A DNA stretch of 64,000 bases from the NCBI GenBank assembly GCA_030390025.1, contig CM059431.1, positions 155,622,001 to 155,686,000 on the forward strand. Direction: 5' to 3'. The notes below the pieces were generated by a model. It did not search any database, had not been told where the DNA came from, and saw only the letters and a list, made by a program, of their open reading frames with translations. The stretch's first letter is position 1; each line of letters opens with the position of its first letter. The position numbers and the translations under genes are program-made. Source of the DNA: Squalus acanthias. Its lineage: Eukaryota. Of this stretch, positions 1 through 64,000 are shown piece after piece.

Positions 1-80
1 ATAAAGAGAGCGAAAAAGAGAAAAGTCGCTTCTCAGCTGATTATGTACATTAATTGGCTCAATATGATTTCATTTTTTAG

Positions 81-279
81 AGAATCAGAACCCTAAGTGA
101 AAGTCACCGCAGAAGCGATGCTTCCAGAATCCTTTTCGATACCGTGCTGGAAAAGGGAGCTCGGGCAGAAAGAACAATCTGGAACATATTTCTTCAACTG
201 CAGAACACAAAACCACAGCTGAAAGCGACATTTTCAGAGATACAGGGCAGAGTTACAGAGGGAGAAAGTCATTTGGAAG
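81..279 (+). CDS. NLR-type CARD/death-fold exon (C-terminal half); paralog of 53626-53824
   Basis: tttttag|AGAATC...GAAG|gtaggt, 199 nt, phase 0-1, no stop. Reads RIRTLSESHRRSDASRILFDTVLEKGARAERTIWNIFLQLQNTKPQLKATFSEIQGR. Same length and splice context as 53626-53824. Confidence 0.75.
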
Positions 280-839
280 GTAGGTGTTATGCAAATGTAA
301 CTTGCAAAAAAGATTGTGTTTACACTCAGAGTAATAAAGTTTATTATTCATGGCAATGACCTTATTTTAAGTTATATTCTGTGAGGAAGAAATTCTATAT
401 GCGCTGGGAAATATATTAGGCATGATCGCATTTGTCGACAGTTACAACAAACGCCGGACTTTCAGTTCAATTCAAGGTTATTCGGACGCAGTGTACAATA
501 GGCGATCGATGCGAAAGCGCCTTTGTTATGTCTGCGCGAAAAACCAGCGGTATCGCATCTGCTGCTCGTTATGCGGTCGGTCCATGTTGCCCTTTATTGA
601 CTTCAATAGAACTGAATATCGGGCGATTTGAATTTGGTGTGGTTTGTGTTCTGCTCTGGTCCAATAATGGGTTCACTTTTTTGAAGCCGAGGTTTTAACT
701 TGCGCATTACTGTTTCTCGTGGGTGTCAGAAAGCTCCACCGAATTATAAAAATAAGAAATTACCATATTTGGGAATGCAGTGGAGCTTTCTTACCCTCAT
801 GAGAATCAGTAATGCGCATGTTGAAACCTCCTCTTCTAA

Positions 840-1601
840 TGGCCAAAAATTCGGCCCTTCCCGGGTGAATCCACAGTGCGGACTCACCCGTAAGACGTCC
901 CGAAGTGCCGGTTTCCTGCATGCACTGCGCATGAGCGGGAAACCGGAACTTCCGGTCTGGTGAAGTGGGCGTTTCTTAGGTGAACCGCGTGCGCGGTAGA
1001 GGCTGCGTGCAGGCAGCAAACTTAGATTTTTTTTCAGGTTTCTGCGGGAGTTTAAGAAGTGAAGAAACTACGCTTATGAAAAGGAGGCGCAAGACCCGTT
1101 TTCAACAAGGTAAGTGGTTAATTATGTATAATTTAAAAATTGTTTCAACAGGTTTATCTTTTTTTGATACTTTACGGAAAGGTAAGTTTATTTTTATCAC
1201 TTTTAAAAAGTATTTAAATTTTTTCAAAAATGTAATTTTTTTCTTTAAAGTGGTTAATTTATTTAATTATAGTTATTTTATAAATGTGATTTTTTTTAAA
1301 ATTTATTTTAAGTTTAGCTGATCTTTGGGGGCCGATTTAAATTCACAGATTTGACAGGTCTCCTGTCAAATCTATGAATGAAAGATGGTCTGCTGCCATT
1401 GGCTCTCCATGGCCCACGTGATCCCAGGGGATGCTTCGCACTAACTGCGCCCCTGGGACACGCACGCACTGCACGCCGGCAGTTGGGAGAGGCCAAGGAG
1501 CTGAAGTTCCCGTGGGCCCAAAACACAATGGCAGGCGCGGTAGGTGAGTGCGTGCGTGATCCTTACCCCCGCGGCAAGCCGGAGAGACAAATTTCTGGGC
1601 C
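840..1601 (+). mobile_element. MITE (non-autonomous DNA transposon, possibly PIF/Harbinger type), copy 1, 762 bp
   Basis: Imperfect ~12-bp TIRs (tggccaaaaatt / aatttctgggcc), GC-rich ends, AT-rich core. Homologous to 12153-12914, 34601-35310, 48255-49200, 58852-59130 and 63331-63845. Confidence 0.75.
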
Positions 1602-1666
1602 TATATATATATATATGCCTTTATCTTAATGCATATATCTATCTTTCTGTATATATATACATATAT
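1602..1666. repeat. TA-rich microsatellite
   Basis: tatatatatatatatg...gtatatatatacatatatg. Confidence 0.6.
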
Positions 1667-1683
1667 GTGTGGTTTTGTGTATA

Positions 1684-2575
1684 TCTGGCAGGATGCTGAT
1701 ACCTTGAACACTGTGCTCAACTGGCAGCATCCTGTTACAGTTTGAAATATCATACATACCTAGCCAAGTCGCGATATACTTCAAAACCCATACACATCAG
1801 GCAACACTGTGAAAACACATGCTAACAGGATTCTGATAAACAGTGCATCCACGTACACATCAGGAGGGTTCCTGATAGGCTATGAAAGACTGCACACATC
1901 TGCCCGAATGCTGCTACACTAACTCTCCGATATTTATCTGGCAGGATACCTGTATAGTTTATCCTCATACACACCTGGCAGTTCTCCAATACACAATGAC
2001 ACCCTTTACACACCTGACAGTAACCGATACACGCTAAATCTCAATAAACATCTGGCATGACCCTGATGCACTGTGAGTCCCCATACAAAAATGGAATTAT
2101 CCCGATACATTTTGAACACTTGGCAGGATCATGGTACATCGGGGAACCCCATATACATCTGGAAGGATTCTGGTACACCGTAAAACCCCATACATATCTG
2201 ACAAGGTCCCAATACACTGTGAATCCCCATGCATATATGGCAGCATTCTGATATAATGTGAAACCGCATACATACCGGGCAAGATCCTGATACACTGTGA
2301 AACCCCATACACACCTGAAGAAACCAAATATGCTATGAATCAATGTACAAATCTTTCAGGATAATGATACATATAATCTCCATGCAAAACTAGAATAGTC
2401 CCGGTAAACTGTGAAACCGCATACACAGCTGGCAAAGTTCCGGAACATTGAACCCCCATACGCATGTGGGCGGATCCTGATACATTGTGATAAATGACAC
2501 ATAGCTGGCAGGATCCTGATAAACTTTGAAATGCAATACGCACTAGTCAGAATTCCGATACACTGTGAATCCATG
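1684..2575 (+). repeat. Degenerate 39-bp minisatellite, block 1
   Basis: Diverged units of CACCTGGCAGGATCCTGATACACTGTGAAACCCCATACA. Confidence 0.8.
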
Positions 2576-2599
2576 TAAAAAACTGTCAAGCGACAATAT

Positions 2600-2850
2600 A
2601 ATACTCAATGCTATGGAGAAGCTGAGGTTTATCTCCTTAGAACAGAGAAGGTAAAGAAGAGATTTGATAGAGGTGTTCCAAATCATTAACGGTTTTGAGA
2701 TAGTAAAGAATGATAAACTGTTTGCAGTGGCAGCAATGTCTGTCACAAGACAACACATATTCAAGGTGTTTGGTAAAAGAACCAAAGCTAATATGAGGAA
2801 ATATTTCTGAAGAAACGAGCTGCTCTGAAGGGCACTGTATTGCCTGACAT
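2600..2850 (+). mobile_element. Old CR1 LINE 3' fragment
   Basis: Degenerate C-terminal ORF2 motif (ISLEQRR*RRDLIEVFQI). Confidence 0.6.
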
Positions 2851-5465
2851 GAAACATATATAGAAACATAGAACAGTACAGCACAGTACAGGCCCTTCGG
2901 CCCTCGATGTTGTGCCGAGCATTGTCCGAGACCAAGATCAAGCTATCACACTCCCTATCACTCTGGTGTGCTCCATGTGCTTATCCAATAACCGCTTGAA
3001 AGTTCCTAAAGTGTCCGACTCCACTATAACAGCAGGCAGTCCATTCCACACCCCAACCACTCTCTGAGTAAAGAATCTAACTCGGACTTCCCTTCTATAT
3101 CTCCCCCCATGCACCTTATAGTTATGCCCCCTTGTAACAGCTGCCTCTACCCGAGGAAATAGTCTCTGAACATCCACTCTATCTATCCCCCTCATCATCT
3201 TATAAACCTCTATTAAGTCGCCTCTCATCCTCCTCCGCTCTAAAGAGAAAAGCCCCAACTCCCTCAATCTTTCCTCATAAGACCTCCCCCCCAAACCAGG
3301 CAGCATCCTGGTAAATCTCCTTTGCACTCTTTCCAATGCTTCTACGTCCTTCCTATAGTGAGGTGACCAGAACTGCACACAATATTCCAAATGTGGTCTC
3401 ACCAAGGTCCTGTACAGTTGCAGCATAACCTCACGGTTCTTAAACTCAAACCCTCTGTTAATAAACGCCAACACACCATAGGCCTTCTTTACTGCTCTAT
3501 CCACTTGAGTGGCAACCTTCAGAGATCTGTGGATATGAACCCCCAGATCCCTCTGCTCCTCCACGTTCCTCAGAACCCTGCCGTTGACTCTGTAATCCTT
3601 ATTCAAATTTGCCCTACCAAAATGAATCACCTCGCACTTATCAGGGTTAAATTCCATCTGCCATTTTTCGGCCCAGCTCTGCATCCTATCAATGTCTCTT
3701 TGCAGCCTACAACAGCCCTCCACCTCATCCACTGCTCCACCAATCTTGGTGTCATCTGCAAATTTACTGATCCACCCTTCAGTCCCCTCCTCCAAGTCAT
3801 TGATAAAAATCACAAACAGCAGAGGACCCAGCAACGACCCCTGTGGCACACCGCTGGTAACTGGTCTCCAGTCCGAAAATGTTCCATCCACCACCACCCT
3901 CTGCCTTCTATGAGATAGCCAGTTACTTATCCAATCGGCCAAATTTCCCTCTATCCCACAACTCCTTACTTTCTTCATGAGCCGACCATGGGGAACCTTA
4001 TCAAACGCCTTACTAAAATCCATGTATACGACATCAACTGCTCTACCTTCATCTACACACTTAGTTACCTCCTCAAAGAATTCAATCAAATTTGTTAGGC
4101 AAGTCTTACCCTTCACGAATCCGTGTTGACTTTCCCTGATTCAGTTGCACCTTTCCAAATGGTCATAAATCCTATCCCTCAGGACCTTTTCCATTATCTT
4201 ACCAACCACCGAAGTAAGACTAACCGGCCTATAATTACATGGGTAATTCCTATTTCCTTTCTTGAAGAGAGGAACAACATTCTCCACTCTCCAGTCCTCT
4301 GGCACCATTCCCGTGGACAGTGAGGATCCAAAGATCAAAGCCAGAGGCTCTGCAATCTCCTCCCTTGCCTCCCAAACAATCCTAGGATATATCCCATCTG
4401 GCCCAGGGGACTTATCGACACTCAGGTTCTTCAAAATTGCTAAAACATCTTCCCTCAGAACATCTACCACCTCCAGCCTATCCACCTTTATCACACTCTA
4501 ATCCTCATGAACATGGCCCCTCTCCTCGGTGAACACTGACGAAAAGTATTCATTCATCACCTCTCCTATCTCTTCTGACTCAATGCACAAGTTCCCACTA
4601 CTGTCCTTGACCGGCCCTACCCTCACCCTGGTCATTCTTTTATTTCTCACATAAGTGTAAAAGGCCTTGGGGTTTTTCTTGATCCGACCCACCAAGGACT
4701 TCTCATGCCCCCTCCTAGCTCTCCTAAGCTCTTTTTTTAGCTCATTCCTTGCTACCTTGTACCCCTCAATCGACCCAACTGAATCTTGTTTTCTCATCCT
4801 TACATACGCTTCCTTTTTCCTCTTGACTAGACATTCAACCTCTTTTGTGAACCATGGTTCTCTCACTCGGCCATTTCCTCCCTGCCAGACAGGGACATAC
4901 CTATCAAGGACACGCAGTAATTGCTCCATGAAAAAGCTCCACTTTTCGTTTGTGCCTTTCCCTGATAGTTTCTGTTCCCATCTTATACTCCCTAATTCTT
5001 GCCTAATCGCATCATAATTACCCCTCCCCCAATTATAAACCGTGCCCTGCCGTATGGCCCTATCCCTCTCCATTGCAATAGTGAAAGTTACCGAATTGTG
5101 GTCACTATCTCCAAAGTGCTCTCCCACATACAAATCAAACACTTGGCCCGGTTCATTACCCAGTACCTAATCCAACGTGGCCCCAGCTCTTTTCGGCCTA
5201 TCCACATATTGTGTCAGGAAACCCTCCTGCATAAACTGCAAAAACTATCCCATCCGAACTGTTTGACCTATAAAGGTTCCAATCAATATTTGGAAAGTTG
5301 AAGTCACCCATGACAACTACTCTGTGACCTCCACACCTATTCATAATCTGCTTTGCAATTTCTTCCTCCACATCTTTATTACTATTTGGGGGCCTGTAGA
5401 AAACTCCTAAGAACGTGACCGGTCATTTCCTATTTCTAACTTCAGCCCATATTACCTCAGATAGC
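2851..5465 (-). mobile_element. CR1 LINE, 5'-truncated (end of APE plus RT), few stops
   Basis: ORFs 4498-5142, 4141-4494 and 2938-4116 carry GDSDH, KSPGPDG, YRPVSLTS, QGSLLGP, KFADD and RPHLEYC. 3' tail is (CTATGTT)n-like. Confidence 0.95.
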
Positions 5466-5466
5466 A

Positions 5467-5999
5467 GCTCGAAATTGCGTGCAGTTCTGGTCACCTCACT
5501 ATAGGAAGGACGTAGAAGCATTGGAAAGAGTGCAAAGGAGATTCACCAGGATGCTGCCTGGTTTGGGAGGGAGGTCTTATGAGGATTGGGGGAGTTGGGG
5601 CTTTTCTCTTTAGAGCGGAGGAGGATGAGAGGCGACTTAATAGAGGTTTATAAGATGATGAGGGGGATAGATAGAGTGGATGTTCAGAGACTATTTCCTC
5701 GGGTAGAGGCAGCTGTTACAAGGGGGCATAACTATATGGTGCATGGGGGGAGATATAGAAGGGTTGTCCGAGGTAGATTCTTTACTCAGAGAGTGGTTGG
5801 GGTGTGGAATGGCCTGCCTGCTGTGATAGTGGAGTCGGACACTTTAGGAACTTTCAAGCGGTTATTGGATAAGCACATGGAGCACACCAGCGTGATAGGG
5901 AGTGTGATAGCTTGATCTTGGTCTCGGACAATGCTCGGCACAACATCGAGGGCCGAAGGGCCTGTACTGTGCTGTAATGTTCTATGTTCTATGTTCTAT
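5467..5999 (+). mobile_element. CR1 3' end, near-identical inverted copy of ~2862-3385
   Basis: ORF 5586-5915 nearly matches the C-terminus of ORF 2938-4116. Ends in gttctatgttctatgttctat. Confidence 0.9.
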
Positions 6000-6219
6000 C
6001 CGCTCTTATTGCGGACCGGTTGAGGTTGGATACGCAAGCCCCCTTGTTGACCTTCTCAGCCCATTCCTCTCGCTCTTCAATAGTTGTATTTAATTTTCTG
6101 GCCGTCCACTTGATCTTGGAGTTAAGGAAAACAAAATGCGTAAAGATCTTTCCGGCTGTGGGTATCGAATCTGGCGCCGATGTAAAGAGTCAGCGTAACA
6201 TCCCTGATTTAAACATCTG

Positions 6220-7723
6220 TTCAAATCCAGATACATTGCAAAACCCCATACATGTGTGTAAGGATCGCGATTGAATGAAACTTCATACACTGCACGCAAG
6301 AACCTGATAAACTGTGAATCCATGAACACACCTGGCAGTATCCTGATACACTGTGAATGCACATACACACCTGGCATGATCCCGATACAATGTTAAACAC
6401 CATACACACTTGACATGATCCCGATACAATATTAAACACCATACACACCTGGCAGGATCCCGATACACTGTTAAACCCCTTATCTACCTGGCAGGATTCC
6501 GATACACTGTGAAACCTCATACACAACTGGTACGATCCCAATACAATGGTAAACCCCATACACACCTGGCAGGATTCCGATACACTGTTAAACCCCATAC
6601 ACAACTTGTAGTATCCCATTACAATGTTATACCTCATACACACATGGCAGGCTCCCGATACACTGCGAATCCCCAACACACCTGGTGCGATCGCAATTCA
6701 ATATTAAACCCCATATACACCAAGCAGGATCCTGATACACTGTGAAATCCCATACACACCTGGCAAGAATTCCGATAAAACATTAAACCCCAGACACTCC
6801 TGGCAGGATCCCGATAGAATGTGAAACCCCATACACAACTGGAACGTCATGATACACTGTGAAACCCCATACACAACTGGCAGGATCCTGACACACTGTG
6901 GATCCCCATACACACCTGGCAGGATCCCGATACAATGCTAAACCCCAGACACACCTGGCAGGATCCCGAGACAATATTAAACCCCATACACACCTGGCAG
7001 GATCCCTATACACTGTGAAACCCCATAGATAACTGACAGGTTCCCGATAAAATGTTAAACCCCATATACACCTGGCAGTATCCAGATACACTGTGAAACC
7101 CCATAGACACCTGGCAGGATGCCGATGCAGTGTGAAACACCAAACAAAGTTGGCAGAATCCCGATACACTGTAAAACCCATACACACATGGCAGGGACCT
7201 GATAGAATGAAACCCCACTCACACTTGGAACAATCCTGATACACGGTGAAACCCCATAAACACCTGGCATGATCCTGATACACTGTGAAGCCCCAGACAC
7301 ACCTGGCAGGATCCTGATACACTGCGAAACCCCATATACACCTGGTAGGATCCTGATAAACTGTGAAACCCCATATACATCTGTCAGTATCCTGATACAC
7401 TGTGAAGCCCCAGACACACCTGGCAGGATCCTGATACACTGTGAAGCCACACACATACTAGGAAGGATCCTGATACACCATGAACCTCCATACAAACCTG
7501 GAAAGATCCCAATATATTTTGAAACAATGTACACTCCTGGCAGCATCCCGATATACAGTGAAACCGCAAAAATATATAGCAGGATCACAATACACTTAGA
7601 AACAGCATATATATTTCGCAGAATACCAATAAGCTCTGAAAATGGAAGAATGTAGACACGCTGTGAATCAATGAACACAAATGGGAGGATCCTGATACGC
7701 TGTGAATCCCCATAAGCACATGG
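6220..7723 (+). repeat. 39-bp minisatellite, block 2 (best conserved)
   Basis: Tandem 39-bp units; the minus strand translates as 13-aa repeats such as RCVWGFTVYQDPA. Confidence 0.9.
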
Positions 7724-9030
7724 CAACAATAACAACTTGCATTTATATAGCGCCTAACAACGAAGTAAACCGTCCCGAACCGCTTCCCAGGAGCGTTATC
7801 AAAAATAATTTGACATAGAAGCTCATACGGGATTTTAGGGCAGTAAGCATGGTCAAAGAGTTAGCTTTTAACGAACATCTTAAAGAAAGCAAGAGATGTA
7901 AAGAAGTGAGAGAGGTTTTGGGAGGAAATTCCAGAGCTTACGGCCTAGACAGCTGAAGGCATGGCCACCAATGTTGGAGCGATTAAAATCGGGGATGCTC
8001 ACGAGGCCAGAATAAGTGGAGCACAGTTATCTCGGTGCTTTGTGGGACTGGAGGAGATTACAGAGATAGGGAAGGGAGAGTCCATGGTCGGGTTTCAGCA
8101 CTAGGATTGGAATTGTAAGATTGAGGCGTCGTTTAACAGGAAGCCAATGTATGTCATCAAGCAACGGGGTGATGAACGGGAATTTCTGCGAGTTATGAAA
8201 CGGGCAGCAGAGTTTGCGATGAACTCAAACTTACAGAGCGTAGAACGTGGGAGGCCAGTCAGGTGTGCGTTAGCTTAATAAACTCTAGAGATAACAAAGG
8301 CATGGATGGGCGTTTCAGCAGCAGATGTGCTGAGGCAAGGGAAGGGCGGCGACGGACCATGTTCCAACGGTGGAAATAACCGCTCTTAGTTGAGGCACAG
8401 ATAGGTGATCGGGGGCTCATCTCGGGGTCAAATATGATACCATGTTTGCGAACCGTCTGGATCAGCTTCAGACCGTTCTCAGGGAGAGGAATGGAGTTCG
8501 AGGCTAGGGAACGGAGTTTGTGGCGAATATTTAGTTGGAGGAAATTTCTGCTCAGGCAATACTGGGTGTCGGACAAGCATTCTGACAATTAAGTTACGGT
8601 TGGTGGCTCGAGAGATGGGGTTATGAGTTATAGCTGGATGTCGTCACCAAACATGTGGAAGTTGTTGCTGTGCTTTCGGAAGATGTCGCTGAAGGGCAGC
8701 ATGCAGCTGAGAAATGGATGGTTGGCAAAGTTAGACCCCTGAGCGGCACCATATGTAATTGTTTGGGAGCGGGAAGAGAAGCCATTGCAGGTGATTCTCG
8801 ATCTACGATTAGATAGGTAAGACTGGAACCAGGCCAGTGCAGTCCCACCCAGCTGGACGACGGCGGAGAGGCGTTGGAGGACGAAGCGTGGTCAACCGAG
8901 TCAAAGGTACAAAAGGGTCGAGAAGAACAAGGAAGGATAGGTTAATTTTGTCACAATCACATAGGAAGTCATTTTTGTCTTACATCAGAGCCGTTTTGGT
9001 ACTGTGGTTGCGGCGGAAACCTAATTAGAT
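7724..9030 (-). mobile_element. L2-type LINE 3' part, decayed
   Basis: Tail aacaataacaacttgcatttatatagcgcc on the + strand. Minus ORF 8259-8588 contains CLSDTQYCLSRNFLQLN, resembling an L2 RT C-terminal region. Confidence 0.7.
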
Positions 9031-9116
9031 TCTGATACACGTTTAATATACATATACATCATTTAGGAAGAAGATAAACTGTGAATCGCAAAACGCCTGA
9101 CAGTATCCGGATGCAT

Positions 9117-11935
9117 TAAGAATATAAGAACATAAGAAATAGGAGCAGGAGTAGGCCATTCGGCCCATCGAACCTGCTCCACTATTCAATGAGATCATGG
9201 CTGATCTATTGCCTCAACTCCATTCACCGGGCCTATCGCCATATCCTTTGATGCCCTTACTACTCAGAAATCTATCGATTCTGTTCTGAATATACACAAT
9301 GACTGAGCCTCCACAGCTCTCTGGGGTAGAGAAGTTTCACCACCCTCTGTGCGAATAAATTGTTTTTCGTCTCAATCCTGAATGGCCTACCCTTTATCGG
9401 GAGGCTGTGGCCCCTGTTTCCAGTTTCCCCAGCCAAGGGAAAATTTTTCCCATCATCCACCCTATCAAGCCCTGTAACAATTGTGTATGCTTCAATGAGA
9501 TCCCATCTAATTTCTCGAAATTCAAGAAAATACAGGCCTAGTTTACTCAATCTCTTCTCATACGAATGTCCCGCCATCCCAGGAATCAATCTCGTGAATC
9601 TTGGTTGCACTCCCTCTATGGCAAGTATTTCCTTCCTTAGGTAAGGAGACCAAAATTGTACACAGTACTCCAGGTGTGGTCTCAACAAGGCCCTATATAA
9701 TTGGAGTACAATTGCTTTACTTCTGTACTCAATTCCTCTTGTAAAGAAGGCCAGTATATCATTTGCTTTCCCAATGGCTTGCTGCACCTGCACATTCACT
9801 TTCAGTGACTCATATACAAGGACACCCAGGAACATCTGCATTCCCCAATCTTTCACCATCTACGAAATACTCCGGCTTTCTATTTTTTCTACCAAAGTGG
9901 ATAAATTCACATTTATCCAAATTATATTCCATCTACCATGTTCTCGCCCACTCACTGAGCCTGTCAAGATCCTCTTGAAGCCTCTTGACATCCTCTTCAC
10001 ATTGACACTGCCACCTAGCCTTGTATCATCAGCAAATTTGGAAATGTTACATTTAGTCCCCTCATCCAAATCATTTATATAGATTGTGAATAGCTGGGGC
10101 CCAAGCACCGATCCTTGCGGTACCACGCTAGTCAGAGTCTGCCATCCTGAAACGACGGATTTATCCCTACACTTTGTATTCTGTCTGTTAACCAATTCTC
10201 AATCCATGCTAGTATATTACACCCAATTCCATACACCCTAATTTTGTTCACCACCTCTTGTGTGGGACCTTATCGAAGGCCTTCTGATAATCCAAATGCA
10301 CCACATCTACCGGTTCCCCTTTGTCTACTCCACTAGTTACATCCCCAAAAACTCTGTTAGGTTTGTAAAACCGGATGTGCCTTTCATAAATCCATGCTGA
10401 CTCTACCCAATCTTAATATTATTTTCCATTTTCCCATTTTTTTAAATAGCGTGGTTACATTTGCTCTCCTCCAATCTGCAGGAACCGTTCCAGAATCTAC
10501 AGAATTTTGGAAGATGACAACTAATTCGTCCAGTATCCCAATGGCCAACTCTTTGAAAACGTTAGGATGTAAGTCATCCGGTCCTTGGGATTTATCGACT
10601 TTTAGTCCCATTAATTTTGCTAGTACTGTTTTTTTACCAATAATAATTTCTTTAAGTTCCTGATTCTCTCATTACCCTTGGTTTTCTCGTGATTCTGGGA
10701 GGTTTTTTGTGTCTTCCTCCGTGAAGACAGAAACAAAATGTTTATTTAATTTCCCCATTATAAATGTTCCCGTCTCTGACAGTAAAGGACCTACATTTAC
10801 CTTCGCCTGTAATTTCCTTTTCATATACCTATGGAAGCTTTTACAATCCGTTTTTATATTTTTCGCTGGTTTGTGCTCATATTCCATTTTCCCTTTCTTT
10901 ATCAATTTCTTGTTCCGCATTTGCTGATTTCTAAAAAAGATGTCAATTCTCAGACTGACCGCTTTTTGTGGCAACTTTATAAGCTTCCTCCTTTGACTTA
11001 AAACTAGCTTTAATTTATTTTGTTAGTCACGGTTGAATCTCTTTTTCAATTGGGTTTTTATTCCCTAGATGAACCTATGTTTGTTGCATATTATGAAAAA
11101 TTTCCATAAATGTTAGCCATTGCATGTCCACATTCATAACTTTTAGTGTAGTCTCCCAATCTACCATGGCAAACTTGTCCCTCATATGCTTGCAGTTTCC
11201 ACTGTTTAGATTGAAGACCTTAGTTTTAAATTGGATTACATCACTCTCAAACTTAATGTAAAATTCAATCATATTATGGTCACTTGTCCCTAAAACCCCT
11301 TTACCACAATAATATTGATTTGCCCATTCTCATTACACAGTACCCGATCCAGGTTAGCCTGTTCACTGTTTGGTTCCTCCACATATTCATCCAGGATAAA
11401 ATCTCGAATGCATTCCAAGAATACGTCCTTCACATCATTAGTGATAATTTCATTGGTCAATCATTATGTTGATTAAAGTCCTCCATGATTACCGTATTGC
11501 CCTTGTTACATGCACTTCTAATTTATTGATTGATACTGTGCCCTACATTACCACTACTATTTGGTGGCCTATACACAAATCCCACAAATATTTTCCGCCC
11601 TTTGCTGTTCCTTAGCTCCACCTAAACTAATTCCAGTTCTATGTCACGCTCTGCCGAGCCAGGATCTTTTATCTCTACCGTACCGAACACATCCCTTATT
11701 AACAGCGCTACGACACCTCTTTGTCCTTTTTGTCTGTCCTTCCTAAATGTTAAGTACCCTGGAACATTCAGTACCCAGCTTTGGTTACCCTGCAACCATG
11801 TTTCTGTAATGGCCATTACAGCATACCCATCTACTTCTATTAGTGCCATTAATTCATCCACCTTGTTGCGAATGCTACGAGCATTTAAATAAAGTGCTTC
11901 CAACTTTCCCTGTTTAATATTTTTCTGCATCACCG
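9117..11935 (-). mobile_element. CR1 LINE ORF2 (APE+RT), decayed
   Basis: Fragments with LYLNARSIRNK, ITETWL, QGSVLGP, KFADD and RPHLEYC. (TTCTTATG)n-type tail at ~9117-9135. Confidence 0.92.
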
Positions 11936-11939
11936 TACA

Positions 11940-13350
11940 GAACTACTAGAAACATGATATACACTGAATCTCAATAGACATCGTGTTGGAGCATGAAACA
12001 TTATGAAACCCCATAGATAACTGACATGATCCCTACACGCTGTAAAGCCCCATACATAATTGGCAGGGTCGGATAAAATATGAAACTCCATACACAACAG
12101 GCAGAATGCTGATACACGGTAAAACAGCATTCATATCTCGCAAGTACATGATGGGCCACAAATTCGGCTTTCCGGCTTCCTGCGGGTGCAATCATCGCGC
12201 GCGTACTTGCCCATCGCGCTTGCAGTTGTGCTTTGGGCTCAAGAGGAATTCGGGTCCTGGGTCTCCTGCAGCTGCCGCCACGCAGTGCTTGTGTATCCCA
12301 GTGGCGCAGTTAGTTCGAAGCGTCCCCTTGGATCACGTGGGCCATGGAGAGCCAATCCTAGCAGGTACTTTACATTCATAGATTTGACAGGAAGACCTGT
12401 CAAATCTATGAATAGAGATCGGCCCCAAAACCACACTTAAACTTGAAATACATTTTTTAAAAAGTCACATTTTTAAAATAACTATACGTTAAATAAATTA
12501 ATAACTTTAAACAAAAATTTAAATTTTTGAAAAAAATAATGATACTTTTCAACGGTGATAAAAATAAACTTACATTTCTTTAAATTATGTAAAAAAGATA
12601 ATACTTTGAAATTTTTTTTACATTGTAATAAATTAACCACTTACCTTATTATAAATAGGCCTTGCGCCTCCTTTTCAAAATGGCAGCTTCTTCATATTTA
12701 TCTGGCCGGAGAAACCTGAAAAAAAACCTGAAGTTCGCTGCGTGCGCGCAGCCTCTCCGCCGCACGCGTTCGACTTCTGAATCCCTCCCTTCGGGGGAAC
12801 GGATGTTCCAGTTTATCCGCGCATGCGCAGTGCAGGCAGGAAACCGGCACTCCAGGTGGCCTTACGGTGAGTAAACAGCGCGGACTCAACCGACCACAGC
12901 CAAATTTCTGGCCCATATGTTGTGAAAATCCGTACACACCAGGCAGGACCCAGAAATAATGAGAAGCACAATACTGAAATTGTAGGATCCTGATATACGG
13001 CAAAACACCGTGCACGCCAGGCTGTAACGGAAAATATTGTGAAACTGTATGCCTGGCTTATACACTGTTCAGCCCACGGATACCTTGCAGGATCATGATA
13101 TACTTTGAAATCACATACACACTTGTTGGGATCCAGTTACACTGTGAAATCCCATACACTCTTGGTGAGATACTGATACAATTTGAAACCCCATACATAC
13201 CTGGCAGGGTCTTGACACACTGTGAACCCCCACAGATACCTGCTGGATCTGGATATACTGTGAAATCCGATAAACACTTGGCAGGATCTGGTTACACTAT
13301 GAAACGCTAGACGCACCTGGCAGGATCCTTATACAAAGTGGAATCAAATA
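11940..13350 (+). repeat. 39-bp minisatellite, block 3, split by MITE copy 2
   Basis: Same degenerate units on both sides of 12153-12914. Confidence 0.75.
12153..12914 (-). mobile_element. MITE copy 2, 762 bp, inverted relative to copy 1
   Basis: TIRs gggccacaaatt / aatttctggccc (11/12 match). Perfect 18-bp internal inverted repeat at 12374-12413. Confidence 0.8.
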
Positions 13351-15792
13351 TACATAAGAACATAAGAACATAAGAAATAGGAGCAGAAATAGGCCACTTG
13401 GCCCCTCGAGCCTGCTCCGCCATTCAATAAGATCATGGCTCATCTTGAGCTCAAAGCCACTTCCCAGCCCGCTCCCCAGAACCCTTCACTCCCTTATCTT
13501 GTAAAAAATTATCTATCACCAAATTAAATGTATTTAATGAATCAGCCTCCACAGATCTCTGGGGCAGATTATTCCAGAGATTTACGACGCTCTGAGAGAA
13601 GAAATTCCTCCTCATCTCAGTTCTAAAAGGGCAAACCTTTATTCTGAATTTTTCCCCCCGAGTTCTAGATTCCCCCACGAGGGGAAACATCCTCTCTCCA
13701 TCTGCCTTGTCGAGCCCCCTCAGTATCTTACATGTTTGAATAAGATTACCTCTCACTCTTCAGAATTCCAATGAGTATAGGCCCAGTCTGCTCAACCTTT
13801 CCTCATAATTCAACCGCCTCATCTCTGGAATTAACCTAGTGAATCGTCTTTGAACTGCCTCCAATGAAACTATATCCTTCCTTAAATAAGGAGAAATAAA
13901 CTGTTCACAGTTCTCAAGGTGTGGTCTCACCAATACCCTGTACAGCTGTAACAGGACATCCCTGCTTTTTACTCCAACCCCCTTGAAATAAAGGAAAACA
14001 TGCCATTTGCCTTTTTGATTACTTGCTGTACCTGCATGCTTACGTTCTGTGTTTAATGCACAAGCACCCCTATGTCCCTCTGAACTGTAGCATTTTGTAA
14101 TCTCTCCCCATTTAAATAATAGTTTATTTTTTACTTTTCCTGACAAAGTGTATAACCTCGCACTTTCCCACATTATACTCCATCTGCCAAATGTTTTGCA
14201 CACTCACCCAGCCTGTCTATATCCCTTTGCAGATTCTTTGAGACCTCTGCACCACTTGCTTTCCCACCCGTCATTGTATCATCCGCACACTTTTCTGCAT
14301 TACACTCGGTCCCTTCATCCAAGTCATTAATGTAGATTGTAAATAGTTGAGTCCTCAGCACCGATCTCTATGGCACCCCACTATTTACCGTTTGCCAACC
14401 GGAAAATGGCCCATATATCCCGACACTCTGCTTTCTGTTAGTTAGCCAATTCTCTGTCCAGGCTAATACATTACCCCCAATTCGGTTAGTTCTTATCTTA
14501 AGCAGTAATCTTGTATGTGGCACCATATAGAATGCCATCTGGAAATCCAAATACACCACATCCACTGGCTCACCTTTGTCCACCCTGCTCGTTACATCCT
14601 CAAAGAACTCCAGCAAATTTGTTAAACATGATTTCCCTTTCATAAAACCATGCTGACTCTGCTTGACTGCATTATGATTTGCCAAATGCCCTGCTACTGC
14701 TTCCTCAATAACGGACTTCAGCATTTTCCCAACGACAGATTTTAGGTTAATTGGTCTATAGTTTCCTGCTTTCTGTCTCCCTCCTTTATTAAATACGGGT
14801 ATTACATTTGCGGTTTTCAAATCCGCGGGGACCTCTCTGGAGTCCAGGGAATTTTGGTAAATTGCAACCAATGCATCCACTCTCTGTGCAGCCATTTCTT
14901 TTAAGAGGCTAGGATACAGGCCATCTGCTCCAGGGTACTTGTTGTCTTTTAGTATCATTATTTTACCAAGTACTATTTCCTTTGTGATAGAGATTGTATT
15001 CAGTTCCCTCCTCCCGGTGACAAATTGATTATCCATTATTGGGATGTTGTTAGTGTCTTTTACCTTGAAGATGGGTGCACAATTTTTATTCAGAGTCCCT
15101 GCCATTACCCTTTTCCCCATTATTCATTCCCAAGTCTCATCCTCTAAGGGACCAACGTTTACTTTAGCTACTCTCTTTCTTTTTATATACCTGTAGAAGC
15201 TCTTACTATTTATTTTAATATTTCTAGCAAGTTTAATCTCATAATTCATCTTCTCTCTCTTTATTAATTTTTTAGTCATCCTTTGCTGGTTTAAAAGAAA
15301 ACTCCCAATTCTCTGGTCACGTTCTAATCTTGGCAATATTGTATGCCTTCGTTTTGTTGGTTAGCCACGGATAGTGAACCCTTCTCTTAATTTTTTTCTT
15401 TCTCATTGGAATATATTTTTGTTGTGAGTTATGAAATATCTACTTAAATGTCAGCCTCTCAATTTCAACCGTCTTGCCCTTTAATTTATATGTCCAGTGC
15501 ACTTTAGCCAGTTCTTCCCTCATGCCATTGTAATTGCCTATGTTTAAGATCAGGACACTGGTTTGAGATACAACTTTCTCACCCTCCAACTGAATTTGAA
15601 ATTCAAAAATGCTATGATCACAGTTTCCGAGAGGACCTTTACTATGAGATCATTTATTAATTCTGTCTCATTACACAGTACCAGATCCAACATAGCCTGC
15701 TTCCTGGATGGTTCCATTACATACTATTCTAGGAAACTATCCCGGATGCACTCTATGAAATTCCCCATAAGGCTACCAATACCAATTTGGTT
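13351..15792 (-). mobile_element. CR1 LINE ORF2, 5'-truncated, decayed
   Basis: ORFs 14368-15120, 13760-14203 and 13451-13756 with CR1 RT motifs. Tail cataagaacataagaacataagaa. Confidence 0.92.
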
Positions 15793-15799
15793 CCGCTCG

Positions 15800-16108
15800 T
15801 AGATACCTTATATGATCCCGACAAAATGTAAAACCCCATACATTCCTGGAAGCTTTAAAATACGCTTTTAAAACCCACATGCACCTGGCATATTCCGAAA
15901 TACAATGAAACCGCATATGTAAATTGCAGGATCCCGATGTACCTTGTCGCCCCATAATCAGCTGGCATATCCCGAAATATAGCGAAACCGCATGCATCCT
16001 TTGCAGGATCCTGATGTACTTTGAAACCCCATGCACACCTGGCAGGTTCCTGATACACTGTGAAACCCTATAAACACCTGGTATGATCGCAATACACCGT
16101 GAAATATA
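15800..16108 (+). repeat. 39-bp minisatellite, block 4
   Basis: Units such as cacctggcaggttcctgatacactgtgaaaccctata. Confidence 0.75.
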
Positions 16109-16325
16109 ACATAGAGGCTTACATAGGATTACATACGATATACAGCATAGAAACTGGCGATTCGGTCCAACCAGTCCATAGTGGTGTTTATGCTCCACAC
16201 ATCCTCCTCCCGGCTTTCCTCATTTAAATATATCAGCATAACACTCTATTCCCTTCTCCGTCATATGCTTGTCTAGCCTCCCCGTAAATGAATCTGTACT
16301 ATTTGCTTCAACCACTCCCTGTGTT

Positions 16326-18827
16326 ATGGAACCAACAAGGAAACAAGCTATTGTGTAATAACCTATTATGTGGCACTTTATCGTTGCCTTTTTTGTTCAT
16401 TAGCAATATCATGGAATTTCACATTAATATTGAGAGTGACTTGCCTAAGTCCTAAACTAGAGTCTTAAACTTAAATAAAGTCAATTACATAAGTATGAGG
16501 AGCGAGTGGGCTAAGGCAGATTGGAAAAATAGATTCAATGTATGGCAGTAGATAAGCAGTGGCTAGCATTTAAACAAATATGGCATAATTCTCAACATAA
16601 ATACATTCCGATGAGAAACAAAATTCTACGGGAAAAGTGATCCAATCGTGGCTAACTAAAGAAGTTTCGAATATCATTACGAAGAAGCTTATAGTGTTGC
16701 AAAGAATTGCCTGAGGATTGGGAGAGTTTCAGAAATCAGCAAATGTTGACAATAAAATCGATAAAAGGGAAAAAATAGAATATGAGAGAAAACTAGCAAG
16801 AAATATAAAAGAAGATATATTTCTACAGGCAAAAGGGTTTAAGGGTTACGGAAAGAAGGCGGGGACGGGATACTGAATTGGAGGATCAGCCATGATCTCA
16901 TTAAATGGCGGAGCAGGCTCGAAGGGCCGGATGGCCTACTCCTGCTCCTATCTTCTATGTATCTATGTATCTATGTAAGATTGTAAGAGTTTCTACAAGT
17001 ATGTAAAAAGGAAAAGAGTAGCAAAAGTAAACCTTGGTGCCTTAGAGGGTGAGAAAGGAGAAATTATTATGGGAAATAAGGAAATGGCAGAAATGTTAAA
17101 CACATATTTTGTATCTGTCTTCACAGTAGAAGACACAAAAAGCGTAACAAAAATGATGGAGAACAAAAGTTCTAATGAGGATGACGAACTTAACGTAATT
17201 AATATAAGGAGAGACACTGTACTGGAGAAACTATTGGCACGAAATGCCGACAAATCCCCTGGTCCTGAAGGCCTACATCCTAGGGTTCTAAAAGATTTGG
17301 CTGAAGAGATACTGGATGCAATGGTTTTGTTCTTCCAAAATTCCCTATATTCTGGAATGGTCACAGCGGATTGGAATGTCACAAATGTAACACCGCTATG
17401 CAAGAAAGAAGGGAAAGATAAAACAGGGAACTACAGGCCAGTTAGGCTGAGATCAGTCGTTGAGAAAATGCTGGAATCTATTTTTAAGGAAGTGGTATCA
17501 AGTCACTTAGAAAATCATAACATGATTAGGCAGAGTCAACATGGTGTTCTGAAAGGGAAATCGTGTTTAACAAATTTATTAGAGTGTTTTGAGGATGTAA
17601 CTAGCAGGGTAGATAAAGGGGAACCCGTTGATGTCGTATATTTGGATTTCCAAAAACCATTCGATAAAGTGCCACATAAAAGGTTATTGCACAAGATTAG
17701 GGCGCATGTTATTGGGGGTAATAAATCAGCATGGATAGAGGATTGGTTAACGGCCAGAACACAGAGAGTAGGGATAAACAGATCATTTTCAGGTTGGCAG
17801 GCTGTAACTAGTGGGGTGGCGCAAGTATATGTGTTGGGGCTTCAGCTATTTACAATCAATATTAATGACCTAGATGAAGGGATCGAGTGTAACGCCTCCA
17901 GGTTTGCTGATGATATAAAGCTAGTTGGGACAGTAAGCTTTGAGGTTAACACAAAGAATCTGCAAATGGATATAGAAATACTGAGTGAGTGGGCAGTAAA
18001 CTGGCAGATTCAGTATAATGCAGGGAAATGTGAGGTTATTCACTTTGGTAGGAAGAGTAGAAAAACAGAATATCTTTTAAATGGTAAGAAGCTGTCAAAT
18101 GTTGGTGTTCAGATAGATTTCGGTGTCCTCGTGCAAGGAACACAGTAAGCTATCATGCAGGTACAGCAAGCAATAAGGAAGGCAAATTCTATGTTTGCCT
18201 TTAGTGCAAGGTGGTTGGAGTATAACAGTAAGGAAGTCTTGCTGCAATTGTACAGTGCCTTGATGAGACCACACTTGGAGTACTGTGCACCGTTTTGGTA
18301 TGCTGATCTAAGGAAGGATATACTTGCCTTGGAGGCGGTGCAACGCAGGTACACTAGATTGATTCTTTTGGAGGAGAGGGCTGTCCCATGAAGAAAGATT
18401 GTGTAGGATGGGCCTATACTCTCTGGAGTTTTGAAGAATGAGAGGTGATCTCATTGAAACATACAATATTCTGAAGGGGGTTGGCAGTGTAGTTGCTGAG
18501 AGGTTATTTCCCCTGGGCAGAGTGTCTAGAACTAGGGGGCATAGTTTCAGGATAAGGCCGTTTAAGAGTGAGATGAGGAGGAATTTCTTCACTCAGAGGA
18601 TTGTGAATCTTTGGAATTCTCTGCCCCAGAGGGCTCTGAATGCTGAGTCTTTGAATATATTCAAGGCTTAGATAGTGAGATTTTTGGACTCTAGGGGACT
18701 CAATGGATAATGAGATCGGCGGGAAAGTAGAGTTGATGTCGATGATCAGCCATGAACTTATTGAATTGGCGGAGCAAGCTCGAGGGGCCTTATGGCCTAC
18801 TCCTGCTCTTATTTCTTATGATCTTAT
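16326..18827 (+). mobile_element. CR1 LINE ORF2, 5'-truncated, decayed
   Basis: ORFs 17069-18148, 18155-18391 and 18438-18671 with RT motifs. Tail tcttatgatcttat. Confidence 0.92.
16813..16976 (+). mobile_element. Very short young CR1 3' insertion, same family as 24060-27428
   Basis: Near-identical to 27271-27428. AAGAT on both flanks (16812-16816 and 16977-16981). Confidence 0.9.
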
Positions 18828-21470
18828 GCAGCGAATTCCACATTCTCACCACTCTTTGGATAAAGAAGTTTCTTCTAAATTTCCTATTGGATTTCTTGGT
18901 GACAATCTTATATTAGTGGCCTCCAGCTATGCTCTTACCAAAAGTGGAAACATTCTCTCTGTAACCTATCTATCAAAATATTTCATAATTCTAAAGACCT
19001 CTAGTCTGTTACCTCTCAACCTTCTTTTATCAAGAGAAAAGAGACCCAGCCTGTTCATCCTTTCCTGATATGTATACCCTCTCATTTCTGCTATCATCCT
19101 GGTAAATCTTACTTGCACCCTCTCCATTGCCTCTATATCCCTTTTATAATCTGAGGCCCAGAACTGTACGCAGTACTCTAAGTGTGGTCGAACCAAGGAT
19201 CGATACAGGTTTAGCATAACTTCCTTACATTTCAATGACATCCCTGTCGAAATAAACCCTAGTCTATCCCATCCTCAATTTCGTGTCATCCGCAAACTTA
19301 GAAATTGTGTTTTGGATTCCTTTGCCTAAACCGTTAATATAAAATGTGAACAGCAGTGGTCCCAGCATTGATCCTTGTGGAACACCACTACCTACCTCTG
19401 CCACTGTGAATAGCTACCCTTTACTCCTACTCTCTGCTTTCTGCCCTGAAGCCAGGAAGCAGTCCATTCTGCTACTTGTCCCCTGACTCCGCATTCTCTG
19501 ACCTTGTTCATTAGTCTATTATGGGGTACCTTTTAGAAGGCCTTTTTTAAAATCTAGATAAATTACATCTGCTGCATTACCATTGTCTACTCTCTCTGAT
19601 ATCTCTTCAAAAATTCAATGACGATGGAAAAGCAAGACTTTCCCATTTGCAATCCATGTTGACTATTCATTATTATGCATTTGGTTTCTAGATGCTCCTC
19701 TATTTTCTCCCTTAGTATTGATTTCACTATGTTTCCTACCAGTGATGATATGCTGACTGGTTTATAATTTACTTGACATGTTGTATCCCCCTTCTTAAAT
19801 ATCAATATTACGTTAGCTATCCGGGCAGTCCGGTGGCACTATACTTTTTTCTAACCAATTATTAAATATGCAAAGTAATGCCTCTAATATCTCTTCCCTA
19901 GATAAATTTAAAATGCTTGGATGCAATCCATCCGGACCAGGGTTTTTATCCTCTTTGAGTTTGATAAATTTAATTAATATATATCCTTTTTTATTTTAAT
20001 GCACTTATGTCATTACTAATCTCATCGTTCAATGTCATGTCCACCTGTTCTATCTCCCTGGTAAATACTGATACAAAATAATTATTTAATATTCCTGCCA
20101 TCTTTCTATCGTTACCTGTGGTATTGTTCTGACTATCGCTTAATGGTCCTATTTCCATCCTAACCTACCTTTTTTTATTGATGTACCTGTAAAATTATTT
20201 GCTATTTTCTTTCATGTTCCTTGACAATTCAATTTCATGGTTCCTCTTAGCCTCCTTGATTTTTTTATTGACTTCCCTCCTAATCTTTTCGTATACTCTC
20301 TCATCATGCACTCCTCTTCTGTCTGTGTACTTAATATATGCATCTTTCCTTACCCTCAAATGTTCCCTTATCGGTTTATTCATCCATGGAGTCTCATTAT
20401 TGTTTAGTTTCTTCTTCCCTTTTAGCGGAATATTTTTTTCCTGCACTCTGTTGAACATCGTTTTAAATGTTTCCCATTGCATTTCGAAATCGTTGTTTGC
20501 CAATATTGCTGCCTATTTTTGTTTCCCAAGTTCTATTCTCATCCCTTCAAAATATGCCTTTCTCCAATCTATGAACCTGGTTTTCGTCATACTTATGTCT
20601 TTCTCAATTATCATCTTAAAGCGGTTTATATTATGTTCATTATTTCCTATATGTTAATCCTACCTTTACTTCTCTTATCTGCTCTGGTTCATTCCCCATT
20701 ACGAGATCCAATATCGAATCCTCCTTTGTTGGGCTTTTTTTAAATATTGAGTTAGAAAGTAGGCCTGTAAACATTGTAGGAACTCACTTCCCTTATCCCC
20801 TTTACCTACCTCTTCTGTCCAATTAAAATTGGGTACCTGAAATCCCCATGACTAATCTTCTATGTTTTTTTAATCATTTTCCTGTTTCTCTGCATACTTC
20901 TTCCTTCACCTCCCTTCCACTATTACGTGGTCTGTAGGCTACGCCTGTTAGTGTGTTTGATCATTTAATATCTTACATCTCCATCCATGTGGACTCTATT
21001 TTTGTCTAGCTGATATCTGCTTCACTTTTTTATACTGCCATTATATTATCCCTAATAAGTACAGCTACTCCACCTCCCCTTTTTCCCTCTCTATCTTTTC
21101 CACAAATATTATAGCCTGCAATGTTTAAGTCCCAGTCCTGATTTTTCTGTAGCCATGTCTCAGTAATCCCTATTATGTCTGGTTACTCGCAACGTATGAT
21201 TGCCTCCAGCACCCCTGCTTTCTTACGGACACTGTGTGCATTGCTGTACAGACAGTTTCACTCTAGGATTTCCTCAACATTATGTTTAAGCATTTTTTTA
21301 GAATTATTTTCTGTAACTCGATTTATTCCCTTGCTATGAATGTCCTCCCTTAATATATTATTTCCCGTGCTTCCTATAGATCCCATCCCCCGTAACCTGG
21401 AATCACATATCTTCATCCGGAACAGTTATAGGTTATTTTTTTGGACATACACTTCAATATAAATAGATAC

Positions 21471-21800
21471 ATTTGTATTCATTGAAGGGATGTGGGCGTC
21501 GCTGGCAAGGCCTGCATTTATTGCCCATCCCTATTTGCATTTGAGAACATGGCGGTAAGCCGCTTACCTGAACCGTTGCAATCCATGTGGTGAAGGTACT
21601 CCCACAATGCTGTTGGGGAGGGAGTGCCATGAGTTTGGCACAGCGACAATGAATAAACGTGAACTTGGAAGTGGTGGTGATCCCAGGCGCCTGCTGCTCT
21701 TGTCCTTCTAGGTGGTAGAGGTCGCAGCTTTGGGAGGTACTTTCGAAGAAGCATTGACTAGTTGCCGCAGTTCATCTTTTCGATGATACAACCTGCATCA
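21471..21800 (-). mobile_element. 3' end of the second LINE family (same as 36645-39310)
   Basis: Shares LRxHLPxxRPxxPRxTRAAGA-coding sequence with 36681-37088. Terminal segment ...gggatgggcaataaatgc on the minus strand. Confidence 0.75.
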
Positions 21801-21814
21801 CGTCCAATTGGACG

Positions 21815-23570
21815 TCCAATCCCTCTACACCTGCATCCGCCACCAGGATGGACTGAGGGCGCTCTGCTTCTTCCTTGAACAAAGGCTCAACCAGTCCCCA
21901 TCCACCACCACGCTCCTCCGCCTGTCTGAATAGTTCTCATCTTCAACAATTTCTCCTTTGACTTCATTCACTTCCTCCAAATTAAAGGTGTTGCAATGTG
22001 AACCTGCACATATCCTAGCTATGCCTGCTTTTTCGTGGGACATGTGGAACATTCTTTGTTCCAGTCCCAGTCAGGTCCCCTCCCTCACCTCCTTTTCCGG
22101 TACATTGATGATTGTATCGGTGCTGTTTCCTGCTCTCGCCCTGAACTAGAAAATCTCATTCACTTTGCTTCCAATTTCCACCCTTCCCTCACCTTCACAA
22201 GTTCCATTTCCGACTCTTCCCTTCCCTTCCTCGACCTTTCTGACTCCATCTCTGGTGATAGGTTATTGACAAACATTCAGTAAAAGCCCACTGATTCCCA
22301 GAGCTGCCTGGACTACACTTACTCGCTTCCTGTAAGGACTCTATTCCATTCTTCCAGTTTCTCCGTCGCCGCCGCAGCTGGTCTGATGATGCAACCTCCC
22401 ATACTAGTGCTTCAGAGATGCCTCCTTTTTCCTCAACGGAGGATTCCACTCTGCTGTGGTTGACACGGCCCTTGTCATTGTCATTCTATTTCCCCCATTT
22501 CTGCTCTCACACCTTCACCTCCCTCCTGGAACCAAGATAGGGTCTCCCTGGTCTTTACCAATCACCCCACCAGCCTCCACATTCAACGGACCATCCTCCG
22601 CTTTTTCCCCCAACTCCAGCGTGAACCCACCACCAAACCCATCTTCCCCTCAACTCCCCTTTCAGCATTCCGAAGGGACCACTCCCTCTGCGACACCCAG
22701 GACCACTCTACTATCACCCCAAACACCCCTTCCACTTCGCCCGGCACATTCACGTTGAAGCACAGGAGATGCAACACATGCCCTTTTACCTCCTCCCTTC
22801 CCACTGTCCAGGCCCCCAAACACTCCTTCCAGATGAAACAGCGATTTACTTGTACTTCTTGCAATTTAGTATACTTTACTCGCTGCTCACGATGCGGTCT
22901 CCTCTACACTGGGGAGACCAAACGCAGATTGGGTGACCGCTTTGTTGAAAACCTCCGTTCAGTCCGCAAGGGTGACCCCGAGCTTCCGGTCACCTGTCAC
23001 TTTAACTCTCCGCTCCACTTCCACTCAGACCTCTTCGTCCTCGGCCTGTTACACTGTTCTAATGAAGCTCAACGCAAGCTCGAGGAACAGCACCTTATCT
23101 TTCGATTAGACACTTTATAGCATTCTGGATTCAACATAGATTTCACACATTTCAAACCATATCCTCTGCCCTTAGCTTTTTTCCAATTCTTGTTTTTCTA
23201 TCTCTCACATTAGCAGGTATCTTTTATTACCTAAGTGCCATTTACACTTCATCTAGAGCCATCTTTTGTTTCTAATTTGTCACGTTACCATCTCATTTTG
23301 CCTTGCACCATCATTCCTGTTGTCTCTTAATCTCTCCTGCCTTCCATCTATTCACAGACCTTCTATTTTGTTCTTTCCTACCTCCCCCTTTCCCTACCCC
23401 TGCACTTGCTTAGAAACCTGTTGCATCTCCAGCTTTTTCCAGTTCTGTCGAAATGTTATCGACATTATCTCTGTTTCTCTCTCCACAGATACTGCCTGAG
23501 CTGCTGAGTGTTGGCAGCATTTTCTGTTTTTATTCCAGATTTCCAACATCTGCAGTATATTGTTTTTGTG
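21815..23570 (+). mobile_element. Penelope-like retroelement (RT + GIY-YIG), decayed
   Basis: LFRYIDDCIG (RT). CNTC...NLVYFTRCSRCGLLYTGETKRRLGDRF (GIY-YIG). 3' repeat tctctccacagatactgcc...cagcattttctgtttt has a broken hammerhead remnant at ~23441-23475. Confidence 0.9.
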
Positions 23571-24059
23571 TTGGAGTAATACTTCCTGATACAATTGCTT
23601 CCTAACAGTTGACCAGTTTGAGGGATTCCTCTTTACAGACAGTGCTATATTTCTTAAAGTTATTTATTACTTTTCAAAATAATTTACCGCATCTTCTGCA
23701 AACCAAAGCAATAAAACTTGCAAATCTAAATTTATAAATTGACGAGATGCCACAAAACCCCGCTTTTCAAGATGGACTTGAATTGTCCATCCATTCTGAA
23801 CTCCATTCTTTGCAATGTGTTCTAGGTGCAGCTATCAGGAAATACTGAAGTCGCTTGGCTGTTTTCTATCGAAACACCAGCAGCATCAGGCACACAAGCA
23901 ACACCAGCTGCAATACCAACCTTCTTCGAAAGCACCTAATTCTGCACAGAACAGAGGGCATCAGCACCCGAGCACATTGCTGCCCGAGAATCCAGTGATC
24001 GCCTCACCATGGCCACAATTACTTCATTTAACGCTGAACACCCAAGCTGACACATTGTG

Positions 24060-27000
24060 CGCCAGGTTGACGTAGCTAAAAAAAGGGAAGAGGTCCTACA
24101 AGTAGAATTTAGGGAGTTAGGAGCCAAGCTAAAAAGTAGGACCTCGAAGGTAGTAATCTCTGGATTACTACCAGTGCCACGTGCTAGTAAGAGTACAGAG
24201 AACAGGATAGTTAGGCTAAATACGTGGCTTGAGCAGTGGTGTAAGAGGGAGGGTTTTAAATTTTTGAGGCATTGGGACCAGTTTTGTGGTAGGTGTGACC
24301 TATACAAAAGGGACGGTCTACACCTGTGCAATGATGGAACTGATGTTCTCGGGGTAAATTTTGATAAAGCAGTTCGGGAGCATTTAAACTAGTATGGCAG
24401 GGGGCTAGAAACCCATGTAGTGAAATAGAGGAAAGTGAAAGGCAGACAGAAATAAATGGTAAAAAGGAGAGGAACAAAAAACAAAGGGCCAAACTAATTC
24501 ATAAAAAATGTGAGCATAAAAAAAGCCTGAGGGTTTTATACCTTAATGCGAGAAGCATCAGGAACAAGGTAGATGAATTAGCTGTGGAAATAGAGGTTAA
24601 TAATTATGATCTAATTGGGATTACGGAAACATGGTTGCAGGGTGAGCAGGGCTGGGAGCTTAACATACAGGGGTATTCAGTATTTAGGAAGGATCGACAA
24701 AAAAGAAAGGGAGGAGGGGTAGCATTGCTGGTAAAAGAGGGGATAAATGCAATTGAAAGGAAGGATATTAACTCAGTTAATACAGAATCTATATGGGTGG
24801 AGCTAAGAAATAGCGAGGGGCGAAAAACATTAATAGGAGTGGTATATAGGCCTCCAAATAGTAAAATAGAGGTTGGGGAAGGCATCACGAGGGAAATTAG
24901 AGAAGCGTGCAATAAGAGCACAGCTGTCATCATAGGTGACTTTAACTTACATATAGATTGGACTAGCCTAATCAGTAAAAATAATGAGGAGGAGGAATTC
25001 CTTGAGTGTTTAAGGGATGGTTATCTGGATCAATATGTCGAGGAACCAACTCGGGAACAGGCTATATTGGACTGGGTACTGTGCAATGAGAAGGGACTAA
25101 TTAGTAATCTTGTTGTACGGGGACCCTTGGGTCAGAGCGATCATAACATGATCGATTTCTCACTCGAAATGGAGAGCGAAGAAATTGACTCAGAGACTCA
25201 GGTCCTGAATTTAAACAAGGGGAATTATGATGCCATTAGACGGGAACTGAGTAGGTCTGATTGGACAACGTTCCTGGGAGGACTGGAGGTAGATAAACAA
25301 TGGCAAGCATTTAAAGATAGAATGACAAAATTGCAAAAATTGTTTATACCAATCTGGCATAAAAGGAAATCTAAAAAGGTGACTCAACCGTGGATAACAG
25401 GGGAAATTAGAGACAGCATAAAATCCAAAGATAGGGCGTATAAAATAGCCAAAAAACGCGCCAGAGCGGAAGATTGGGAACAGTTTAAGATAGAGCAAAG
25501 GAGGGCAAAGGGCTTAATCAAGAAGGGCAAAATAGCTTACGAAAGCAAGCTGGCGGAAAATATAAAAACTAACTCCAAAAGCTTTTATAAGTATATCAAG
25601 AGGAAAAGACTGGTGAAAACCAAAGTTGGTCCATTGCAGTCAGATACGGGGGAATATATAATGGGAAATAAGGAAATGGCAGACCAACTAAATGCATACT
25701 TTGGGTCAGTCTTTACGAAGGAAGACACAAAAAACCTCCCTGGGATATCGGGAAAAATAGGGACATTGGCAAAGGAGGAACTGACGCAAATCAATATCTC
25801 TAAGGATATGGTGTTAAGGAAGCTAAAGGGATTGAAGGCGGACAAATCCCCAGGGCCTGATAACATGCATCCTAGGGTACTGAAGGAGGTGGCCCTAGAG
25901 ATAGCGGATGCACTAAGCATGATTTTTCAGAATTCATTAGACTCGGGAACAGTGCCCATGGATTGGAGGGTAGCTAACGTTACCCCACTATTCAAAAAGG
26001 GGGGTAGGGAAAAAGCAGGTAATTACAGACCTGTAAGCCTTACATCAGTTGTGGGCAAAATGCTGGAGTCCATCATTAAGGATGAAATAGCCGAGCACTT
26101 AGCAAATGGGGACAGGATAGGACAGAGTCAACATGGATTTACAAAGGGTAAATCGTGCTTGACTAATCTATTGGAATTTTTTGAGGGAGTAACTGGTAAA
26201 ATAGATGGGGGAGAGCCAGTAGATGTGGTGTACCTGGACTTCCAAAAGGCCTTCGATAAGGTCCCACATAAAAGATTAGCATGGAAAATTGAAGCTCATG
26301 GGATAAAGGGGAAAGTATTGACGTGGATAGAGAACTGGCTGTCAGATAGAAAACAGAGAGTTGGAATAAACGGCTCATTTTCTGAATGGCAGGCAGTAAC
26401 AAGTGGGGCACCACAGGGATCTGTCCTGGGTCCCCAGCTGTTCACAATTTATATTAATGACCTGGATCAGGGAGTCGAATGCAGCATTTCCAAATTTGCA
26501 GACGACACTAAACTAGGAGGGGGGGTGGGCTCAGAGGAGGAGACCAGGAAGCTCCAGAGCGATTTGGACAGACTGGGTGATTGGGCGGATAAATGGCAGA
26601 TGCACTATAATGTGGACAAGTGCGAAGTTATCCACCTTGGGTGCAGGAACGGGAGGGCAAATTATTATTTAAATGGCAATAAATTGGGAGAGGGGGAAGT
26701 ACAGAGAGACCTGGGTGTTCTTGTACACCAGTCACTGAAGGCGAGCATGCAGGTGCAACAGGCGGTCAAGAAGGCAAACGGTATGCTGGCCTTCATAGCA
26801 AAAGGGTTGGAATACAGGAACAGGGATACCTTGCTGCAGCTGTACAGGGCACTGGTGAGACCACACCTCGAGTACTGTGTACAGTTTTGGTCGCCTCATC
26901 TGAGGAAAGATGTTCTTGCCATGGAGGGGGTGCAGCGGCGATTCACCAGGCTGATACCAGGAATGGCGGGATTGACCTATGAGGAGAGACTATGTAGTTT

Positions 27001-27428
27001 AGGGATGTACACACTGGAGTTTAGAAGATTGAGAGGGGACCTCATAGAAGTGTATAAAATTCTGACAGGTCTAGACAGATTAGATGCAGAAGGAATGTTT
27101 CCCTTGGCGGGTGAGAACAGAACTAGAGGACATAATTTAAGGATAAGGGCTAAACCATTTAGGACAGAAATGAGGGGGAATTTCTTCACTCAGAGAGTGG
27201 TGAACCTGTGGAACTCATTGCCACAGAGGGCAGTGTACGCCAGCTCATTAAATATATTTAAGAGGGAATTAGATATATTTCTACAGGCAAAAGGGGTTAA
27301 GGGTTACGGAGAGAAGGCGGGGACGGGATACTGAATTGAAGGATCAGCCATGATCTCATTAAATGGCGGAGCAGGCTCGAAGGGCCGGATGGCCTACTCC
27401 TGCTCCTATCTTCTATGTATCTATGTAT
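24060..27428 (+). mobile_element. Young CR1 LINE: 3' part of ORF1 (SGNH esterase), stop-free ORF2 and 3' UTR
   Basis: ORF1 remnant KVVISGLLP...RDGLHL...EHLN*, uninterrupted ORF2, tail ctatcttctatgtatctatgtat. Confidence 0.97.
24368..27334 (+). CDS. CR1 ORF2: APE endonuclease + reverse transcriptase, stop-free
   Basis: Frame open from 24368 (after TAA at 24365). Motifs LYLNARS, ITETW, GDFN, SDH, QGSVLGP, FADD and RPHLEYC. First in-frame ATG is at 25148. Confidence 0.93.
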   Translation, partial: SSSGAFKLVWQGARNPCSEIEESERQTEINGKKERNKKQRAKLIHKKCEHKKSLRVLYLNARSIRNKVDELAVEIEVNNYDLIGITETWLQGEQGWELNIQGYSVFRKDRQKRKGGGVALLVKEGINAIERKDINSVNTESIWVELRNSEGRKTLIGVVYRPPNSKIEVGEGITREIREACNKSTAVIIGDFNLHIDWTSLISKNNEEEEFLECLRDGYLDQYVEEPTREQAILDWVLCNEKGLISNLVVRGPLGQSDHNMIDFSLEMESEEIDSETQVLNLNKGNYDAIRRELSRSDWTTFLGGLEVDKQWQAFKDRMTKLQKLFIPIWHKRKSKKVTQPWITGEIRDSIKSKDRAYKIAKKRARAEDWEQFKIEQRRAKGLIKKGKIAYESKLAENIKTNSKSFYKYIKRKRLVKTKVGPLQSDTGEYIMGNKEMADQLNAYFGSVFTKEDTKNLPGISGKIGTLAKEELTQINISKDMVLRKLKGLKADKSPGPDNMHPRVLKEVALEIADALSMIFQNSLDSGTVPMDWRVANVTPLFKKGGREKAGNYRPVSLTSVVGKMLESIIKDEIAEHLANGDRIGQSQHGFTKGKSCLTNLLEFFEGVTGKIDGGEPVDVVYLDFQKAFDKVPHKRLAWKIEAHGIKGKVLTWIENWLSDRKQRVGINGSFSEWQAVTSGAPQGSVLGPQLFTIYINDLDQGVECSISKFADDTKLGGGVGSEEETRKLQSDLDRLGDWADKWQMHYNVDKCEVIHLGCRNGRANYYLNGNKLGEGEVQRDLGVLVHQSLKASMQVQQAVKKANGMLAFIAKGLEYRNRDTLLQLYRALVRPHLEYCVQFWSPHLRKDVLAMEGVQRRFTRLIPGMAGLTYEERLCSLGMYTLEFRRLRGDLIEVYKILTGLDRLDAEGMFPLAGENRTRGHNLRIRAKPFRTEMRGNFFTQRVVNLWNSLPQRAVYASSLNIFKRELDIFLQAKGVKGYGEKAGTGY

Positions 27429-27994
27429 ACCCCCCAGCTACACCTTAACTCATCCCTACAATATCCAAGCCATTATTTACACACTCATTAGCATTGCGAG
27501 GGGCCCGTTATTTCTTAACATTCACTGCAACTCGCCAAGCCACTTCCAGTGGTGCACTCACATCTGTCCAAGAAGGGAAAGTGTTGAAAATAGAGATTTC
27601 AATATTTCACAGCACATTAACAGAAACTTTACATGAAGATAGGATAAAATAGCCAAGTGGCTCCCGTTGTCTGTTGTTAGTTATTATGATTCCATTTGGA
27701 TGAGGGTGAGTGTGAGGGGTGGGTAGTAAATGGGGATGTGATAACGTAGATGGAGAGGAAAGGTTAGGTGAAGATGCAAAGTTATGTTGATGCGACTAAG
27801 GATGTGCTGGAGAAGGGCAGAGAAGACAGAGTGATGGGGATGTAATGAGAGGCATAGCAGGATGAAGTAACTGTGGCTTTGTTTTAACGTTTCGTGATCT
27901 AATGGGATCCTTGAACCGTTTTTGGCACTGCAACCAGCTCCTCCTGACGACATCACTGGTTGTGACCTCCTCTGCAATGTATAACCAGGTGGCT

Positions 27995-28165
27995 CCACTT
28001 CGAACACTTCCGTCTCAGCGAGTTCCACAACACTCGCTGCATAAAAAATATTTTCCTCACATCCATCCTGTATCTCTTGTCTAAACATTAAAACTGTGGC
28101 CCCTAGTCGTAGTCCCATCAGCTAGACTTTGCCTGTCTAGCCTATCCAAACCCTTCTTAATCTTG
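27995..28165 (-). mobile_element. Old CR1 3' fragment, continuing at 36568-36645
   Basis: Degenerate C-terminal ORF2 sequence on both sides of the 28166-36567 nest. Confidence 0.55.
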
Positions 28166-29120
28166 CAGAAACATAGAAACACAGAAACATAGAAGATAGG
28201 AGCAGGAGTAGGTCATTCGGCCCCTCGAGCCTGCTCCGCCATTCGATGAGATCATGGCTGATCATCCAAACTCAGTACCCTGTACCTGCCTTCTCCCCAT
28301 ATCCCTTGATACCTTTAGCTTTAAGAAATATATCTAACTCATTCTTGAATATATTTAATGCCTTGCCCTCAACTACCTTCTGTGGTAGAGAATTGCACAG
28401 GTTCACCACTCTCTGGGTGAAAAAAATCTTCCTCATTTCTGTCCGAAATGGCTTACCCCTTATCCTTAGATTATGACCCCTGGTTCTGGACTCTCCGACG
28501 ATCGCGAACATTCTTCCTGCATCTAGTTTGTCCAGACCTGTCACAATGTTATATGTTTCGATGAGATCCCCTCTCATTCTTCTATACTCCAGCGAGTATA
28601 AGCCCAATCGACCCAATCTCTCCTCATATGTCATATGTCATTCTTGCCATCGCAGCTATCAGCCTTGTGAATCTTCGCTGAACTCCCTCCATTGCAAGAA
28701 CATTCTTCCTCAGATAAGGCGACCAAAACTGCACACAGTACTCTAGGTGTGGTTCTCACCAAGGCCCTGTACAACTGCAGCAGGACATCCATGTTCCTAT
28801 ACTCAAACCCTTTTGTTATGAAGGCCAATATACCATTTGCCTTCTTCACCGCCTGCTGCACCTGCATGCTTACCTTCAGCGACTGGTTGCACAAGGACAC
28901 CTAGGTCTCGTAGCACGTCCCCTTCTCCCATTCTATTGCCATTCAGATAATAGTCTACCTTTCTGTTTATGACAGCAAAGTGGATAACCTCGCATGTATC
29001 CACGTTATATTGCATCAGCCACGCTTCTGCCCACTCACCCAACCTGTCCAAATCATCCTGGAGTTTCTCGGTATCCTCATCGGAGCACACACGCCCACCC
29101 AACTTTGTGTCTTCTGCAAA
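28166..29120 (-). mobile_element. CR1 copy A, 3' part (5' part at 36183-36567)
   Basis: Homologous to 29121-30061. Tail agaaacatagaaacacagaaacatag. Confidence 0.9.
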
Positions 29121-32057
29121 CATAGAAACATAGAAACATAGAAGATAGGAGCAGGAGCAGGCCATTCGGCCCCTCGAGCCTGCTCCGCCATTGGATGAGA
29201 TCATGGCTGATCATCCAAACTCAGTCCCCTGTACCTGCCTTCTCCCCATATCCCCTGATACCTTTAGCTTTAAGAAATATATCTGACTCAGTCTTGAATA
29301 TATTTAATGACTTGGCCTCAACTACCTTCTGTGGTAGACAATTCCACAGGTTCACCACTCTCTGGGTGAAGAAATTCTTCCTCAGTTCTGTCTTAAAGGG
29401 CTTACCCGTAATCCTTATATTATGACTCCTGGTTCTGGACTCTCCTACCATCAGGAACATTCTTCCTGCGTCTAGTTTGTCCAGACCTATCAGAATTGTA
29501 TATGTTTCGATGAGATCCCCTCTCATTCTTCTATACTCCAGCGAGTATAAGCCCAATTGACCCAATCTCTCCTCATGTGTCATTCCTGCCATCCCAGGTA
29601 TCAGCCTTGTGAATCTTCGCTGACCTCCATCAAATGCAAGAACATCCTTCCTCAGATGAGTCGACCAAAACTGCACACAGTACTCAAGGTGTGGTTCTCA
29701 CCAAGGCCCTGTAAAACTGCAGCAGGACATCCCTGTTCCTATACTCAAACCCTTTCGCTATGAAGGCCAACATACCATTTGCCATCTTCACCGCCTGCTG
29801 CACCTGCATGCTTACTTTCAGCGACTGGTGCACAAGGACACCTAGGTGTCGTAGCACTTCCCCTTCTCTCAATCTATTGCCATTCAGATAATAGGCTGCC
29901 TTTCTGTTTTTGACACCAAAGTGGATAACCTCGCACTTATCCACGTTATATTGCATCTGCCACGCTTCTGCCCACTCACCCAAACTGTCCAAATCATCCT
30001 GGAGTTTCTCGGTAACCTCCTCGCAGCACACACTCCCACCCAGCTTTGTGTCATCTGCAAACTTGGAGATATTACATTTAGTTCCCTTATCTAGATCATT
30101 AATGTATATTGTGAATAGCTGGTGTCCAAGGTCCGATCCCTGCGGTACCACACTAGTCACTGCTTGCCACTCGGAAAAAGACCCATTCATTCCTAATCTC
30201 TGCTTTCTGTCCACCAACCAGTTCTCTATCCAAGTCAATACCTTGCCCCCAATCCCATGCGCCTTAACTTTACACGCTAATCTCTTATGCGGGACCTTAT
30301 CGAAAGCCTTTTGAAAGTCCAATACACCACATCTGCTGGTTCTCCCTTATTTATTTTCCCAGTGACATCCTCAAAAAATTCCAGTAGATTCGTGAAGCAC
30401 GATTTCCCTTTTGTAATTCCATGTTGACTTTGTCCGATCCTGTCACTGTTTTATAAGTGCTCAGCTATTACATCATTTTCAAGGACTCTAGCATTTTCCC
30501 CAATACCGATGTCAGGCTCACCGGTCTGTACTTCCCCGCTTTCTCTCTACCACCCTTTTTGAATAGTGGGGTAAAAATGGCTATCCTCCAGTCCATGGGT
30601 ACAGTTCCAGATTCCATCGAATGTTGGAAGATGATCAGCAATGCATCTACTATTTCTGGGGCCACTTCCTTAAGTGCTCTAGGATGTAGATTATCAGGCC
30701 CTGGGGATTTATCGGAGTTCAATCCCGTCAATTTCCCTAACACCATTTCCCTGCAAATACTGATTTCTTTCAGTTCCTCACTTTCATTAGACCGTATGTT
30801 CTCCAACATCTCTGGGAGGTTATTTGTTTCCTCCTTTGTGAAGACAGAACCAAAATATGCATTTAATTGGTCTGCCATTTCTTTGTTCCTCTTTATAACT
30901 TCCCCCGCTTCTGACTGCAAGGGACCTACACTTGATTTCACTAATCTTTTTCTCTTCACATATCTGTAAAAGCTCTTACAGTCAGTTTTAATGTTCCCAG
31001 CAAGATTACTTTCATATTCTATTTTCCCCTTCTTAATTAATCCCTTTGTCTTCCTTTGTTGAATTATAAACTGCACCCAATCCTCACGGCTACCGCTTTT
31101 TCTGGCCAATTTATATGCCCTCTCCTTGGATCTTATGCCATCCCTAATTTCCCTTGTTAGCCACGGTTGAGTCACCCGTTTTGCTTTATTCTTATGCCAC
31201 ACTGGGATGAACAAATTCTATAGTTTATTCATGCAGTCTTTGAATGTTTGCCATTGCCTATCCACCGTCAACACCTTGAGTGACATTCCCCAATCAATCC
31301 TACCCAATTCGCGCCTCATAACATCGTATTTTCCTTTATTCAAATTCAGGACCCTAGTCTCTGATTCAACGACTTCAATCTCCATCCTGATGAAGAATTA
31401 TATCATATTATGATCGTTCTGACCCAAGGGGCCTCGTACAACAAGATTGCAAATTAATCCTTTCTCGTTACATAATACCCAGTCTAAGATGGCCTGATCT
31501 CTGATTGGTTCCTCGACATATTGTTCCAGAAAACCATTTCATAAACATTCTAGGAATTCCTCCTCCACAGTATTTTTACTAATTTGGTCATCCCAATCTA
31601 TATATAAATTAAAGTCACCCATGATGACTGCTTTCCCCTACTGCATGCTTCTCTAATTTCCCTTTTAATGCCGTCCCCAACCTCCGTATTACTGTTTGGA
31701 GGTCTATATAGCACTCCAACTAACGTTTTCTGTCCCTTGTTATTTCTCAGTTCTACCCATACAGATTCCGGATCATCAGAGCTAATATCCTTCCTTTCAA
31801 TTGTGTTAATCCCTGTTTTAACCAGCAATGCTACACCACCTCCCATTCTTGTTTGCCTATCATTCCTAAATATAGAATAACCCTGGATGTTGAGTTCCCA
31901 GCCTTGGCCACCCTAGAGCCATGTTTCTGTAATCCCAATCAAATCGTATTCATTTACCTCTATTTGCGCAGCTAATTCATCCACCTTGTTCCGAATGCTT
32001 CTTGCATTAAGACACAAAGCCTTCAGGCTTGTTTTTTTAACGCTCTCAGACCTATAT

Positions 32058-33950
32058 GTGACAGGGGGTTGGGAACCTGAGCAGGGAGAAAGAGGATAGC
32101 ATGTCAGGAAGGGACAGAAGTTATGGAGTAAAATGTAAAGTGTTAAATAAGGAAAAAGCAGGAAGTAAGTGTCACAAAACACATTTGAAAGTTCTTTATC
32201 TGAATGCACGTAGCATTCGTAACAAAATTGACGAGTAAACGGCACAAATAACTATGCATGGGAATGATCTTGTGGCCATTACAGAAACATGGCTTCAGGG
32301 TGACAACGTCTGGGAATTAAAGATGCCAGGGTATTTAACAAACTCCCTGGACTCAGCAAAGTACCCGGCAGATTGGAAAACTGCTAATGTAACACCCTTA
32401 TTTAAATAGGGTTGCAGGCAGAAGGCTGGAAATTATAGACCAGTCAGCCTAACATCTGTGGTGGGTAAAATTTTGGAGTCTATTATTAAGGAGACAGTAA
32501 CGGAACATTTAGATAAACATAATTTAATAGGACAAAGTCAGCATGGCTTTATGAAGCGGAAGTCATGTCTGACAAATTTGCTCCAGTTCTTTGAGGACAT
32601 AACGTAGAGGGTGGATAAAAGGGAACCGGTGAATGTAGTTTATTTAGACTTCCAGAAGGCATTCCACAAGGTGCCACATAAAAGATTATTACTCAAGTTA
32701 AAAAATCACTGGATTGGGGGTAATATTCTGGCATGGGTTGAGAATTGTTTATCTAACAGGAAGCAGAGAGTTGGGATAAATGCTTCATTCTCGGACTGGC
32801 AACCAGTAGCCAGTGCTGTTCCGCAGGGGTCGGTGCTGGGTCCCCAACTCTTTACAATCTATATTAACGATTTGGAGGAGGGGACCGAGTGTAACATGTC
32901 AAAGTTTGCAGATGATACAAAGATGGGAGGGAAAGTAGAGAGTGAGGAGGACATAAAAAACCTACAAGGGGATATAGACAGGCTGGGTGAGTGGGCAGAT
33001 ATTTGGCAGATGCAATTCAATATTGGAAAATGTGAGGTTATGCACTTTGGCAGGAAAAATCAGAGAGCAAGTTATTATCTTAATGGCGAGAAACTGGAAA
33101 GTACTGCAGTACAAAGGGATCTGGGGGTCTTGATGCAAGAAAATCAAAAAGTTAGTATGTAGGTGCAGCAGGTGATCAAGAAAGCCAATGGAATTTTGGC
33201 TTTTATTGCTAGGGGGATAGAATATAAAAACAGGGAGGTATTGCTGCAGTTGTATAGGGTATTGGTGAGACCGCACCTGAAGTACCGCATACAATTTTGG
33301 TGTCCATACTTAAGAAAATATATTCTTGCTCTCGAGGCAGTACAGAGAAGGTTCACTCGGTTAATTCCAGGGATGAGGGGGTGGACATATGAGGAGAGCT
33401 TGAGTAGATTGGGACTCTACTCATTGGAGTTCAGAAGAATGAGAGGCGATCTTATTGAAACATATAAGATTGTGAATGGGCTTGATCGGGTGGACGCGGT
33501 GAGGATGTTCCCAATGATGGGTGAAACTAGAACTAAGGGACATAATCTTAGAATAAGGGGCTCCTCTTTCAAAACTGAGATGAGGAGAAACTTTTTCACT
33601 CAGAGGGTAGTGGGTCTGTGGAATTTGCTACTCCAGGAAGCTGTGGAAGCTACTTCATTAAATAAATTTAAAACAGAAATAGACCGTTTCCTAGAAGTAA
33701 AGGGAATCAGGGGTTACGGGGAGCGTGCTGGAAATTGGACATGAGTTTGTGTTCGGATCGGTCAAGGCCCTATGGGTGGAGGAGCGGTACCAGGGGCCGA
33801 GTTGTCTGGTCCTGCTCCTGCTTCTTGTGTTCATCAGAGTTGAGGTTGGATCAGATCTGCCATTATCTCATTGAATGGCGGAGCAGGCTCGAGGGGCCGA
33901 TTGGTCTACTCCTGCTCGTATTTCTTATGTTCTTATGTGCTTATGTTCTT
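32058..33950 (+). mobile_element. CR1 LINE, internally deleted, inserted into copy B
   Basis: APE start (LKVLYLNARSIRNK...ITETWL) jumps at ~32340 to RT (NSLDS...YRPVSLTS). ORFs 32611-33744. tatatg occurs at both junctions. Confidence 0.9.
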
Positions 33951-34600
33951 ATATGAATTATTATTTACTGTGACCATGTTTGATTTAAACCGTGTAGTTC
34001 TTTGCCTTCTACTTTTGCTTTTCTCCTTCCTGTCTTTTGCTTTTATCATTGTTTCCCTTTCTCTGTCTCCCTGCTCAGGTTCCCAACCCCCTGCCACTTT
34101 AGTTTAAACCCTCCCCAACAGCACTAGCAAACACTCCCCCTAGGACATCCGATCCGGCCCTGCCCAGGTGCAGACCGTCCCGTTTGTACTGGTCCCACCT
34201 CCCCCAGAAACGGTTCCAATGTCCACGGATTTTGAATCCCTCCCCCTTGCACCATTCCTCTAGCCACTTATTCATTTGGAATATCCTCCTATTTCTACTC
34301 TGACTAGCACGTGGCACTGGTAGCAATCCTGAGATTACTACCTTTGAGGTCCTCTTTTTTAATTTACCTCCTAACTCCCTATATTCTGCTTTTAGGACCT
34401 CATCCCGTTTTTTACCTATATCGTTGATGCCTATGTGCACCACGACAACTGGCTGCTCGCCCTCCCCTCCAAAATGTTCTGTAGCCGCTGCGAGATGTCC
34501 TTGACCCTTGCAACAGGGAGGCAGCACACCATCCTGGAGTCTCGATTGCGGCTGCAGAAACGCCTATCTATTCCCCTTACAATGAATCCCCTATCACTAT

Positions 34601-35310
34601 GGGCCGAAACTCTCGCGTATTCCCACTCCAATTGCCGGTTTTCTGCATGCCCTGCGCATGCGCTGAAAACCGGCAATTGCTCTTCTGAAAAGGGGGCGGG
34701 TCCTGGGTGCATCGCGTGCGCGCTACAGGCTGCGCGCACGCTGTGCACTTCATGCATTGGACGCGCAGGTAAGTAGGGAAGATTTTGGAAATGTAAAAAG
34801 GAGGAGTAAGACCCGCTTTTAAGAAGGTAAGTAGTGAATTAAGTATTTTTTTGAATTTTTTTTTACAGGTATATCTTTTTTAGAGACTTTAAAGACAGGT
34901 AAGTTTATTTTTATAACTTTTTAAAAGATTTTAAATTTTTTCAAAAATTTAATTTTTTATTTTAAATGGTTAATTTAATTAACTATACTTATTTTATTAA
35001 CGTGATGGGTTTTTTTTTAAATTTAATTGAGGTTTAGCTGTTATTTTGGGGGGGTGTAAGATTCATAGATTGCACAGCCATGCTGTGAGACTTATGAATG
35101 GAAGATGGTGTGCTGCCATTGGCTCTAACTGAGTCACGTGATCCCACAGCTCGCACGAATTCACTACGCCGCTGGGATACGCAAGCCCAGCACAGCTGAT
35201 GTCTGGAACATCAAGTTCGTGCGAGCTGGATCTGAAAAAGCATAAGCGAGGTGAGACATCGCGGGGAAGGCTTACCCCCGCGGGAACGGAGCGAGATCAA
35301 TTTCTGGGCC
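34601..35310 (+). mobile_element. MITE copy 3, inserted in CR1 ORF1 with a 3-bp TSD (TAT)
   Basis: cacTAT|gggccgaaac...aatttctgggcc|TATagc. Removing it restores RAIVIGDS on the minus strand. Confidence 0.85.
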
Positions 35311-36042
35311 TATAGCTCTTGCACACTTTTTCCTCCCAGCCTGTGCAGCAGAGCCACCCATGGTGCCAGGAAGTTGGCTGCTGCCGCCTTCCCCTGGTAA
35401 TTCGTCCCCCCCCAACAGCATCCAAAGAGGTATATCTGTTTGAGAGGGGGATGGCCACAGGGAACCCCTGCACTACCTGCCTGCACCTCTTTCTTTGCCT
35501 GGTGTTCAATCATTCACTTCCTGCCTGTACACCCTTTATCTGCGGTGTGACCAACTCGCTAAACGAGTTATTCACGACGTTCTCAGCGTCGCGAATTCTC
35601 CAATATGCATCTATCCGCAGCTCCAGCGCCGCAATGCGGTCCGTCAGTAGCTGCAGCTGGATACATTTCCCACACACATGGTAGTCAGGGACACAGGAAG
35701 TGTCCCTGATTTCCCACATATTGCAGGAGGAGGATATCACGGCGCCGAGCTCTGCTGCCATGACTTACCCTTTAATTAATTAATTAAAATTAAACTAATT
35801 GAATCCCACCAACTTCACTTCAATTAAATGATATACTCAAGGGCCCTTGCTTAACAGAAGTCCCCGCTACACCACAGAGACTCTAGAAACTATAAACCAC
35901 AGAATTTAAGTATGGAAAAAAGGAGAAAAAGAGAAATACTCACCAACCAATCACTTACCTGCTTTCTGGTGACGTCACAACTTGATTATTGTTTACTTCT
36001 CTCTCTCCCGCTCTCGGGGCTCAGATCGTTAAGCCTAAATGT

Positions 36043-36180
36043 TCGCCGCCTCTTTTAACTCTTCCGCCTTGCCGTAGCCGCTCCACCCACGTCCGCCGCC
36101 TCTGTGGGCCTACCTGGTCGCCGCCTCTTTTAACTGCTCCGCCTCGCCGCAGCCGCTCTACCCAGGTCCGCCGCCTCTGT
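36043..36180 (-). repeat. Two ~75-bp GC-rich tandem monomers at the CR1 5' end
   Basis: tcgccgcctcttttaact...ccgccgcctctgt starts at 36043 and again at 36118. Confidence 0.8.
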
Positions 36181-36182
36181 CG

Positions 36183-36567
36183 TGGAGATATTACATGTAG
36201 TTCCCTTATCTAGAACATTAATATATATTGTTAATGTCTGATGTCCAAGGACCGATCCCTGCGGTACCCCACTCGTCATTGCCTGCCACTCGTAAAAATA
36301 CCCATTAATTCCCACTCTCTGCTTCCTGGCCGCAAACCAGTTCTCTATCCAATTCAATGCCTTGCCCCAATCCCATGTGCCTTAACTTTACATGCTAATC
36401 TCTTATGCGGGACGTTATCGAAAGCCTTTTGAAAGTCCAAATACACCACATCTACTCGTTCTCCCTTATCTATTTTCCCAGTTACATCCTCAATAAATTC
36501 CAGTACATTAGTCAAGCACGATTTAACTTTTGTAAATCCATGTTGACTTTGTCCGATCCTGTCACTT
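36183..36567 (-). mobile_element. CR1 copy A, 5' part
   Basis: Homologous to 30064-30447; resumes where 28166-29120 stops. Confidence 0.85.
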
Positions 36568-36644
36568 TACAACAATTATCTAATCGCCCCTTATCTTATT
36601 TTGCTCCAATGAAAACAAATCCAGCTCCTCCAACCTGTCACGTA

Positions 36645-39310
36645 TTCCCACAGTGCTGGTAGGGATGGAGATTCAGGATTTTAACCCAACGACGATGAAG
36701 GAATGGCGTTATACTTCCAAGTCAGGATGGTGTTTGACTTGGAGGGGAATTGGAGGTAGTGGTGTTCACTGGCGCCTGCTGCCCTTGTCTTTCTAGGTCT
36801 TTGAGGTCGCGGGTTTGGGAGATGCTGCCGAAGAAGCCTTGGCGAGTTGCTGCAGTGCATCTTATAGATGGTACACACTGCAGCCAGGGTACACCGGTGC
36901 TGGAGGCAGTGGAGGTTTAAGGTGGTGGATGGGGTTCCAATCAAGCGGGCTGCTTTTTCCTGGATGGTCGAGCGTCTGGACTTTTGTTGGAGCTGCAACT
37001 CATCCAGGCAAGTGGTGAGTATTCCATCGCACTCCTTATTTTGCTTTTTAGATGGTGAAAAGGCTTTGGGAGTCAGGAAGTGAGACACTGACCTGCTCTT
37101 GTTGCCATAGTATTATGTGGCTGGTCCAGTTAAGTTTCTGGTCAGTGCTAACCCCCAGGATATTGATGATGGGGAATTCGACTTGGTAATGCCGTTGCAT
37201 GTAAAGGGTCTGTGGTCAGACTCTCGCTTGTTGGAGATAGTCATTGCCTGGCACTTCTGAGGCGTGAATGTTTCCTGCCACTTATCAGCCCGAGCCTCAA
37301 TATCGTCCAGGTTTTATTGCATGCCGGCATGTAGTGCTTCTTTATCGGAGGAGTTGCGAATAGTACTGAACACTGTGCAGTCTTCAGCAAACATCCCCTT
37401 TTCTGAAGTTATGTTGGAGGGAAGGTCTTTGATGAAGCATCTGAAGGTGTTTGGTCCTAAGACACTGCCCTGAGGAACACATACAGGAATGTCCTGGGGC
37501 TGTGATGATTCAACTTCAAACACCAGAACCATCTTCCTATTTGCTAGGTATGACGCCAGCCCGTGGAGAGTTTACCCCTCGATTCCCATAGACTACAGTT
37601 TTATTAGGGCTCCTTGATGACATACTCTGTCAAATGCTGTCTTGATTTGAAGGGCAGTCACTTTCACCTCACCTGTGGAATTCAGCTCTTTTTTCCATAT
37701 TTCGCACAAGACTGTAATGAGCTAATGAGCCGAGTGGTCTTGGCGTAACCTAAACTTGGCATCAGTGAGCAGGTTATTGGTGAGTAAGTGCTGCTTGATA
37801 GCCCTGATGATAAAAACTTCCCGCACTTTGATGATGATTGAGAGCAGACTGATTGGGCGGTAATTGACAGGCTTGGCTTTGTCCTGCTTTATGTGAACAG
37901 GACACAGCTGGTTAGTTTTCCACATTGTCGGATAGATGCACAGTGCTGTAGCTGTAATGGAACAGCTTGGATAGATGCACGGCTAGTTCTGGAGCACTAG
38001 TCTTCAGCACAATAGCCGGGATGTAGTCGTGGCCCATAGCATTTGCTGTATCCAATCCGCTCAGCCGTTTCTTCATATCACATGGAATTAATCGAATTGG
38101 CTGAAGTCTGTCTTCTGTGATGGTGGGGGCCTGAGGAGCAGGCCGATATGGATCATCCACTTGGCACTTCTGGCTGAAGATAGTTGCAAACACTTCAGCC
38201 TTGTATTTTGCACTCACGTGCTGGGCTCCACCGTCATTGAGGATGAAGGTATTCATGGAGCCTCCTCCTCCTCCCGTTAGTTGTGTAATGGTCCACCATC
38301 ATCTCGACTGGATGTAGCAGGACGGCAAAACTTTGATCTGATCCATTGATTGTGGGATCGCTTAGCCCTGTCTAAAGCATTTTGCTTCCGCTTCTATAGC
38401 CCTGCGTGGCAGCTTCCCCAAATTGGCACCTTATTTTTAGGTACGCCTGCTGCTGCTGGCATGCTCTTCTACACTTCTTATTGAACCAGGGTTGGTCCCT
38501 TGGCTTGAAGATTGAGGGATATACCGAGCCATGAGTTTACAGATTGTGGTGGAATACAATTCTGCTGCTGGCCCACAGCGCCTCGTGGATGCCTAATTTT
38601 GAACTACTGAATCTATTCTGAATCTATCCCACTTAGCACGTTCGTAGTGCCACACAACACGATGGAGGGTGTCCTCAATCTGAAGACGGAACTTCATCTC
38701 CACAATGGCCGTGCGGTGGTCACTACTAACAATACTGTCATGGGCAGATGCATCTGCGACAGCTAGGTTGGTGAGGACGAGATCAAGTCCGTTTTTCCCT
38801 CGTGTTGGTTCTCTCACCACCTGTCGCAGGCCCAAACTAGCAGTTATGTCCTTCAGCATTCGGCCAGCAGTGATGCTACCGAGTCACTCTTGTCAATGGG
38901 CATTGAAGTCCCCCACCCAGCAGTGCATTCTGTGCCCTTGCTGCTTATTCCAAGTGGTGTTCCACATTAAGGAGTACTGATTCATCAGCTGAGGGAGGCG
39001 CTAATCAGCAGGAGGTTTCCTTGCCCATCCATGCTTGACCTGCAGCCATGAGACTTCGTGGGTTCCAGAGTCAATGTTGTGAACTCCCAGGGCCACTCCT
39101 TTCCCGACTGTATACTACTGTGCTGCCACCCCTAGTGGGTCTGACCTGCTGGTGAGCTAATACATAACTCAGTAACGGCGATGAAGGAGTTTGGGACATT
39201 GGCTGAAAGGTACGATTCTTTGAGTATGACTATATCAGGCTGTTGCTTGACTATTCTGTGTGACGATTTTGGGCACAATTCCCCAGCTGTTTGTGAGGAG
39301 GACTTTACAG
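36645..39310 (-). mobile_element. Second LINE family (APE+RT, CR1/L2 group), decayed
   Basis: QQPDIVILKESYL and LDLVLTN...SDH (APE); NYRPISLLSII, VPQGSVLGP and MFAED (RT). Confidence 0.85.
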
Positions 39311-39384
39311 GATCGACTGAGCTGGGTGTGCTATTGCCGTGCCCGTAGTAGGTGTCGAGTTGTCCGTCATGGTCCATTCTTATT

Positions 39385-39665
39385 CGTAGAGGTTTGTTAT
39401 AACTGACTGGCTTGTTAGGCCATTTTAGAACCCAGTTAAGAGTCAACCATATTGCGGATCTGGAGTCACATATAGGCCAGCATCTTTTCTTTCCTACAGG
39501 GCATTAATGATGTCGTTTTTACGTCAATCCTTTAGTTTCGGATAGAATTATATCATTAACTGAATTTAAATTACCCAGTTGCCGTCATGGGATATGAACT
39601 CACAGATCAGGATCATTAATCCAGGTCTCTGGTTTACTTGCCCAGTGATATTACCACTACGTTAC
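39385..39665 (-). mobile_element. tRNA-derived SINE-like head with Pol III A/B boxes
   Basis: Minus strand A-box-like TAACGTAGTGG (39654-39664) and B-box-like GAGTTCATATCC (39590-39601). Confidence 0.6.
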
Positions 39666-39679
39666 GGTTCCCTTAATGG

Positions 39680-39950
39680 GGAAAAGAGCCAGAGATGATA
39701 TGAGGGAAGAAATATGCAGCAACTTGTTATGATCTGGACTTCACTACCTGAAATAATGCTGGAAGAATATACAACAGTAACTTTAGAAAAGGAATTTGAT
39801 AAATACTTGAAAGGAAAAAAAAATACAAAATGCACTAGAAAGAGCGGGGCGAGTGGAACTAATTGGAGAGCTCTGTGAAGGAGTCGGCACAAGCACGGTG
39901 GGCCGAATGGTATGCTTCTGTGCTGTATCATTCTTTGATACTTTGGTTCT
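39680..39950 (+). mobile_element. Old CR1 3' end fragment
   Basis: ELDKYLK-like end of ORF2 and 3'UTR gggccgaatgg...ctgtgctgt. Confidence 0.65.
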
Positions 39951-42437
39951 ATAGAGAGATTACGATCAGTTATCTTTGCGATATAGTGAATAATCGTTAA
40001 CAGCAAGAATATCTTTTTTGTACAGCTCATCATGCCTTGGTCTTTGGCAAATAACTCCGTTTTATTGACATGATATAGTGTCCGTTAAATATAATACATT
40101 CAAAACAATACAACGATAATTTAATAATCTCCGCTAACAATATTTCTAGATCAAAATCAGTCAAAGTCTAGACCCAACCCAGTGCGCCACAGCTCATGAC
40201 AGTCCATCGATTACTCAGAGGACCTATTGGGAGCGCTGTTTGTTTGAAACAAACAGAATTAGGTTAATGATTGAGATAACGCAGTGGAGGTAAATTCAAC
40301 TTTCGCCAATGGTGAAAAACAGTTGATATTGAACTGGCTGCCCGATGGAATGGAAAATCATGCAGAGTCTATATTTGGGGACCAATTTGACATCACGTAT
40401 TTTATATCACTGACGGCGCGAAAGATGCTGATTGCAGTTGTTGGACGGAAGAGAGCAATAATGCGGATCACTCAGTCCTTTGAAATCAACGCCCCAATGC
40501 AAATTTGATAAGTACATCCCGCTCGCCCAAATGTTGTCCAAATACAGACCTTGGGAGGATCAGATTTCAGTTCCAAGAAACACAACTGGACTCCTCTTGC
40601 ATTCTTTCGTTGTTGGATCCACAGCTTATTTTCCTTAACTGTGCCATTTTTATAACAGGCAGTTAAAACAAGTATTGTCTCTGTAATGCATTTTGCTGCA
40701 AACAGGAAGTAAAGAAGTGCTGTCCACGTTCAGAAAACTGAGAAATTTACTTCAGTGATTCCAAGGTTAGGTCCTCATTGTCAAGGTACACTTTGATCAA
40801 TAATGTGCGCATGCAGTGAAAACTCATGTCAATCAGCCACTCCCTCAATTTTCACAATATTTTCATTCTCTTGTTGTGTATGCCTGCTTATCTGAGACTG
40901 TTAACTCCTATCTATACCATTGAGATAATTTATGAACTAAGTACTACATAAATGTTCTGAAATGACTACTTGTCCTTCTGTCAAATCTAACACTCAAACA
41001 TTTTACAAACATGGCTGTCAGTTTGCTATATCTGGTAAAATGTCTTTGACGCCTGAAGTTCTGGTTAACTCGGTCCATCTAACCGGTGGTAGTTAAAGTT
41101 TCCTCAGCAGACCGGCAACAAAAGATAAGTAAAAAAAAGACTTACTTGAATGTGGAACCAATAATTACAGGAGTTAGCCTGTTGGCCTCAGGTTAAAACC
41201 ACGCGACCATGCGGGCTACTACTCTGGATTGCCTCTCTCACTCGCTTGATGTTTGCCTCCCTCGCTCTTCTAACAGTCCCACACTCTCTCAGCGGACCAC
41301 TTATCTCTCGGTCCTATTTGGTCGCCCTTCTTCGCGGTCGTATTGAACACTCCCAGTCGCCCTTCCAGACCATCGACATTAAAATCATGGTCAAGTGCCG
41401 ATTTCCTGGGGAAGCTTAGCAGGTCTCTACACCTCCCCAGTCTGCTGTAAACAAGGCCCGAGGCCCAATATCGGGTGGGTCGGCAGTAATTATGACTTCA
41501 CGTGATGGTGCAAAATGGGCGATGGCGAATCGAAAGTACCAGCGAATGTTGTCAATCGAAACCAAAACCGGGAGAGATATAAAGCGGCTGCCCATTCACT
41601 TCAGCATGTTTTCATTTCATCACAAAATATGAAAGTGACAATTGCACACTCCTCCCGGTGCCCAGTTCCCGCCAGCCAGCACGAAACAATTTCTAGGCCA
41701 TTGTCGATAAATTACACTAAAAAAATTATCGTTATAGATATTTAATCGATCGATTTGAATCATTCCACCATGTTAGCCTGAAGATAATCATATCCAATCT
41801 ATAACCACTTAAAATAACGTTCCAGATCAAAGATCTTATTTGTCAGAAATTTTTCCAAGCAAAGCTCTATTTTTTTTTAAGTCTCGAATTGACGTTAGTA
41901 ATATTTTACATTGTTTTTCTCCCAAATTTAAAATTAGAGTACTGAACCGTTAATTTATATTTGCTGTGACATAATTGATGGTTTGCTCCAATCAGTAAGG
42001 AGTTTCCCTAACACAAACCACCCCTGCATCTGGTTGAAGCATTCCCCCTCTATTCGATCTATCCTGCCACTATGTCCTGGTTAGATGGAGCCCAGCATTT
42101 CTGTAGAGCACCCGCCCCCTTGAAACGTTGTCCCATTGCTTAAAAAACTGAAACCCCTGATTCCCTACACCTAAGCTTTAACCACGTGTTGGCCTGCCTA
42201 ATTACACAGGTTTGTTTTCATTTACACGTGGTAAGGGTAATGATATGTTTAATCGTTCTTCCTATTGCCATAATTTATTATGATGGAGCCCAATCAATAC
42301 TGGATCATAATAAGGATTGTAAAAATAAGGAACGCGTGAATTTCTTGAAATAATTACTTAAATGTGTCTGGCCCAGTTACAGATATTAAGGTCAGTTCTA
42401 CCAATATTATTGCTGAATATCTCAATCTTTGCCTTAA

Positions 42438-42998
42438 CAAAAGCAGCTTCTCCCTGTGGAGACTGCATGAATGAGAATCCGAAAGAGAACTCCCGGGGAA
42501 CAAAAGATTCGCTCGACCGCACTCATCATTGTGACGAACTGGACGATGTAAACACCAAACCTCATGATCGAAGTGACCATTGGCACAAGGGATCAGACTT
42601 TGAAACGGATGTAATTCCAGGAGGATTGGTTCAAGATACAGTCACCGTATTGACTAACAATGAGAGTGATAAAGAAAAGGACAAAGGGGAGAATATCCCT
42701 GCAGTAACTGACAGGAGCACCGCGACAGCTGATGACATGGTTAAATGTCACAAAAAAGAATTGGAAGAAAGTGTTCCCACTGGGAACGAATCTCACAGCA
42801 ATATATCGATAAATAACAGTCCTGTCAGTATCAAGCCTGAAATATTTCATCGTAAACAAGAGGAAAAAGCTCCAAGGGAAGCTCTGCTCAGCACAGATAC
42901 TTCCGATGTGAGCCCTTCACCCATATTGAAGGAAGATCAACATCCACGGCTGCAAGAAAAAGGAACCAGCGGGAATGACAAAAGATTACATATATCTG
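42438..42998 (+). pseudogene. Repeat exon copy 1: frame open, both splice sites mutated
   Basis: Acceptor ttaa instead of ttag; donor atgagt instead of gtgagt; 561 nt. Confidence 0.7.
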
Positions 42999-44080
42999 AT
43001 GAGTTTACTCTTTTTGTTGAACTGATATAACCGCAATTTTTAAAGTTCAATCCAGTCATTCTCAATATTGGGTGGGTCTCCGGCCTACATTTTTTGGCGC
43101 AGGGATCGTTCCAGGCTGTAATTTTGGCGTCGTGTGGTGATGTAAAATGATTGATAGCGAATCGAAAGTAGCAGCGAATGTCGTCAATGGAAGTCAAAAT
43201 CGGGAGAAATGTTAAAACGTTTGCCCAATCAAATCAGCACTTTTGAATACAACTTACAATTAGAAAGTCACAATTAGACGATTCCCCCGGTACCCAGTTC
43301 GCGCCAGGCAGCACGAAACAATTTCGAGGCCATTTTCGATAAATTATTTAAAAAAAATTATCGTTACAGATATTTAATCAATCGATTTGAATCATTCCAC
43401 CGTGTCTGAGTGAAGATAATCGTGTCCAATCTATAACCCCCTAAAATAACGTTCCAGTTCTCAGATATTATTTGTCAGACATTTTTCATTAATCCAAGAA
43501 AAGCTCTATTGTTTGTTAATGTCTCATATTTACGTTATTAATATTGACGTTGTTTTTCTCCCAACTTTGGAATTAGAGTTATGAAACGTCAATTTATATT
43601 TGCTCTGGCATAACTGAAGGTTTGCTCCAATCAGTAAGGAGTTCTCTGACACTTATCACATTAACCCCTGCATCTGGTTGAAACATTTCCCCTCCATACT
43701 ATCTATCCTGCCACTGTGACCTGTTTAGTTGGAGCACAGCAGTACTGTACAGCTCCCGCCCCTTGGAACGGTGTCCCATTGTTTAAAAAACTGAAACCCC
43801 TGATTCTCTACACCTAAGCTTTAACCACGCATTGGCCTGCCTAATTACTCCGGTTTGTCTTCATTTGCACGTGGCAAGGGTAATGATAGGCTTAATCGTT
43901 CTTCTGATTGCCATAATTTATTATGATGGAGCCCAATCAATACTGGATCATAATAAGGATTGTAAAAATACGAAACGCGTGCATTTCTTCTAATATTTAT
44001 TTAAATTTGTCTAGTGCAGCTACACACATTAATATCAGTTCTTCAAATGTTATTGCTGAATATCTGAATCTTTGCTTTAG

Positions 44081-44641
44081 AAAAAGGAGCTTCTCCGTGT
44101 GCAGACATCATGGTTGAGAATCCGGAAGAGAACTCCCGGGGAACAACAGATTCGCTCGACCGCACTCATCGTGTTGAAGAAATGGACGATGTGAACACCA
44201 AGCCCGATGATCGAAGTGAACATTGGCAGAAGGGACCAGAAACAGAAACGGATGTCATTCCAGGAGGATTGGTTCAAGATATAGTCACTTTATCGACAAC
44301 CAATGAGATTCATAAAGATAAAGACAAAGGGGAGAATATTCCTATAATAACTGACAGGAGCACCGAGACACCTGGCGACATGGATAAATGTCCCAAAAAA
44401 GAATTGGTAGAAAGTGTTCCCACTGGGACCGAATCTCAGACCGATACATCGATAAAGATCAGTCCTGTTAGTATCGAGCCTGTAATTTTTCATCGTAACA
44501 AAGAGGAAAACGCTTCTCGGGAAAATCTGCTCAGCACGGAAACTGACTGCATGAACCCCACACACATATTGAATGCAGATCAACATCCACGGCTGCAAGA
44601 AGAAGGAGCCAGCGGGGATGACAAAAGATTATGCACATCGA
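44081..44641 (+). CDS. Repeat exon copy 2 (187 codons, acidic and likely disordered), phase 1-1
   Basis: ctttag|AAAAAGGA...TCGA|gtgagt, no stops. Confidence 0.7.
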
Positions 44642-45725
44642 GTGAGTTTACGCTTTTTGTTCAACTGATATAACCGCAATTATTTAAATTCAATCCAGTC
44701 AACCTCAATATTGGGTGGGTCTCAGGCCTACCTTTTTTGGCGCAGGGATCGTTCCAGGCTGTAATTTTGGCGTCGTGTGTTGATGTAAAATGAGTGATAG
44801 CGAATCGAAAGTAGCAGCGAATGTAGTCAATGGAAGTCAAAATCGGGAGAGATGTTAAAACGTTTGCCCAATCAAATCAGCACTTTTGAATACAACTTAT
44901 AATTAGAAAGTCACAATTACACGATTCTCCCGGTACCCAGTTCGCTCCAGCCAGCACGAAACAATTTCGAGGCCATTGTCGATAAATTATTTTTTTTAAA
45001 ATGATCGTTACAGATATTTAATCGATCGATTTGAGTCATTCCACCGTGTCTGCGTGAAGATAATCGTGTCCAATCTATAACCCCCTAAAATAACGTTCCA
45101 GTTCTCAGATATTATTTGTCAGACATTTTTCATTAATCCAAGAAAAGCTCTATTGTTTGTTTATGTCTCATATTTACGTTATTAATATTGACGTTGTTTT
45201 TCTCCCAATTTTGGAATTAGAGTTATGAAACGTCAATTTGTATTTGCTCTGGCATAACTGAAGGTTTGCTCCAATCAGTAAGGAGTTCTCTGACACTTAC
45301 CACATTAACCCCTGCATCAGGTTGAAACATTCCCCTTCCATTCTAGCTATCCTGCCACTATGACCTGTTTAGTTGGAGCCCAGCAGCACTGTACAGCTCC
45401 CGCCCCCTTGGAACGGTGCCCCATTGTTTAAAAAACTGAAACCCCTGATTCCCTACAGCTAAGCTTTAAACACGCATTGGCCTGCCTAATTACTCCGGTT
45501 TGTCTTCATTTGCACGTGGCAAGGGTAATGATAGGGTTAATCGTTCTTCCGATTGCCATAATTTATTATGATGGAGCCCAATTAATACTGGATCATAATC
45601 AGGATTGTAAAAATATGAAACGCGTGCATTTCTTCTAATATTTATTTAAATGTGTCTAGTGCAGCTACACATATTGAGATCAGTTCTACCAATGTTACTG
45701 CTGAATATCTGAATATTGGCTTTAG

Positions 45726-46286
45726 AAAAAGGAACTTCTCCGTGTTTAGACACCATGGTTGAGAATCCGGAAGAGAACTCCCGGGGAACAACAGATTCGC
45801 TCGACCGCACTCATCGTGTTGAAGAAATGGAGGATGTGAACACCAAGCCCGATGATCGAAGTGAACATTGGCACAAGGGACCAGAAACAGAAATGGATGT
45901 CATTCCAGGAGGATTGGTTCAAGATAGAGTCACTTTATCGACAACCAATGAGGGTCATAAAGATAAAGACAAAGGGGAGAATATCCCTGCAGTAACTGAC
46001 AGGAGCACCGAGACACCTGGCGACATGGATAAATGTCCCAAAAAAGAATTGGTAGAAAGTGTTCCCACTGGGACCGAATCTCAGACCGATATATCGATAA
46101 AGATCAGTCCTGTTAGTATCGAGCCTGTAATATTTCATCGTAACAAAGAGGAAAACGTTTCTCGGGAAAATCTGCTCAGCACGGAAACTGACTGCATGAA
46201 CCCCACACACATATTGAATGCAGATCGACATCCACGGCTGCAAGAAGAAGGAGCCAGCGGGTATGACAAAAGATTATGCACATCCA
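45726..46286 (+). CDS. Repeat exon copy 3, phase 1-1
   Basis: ctttag|AAAAAGGA...TCCA|gtgagt, no stops. Confidence 0.7.
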
Positions 46287-46990
46287 GTGAGTTTACGCTT
46301 TTTGTTCAACTGATATAACCGCAATTATTTAAATTCAATCCAGTAAACCTCAATATTGGGTGGGATTCAGGTCTACCCTTTTTTGGTGCAGGGATCGTAG
46401 CTGGCTGTAATTTTGGATTTGTGTGATGATGTAAAATGGGCGTAAACGAATGGAAAGTAGTAGCGAATGTAGTCAATGGAAGTCAAAATCGGGAGAGGTG
46501 TAAAAACGGCTGCCGAATCAAATCAGCACATTTAAATTTATCTCACAATTAGAAAGTCACAATTACAAACTCTGGACCCTGTCCAGTTCGCGGCAGCCGG
46601 CTTGGAAAGTATTTTGAGCCAGGGTAGATACGTTAACTTATTGTGCTTTAAGCCTTCACCCTGCAATGTGCTTAGGATGATGCTTCGACTGCATACAATA
46701 ACCTGCCGTGTGTTCCATTACACCCGGGTACAGTTTAGCAGATCCATAAATAGAATAAGCAGATTGACAGATGGATATATTGATAAGAGTTAGACTGATA
46801 GACAGACAGGCAGCGAGATAGTCAAACAGATAGATAAATAGATATATTCAGAATGATTATTAATTATTTGACTTTCTCTCTTTGTTTGATTAATGATTTG
46901 ATGCAGTGCAAAATATTTATGTGTGCCTGATCTACATATTGCCGTTTAGTGTAGCTGTCCGATATTTTGTGTTCCACTTGTACTTTATAG

Positions 46991-47160
46991 TGGATGATAT
47001 TACTGTTGTTGTTCCAACAGTATCGACTGACGCTGACACTCAGGAATCCAAAGATATGGAATTGTACCGGGATAGAATAATTGAAGCTGATGCAGAATCT
47101 GTGTCTGGTATCAGTGCAAATCTGCTTCATGAAAATATAGTCACTCCGATAGATTCTGAG
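46991..47160 (+). CDS. Putative NLR exon resembling a degenerate first-half CARD exon, phase 1-0
   Basis: ttatag|TGGATG...TCTGAG|gtaatt, 170 nt. ELYRDRIIEADAESVSGISANLLHENIV aligns by eye with KRYR-RLEHSIEEFSEDVSQSLLEANVF. Confidence 0.6.
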
Positions 47161-48780
47161 GTAATTTTGATCTAAATGGAAATGGACCTCTGTTACCCTA
47201 CTGTATTATAGATTGGACGTCTATGGTTTAATTATAATCAGTAGAGTTTACGCTTTCTCTGTCTTTCCTTCTTAAAGTAGGCGAGTTGCACTGCGGTATG
47301 GCTACACGGGCCTACGCTCCGAAATGTTACATGAGGAAAAAGTATGATTGCCGAGATTTCCATTTAATTGCCTCATTTCCTCTCGGGTGCGTATCTGACG
47401 CTAATTTTGACAGGTTTTTTTTACGCCGAAGATAAGGCAGAGCCTGGTCGGTGAACTGGATTCAGCACTGCTCTGCAAGAGCAAAGACTTATTTTGCAAG
47501 AATTACGCTACCTCCTGTTGGCCGAGTAATTAAATATTCCCTTGGTCATGCCCCTTCCTCCATGCTCAACAGTTAGACTCCATCTGCTTCCTCACCTCGA
47601 AACCCAACTCTTACATTGCATGTATAGCTTCGCCTCCAAGAAGATCATTCGCATTCTATCTGCACCATCGGCTCTAATCACTAATTGATATATCGCATTT
47701 TAATAGTCACTCCAACCTTTATCTTATTCTGTTTCGCCGCCAATCTTCGACTTGCTTCCGGTTCCTTCATTCGTGGCTCCGTAATTTGTGGCCATGCGTC
47801 TATTTAGATCGAAATTTTAACTGATGGATTGGATTCGAAATTTACCTGTAATCCCAGTTTTTCTATGTCTACGGCATTGAATTTTATTCATTTTGCTTCA
47901 ACTCTCCTGCTTCTGTTTTTGCAGCGATTCCAGCTCAGCTCGGCGCAGAGGTGCCTCATCAGACCTGTGTGAATTTTAGTTTACAAACTCTCTTATCCCG
48001 ATTATACAAGTAATTGCTTTCTTAAAGATAAAATCAGACATTTGAGATCACCTCGGCTCCATTTTTAATTAATCAAACATCTTTATTGCCTTTCTTCTTT
48101 TCGGTTTTTGCGATTATGATGGGCGCTACGATATATTTCTACCGTAAAGAGTGTACCTCCGCACTGTGGACTCTCAAGGTATCATTGTCAGTTGCTGCAC
48201 TGGCTCGGAAAATTTGTGGCTCATACAGTTCAGTAACTGGAAAGTCAGACCTATTGGGCGGATATTCCGATAGCTACGTGTGGGAACGCGATGTGTACTC
48301 AACCGTCGGGGCATCGGAAATGCCGGTTTGAGGCATGCGCAGCGCATGAGCTGGAAACCGGCATTTCCGATCTGTCAAGAAAGCATTGATAGATACTCCA
48401 GCTGCACTGGAGAAGGGCATGTGCTGGCGGATAGTTCCGCTTTTTGGAGACCCTCTGCCTGCAGAAAACCCGTACATTCTTGCGCCTGGTAAAAGCGGCC
48501 GTACGGCCTGCTTTTACCAGGATAAGAGTAAAAAAATAAATCACTAATTTATCATTTGAAAATACTTTAAAAAAAGGTAAGCTTATTTTTAGCCCCGTGA
48601 AAAACTTTAATTATTTTTTCAAAAATTTAAATTTTTGTTTATAATACTTCATTTTATGTAATTTCAAGTCATTTTAAATATGTGATATTTTTTTAATTTA
48701 TTTAATGTTTTACTATGTTTTGGGGCTGATATCCATTCATATATTTGACAGGACTTCCTGTCAATGGTATGAAGGGAGAT

Positions 48781-48978
48781 AAAAACAGAAAATGCTGGAG
48801 ATACTCAGCAGGTCAGGCAACATCTGTGAAGAGAGAAACAGAGTTAACGTTTCAGGTCGATGACCTTTCTTCAGAACTGTTTCTCTCTTCACAGATGCTG
48901 CCTGATCTGCTAAGGTTCTCCAGCATTTTCTGTTTTTATTTCAGATTTCCAGCATCTGCAGTATTTTCTTTTTGTAAT
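48781..48978. mobile_element. Mini Penelope-derived insertion of two inverted terminal-repeat pieces, 9-bp TSD
   Basis: AAGGGAGAT at 48772-48780 and 48979-48987. The right half matches the 3' end of the element at 23470-23570. Confidence 0.8.
48842..48878 (-). ncRNA. Minimal type I hammerhead ribozyme motif
   Basis: Minus strand AGUU-CUGAAGA-A-AGGUC-AUC-GACCU-GAAA-CG-UU-AACU: conserved core, stems I and II, palindromic AACGUU stem III. Confidence 0.75.
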
Positions 48979-49241
48979 AAGGGAGATTCCCTTCTGTGAT
49001 TGGCTCGCCATGGCCCACGCGATCCCAGGGACTTTGCGAACTACCTGTGCCTCTGGGATATGTGGGCCCTGCGCACTTACAGTTTGGAGGGGCCCAGCAT
49101 CGCAATTGTGCGCGTCCCAGGAGCCCTCAGGTAAGGGCGCAGATTTTTCCAAATCACAGTCCTCCGCACGCGGGAGCCCTGCAATCGGAATATCTGGGCC
49201 AGCGTATCTAATCATATTCTTACGATAATCAGTACCAACAG

Positions 49242-49359
49242 GAAAATGCTACAACAGGACCTTTGGTCAGCATGCATACTTACAGTGACATCAGCCTCAC
49301 ACACACAGTAAATGAAGATATTGGAGCCGGCAGAAATGGCATTAGCGCACACATATCGG
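49242..49359 (+). CDS. Putative NLR linker exon, phase 0-1
   Basis: caacag|GAAAAT...TCGG|gtaaga, open frame. Its phases bridge 47160 and 50253. Polypyrimidine tract is weak. Confidence 0.5.
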
Positions 49360-49490
49360 GTAAGATTACTCTTTCACTTGAACTGATATATCAGCCAGTG
49401 CTTGTATGCAATCCAGTAAACCTCAAGTTGTGTTTTAGGTCTCTTCTCATTCAGTTGTGGATACCGACTGATCTGAGACTGTTAACGTAT

Positions 49491-49570
49491 CAACAACAAC
49501 AAAAACATCGTGTATTTATATCGCGCCGTTAAAGTAATAAAGCGTCCCAAGGCGCTTCACAGGAATGTTA
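49491..49570 (-). mobile_element. Short L2-type 3' tail insertion
   Basis: Matches 7724-7795 (tttatat.gcgcc...cgtccc.a..cgcttc.cagga). Confidence 0.65.
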
Positions 49571-50252
49571 ACTATACCAGTGAGGTAAATTAAACGCTCA
49601 ATGTTATAGAACGTTCAGAATTCACGTCTGTTTACCTCCGCCAAATTTTGCACTCAACCTTAGTTTAACCATGGCTTTCCACTTGATTTCTCCGATAAAC
49701 TATGACGTTTGAAGTTTTGGTTAACTTGAGCAATCTAACAGACGGCCGTTAAAGGGTCCTCTGCAGTCTGCCACCAAATTAAACGTTTTTAGAAATTTTT
49801 AACTTATTATCCCAAGCTGACCATTTGTGAAAGCCTCCTCATCAAAATACACAACCCCGGTCTCTCCCATTTTGTCTCTACAATCTTCTTCGCATACCTT
49901 CTATTACACTCCCATCCCTGCTCTCCCTTTGCTGTAGTCAACATTGTATCAGTTATTTGCTCCGGACTACAGCTACAAACGTCAACCAAACTGGCTGGAT
50001 CTTCATTCCTAAAGTCCTCCATCTCACTACTTCTTGCTAATTGTAAAAAGCCGCAAAATGTTCCAAGTTCTGGGACATTTATTTTAACCCTACCAAAAAT
50101 ATTCAGCGTTAATGCTGATTCCTGCTCTGTGACGCGCCACAGGCCCTGTCACTGCCCTAAATAAACGCTGTTACTATAATAGTCAGTAAGGTTCATTCAT
50201 TGTCCTAAAGTGGACACTATATGTTAATCGTTCCTCTTTTACACCCTGCCAG

Positions 50253-50420
50253 AAAAATCAGATACAAATATTTTACTGATCTTGGCGAGCTACACTGATA
50301 TCCAGCTGCGAATCATTATCAAGCGCTACCGTCAGACTAGAACATTCAATTGAAGAATTCTCGGAGGACGTTAGTCAGTCGCTCTTAGAAGCAAACGTGT
50401 TTAGTGAAACAGATCATAAG
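50253..50420 (+). pseudogene. NLR CARD exon (first half) with a frameshift
   Basis: cctgccag|AAAAATCA...CATAAG|gtatgc. KSDTNILLILASYTDIQLRIIIKRYR shifts frame at ~50333 to RLEHSIEEFSEDVSQSLLEANVFSETDHK. 168 nt versus 170 expected. Confidence 0.7.
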
Positions 50421-50689
50421 GTATGCTACATATATGGTGGAATTCTGGAGTGTTAAATGAGTCATACGATTGCCTGTTTTGATTAACTGTAGTCCTTGCA
50501 GCCCAACGCTGTAAATATACGGGAAGCTCTACGGGTTTAACTTCAATACTGACGCTGAAAATGTTGTCCACTGTCAGCATAAACTATATTGAATCACTGC
50601 TCTGAAATATCTCTCCGGTAAATAATTTTTTTCTGAAATTTTCAATTAATACATTAAATAATAATAGAACAAAATCTCGTGGTATAACC

Positions 50690-51020
50690 ATAAGGTAATC
50701 ATGGCAGTATCCTACGTCCAGCTATCGTCAGCTGCTTCATCATGAACTTCCCTCAAAAGGTCAGAATTTGGGCTCTTCGCTTATGTTTGCACAGTTCATC
50801 TCCATTAACAATTCCTCAGGTAATTAAGCAGTCCATGCCCGCATGCAGCAAGACCTGGCCAATATGAAGGTTTGGGCGGATAAATACAAGTAACATTCAC
50901 GTCACACAAGTGCCAGGCAATAACTATCTCCAAAAACAGGTTGTCTAATCACCTTCCCTTGAACGTCACTGGCATTTCCATCGAGGAATCCGCCACCATC
51001 ATCACCCGGGGGGTCACCTC
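50690..51020 (+). mobile_element. Decayed RT fragment of the second LINE family
   Basis: Similar to the reverse complement of ~37150-37480 (AVHARMQQDLANMKVWADK). Confidence 0.65.
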
Positions 51021-53239
51021 TAAAACCTTCTCTGATAATTCACTAACCAAGCGTCTTAAAGTTAAGATAATTCCAGCTGCCGCATTTCTGCAGAGATTCG
51101 GTTTACTGCAGTTTCTGAAATTGGATATAAATGGCATCCTATACATGGAGCAATTAATCCAAATTTAATGATTGCAAGGAACAGCGCAAGGCACTTTGCA
51201 ATGAATAAGTAATTAAAACACCAATAGCAGCGCAAGCATAACGCGACCAAGCACGGTCCCAATGAAAATCTTGGAGTTAGATAAAACCTGTAATAAACAC
51301 ATATATCTAATCTCGGGGGAAGAAATAAACTGACATATTAAAACTAAACTCTTGGTCATGGCCGAGAGTTTCTGTACATTATTTATCGAAACAACGGTGC
51401 ATTCCCATTAAACTATACGACTGGTGCGAGTCACTGCCAGTGTACGAATTTCTAGAACTTTCTACTGAACATATCCAAGTCGTTGCTTCCATTTCTCTTC
51501 TTCCAAATTCACGGCATGACTGCTTCGCTCTGCCTTTCTAACACAATCTCTGCCACTGATATTACTTCTAATTTACAACCTTAAACAATCTGCATTAATC
51601 CAAGTATCACCAAGTTTCGCATAATTCTTACAGCAAAATTGATTTATCTGCAACCTTCTGCCTTGACTCCAAATCAGCTCAGGTGATGCTCCTTCTTTGG
51701 TCCAATGCTCAGGGGCATCAACAATACCGGCCTCTCATGTCAAGACTGCCATGACCCATTAAAAAAATCGCTGTCCCATCTGTGATATCTTTCAGTTACC
51801 TTTTCGAATTTTTCCAAGATTTAAGTAACTCGTATATTAATAAAATATTGTGAATTATGCTGGTTGTTTGAAGCCACCATTTGCCTGGTGATGTTGGAGT
51901 AATTTATGGTATGAAATCATTAATAGCTACGTGGTTTATATATGTCCAGGGCTGGGAGTTAAAATTAACTGTTTCAAAAACAATAGCGAATACATTATCC
52001 ACAATATTGCGAAGAGCTATTACTATTATATTCAATTGCAGCACAGGAACTCAGGACTCATATAAGGAATGATTAATAAATATAATCTATACGCTTGGGA
52101 TTATAGAATAATAATGAAACTCTTTATCAATTAGGAGCTGATTATCATGCCCCAAATGTTGGGACAGAGATTAAGGAAGAGATATATTGTAAAATTGGAG
52201 AAAATGTAACAATAAGTGTATCAGTGTGACGGGTGACTTCAAATATCTAAATTATAGACGTGATGTGCGGGTGCAAGATAGAGTGTGCTATCCACCACGT
52301 GTCCAGGACGTTGCGCAGATGGGTACGGTTTTAGGACAACACCGAAGGAATGAATATTGGAACAATTTCTGCAAACTGATAAGGGTAGTGGAACATCGAA
52401 GAAGCAATGATATCTTTAGAATTAAGATGACGTGTAAATCAAAGCAAAATACATTTTACAGGAATATAATCAATTTTATTAAAGCAAAAAATCACTAGCC
52501 CAGATATATTTAACGGAACTGATCAGATAAACCTGCCGGGAAGCAATAGGAAGGTGCCAAGTAGGAAATGATTGCCATAAATTTATAGGAATGACACAAT
52601 AATAAAAGGGTTGGCGCACATACTGGAATTGCTTGGAGGTGCATATAAAAGGAAATAAATAGGAGATTTTAAAATTGAATATAAGAATGTGGGATAGATT
52701 AGAAAAACAAATCCAAGAAGTGTAGAGGATATCGAGCAGAAGATAAAACGTTGACAGTTTAAGAGTTGAGCTAGTGCCAGGTGACAGAATTCGAGAAAAT
52801 GATCACATTTCATAAACACTCAAAAAGATAAATGCTCAAAGGACAGGGCTGTTCAGATATAATATAAAATGTTTCATATAGATTATGAAGAATTGACCGA
52901 TAAGCTTTTGCTAATGATTCGATGAGCGAAAATTGGAATGACCAAAATTCTCATTGCAGTCATTGACAAAGAAATGCGGACAAGTACAGAACAGACCGCC
53001 CATTCGATATCAGACGTACTCACGCTTCCGCCGGAATCCAATTTCACCCACATTGGATCCAAAATGTCATGTTGGTCAATTTGTGCAATTTGATTTTCTG
53101 AAAGCATTTGTGAGCTTTTTCAAAATGTTATTGATGCTAAGAACTAATAATGCTTGGTTTTGGTCGAATCATATTCCTGCAATCGGAGCTTTTTTTCCGT
53201 TTATTTGGGAATCTGCTCTTATTTCATATATCAGTTGAG

Positions 53240-53510
53240 ACAATCCTGTTTCCCTCGGTGACTCAACGCTCGACCTCTCTATCTGTGCAACCTCCTCCAG
53301 CTCGACAACCCCCGTAATCTCTGCGCTCAACAAATTCTGGCCTTTTACGCATCCCCGATTTTCTGCACGCCACCATTGACAGCCGTGCCTTTAGCTGCCT
53401 CGAACCAAATCTTTGAATTCACTCGTTAAACCTCTCCGGCTCTTTGCCATTTTCTCCTCCTTGCAGGCGCTCCTTAAAATTACCTCGTTGATGAATATTT
53501 TGGTCACCAG
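53240..53510 (+). mobile_element. L2-type 3' fragment
   Basis: Similar to the reverse complement of ~7850-8070. Confidence 0.55.
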
Positions 53511-53625
53511 ATTCTGAGCTTTTCTATTCATTCCTCTCATAAAGAGAGGTAGAAAGAAAACAGACATGTCTTAGCTGATTTAATAAATGACTTGGTTGAA
53601 TATGGTTTCAATATCTATTTTTTAG

Positions 53626-53824
53626 GAAATCAGAAGACTTGCTGAAAGTCAGCGCAGAAATGATGCTTCCCAACTCATTTTTGATACCGTGGTGGAAAAG
53701 GGAGCTCGGGCAAAAAGAACAATGTGGAACATATTTCGTGAACTGCAGAATACAAATCGCAACCTGAAAGCGACATTGTCAGAGATAAAGGACAGAGGTA
53801 CAGAGGTAGAAAATGATCTAGAAG
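53626..53824 (+). pseudogene. NLR CARD exon (second half), phase 0-1, frame open
   Basis: tttttag|GAAATC...GAAG|gtaggt; EIRRLAESQRRNDASQLIFDTVVEKGARAKRTMWNIFRELQNTNRNLKATLSEIKDR. Confidence 0.75.
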
Positions 53825-54858
53825 GTAGGTGGTGTCCAAATCTAATGGCAAAAGATGGTGTTTACTTTCAGAGTAACAACGTTCATTACTTATGTCGAGG
53901 AACTTATTTTAATTTAATGGCAGTGAGGATGAAATTCTAAATGGTGGGGACACCAAACAGGTGGAATCGCATTCAGCGACAGTAACAGAACACGCCCGAT
54001 ATTCAGCTCAATTCAAGTTTATCCCGGCGCAGCATATAATAGTTGTGGATGCGATACGGCCTGTATTATGTCTTCGCCGAAAAACGACCGGTATTTCATC
54101 TGCTGCCCGTTGAGCGTTCGGTCCGATATTCCCTTCCGTTGACTTCCGCCCTCCCACCACACCCCAACCCCCAGAGCCGGCAATCAGGGAAATCTCTCAA
54201 ATCAGGTAAACTGATGACATTTTCGTCTCCTCCACAGTAATTACTCACTTAAATTCCACAATATAAGTAATACTCAAACGGATTGGATTTTCCTGGGTTT
54301 TAACAGCGTATTGACTTCTAAACAATATTTATCGTCCTGAAAATATAATTTTAATTGTTTGAAGTGTTCATTTTAATAAATAATAATATTTTAAAGAACA
54401 TTTATTTTAAAACGTTTTTATCTTCATTTAAGGTTTGACTTTTCCCCATGTGAGAGCCCCAATGTTTGTTTTGTTTCCCTAACATTTTTTAAAATGTAGT
54501 AGTGTAAGAGCTTACTCACTTCCTTGCTGGCTCTCTGTGAGAATTCTACATTTTGATTGGTTGCTCAGATAGCCTGTTGAAGTCAAAGTAGCTTGCTCTA
54601 GGGGATCCACAAGAGACTCCGTTTATTTTAAATTACCCTTTGGAAAAGCTGAACTTCCGCACACAGATATTGCGAGACCTTTGAGTGAAGGTTAGTTTGG
54701 GGCTAACAGCAAATGTCTTTGCTTCGCTACTGGCCACAAATTCCGAACCATTCTGTATTTAATAGTGGTATATCTCAAGCCTTTCTACTTCCATCCCACT
54801 GCATTTTAAATCCAGGTGCATTCAATTATGAATCCGACCAGCTATTTTCATGTTTCAG

Positions 54859-54918
54859 ATATGGTATTGGAGATTATGTTATTATTTTAAATTGATATCA
54901 ACAACTATTTTCCCAATG
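54859..54918 (+). pseudogene. Possible 60-nt CARD-NACHT linker exon with an in-frame TAA
   Basis: tgtttcag|ATATGG...AATG|gtgtgt, phase 1-1; DMVLEIMLLF*IDINNYFPN (TAA at 54888-54890). Confidence 0.4.
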
Positions 54919-55435
54919 GTGTGTTCTTGTAATTGCGGTATTGCTATCTAGCAAATTTATTGTGAGTACCTTTAGATTCAGTGTTTCAATTTATCCGTTT
55001 CCTAGCCTAGTTTAGTTTTCCAAGAAAGAAGGAGAGAGCTTGCATTTATTTTTGCATTCTCTTAATCTCTGTAGATCATTTATTAGCTCTTTAGGAAAAC
55101 AAGTGAAAAACATGACTATCGCTAATTGCTCAACAGCGCATGCTGATTCCACGGCATTAACTTTGACCTGGAGCCTCAGATCACCGTCCGGAACCATTAT
55201 ATGATAATTGTCTGGAATTATGATTTCTTATGAATATTTGCAGTGTTTTTATCCAAGCTTTTGTGAGTTTTAGACTCGATTCTTCAAACGACCTTTAGGC
55301 ACAGCCCGTTATAAACTCCTGTTTGTCCAGAGATTCAATTCAAAAAAGGAACCCCAATCCACTTATCCGTAATCCCTTTCATCAATGTGAGAAGTCGCAC
55401 AATACCAGGTTATAGTCCAACAGTTTTATTTGAAA

Positions 55436-55472
55436 TCACAAGCTTTCGGAGCGCTGCTCCTTCGTCAGCTGA
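55436..55472 (-). ncRNA. Minimal hammerhead motif, inverted copy with a stem I mismatch
   Basis: Minus strand UCAG-CUGACGA-A-GGAGC-AGC-GCUCC-GAAA-GC-UU-GUGA. Confidence 0.65.
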
Positions 55473-58411
55473 AGTGAAGAGATGCATATAGGCACAGCAT
55501 ATATAGTCAGAGAACACTGCCAGATGATTTCAGAAAGCAGACAAGATCCCGAAAGGATTACAGATCAGGAACCCACTCAAGTAGACATACAACAGAGACT
55601 ACGCGGAGAGACTCTGCCGTTGTACCTCTCGCACACTCCTCAACCATCTCGTACACCAGCTCTACAGCAGACGCTGCAACCTCGAAACCAATATAGAGTC
55701 CATGTTCGCAGCCTGTGCTCAGGACACAGCAGACCAGCTACGAGACACCGCCAAACAGACGAGGCAACGGCCCTCGCTGCCAACATGCACACCAAGAACA
55801 GGAAGCTTCAGAAACTCGGCATCACCACCAGCAGCAACCAAGCCTCAGGCGGTACCACGGTTGAAATCACAGGGAAGTCCATCGTCAACTTGTTCGACCA
55901 CACCCTTCAACCAGACGAAATCGAAGTTCTCAGCCAAGGGCTCATTTGCTGCCACACCAACAAAATGGACCCCATCGGTCTCGCGGCAGACACAGAGGAA
56001 TTCATCAGGTGAATGAGGCTCCGGGAATTCTTCCACGAATCCCAAGATGTCAGCAGCGAACCCAATGAGACAAACAATGATTCAGAACAGCAGAAAAAGG
56101 GAACCACAGTGCAGCAACCGAAGAAAAAAGAGTCAAATTGGACCCCACCGGATGGTCGCTGACCTAAGCTTGACATGTATGCTCAAGCTGTCAGGAGATG
56201 CATCAACGCCAGATCCATCAGCCGCACTCAAAAGACAGTGCAGAATGTCACCCGAGCACAACGCAACGCCATCCACGCTCTCAAGATCAACCGCAACATC
56301 GTCATCAAACCAGCGGACAAAGGAGGAGCCATCGTCATACAGAACAGAATGGACTATTGCAAAGCAGCATAATGACAACTGGACAACCAAGAACACTACA
56401 TACAGTTACTGCAGATCCGACCAAAGAACACACCCGCCAACTCAATAGACTGATCAAGACCTTCGATCCAGACCTTCAAAGCATCCTACGCGCTTTCATC
56501 CCACGTACTCCTCACGTGGGAGAGTTTTACTGTCTCCCAAAGATACACAAAGCCAACAAACCCGGACGACCTATCGTATCAGGCAACGGAACCCTGTGTG
56601 AGAACCTCTCTGGATACGTCTAGGGCATTCTGAAACCCATCATACAGGGAACCCCCAGCTTCTGTCGCGACACTGCAGTCTTCTTACAGAAACTCAGCAT
56701 CCAGGGACCAGTTGAACTAGGAACACTCCTCGCCACGACGGACGTCTCGGCACTCTACACCAGTATCCCCCACGATGACGGCATCGCTGTGACAGCCTCA
56801 GTGCTCAACACCAACAACAGCCAATCTCCAGACGCCATCCTACAACTCATCCGCTTCATCCTTGATCACAATGTCTTCCCCTTTGACAGCCAGTGTTTTA
56901 CCCAAACACATGGAACAGCCACGGGGACCAAATTCGCACCCCAATACGCGAACATCTTCATGCACAAGTTCCAGCAAGATTTATTCGCTGCACAGGACCT
57001 ACAACCAACGCTATACACCAGATACATCGACGACATTTCCTTCCTATGGACCCACGGCGAAGAATCACTGAAAAGACTACAGGATAACATCAACAAGTTC
57101 CATCCCAACATCAAACTCACCATGGACTACTCCTCAGAATCGGTTTATTTCTTGGACACACGAATCTCCATCAAAGATGTACACCTCAGCACTTCACTCT
57201 ACCGCAAGCCCACGGACAACCTCACGATGTTCCACTTCTCCAGCTTCCACCCTAACCATGTTAAAGAAGCCATCCCCTATGGACAAGTCCTGCGAATACA
57301 CAGGATCTGCTCAGATGAGGACGAAAGTGATGGACACATACAGACGCTGAAAGACGCCCTCGTAATACTGGGATATGACGCTCGACTCGTCGATCGACAG
57401 TTCCAACGGACCATAGCGAAAAATCGGATGGACCTCCTCACAAGAGAAACACGGGACACAACCAAAAGAGTACCCTACGTCGTCCAGTACTTCCCCAGAG
57501 GGGAGAAACTACGCCATGTTCTTCGCAGCTTTCAACATGTCATCGATGACGAAGAACACCTCGCTAAGGCCATCCCCACGCCACCACTGCTCACCTTCAA
57601 ACAGCCGCCTAACCTCAAACAGTTCATCGTTCGTAGCAAATTAACCAGCTTTCAGAAGAACAGCTACCACAACACCACACAACCCAGCCGCGGCAACCTC
57701 TGCAAGACATGCCAGATCATCAACACAGATACCATCATCACACGTGAGGACACCAGCACCAGGTAAATGGTACATACTCATGTGACTCAGCCAACGTTGT
57801 CTATCTCATAAGTTGCAGGAAAGGATGCCCCGGAGCATGGTACATCAGCGAGACCATGCAGACACTGCGACAACGTATGAACGGACACCGTGCAGCAAAC
57901 GCCAGGCAGGAGTGTTAGCTCCCAGTCGGGGAACACTTCAGCAGTCAAGGACATTCAGCCTCGGATCTCCGGATTAGCGTTCTCCAAGGCGGCATTCGAA
58001 ACACACGACAACGCATAATCATCCAGCAGGAACTGATAGCCAAGTTTCACACACATGAGGACGGCCTCAACTCGGATCTTAGGTTCATGTCACACTACAT
58101 GTAACCCCACCTGACGTAGAGTCGTCCAGACTGGAGTCGTCGTTGGCTTGATCTCTCTACACAGATGCGGCTGGACCTGCTGTGATTTGCAGCAAAAAAA
58201 GGTTTTTGTTTTCCATACAGACCCCAGCATCTGCCACTTTGTCTTTGATGTAAGGTTTTCCTGATTGATGGGTTTGGACACCATCCACACCTTTGATTGC
58301 CGAGATTATCTCTCTGCCGAGGTGTGATAAAGGGCAGTTGGAAAGATTAACTGTAATCATCTGGCAGTGTTCTCTGACTATATATGCTGTGTCTATATGC
58401 ATCTCTTCACT

Positions 58412-58448
58412 TCACCTGACGAAGGAGCAGCGCTCCGAAAGCTTGTGA
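58412..58448 (+). ncRNA. Minimal type I hammerhead ribozyme motif
   Basis: UCAC-CUGACGA-A-GGAGC-AGC-GCUCC-GAAA-GC-UU-GUGA: stem I UCAC/GUGA, 5-bp stem II, palindromic AAGCUU stem III. Confidence 0.8.
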
Positions 58449-58851
58449 TTTCAAATAAAGCTGTTGGACTATAACCTGGTGTTTTGCGACTTCTCACATG
58501 TGTCCACCCCAGTCCAACACCGGCATCTCCACATCATGGCCATTCATCAATGACCTACATTCACTAGTTATCCCAAATCATTTGCGAAATCCTCCTACTC
58601 TACGGCCTTGACCACCTTAAATGTACAGTCTTCTTCACATCCGAACTATTTCATTCCTGTCTGTCCTCTCCCCTTGCTGTGAGCCCCAGATTATTGGTTT
58701 CTCTGATCTTTACAAATCGTCATTGCCATGGCTGGAACTCGGTTTGCCGTGGGCCTCCGCTCTCTGCTTCTAAACTTAGTTTGAACAGCCTCCACAGTGC
58801 CAATACATCGAATTTATTTTATCGCTCTTAATTTCATTCATCAAAAACATC

Positions 58852-59130
58852 GGCTCGTAATTTCCGATAGGAAGCTTCCTGCGTGCGTATGCCTCCTATC
58901 GGGAAAAAATCAACGCCCTTACCCGAGGGTTCCCGAGCTGCGGCCATTTCCGATCCTGGGCCTGTGCACAGTCGAAATGCGCAGGGCTCCCGTATCCCAG
59001 GGGAGCATGCGGTTCGCAAGCGCCCCTGGGATCACGTGGGCCAGGCGAGCCGTTAGGAGAAGGGAATCTCCCTTCCAACTTTTGACAGATGGACCTGTCA
59101 AACGTATTATTGGAGATCACCCCAAAAGCA
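58852..59130 (-). mobile_element. MITE copy 5, partial
   Basis: ggatcacgtgggcca motif and tttgacag...ctgtcaaa hairpin. Confidence 0.65.
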
Positions 59131-60204
59131 CATCGCGTACACGCCAGTAGGCACCAGAAAGAACGGGACATAGACTTTCGTTCCATGTGTGTAACGTTTA
59201 GTCGAATATCTTCTTTAGCGCCCGCCCTTCAATTTCTTGGTTCTCTGCTTAGCCTTTGAAAAAAAGTCTTATTAATGATACAAGTTCTTTCTTGAATGCT
59301 TTCTCGGATCTCCAATGCAACCCCCAATTTTTCATAAACTCCGGTGACTTTAAAATTGTGTACCGGGAGCCTTCTCTTATATAAGCAAGTCATGTTATTT
59401 AATTTCTTATAAACACCGAGCTGAACTGTTTTTTTGTTACTAGCAGATTTAAGATTAAGGACCTTAAACATCTTGTGATGGCCCATTCATGGATTGCTTC
59501 CATTTTCTCTGGGCAGATTTCTTTGTCCGGACTCGTTACCTCTGTTTCTGTCCCTCGTTATTACTGCAATGGTGTATCTCCACTATTAAAGGGAGCCCTT
59601 CTATTACAACGCACTTGCTCTTTGGACCGTTCATTGTTAATTATTTTGTAACGAAACCTGTCCCCTTTCTTTCACAACGCCTCTCAAAACCTCCTGCTTT
59701 GATATTTTATAAATGGGTTGATATTTGGAGCTGAAGCTCCAAGGGCAGAATAACTTCTATCTGCAGATGCAAAGAATACCGGCGGTGACTTCTGTTCTGA
59801 TTCTAACTTAATATTGAGATATATAGATCGATATCACGTAATTCTTTCTAAGTTACAACGGAAATTGCAAATATTTATCTTGGCGTCATGAATGTCCTTT
59901 GTAATTTTTAAAACTTTACTACAGGAAGCTAGTGAACTCTACGTATATGGACCAGAGTCCTTAATATGGCTTCATAAAATTCCCTGATATTTCTGAAAAG
60001 TGTGATCTGTAAGGCTACTGTATTTTTCTTATCGTGTCTGTGCACCAATGTGTAAAATAATTGAAAGTTGCCTCATTACTCACAACTTTAAAGGAGTACT
60101 GTTTCTTGAATGTAAGATTTCCTTCATTGCATTGACCGATGAAATATTTTCTCCTGAGTCAGAATTGCTAAGCTTATAAGAATGTTTATTGTTCCATATT
60201 CAAG

Positions 60205-61927
60205 AGATAGAACTTCAGCACAAAGACTTTCTCCGAAAACAGAATAAGAAGCTGAGAGTCACAATGACTGGAGGAAAAGAGATGCCTAGGTCATGTTCGC
60301 TTGATGAGAGTTAAACTGGCGTAAGGATTGTTGCTTCTATTCGTGGGCGGGGATTGGTAGAAAATGAACTGAAGGCCCGAGGGAGAGAGGGCGAAGAGAT
60401 ACAGAGAGAAAATGTCATGATTGAACATGAGGTTCAAATCGATCAATTATTGAGAAGCACTTTCGCTGAAACAGACAGGTCTGGAACAACTGTGGTAATT
60501 GGGGCCGCAGGGATTGGGAAAAGTGCCATGATACAGAAGATAATCCATGACTGGGCCACAGGAAAAATATACCAGCAGTTTAAATTTGTCTTTCATTTTA
60601 AGTTTCCACAATTAAATTTAACAAAATTCAGAACAAATCTATCTGCTTTGATTCTGGATTCCTACCCTTACTTTGACAATGCTTCAGAACATCTGTGGGA
60701 AGAACCCGGAAACATATTGTTTATATTTGATGATTTGGACCAATTTGAGCAAACCATAGATTTCGCCGATGTTGAGAGAAACAACGACTCCCAAAATCAG
60801 TGTTTCCATCCCGAGTGCTGGTGTTCAGTATCAGACATCGTGCGTTGCCTCATACAGGGAGAGTTACTGAAAGGCTGCTCCGTACTGATCACCAGCCGTC
60901 CTTGGAAACTGCTGTTTCTGGGAAAGGCAAACATAATTTCAAATTTCGAAATCCTGGGTTTCACCTCTGAGAAAGTAACACGATATTTTCGACATTATTT
61001 TGGAGATGAGCAGTTTGCGACAGATGTAATCGAGTATATTGAGCAGAATGAGGAATTGTACACCATGTGCTATAACCCTCTGTACTGCTCGGTCCTCGCT
61101 TCGTTATTAGAGTCACAGCGGTCACAAGGAGCGGGGGAGAGACCTTGGTTCGTCATAACCAGCACACGGGTGTTCTCCGCTTACGTCACAAACATCTTAG
61201 AGGGATGCGGATGTGACGCGAAAACCTCTCGCGACATGTTGCTGAAACTGGGTGAGCTAGCCTACAAGGGTGTTTGCAACAAAACCGTTGTGTTTAAGAA
61301 AGAACAAATCATTCACCACAGACTCGAACTTTCCAATGTTATCTCTGCGTTTATGATGGAAATTCGAGGCAAAGATCTGTGTAGTGTTGACTACACATTC
61401 ACTCACTCCGTTATGCAGGACTTTGTCGCTGCACTTATGAAATGTCTAATTACACCAGGAAATGAACTGAAACGATTACTCAAAGAATGGCACGCGTGCA
61501 GTGACGACACATTTAAGACATTTTCACGGTTTCTTGTTGTTCTCTCCTCAAGGAATTTAACTGATCAGCTTGAGCGGAAATTGAGGGAATTTTGTTTGGA
61601 AGCAACCGCGTGTGTGGCGGATTGGCTTACAGAAAAAATCAAAATATGCGCTCAGAAATGGGCAGATGGGCAAATCCAAAGGACATTCTTAAAGATATTG
61701 TATTATTTTCTTGAATTTGGAGACACAAAATTAACGAAGGCCGCTTTAACACCAATAAATACAATTTAAATCACGAACTGTCCACTTAACCCTTCTGATT
61801 GTGCGGTTCTGTCAAAGGCATTAATGACCGTTGAACTGATAGAAGAGCTAAATCTCAGTACATGTGGGATACAAGATGAAGGCATTCATCAGCTGGAGCA
61901 CGTTCTGCACAAATGTAAAATACTCAG
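60205..61927 (+). pseudogene. NLR NACHT exon (FISNA-like lead-in, NTPase, helical domains, first LRR) with two premature stops
   Basis: Walker A GAAGIGKS, Walker B ILFIFDDLDQ, VLITSRP, EILGF, CYNPLYC, YTFTHSVMQDFVAA. In-frame TAA at 60312-60314 and 61767-61769, with NLR-like sequence on both sides. Donor ag|gtaatt. Confidence 0.92.
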
Positions 61928-62282
61928 GTAATTCACCGAAATCGTTAAATAACATTATAAACAAATGATTTACTGGCATGTGGGATAATGTTAGTGAACT
62001 GCCTAAACAAGTGCTCATTTTGATCAATTAATGAGCATTTTCTCTCATTCCACTCTCTGTTGTGCTACATAGAATGGTAAGAGACAATATAGATTTGTCT
62101 GTTCGGGTAAACTTTCGGGTAAACTGTTTCGTGGAGAAGATTTGATTAGATCAGATTGGGTGTTGGCAACATCATACCCGAAATTTGCGCACTTTTTGCA
62201 CCGCGTGGGTCCCTGGATTAATCATTGATATATCCCCTCAGTCTCCATACATTAGCTCTCTGTTGGGATATAACACGATTTC

Positions 62283-62550
62283 ACAGAATCATAGAATCTT
62301 ACAGCCCAGAAGGAGTCCGTCCAGCCCATCCTGCCTGTTCTGGTTTATCGAATGAGCTAGCAAATTAGTCCCACTCTCCTGCTCTTTCTCCATTGCCCTG
62401 CAACTTTATCTCCTTCAAGTATGTATCCAATTGCCTTTTGAAAGTTACTATTGAATGTGCTTCCAAAAGCCTTTCAGATTCCTCATCTCACATCTGCCTT
62501 TTTTGCTAATTAGTTTCCGTTTGTGCCCTTTGTTTACCGAGACATTTACA
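62283..62550 (-). mobile_element. Old CR1 3' end fragment
   Basis: acagaatcatagaatc tail and degenerate 3'UTR/ORF2 end. Confidence 0.6.
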
Positions 62551-63330
62551 ACTGGAACATGGACAGTAAGAACATATTTCGATTTTTTTTCAACTGTAAA
62601 CTCAGTTCCATTAAATTACAAGCGAGTTATAGCAGTACTGTTAGAAAGTTACCAATTCCTCGATCAGATCGGATTTGCGGACCCAATAAAGTTGTTGTTG
62701 AGCACAATGATGCCAACTGAGCCCGTTAGATGTGGGTTCATATCTGCGATTCCTCAACTTCTGAGTGCTCTTTCTAGCGGCACTGCTGTCCCAAGGCATC
62801 ATCAGAATTCGGGAGAGATAAAAATGAGAGGAAATATCACTCCACCTGCTCTTATGCATATTCGAGCGATCTGTTACAGTCCCCAACAGTGGGTTCTCCA
62901 ATAGACTTGGGAATGAGGTCAGTGCATTTTGAACGTCAGTGGATCAATTAGATAAGTTTCCTAAAATAGAGACAAGGTCGGAGGGACAGTCCGTAATTTT
63001 ACCCATAATTTTTATTTTAATGAAGAGAATTGTCCTGTGAAAGACATTTTGTCGGGGATTCCTCGTCGTTACAGACCACGAGTTGACAGCATGTAAACTG
63101 TAAACTACTCAGTGCCTACTTTACATGTAACCGTTTTAGAATGCATGGTTAAAAATTGACCACGGGCATTAGAGTAACTTCCTTGTTAAGCAACCAAACT
63201 GTCTGATAGCCAATGATTTCACCACGTGTGCTGTATGAAATTAACTGAATACAAATCATGGAATTGAATTTTAATTACGTGAATTATATTCGAGTCCTGG
63301 ATGTCCAACTTCTTCCATATTAAATATATT

Positions 63331-63845
63331 GGGCCGTAGTTTCCGAATTGGAAGCTTCCCGCATGATGAGGCCTCCGATCTGGAAAAACATCTACGCACT
63401 TACCTGAAGGCTCCGGGGTGCGTATATTTCCGATGCTGGACCTCTCCAACTCCAACTACGCAGGGCCCACGTATCCTCGAGGCGCATGAGGAGCGCAAGC
63501 GTCCCAGGGATCACGTGGGCCATGGGGAGCCAATAGAAGAAGGAAATATCGCTACCTACATTTCACAGATAGACATGTCAACAAAATGAATGGAGATCAC
63601 ACCAAAAACACTGTAAAATTTAAAAAATAAAATAAAATCACCTATTTAAAATTAGTTGAAATTAAAATAAATTAAACATTTTAAAGAAATGTTTACTTTT
63701 TTGAACAAAATAATTAAAGTTTTTAGCAGGGCTAAATATAAACTTACCTTTTATTTAAGTATTTTTAAATGATGAATGAGTTCAAAAAAATGTCATAAGT
63801 TTTTCAACTCTTATCCTGGTAAAAGCAAGCCTTAAGCCTGCTTTA
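63331..63845 (-). mobile_element. MITE copy 6, partial, just upstream of the LRR exon
   Basis: Starts gggccgtagtttccg; contains ggatcacgtgggccatggggagccaat and the AT-rich core with aacttacct. Confidence 0.7.
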
Positions 63846-63891
63846 TTGCTTTATTGCATATTCATTAATGATTTTTTTTATGTGTTTTTAG

Positions 63892-63978
63892 ACTCAATGA
63901 GAATAAACTGGGAGATTCGGGAGTGAAACGGCTCTCTGCAGTTCTAAAGAAAAATGATTGTAAAATACAGAGACTGGA
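63892..63978 (+). pseudogene. NLR leucine-rich-repeat exon (87 nt, ribonuclease-inhibitor type)
   Basis: ttttag|ACTCAAT...CTGGA|gtgagt; LNENKLGDSGVKRLSAVLKKNDCKIQRL; phase 2-2. Confidence 0.9.
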
Positions 63979-64000
63979 GTGAGTAATTTTGAAAAAATAA

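Follow-up and report, generated by a model that had tools for sequence, protein, structure and literature searches.

Programmed -1 ribosomal frameshifting at the heptamer U_UUA_AAC is the likely route by which ORF2 is translated in vertebrate CR1 elements, a dominant group of LINEs in birds, reptiles and sharks, and it would yield an ORF1-ORF2 fusion protein. This reading, drawn from comparison of sequences, is proposed because a slippery heptamer lies in the required phase and abuts the ORF1 stop, ORF2 occupies the -1 frame and has no conserved AUG, the synonymous bases of the heptamer are conserved and a G-run follows at a fixed distance.

The junction and its young CR1 family

The window, that is, the whole stretch of 64,000 nucleotides of Squalus acanthias DNA analysed here, contains on its plus strand a CR1 LINE copy (24068..27428) that is truncated at its 5' end and belongs to a young family. 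The copy opens with a 3' remnant of ORF1 (24068..24392), which encodes the C-terminal part of an SGNH esterase, has no ATG and ends His-Leu-Asn-stop, the letters at 24381-24392 reading CAT TTA AAC TAG. Reading of the frames bore out the layout described in the original prediction: TTTAAAC, the predicted -1 shift site, is found at 24383..24389 in X_XXY_YYZ phase directly before the ORF1 stop (24390..24392, here TAG), while ORF2 is in the -1 frame, is open over 24368-27334 (988 aa) and has no in-frame ATG until 25148, past the whole endonuclease (PF03372, 4-225 of 225, within 24368-25147). Starting at the heptamer, a basic and poorly conserved linker in the -1 frame (24383..24526; stop-to-APE distance 137 nt) leads to the APE endonuclease domain (24527..25147), which thus lies entirely 5' of the first ORF2 ATG. 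The remainder of ORF2 from that ATG (25148..27334) retains a Pfam match to the reverse transcriptase (RT) alone (PF00078, E 4.6e-31), and is followed by the 3' UTR with its short terminal repeat (27335..27428). Just 5' of the copy, a plus-strand ORF at 22464-23120 seems, by eye, to come from a Penelope-like element, of which it would encode the C-terminal part with GIY-YIG.

A second junction, belonging to another, decayed CR1 subfamily, is located on the minus strand at 34099..34108, where the same heptamer is followed by TAA and preceded by Gly (GGT). The copy to which it belongs (window 35600-31000) has several foreign insertions that interrupt its ORF1 and linker, the junction being the same. 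Of the 6267 stop triplets in the window, 54 (0.9%) are preceded in phase by any canonical heptamer, so that a single in-phase case is suggestive only and the claim is carried by the conservation tests. As a feature of the family, the heptamer-stop junction is real and far beyond chance.

The original prediction, which speaks of a stop-free CR1, has to be amended in that the copy is 5'-truncated and without an ORF1 start codon. From about position 24068 it is colinear with a full-length member, with three mismatches 3' of the junction, and full-length copies begin about 1.1 kb further 5'. The window copy is probably not translated itself and, since it has no ORF1 start, the frameshift claim concerns the source elements of the family. 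This family is very young: 40 of 724 candidates from a junction search of the species' own genome were scored, and all were identical or nearly so over 321 nt. All 30 family loci retrieved show the same junction, and their first ORF2 Met lies 253 codons further downstream. Of these 30, 12 have a complete ORF1 of 315 aa and 26 have an ORF2 that is open across all 557 codons covered. The 5' boundary of one locus, L004, is common to ten loci, and the 5' UTR of the full-length element contains zero ATG. Within the 5' UTR, at L004:232-705, splice-donor-like and acceptor-like sequences were seen by eye; no joint is listed there, at low read depth.

With regard to domain content, ORF1 comprises a Cys-rich N-terminus and an SGNH esterase (Pfam PF13472), as does in its esterase part the ORF1 protein of PDB 4c1b (match E 1.9e-29), presumably that of zebrafish ZfL2-1, and ORF2 comprises the APE endonuclease and the RT (Pfam). 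No solved structure was matched by sequence for the endonuclease region, and a domain search of ORF2 found no protease domain. The element ends 3' in short repeats and 5' truncation is present, a short-repeat 3' end instead of poly(A) and frequent 5' truncation being traits of the CR1 clade. We take the element to be CR1 on the basis of this architecture and of the known traits of the clade, the tree having been built from the ORF1 esterase only. Its nearest named ORF1 homologs come from sharks and rays; one shark-type CR1 ORF1 (P0014) is filed as Pseudomonas aeruginosa, probably owing to contamination.

Conservation of the heptamer in DNA and in ORF1 tails

The conservation tests relied on 115 candidate loci, consisting of one locus from the young family, the minus-strand copy of the window, 90 own-genome loci retrieved with three proteins and 23 metagenome loci picked as vertebrate-type from 80. 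Twelve were excluded as the ORF1 end fell outside coverage or the contig ended, leaving 103 junctions. TTTAAAC occupies the position predicted by ORF1 homology alone in 92 of the 103, a count in which two of the three protein queries, by ending in Leu-Asn themselves, bias the amino acids recovered and not the codons; the rest are five one-letter variants and six junctions out of register via indels or truncation. A check suggested along with the original prediction, for synonymous Leu-Asn codons that break the heptamer, turned up no in-register junction with another Leu codon (0/103), and the lone synonymous Asn change (AAT) still makes a canonical heptamer.

In every lineage the stop adjoins the heptamer, be it TAA, TAG or TGA, and this variation bears on splicing, by which an upstream, AUG-bearing exon would be joined to ORF2 near the junction. 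Such a route could draw on the donor-like sequences seen by eye in the 5' UTR and on the TAG after AAAC, which is acceptor-like in the window's family, but the AG is absent in the TAA and TGA lineages (76 of the 103 junctions) and the 5' UTR has no ATG to supply. RNA reads, which bear on the splicing objection raised with the original prediction, agree with this: two raw RNA runs that cover the junction at depths of about 85 and 105 list no joint there. The test is a weak one, as the reads come from both strands and many copies; they argue weakly against splicing and are silent on source-element expression. Splicing is therefore judged highly improbable.

The frameshift reading gains more from the codons themselves. 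Stop-free representatives were obtained for 13 of 19 clusters, eight of them own-genome and five that we take to be 'bird-type', aided by their 3' repeat, and the median four-fold-site identity among these 13 is 0.43. Among 15 invariant residues other than Met and Trp, the terminal Leu alone is single-codon, being TTA in 13 of 13 representatives, in which TTA has a 13% share of Leu codons; the lineages are related, and these and the following counts are not independent trials, for which reason no P value is given. The terminal Asn is coded by AAC in 12 of the 13. All 13 have T as the X base, the last letter of codons for seven different amino acids (H, G, S, A, C, N, D), compared with a background of 23% T at third positions. 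As judged from these codons, the heptamer is held beyond coding need.

ORF1 proteins were also compared by their tails, the 150 best matches in a 50%-identity library giving 80 distinct tails in which 20-45 residues separate the catalytic motif from the C-terminus. In 49 of the 80 the last two residues are Leu-Asn (38 tails), Gly-Asn (10) or Lys-Asn (1), the dipeptides encoded by XXA_AAC; at offsets 1-9 these dipeptides appear in at most two of the 80. The residue preceding Leu-Asn is unable to end in T in only one of 38 tails; ahead of Gly-Asn stands Gln in nine of ten, and a G-ending codon is always possible there, as it is in nine further Gly-Asn proteins among 19 new matches. Leu-Asn tails extend 25-39 residues and Gly-Asn tails 24-28 residues after the catalytic motif and, given that the lengths vary, the dipeptide tracks the stop and not the fold. 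Among named proteins, a Leu-Asn ending occurs in those of sharks and rays, sturgeon, eel, turtles, lizards, a snake and alligator, the reptile and fish taxa being supported at protein level only. In a quick tree of ORF1, the careful search being unfinished, 22 Leu-Asn proteins form one clade (support 94) and three fall outside.

That vertebrate CR1 ORF1 proteins conserve Leu-Asn is what would be expected if the motif were kept for some other reason, as a protein C-terminus or as an RNA or DNA signal such as a TATA-like box or a packaging site, with ORF2 coming from another transcript or start. However, the synonymous bases cannot be fixed by protein need, the dipeptide goes with the stop rather than the fold, and an internal transcript would still be without an AUG for the endonuclease. 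Furthermore, L2-type esterases do without the dipeptide: the match to the ZfL2-type esterase structure stops at residue 311 of the 315 of ORF1, and L2-type ORF1s have no terminal Leu-Asn or Gly-Asn, unlike CR1 ORF1, so that the signal is not shared with them. An origin of this kind is considered improbable.

ORF2 frame, start codons and the downstream region

A frame of ORF2 that varies relative to ORF1 would be difficult to reconcile with frameshifting, and this point of the original prediction was examined in copies with an endonuclease match. The -1 frame is found in 64 of 95 such copies and in 28 of the 35 whose ORF2 is open over at least 300 aa, and in 12 of 17 clusters it is the most frequent one. 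The exceptions listed mostly deviate by 1-2 nt from the usual linker length of their own family, and the 31 of 95 copies outside the -1 frame are read as decay. In open copies, the stop-to-APE linker measures 92-197 nt across 12 lineages, and the -1 frame usually has its stop 1-5 codons 5' of the heptamer. One subfamily (L119, L124, L128, L131, L132, L135) has a G-run of unstable length behind the heptamer, with long G tracts in some copies, and this is a likely source of copy-level frame loss.

The distribution of start codons is the ground on which frameshifting has to be weighed against termination-reinitiation, as in L1 and SART1, where a restart at a nearby AUG or non-AUG codon gives a separate ORF2 protein; the heptamer and the G-run would then be part of the reinitiation signal. 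Such a mechanism sits well with a stop that always adjoins the motif, and its best evidence is an ATG at codon 4, 2 nt past the stop, in three of four bird-type open copies, together with an ATG at codon 19 in all 22 open copies of one own-genome subfamily. On the other hand, the youngest family has no ATG ahead of the endonuclease in 30 of 30 copies, and 12 of 54 open copies are ATG-free up to the endonuclease; in the other 42 an AUG is present in the entry interval, at places that are lineage-specific and not shared among lineages. No AUG in the vicinity of the ORF1 stop was conserved among the 54 open copies, a result with which a restart at a non-AUG codon is compatible. Moreover, reinitiation gives no reason to expect that the X base is invariant, that Leu has a single codon, or that both switch together to G_GGA_AAC, a switch which itself rests on one DNA sequence (L032). 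SART1 has separated ORFs or stop-start AUG signals. For human L1, a preprint (bioRxiv 10.1101/2020.06.18.158667) describes ORFs that are separated or meet in a stop-start AUG, and ORF2 made by reinitiation. CR1 resembles both in being a bicistronic LINE RNA with low ORF2 output, and differs from both in that its ORFs overlap in -1, with a slippery site and no shared AUG. Taken together, reinitiation is an unlikely origin of CR1 ORF2.

Under frameshifting, the region 3' of the heptamer is where a stimulator would be sought. GGG at +10..+12 and G at +18 past the heptamer are present in 15 of 15 lineage representatives and, in the window, the G-rich motif, a candidate stimulator, spans 24400..24408 on the plus strand and begins exactly 10 nt past the heptamer. 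The conserved TGGCAGGGGG..AACC motif of the original prediction has to be redefined accordingly, the conserved part being the G-run with its fixed 10-nt spacing. The first G of the run falls on the third position of codons for several amino acids, and the two that follow belong to a Gly codon of the -1 frame; protein need may thus contribute to its conservation. Classical -1 frameshift sites usually need a 3' stem. The earlier statement that no convincing pseudoknot is visible holds as far as stems are concerned, which is what the folds cover, no conserved stem being present in them. Nine single folds gave no local 3' structure (z -1.9 to +1.0), nor did the downstream region of the 13 representatives (z -1.6 to +2.0), and the consensus fold of 15 junctions has zero pairs. 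A conserved counterpart of the stem-loop or pseudoknot that canonical -1 sites have 5-9 nt downstream was not found in these folds, and the region offers few partners for pairing.

Other candidate structures were rejected. An upstream hairpin ending at the heptamer is present in the window family and is not conserved (z -2.2 to +1.3). For a long-range partner of the G-run, the best duplex sites differ among ten elements; one duplex match 630-680 nt upstream recurs in six elements, the window's family not being among them, and probably reflects C-rich Pro codons. A G-quadruplex is not favoured, the G4Hunter-type score being at least 1.2 in 12 of 15 and only 0.64 in the window's young family.

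According to the mechanism proposed, tRNA-Leu and tRNA-Asn would re-pair one base back at the heptamer. Most ribosomes would stop at the ORF1 stop and make abundant ORF1 protein, and the minor product would be an esterase-endonuclease-RT fusion. The pause probably derives from the adjacent stop, from a factor that would bind the G-run 10 nt past the heptamer, or from both, instead of a stem-loop; this is the weakest step of the proposal.

Sister clades and comparison with known systems

From the Gly-Asn group DNA is available at a single locus, L032, where G_GGA_AAC-TAG is followed by a G-run and the contig ends before ORF2. No further Gly-Asn DNA was found in viral contigs or prokaryote genome contigs, the own genome has no close Gly-Asn member (best 42%), and viral contigs gave no match to the ORF1 alignment. 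Two queries with strict cut-offs found no other ORF1 types in the own genome, which does not imply their absence. In the quick tree, the 11 Gly-Asn proteins fall in a clade of 27, the other 16 of which end differently, and such mixed endings among relatives indicate that the signal is not universal. Some relatives of the Gly-Asn group (P0175, P0211, P0236, P0280, P0284, P0285, P0201) end in Phe-Phe, Phe-Phe-X, Phe-Leu-Gly or Lys-Asn, endings that, as far as the proteins show, other slippery heptamers (U_UUU_UUY, A_AAA_AAC) could encode.

A different arrangement is seen in distant esterase-ORF1 LINEs from metagenomes, among them L051, L056, L060, L061, L064, L069, L074, L082, L085, L089, L092, L093 and L102. 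Of 22 loci picked, 21 have TGA as the ORF1 stop and a C directly behind it, with CTA as the next triplet in 13; in 12 of them the endonuclease starts in the same frame as ORF1. UGA-CUA is a stop-codon readthrough motif, and the TGA-CTA junctions of this sister clade look like a different recoding route, namely UGA-CUA readthrough.

As for systems already described, U_UUA_AAC and G_GGA_AAC are among the shiftiest heptamers, as stated in the part of review PMC5009743 covered, from which 'CR1' is absent. The CR1 heptamers are identical to those of coronavirus 1a/1b and retroviral gag-pol, and in CR1, too, a structural ORF is predicted to be fused to a -1 polymerase ORF. In contrast to the coronaviral and retroviral sites, CR1 has no conserved downstream stem and a stop adjoins the heptamer in every lineage, and the domain search of ORF2 gave no protease. 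The CR1 junction is, in short, a retroviral- or coronaviral-like -1 site that fails the criterion of a structured stimulator. In this respect it can be compared with PRRSV nsp2TF, for which the same part of PMC5009743 describes CCCANCUCC 11 nt 3' of the shift site, bound by nsp1beta-PCBP. Both have a short unstructured motif at a fixed 3' distance, in CR1 the G-run after its 10-nt spacer, although the CR1 motif is G-rich and not C-rich, partly encodes Gly in the -1 frame and would be bound by a protein that is putative. Among APE-type non-LTR retrotransposons, the Dictyostelium elements TRE5-A and TRE3-A depend on a -1 frameshift to translate ORF2, as stated in a figure legend of a review (PMC5911963). 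They have the APE-RT layout of ORF2 in common with CR1, and differ in belonging to an unrelated clade with an unrelated ORF1.

Full-text literature searches found no paper on CR1 frameshifting, and none of the papers found answers how the AUG-less ORF2 of CR1 is translated; subscription journals and Repbase notes are outside this scope, and an earlier proposal is possible. The covered parts of PMC5006619 and PMC4255032 hold nothing relevant on CR1 frameshifting.

A broader picture is conceivable and is put forward tentatively, as something we regard as possible rather than probable: jawed-vertebrate CR1 may have kept a structure-free -1 shift for more than 400 million years, relying on the stop and on a protein bound to the G-run, with the RT made as a Gag-Pol-like fusion under control by the host or by the element itself; sister LINE clades may use G_GGA_AAC or UGA-CUA readthrough instead, in which case recoding, and not reinitiation, might be the rule in esterase-ORF1 LINEs. 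Should frameshifting in CR1 be true, its RT would be synthesized as a fusion with the ORF1 esterase, in a fixed proportion, and both the annotation of CR1 ORF2 and its expression in assays would change. CR1 would then provide a natural and very abundant -1 site that seemingly does without a structured stimulator, and a retrovirus-like design within a vertebrate LINE, unlike the reinitiation model of L1.
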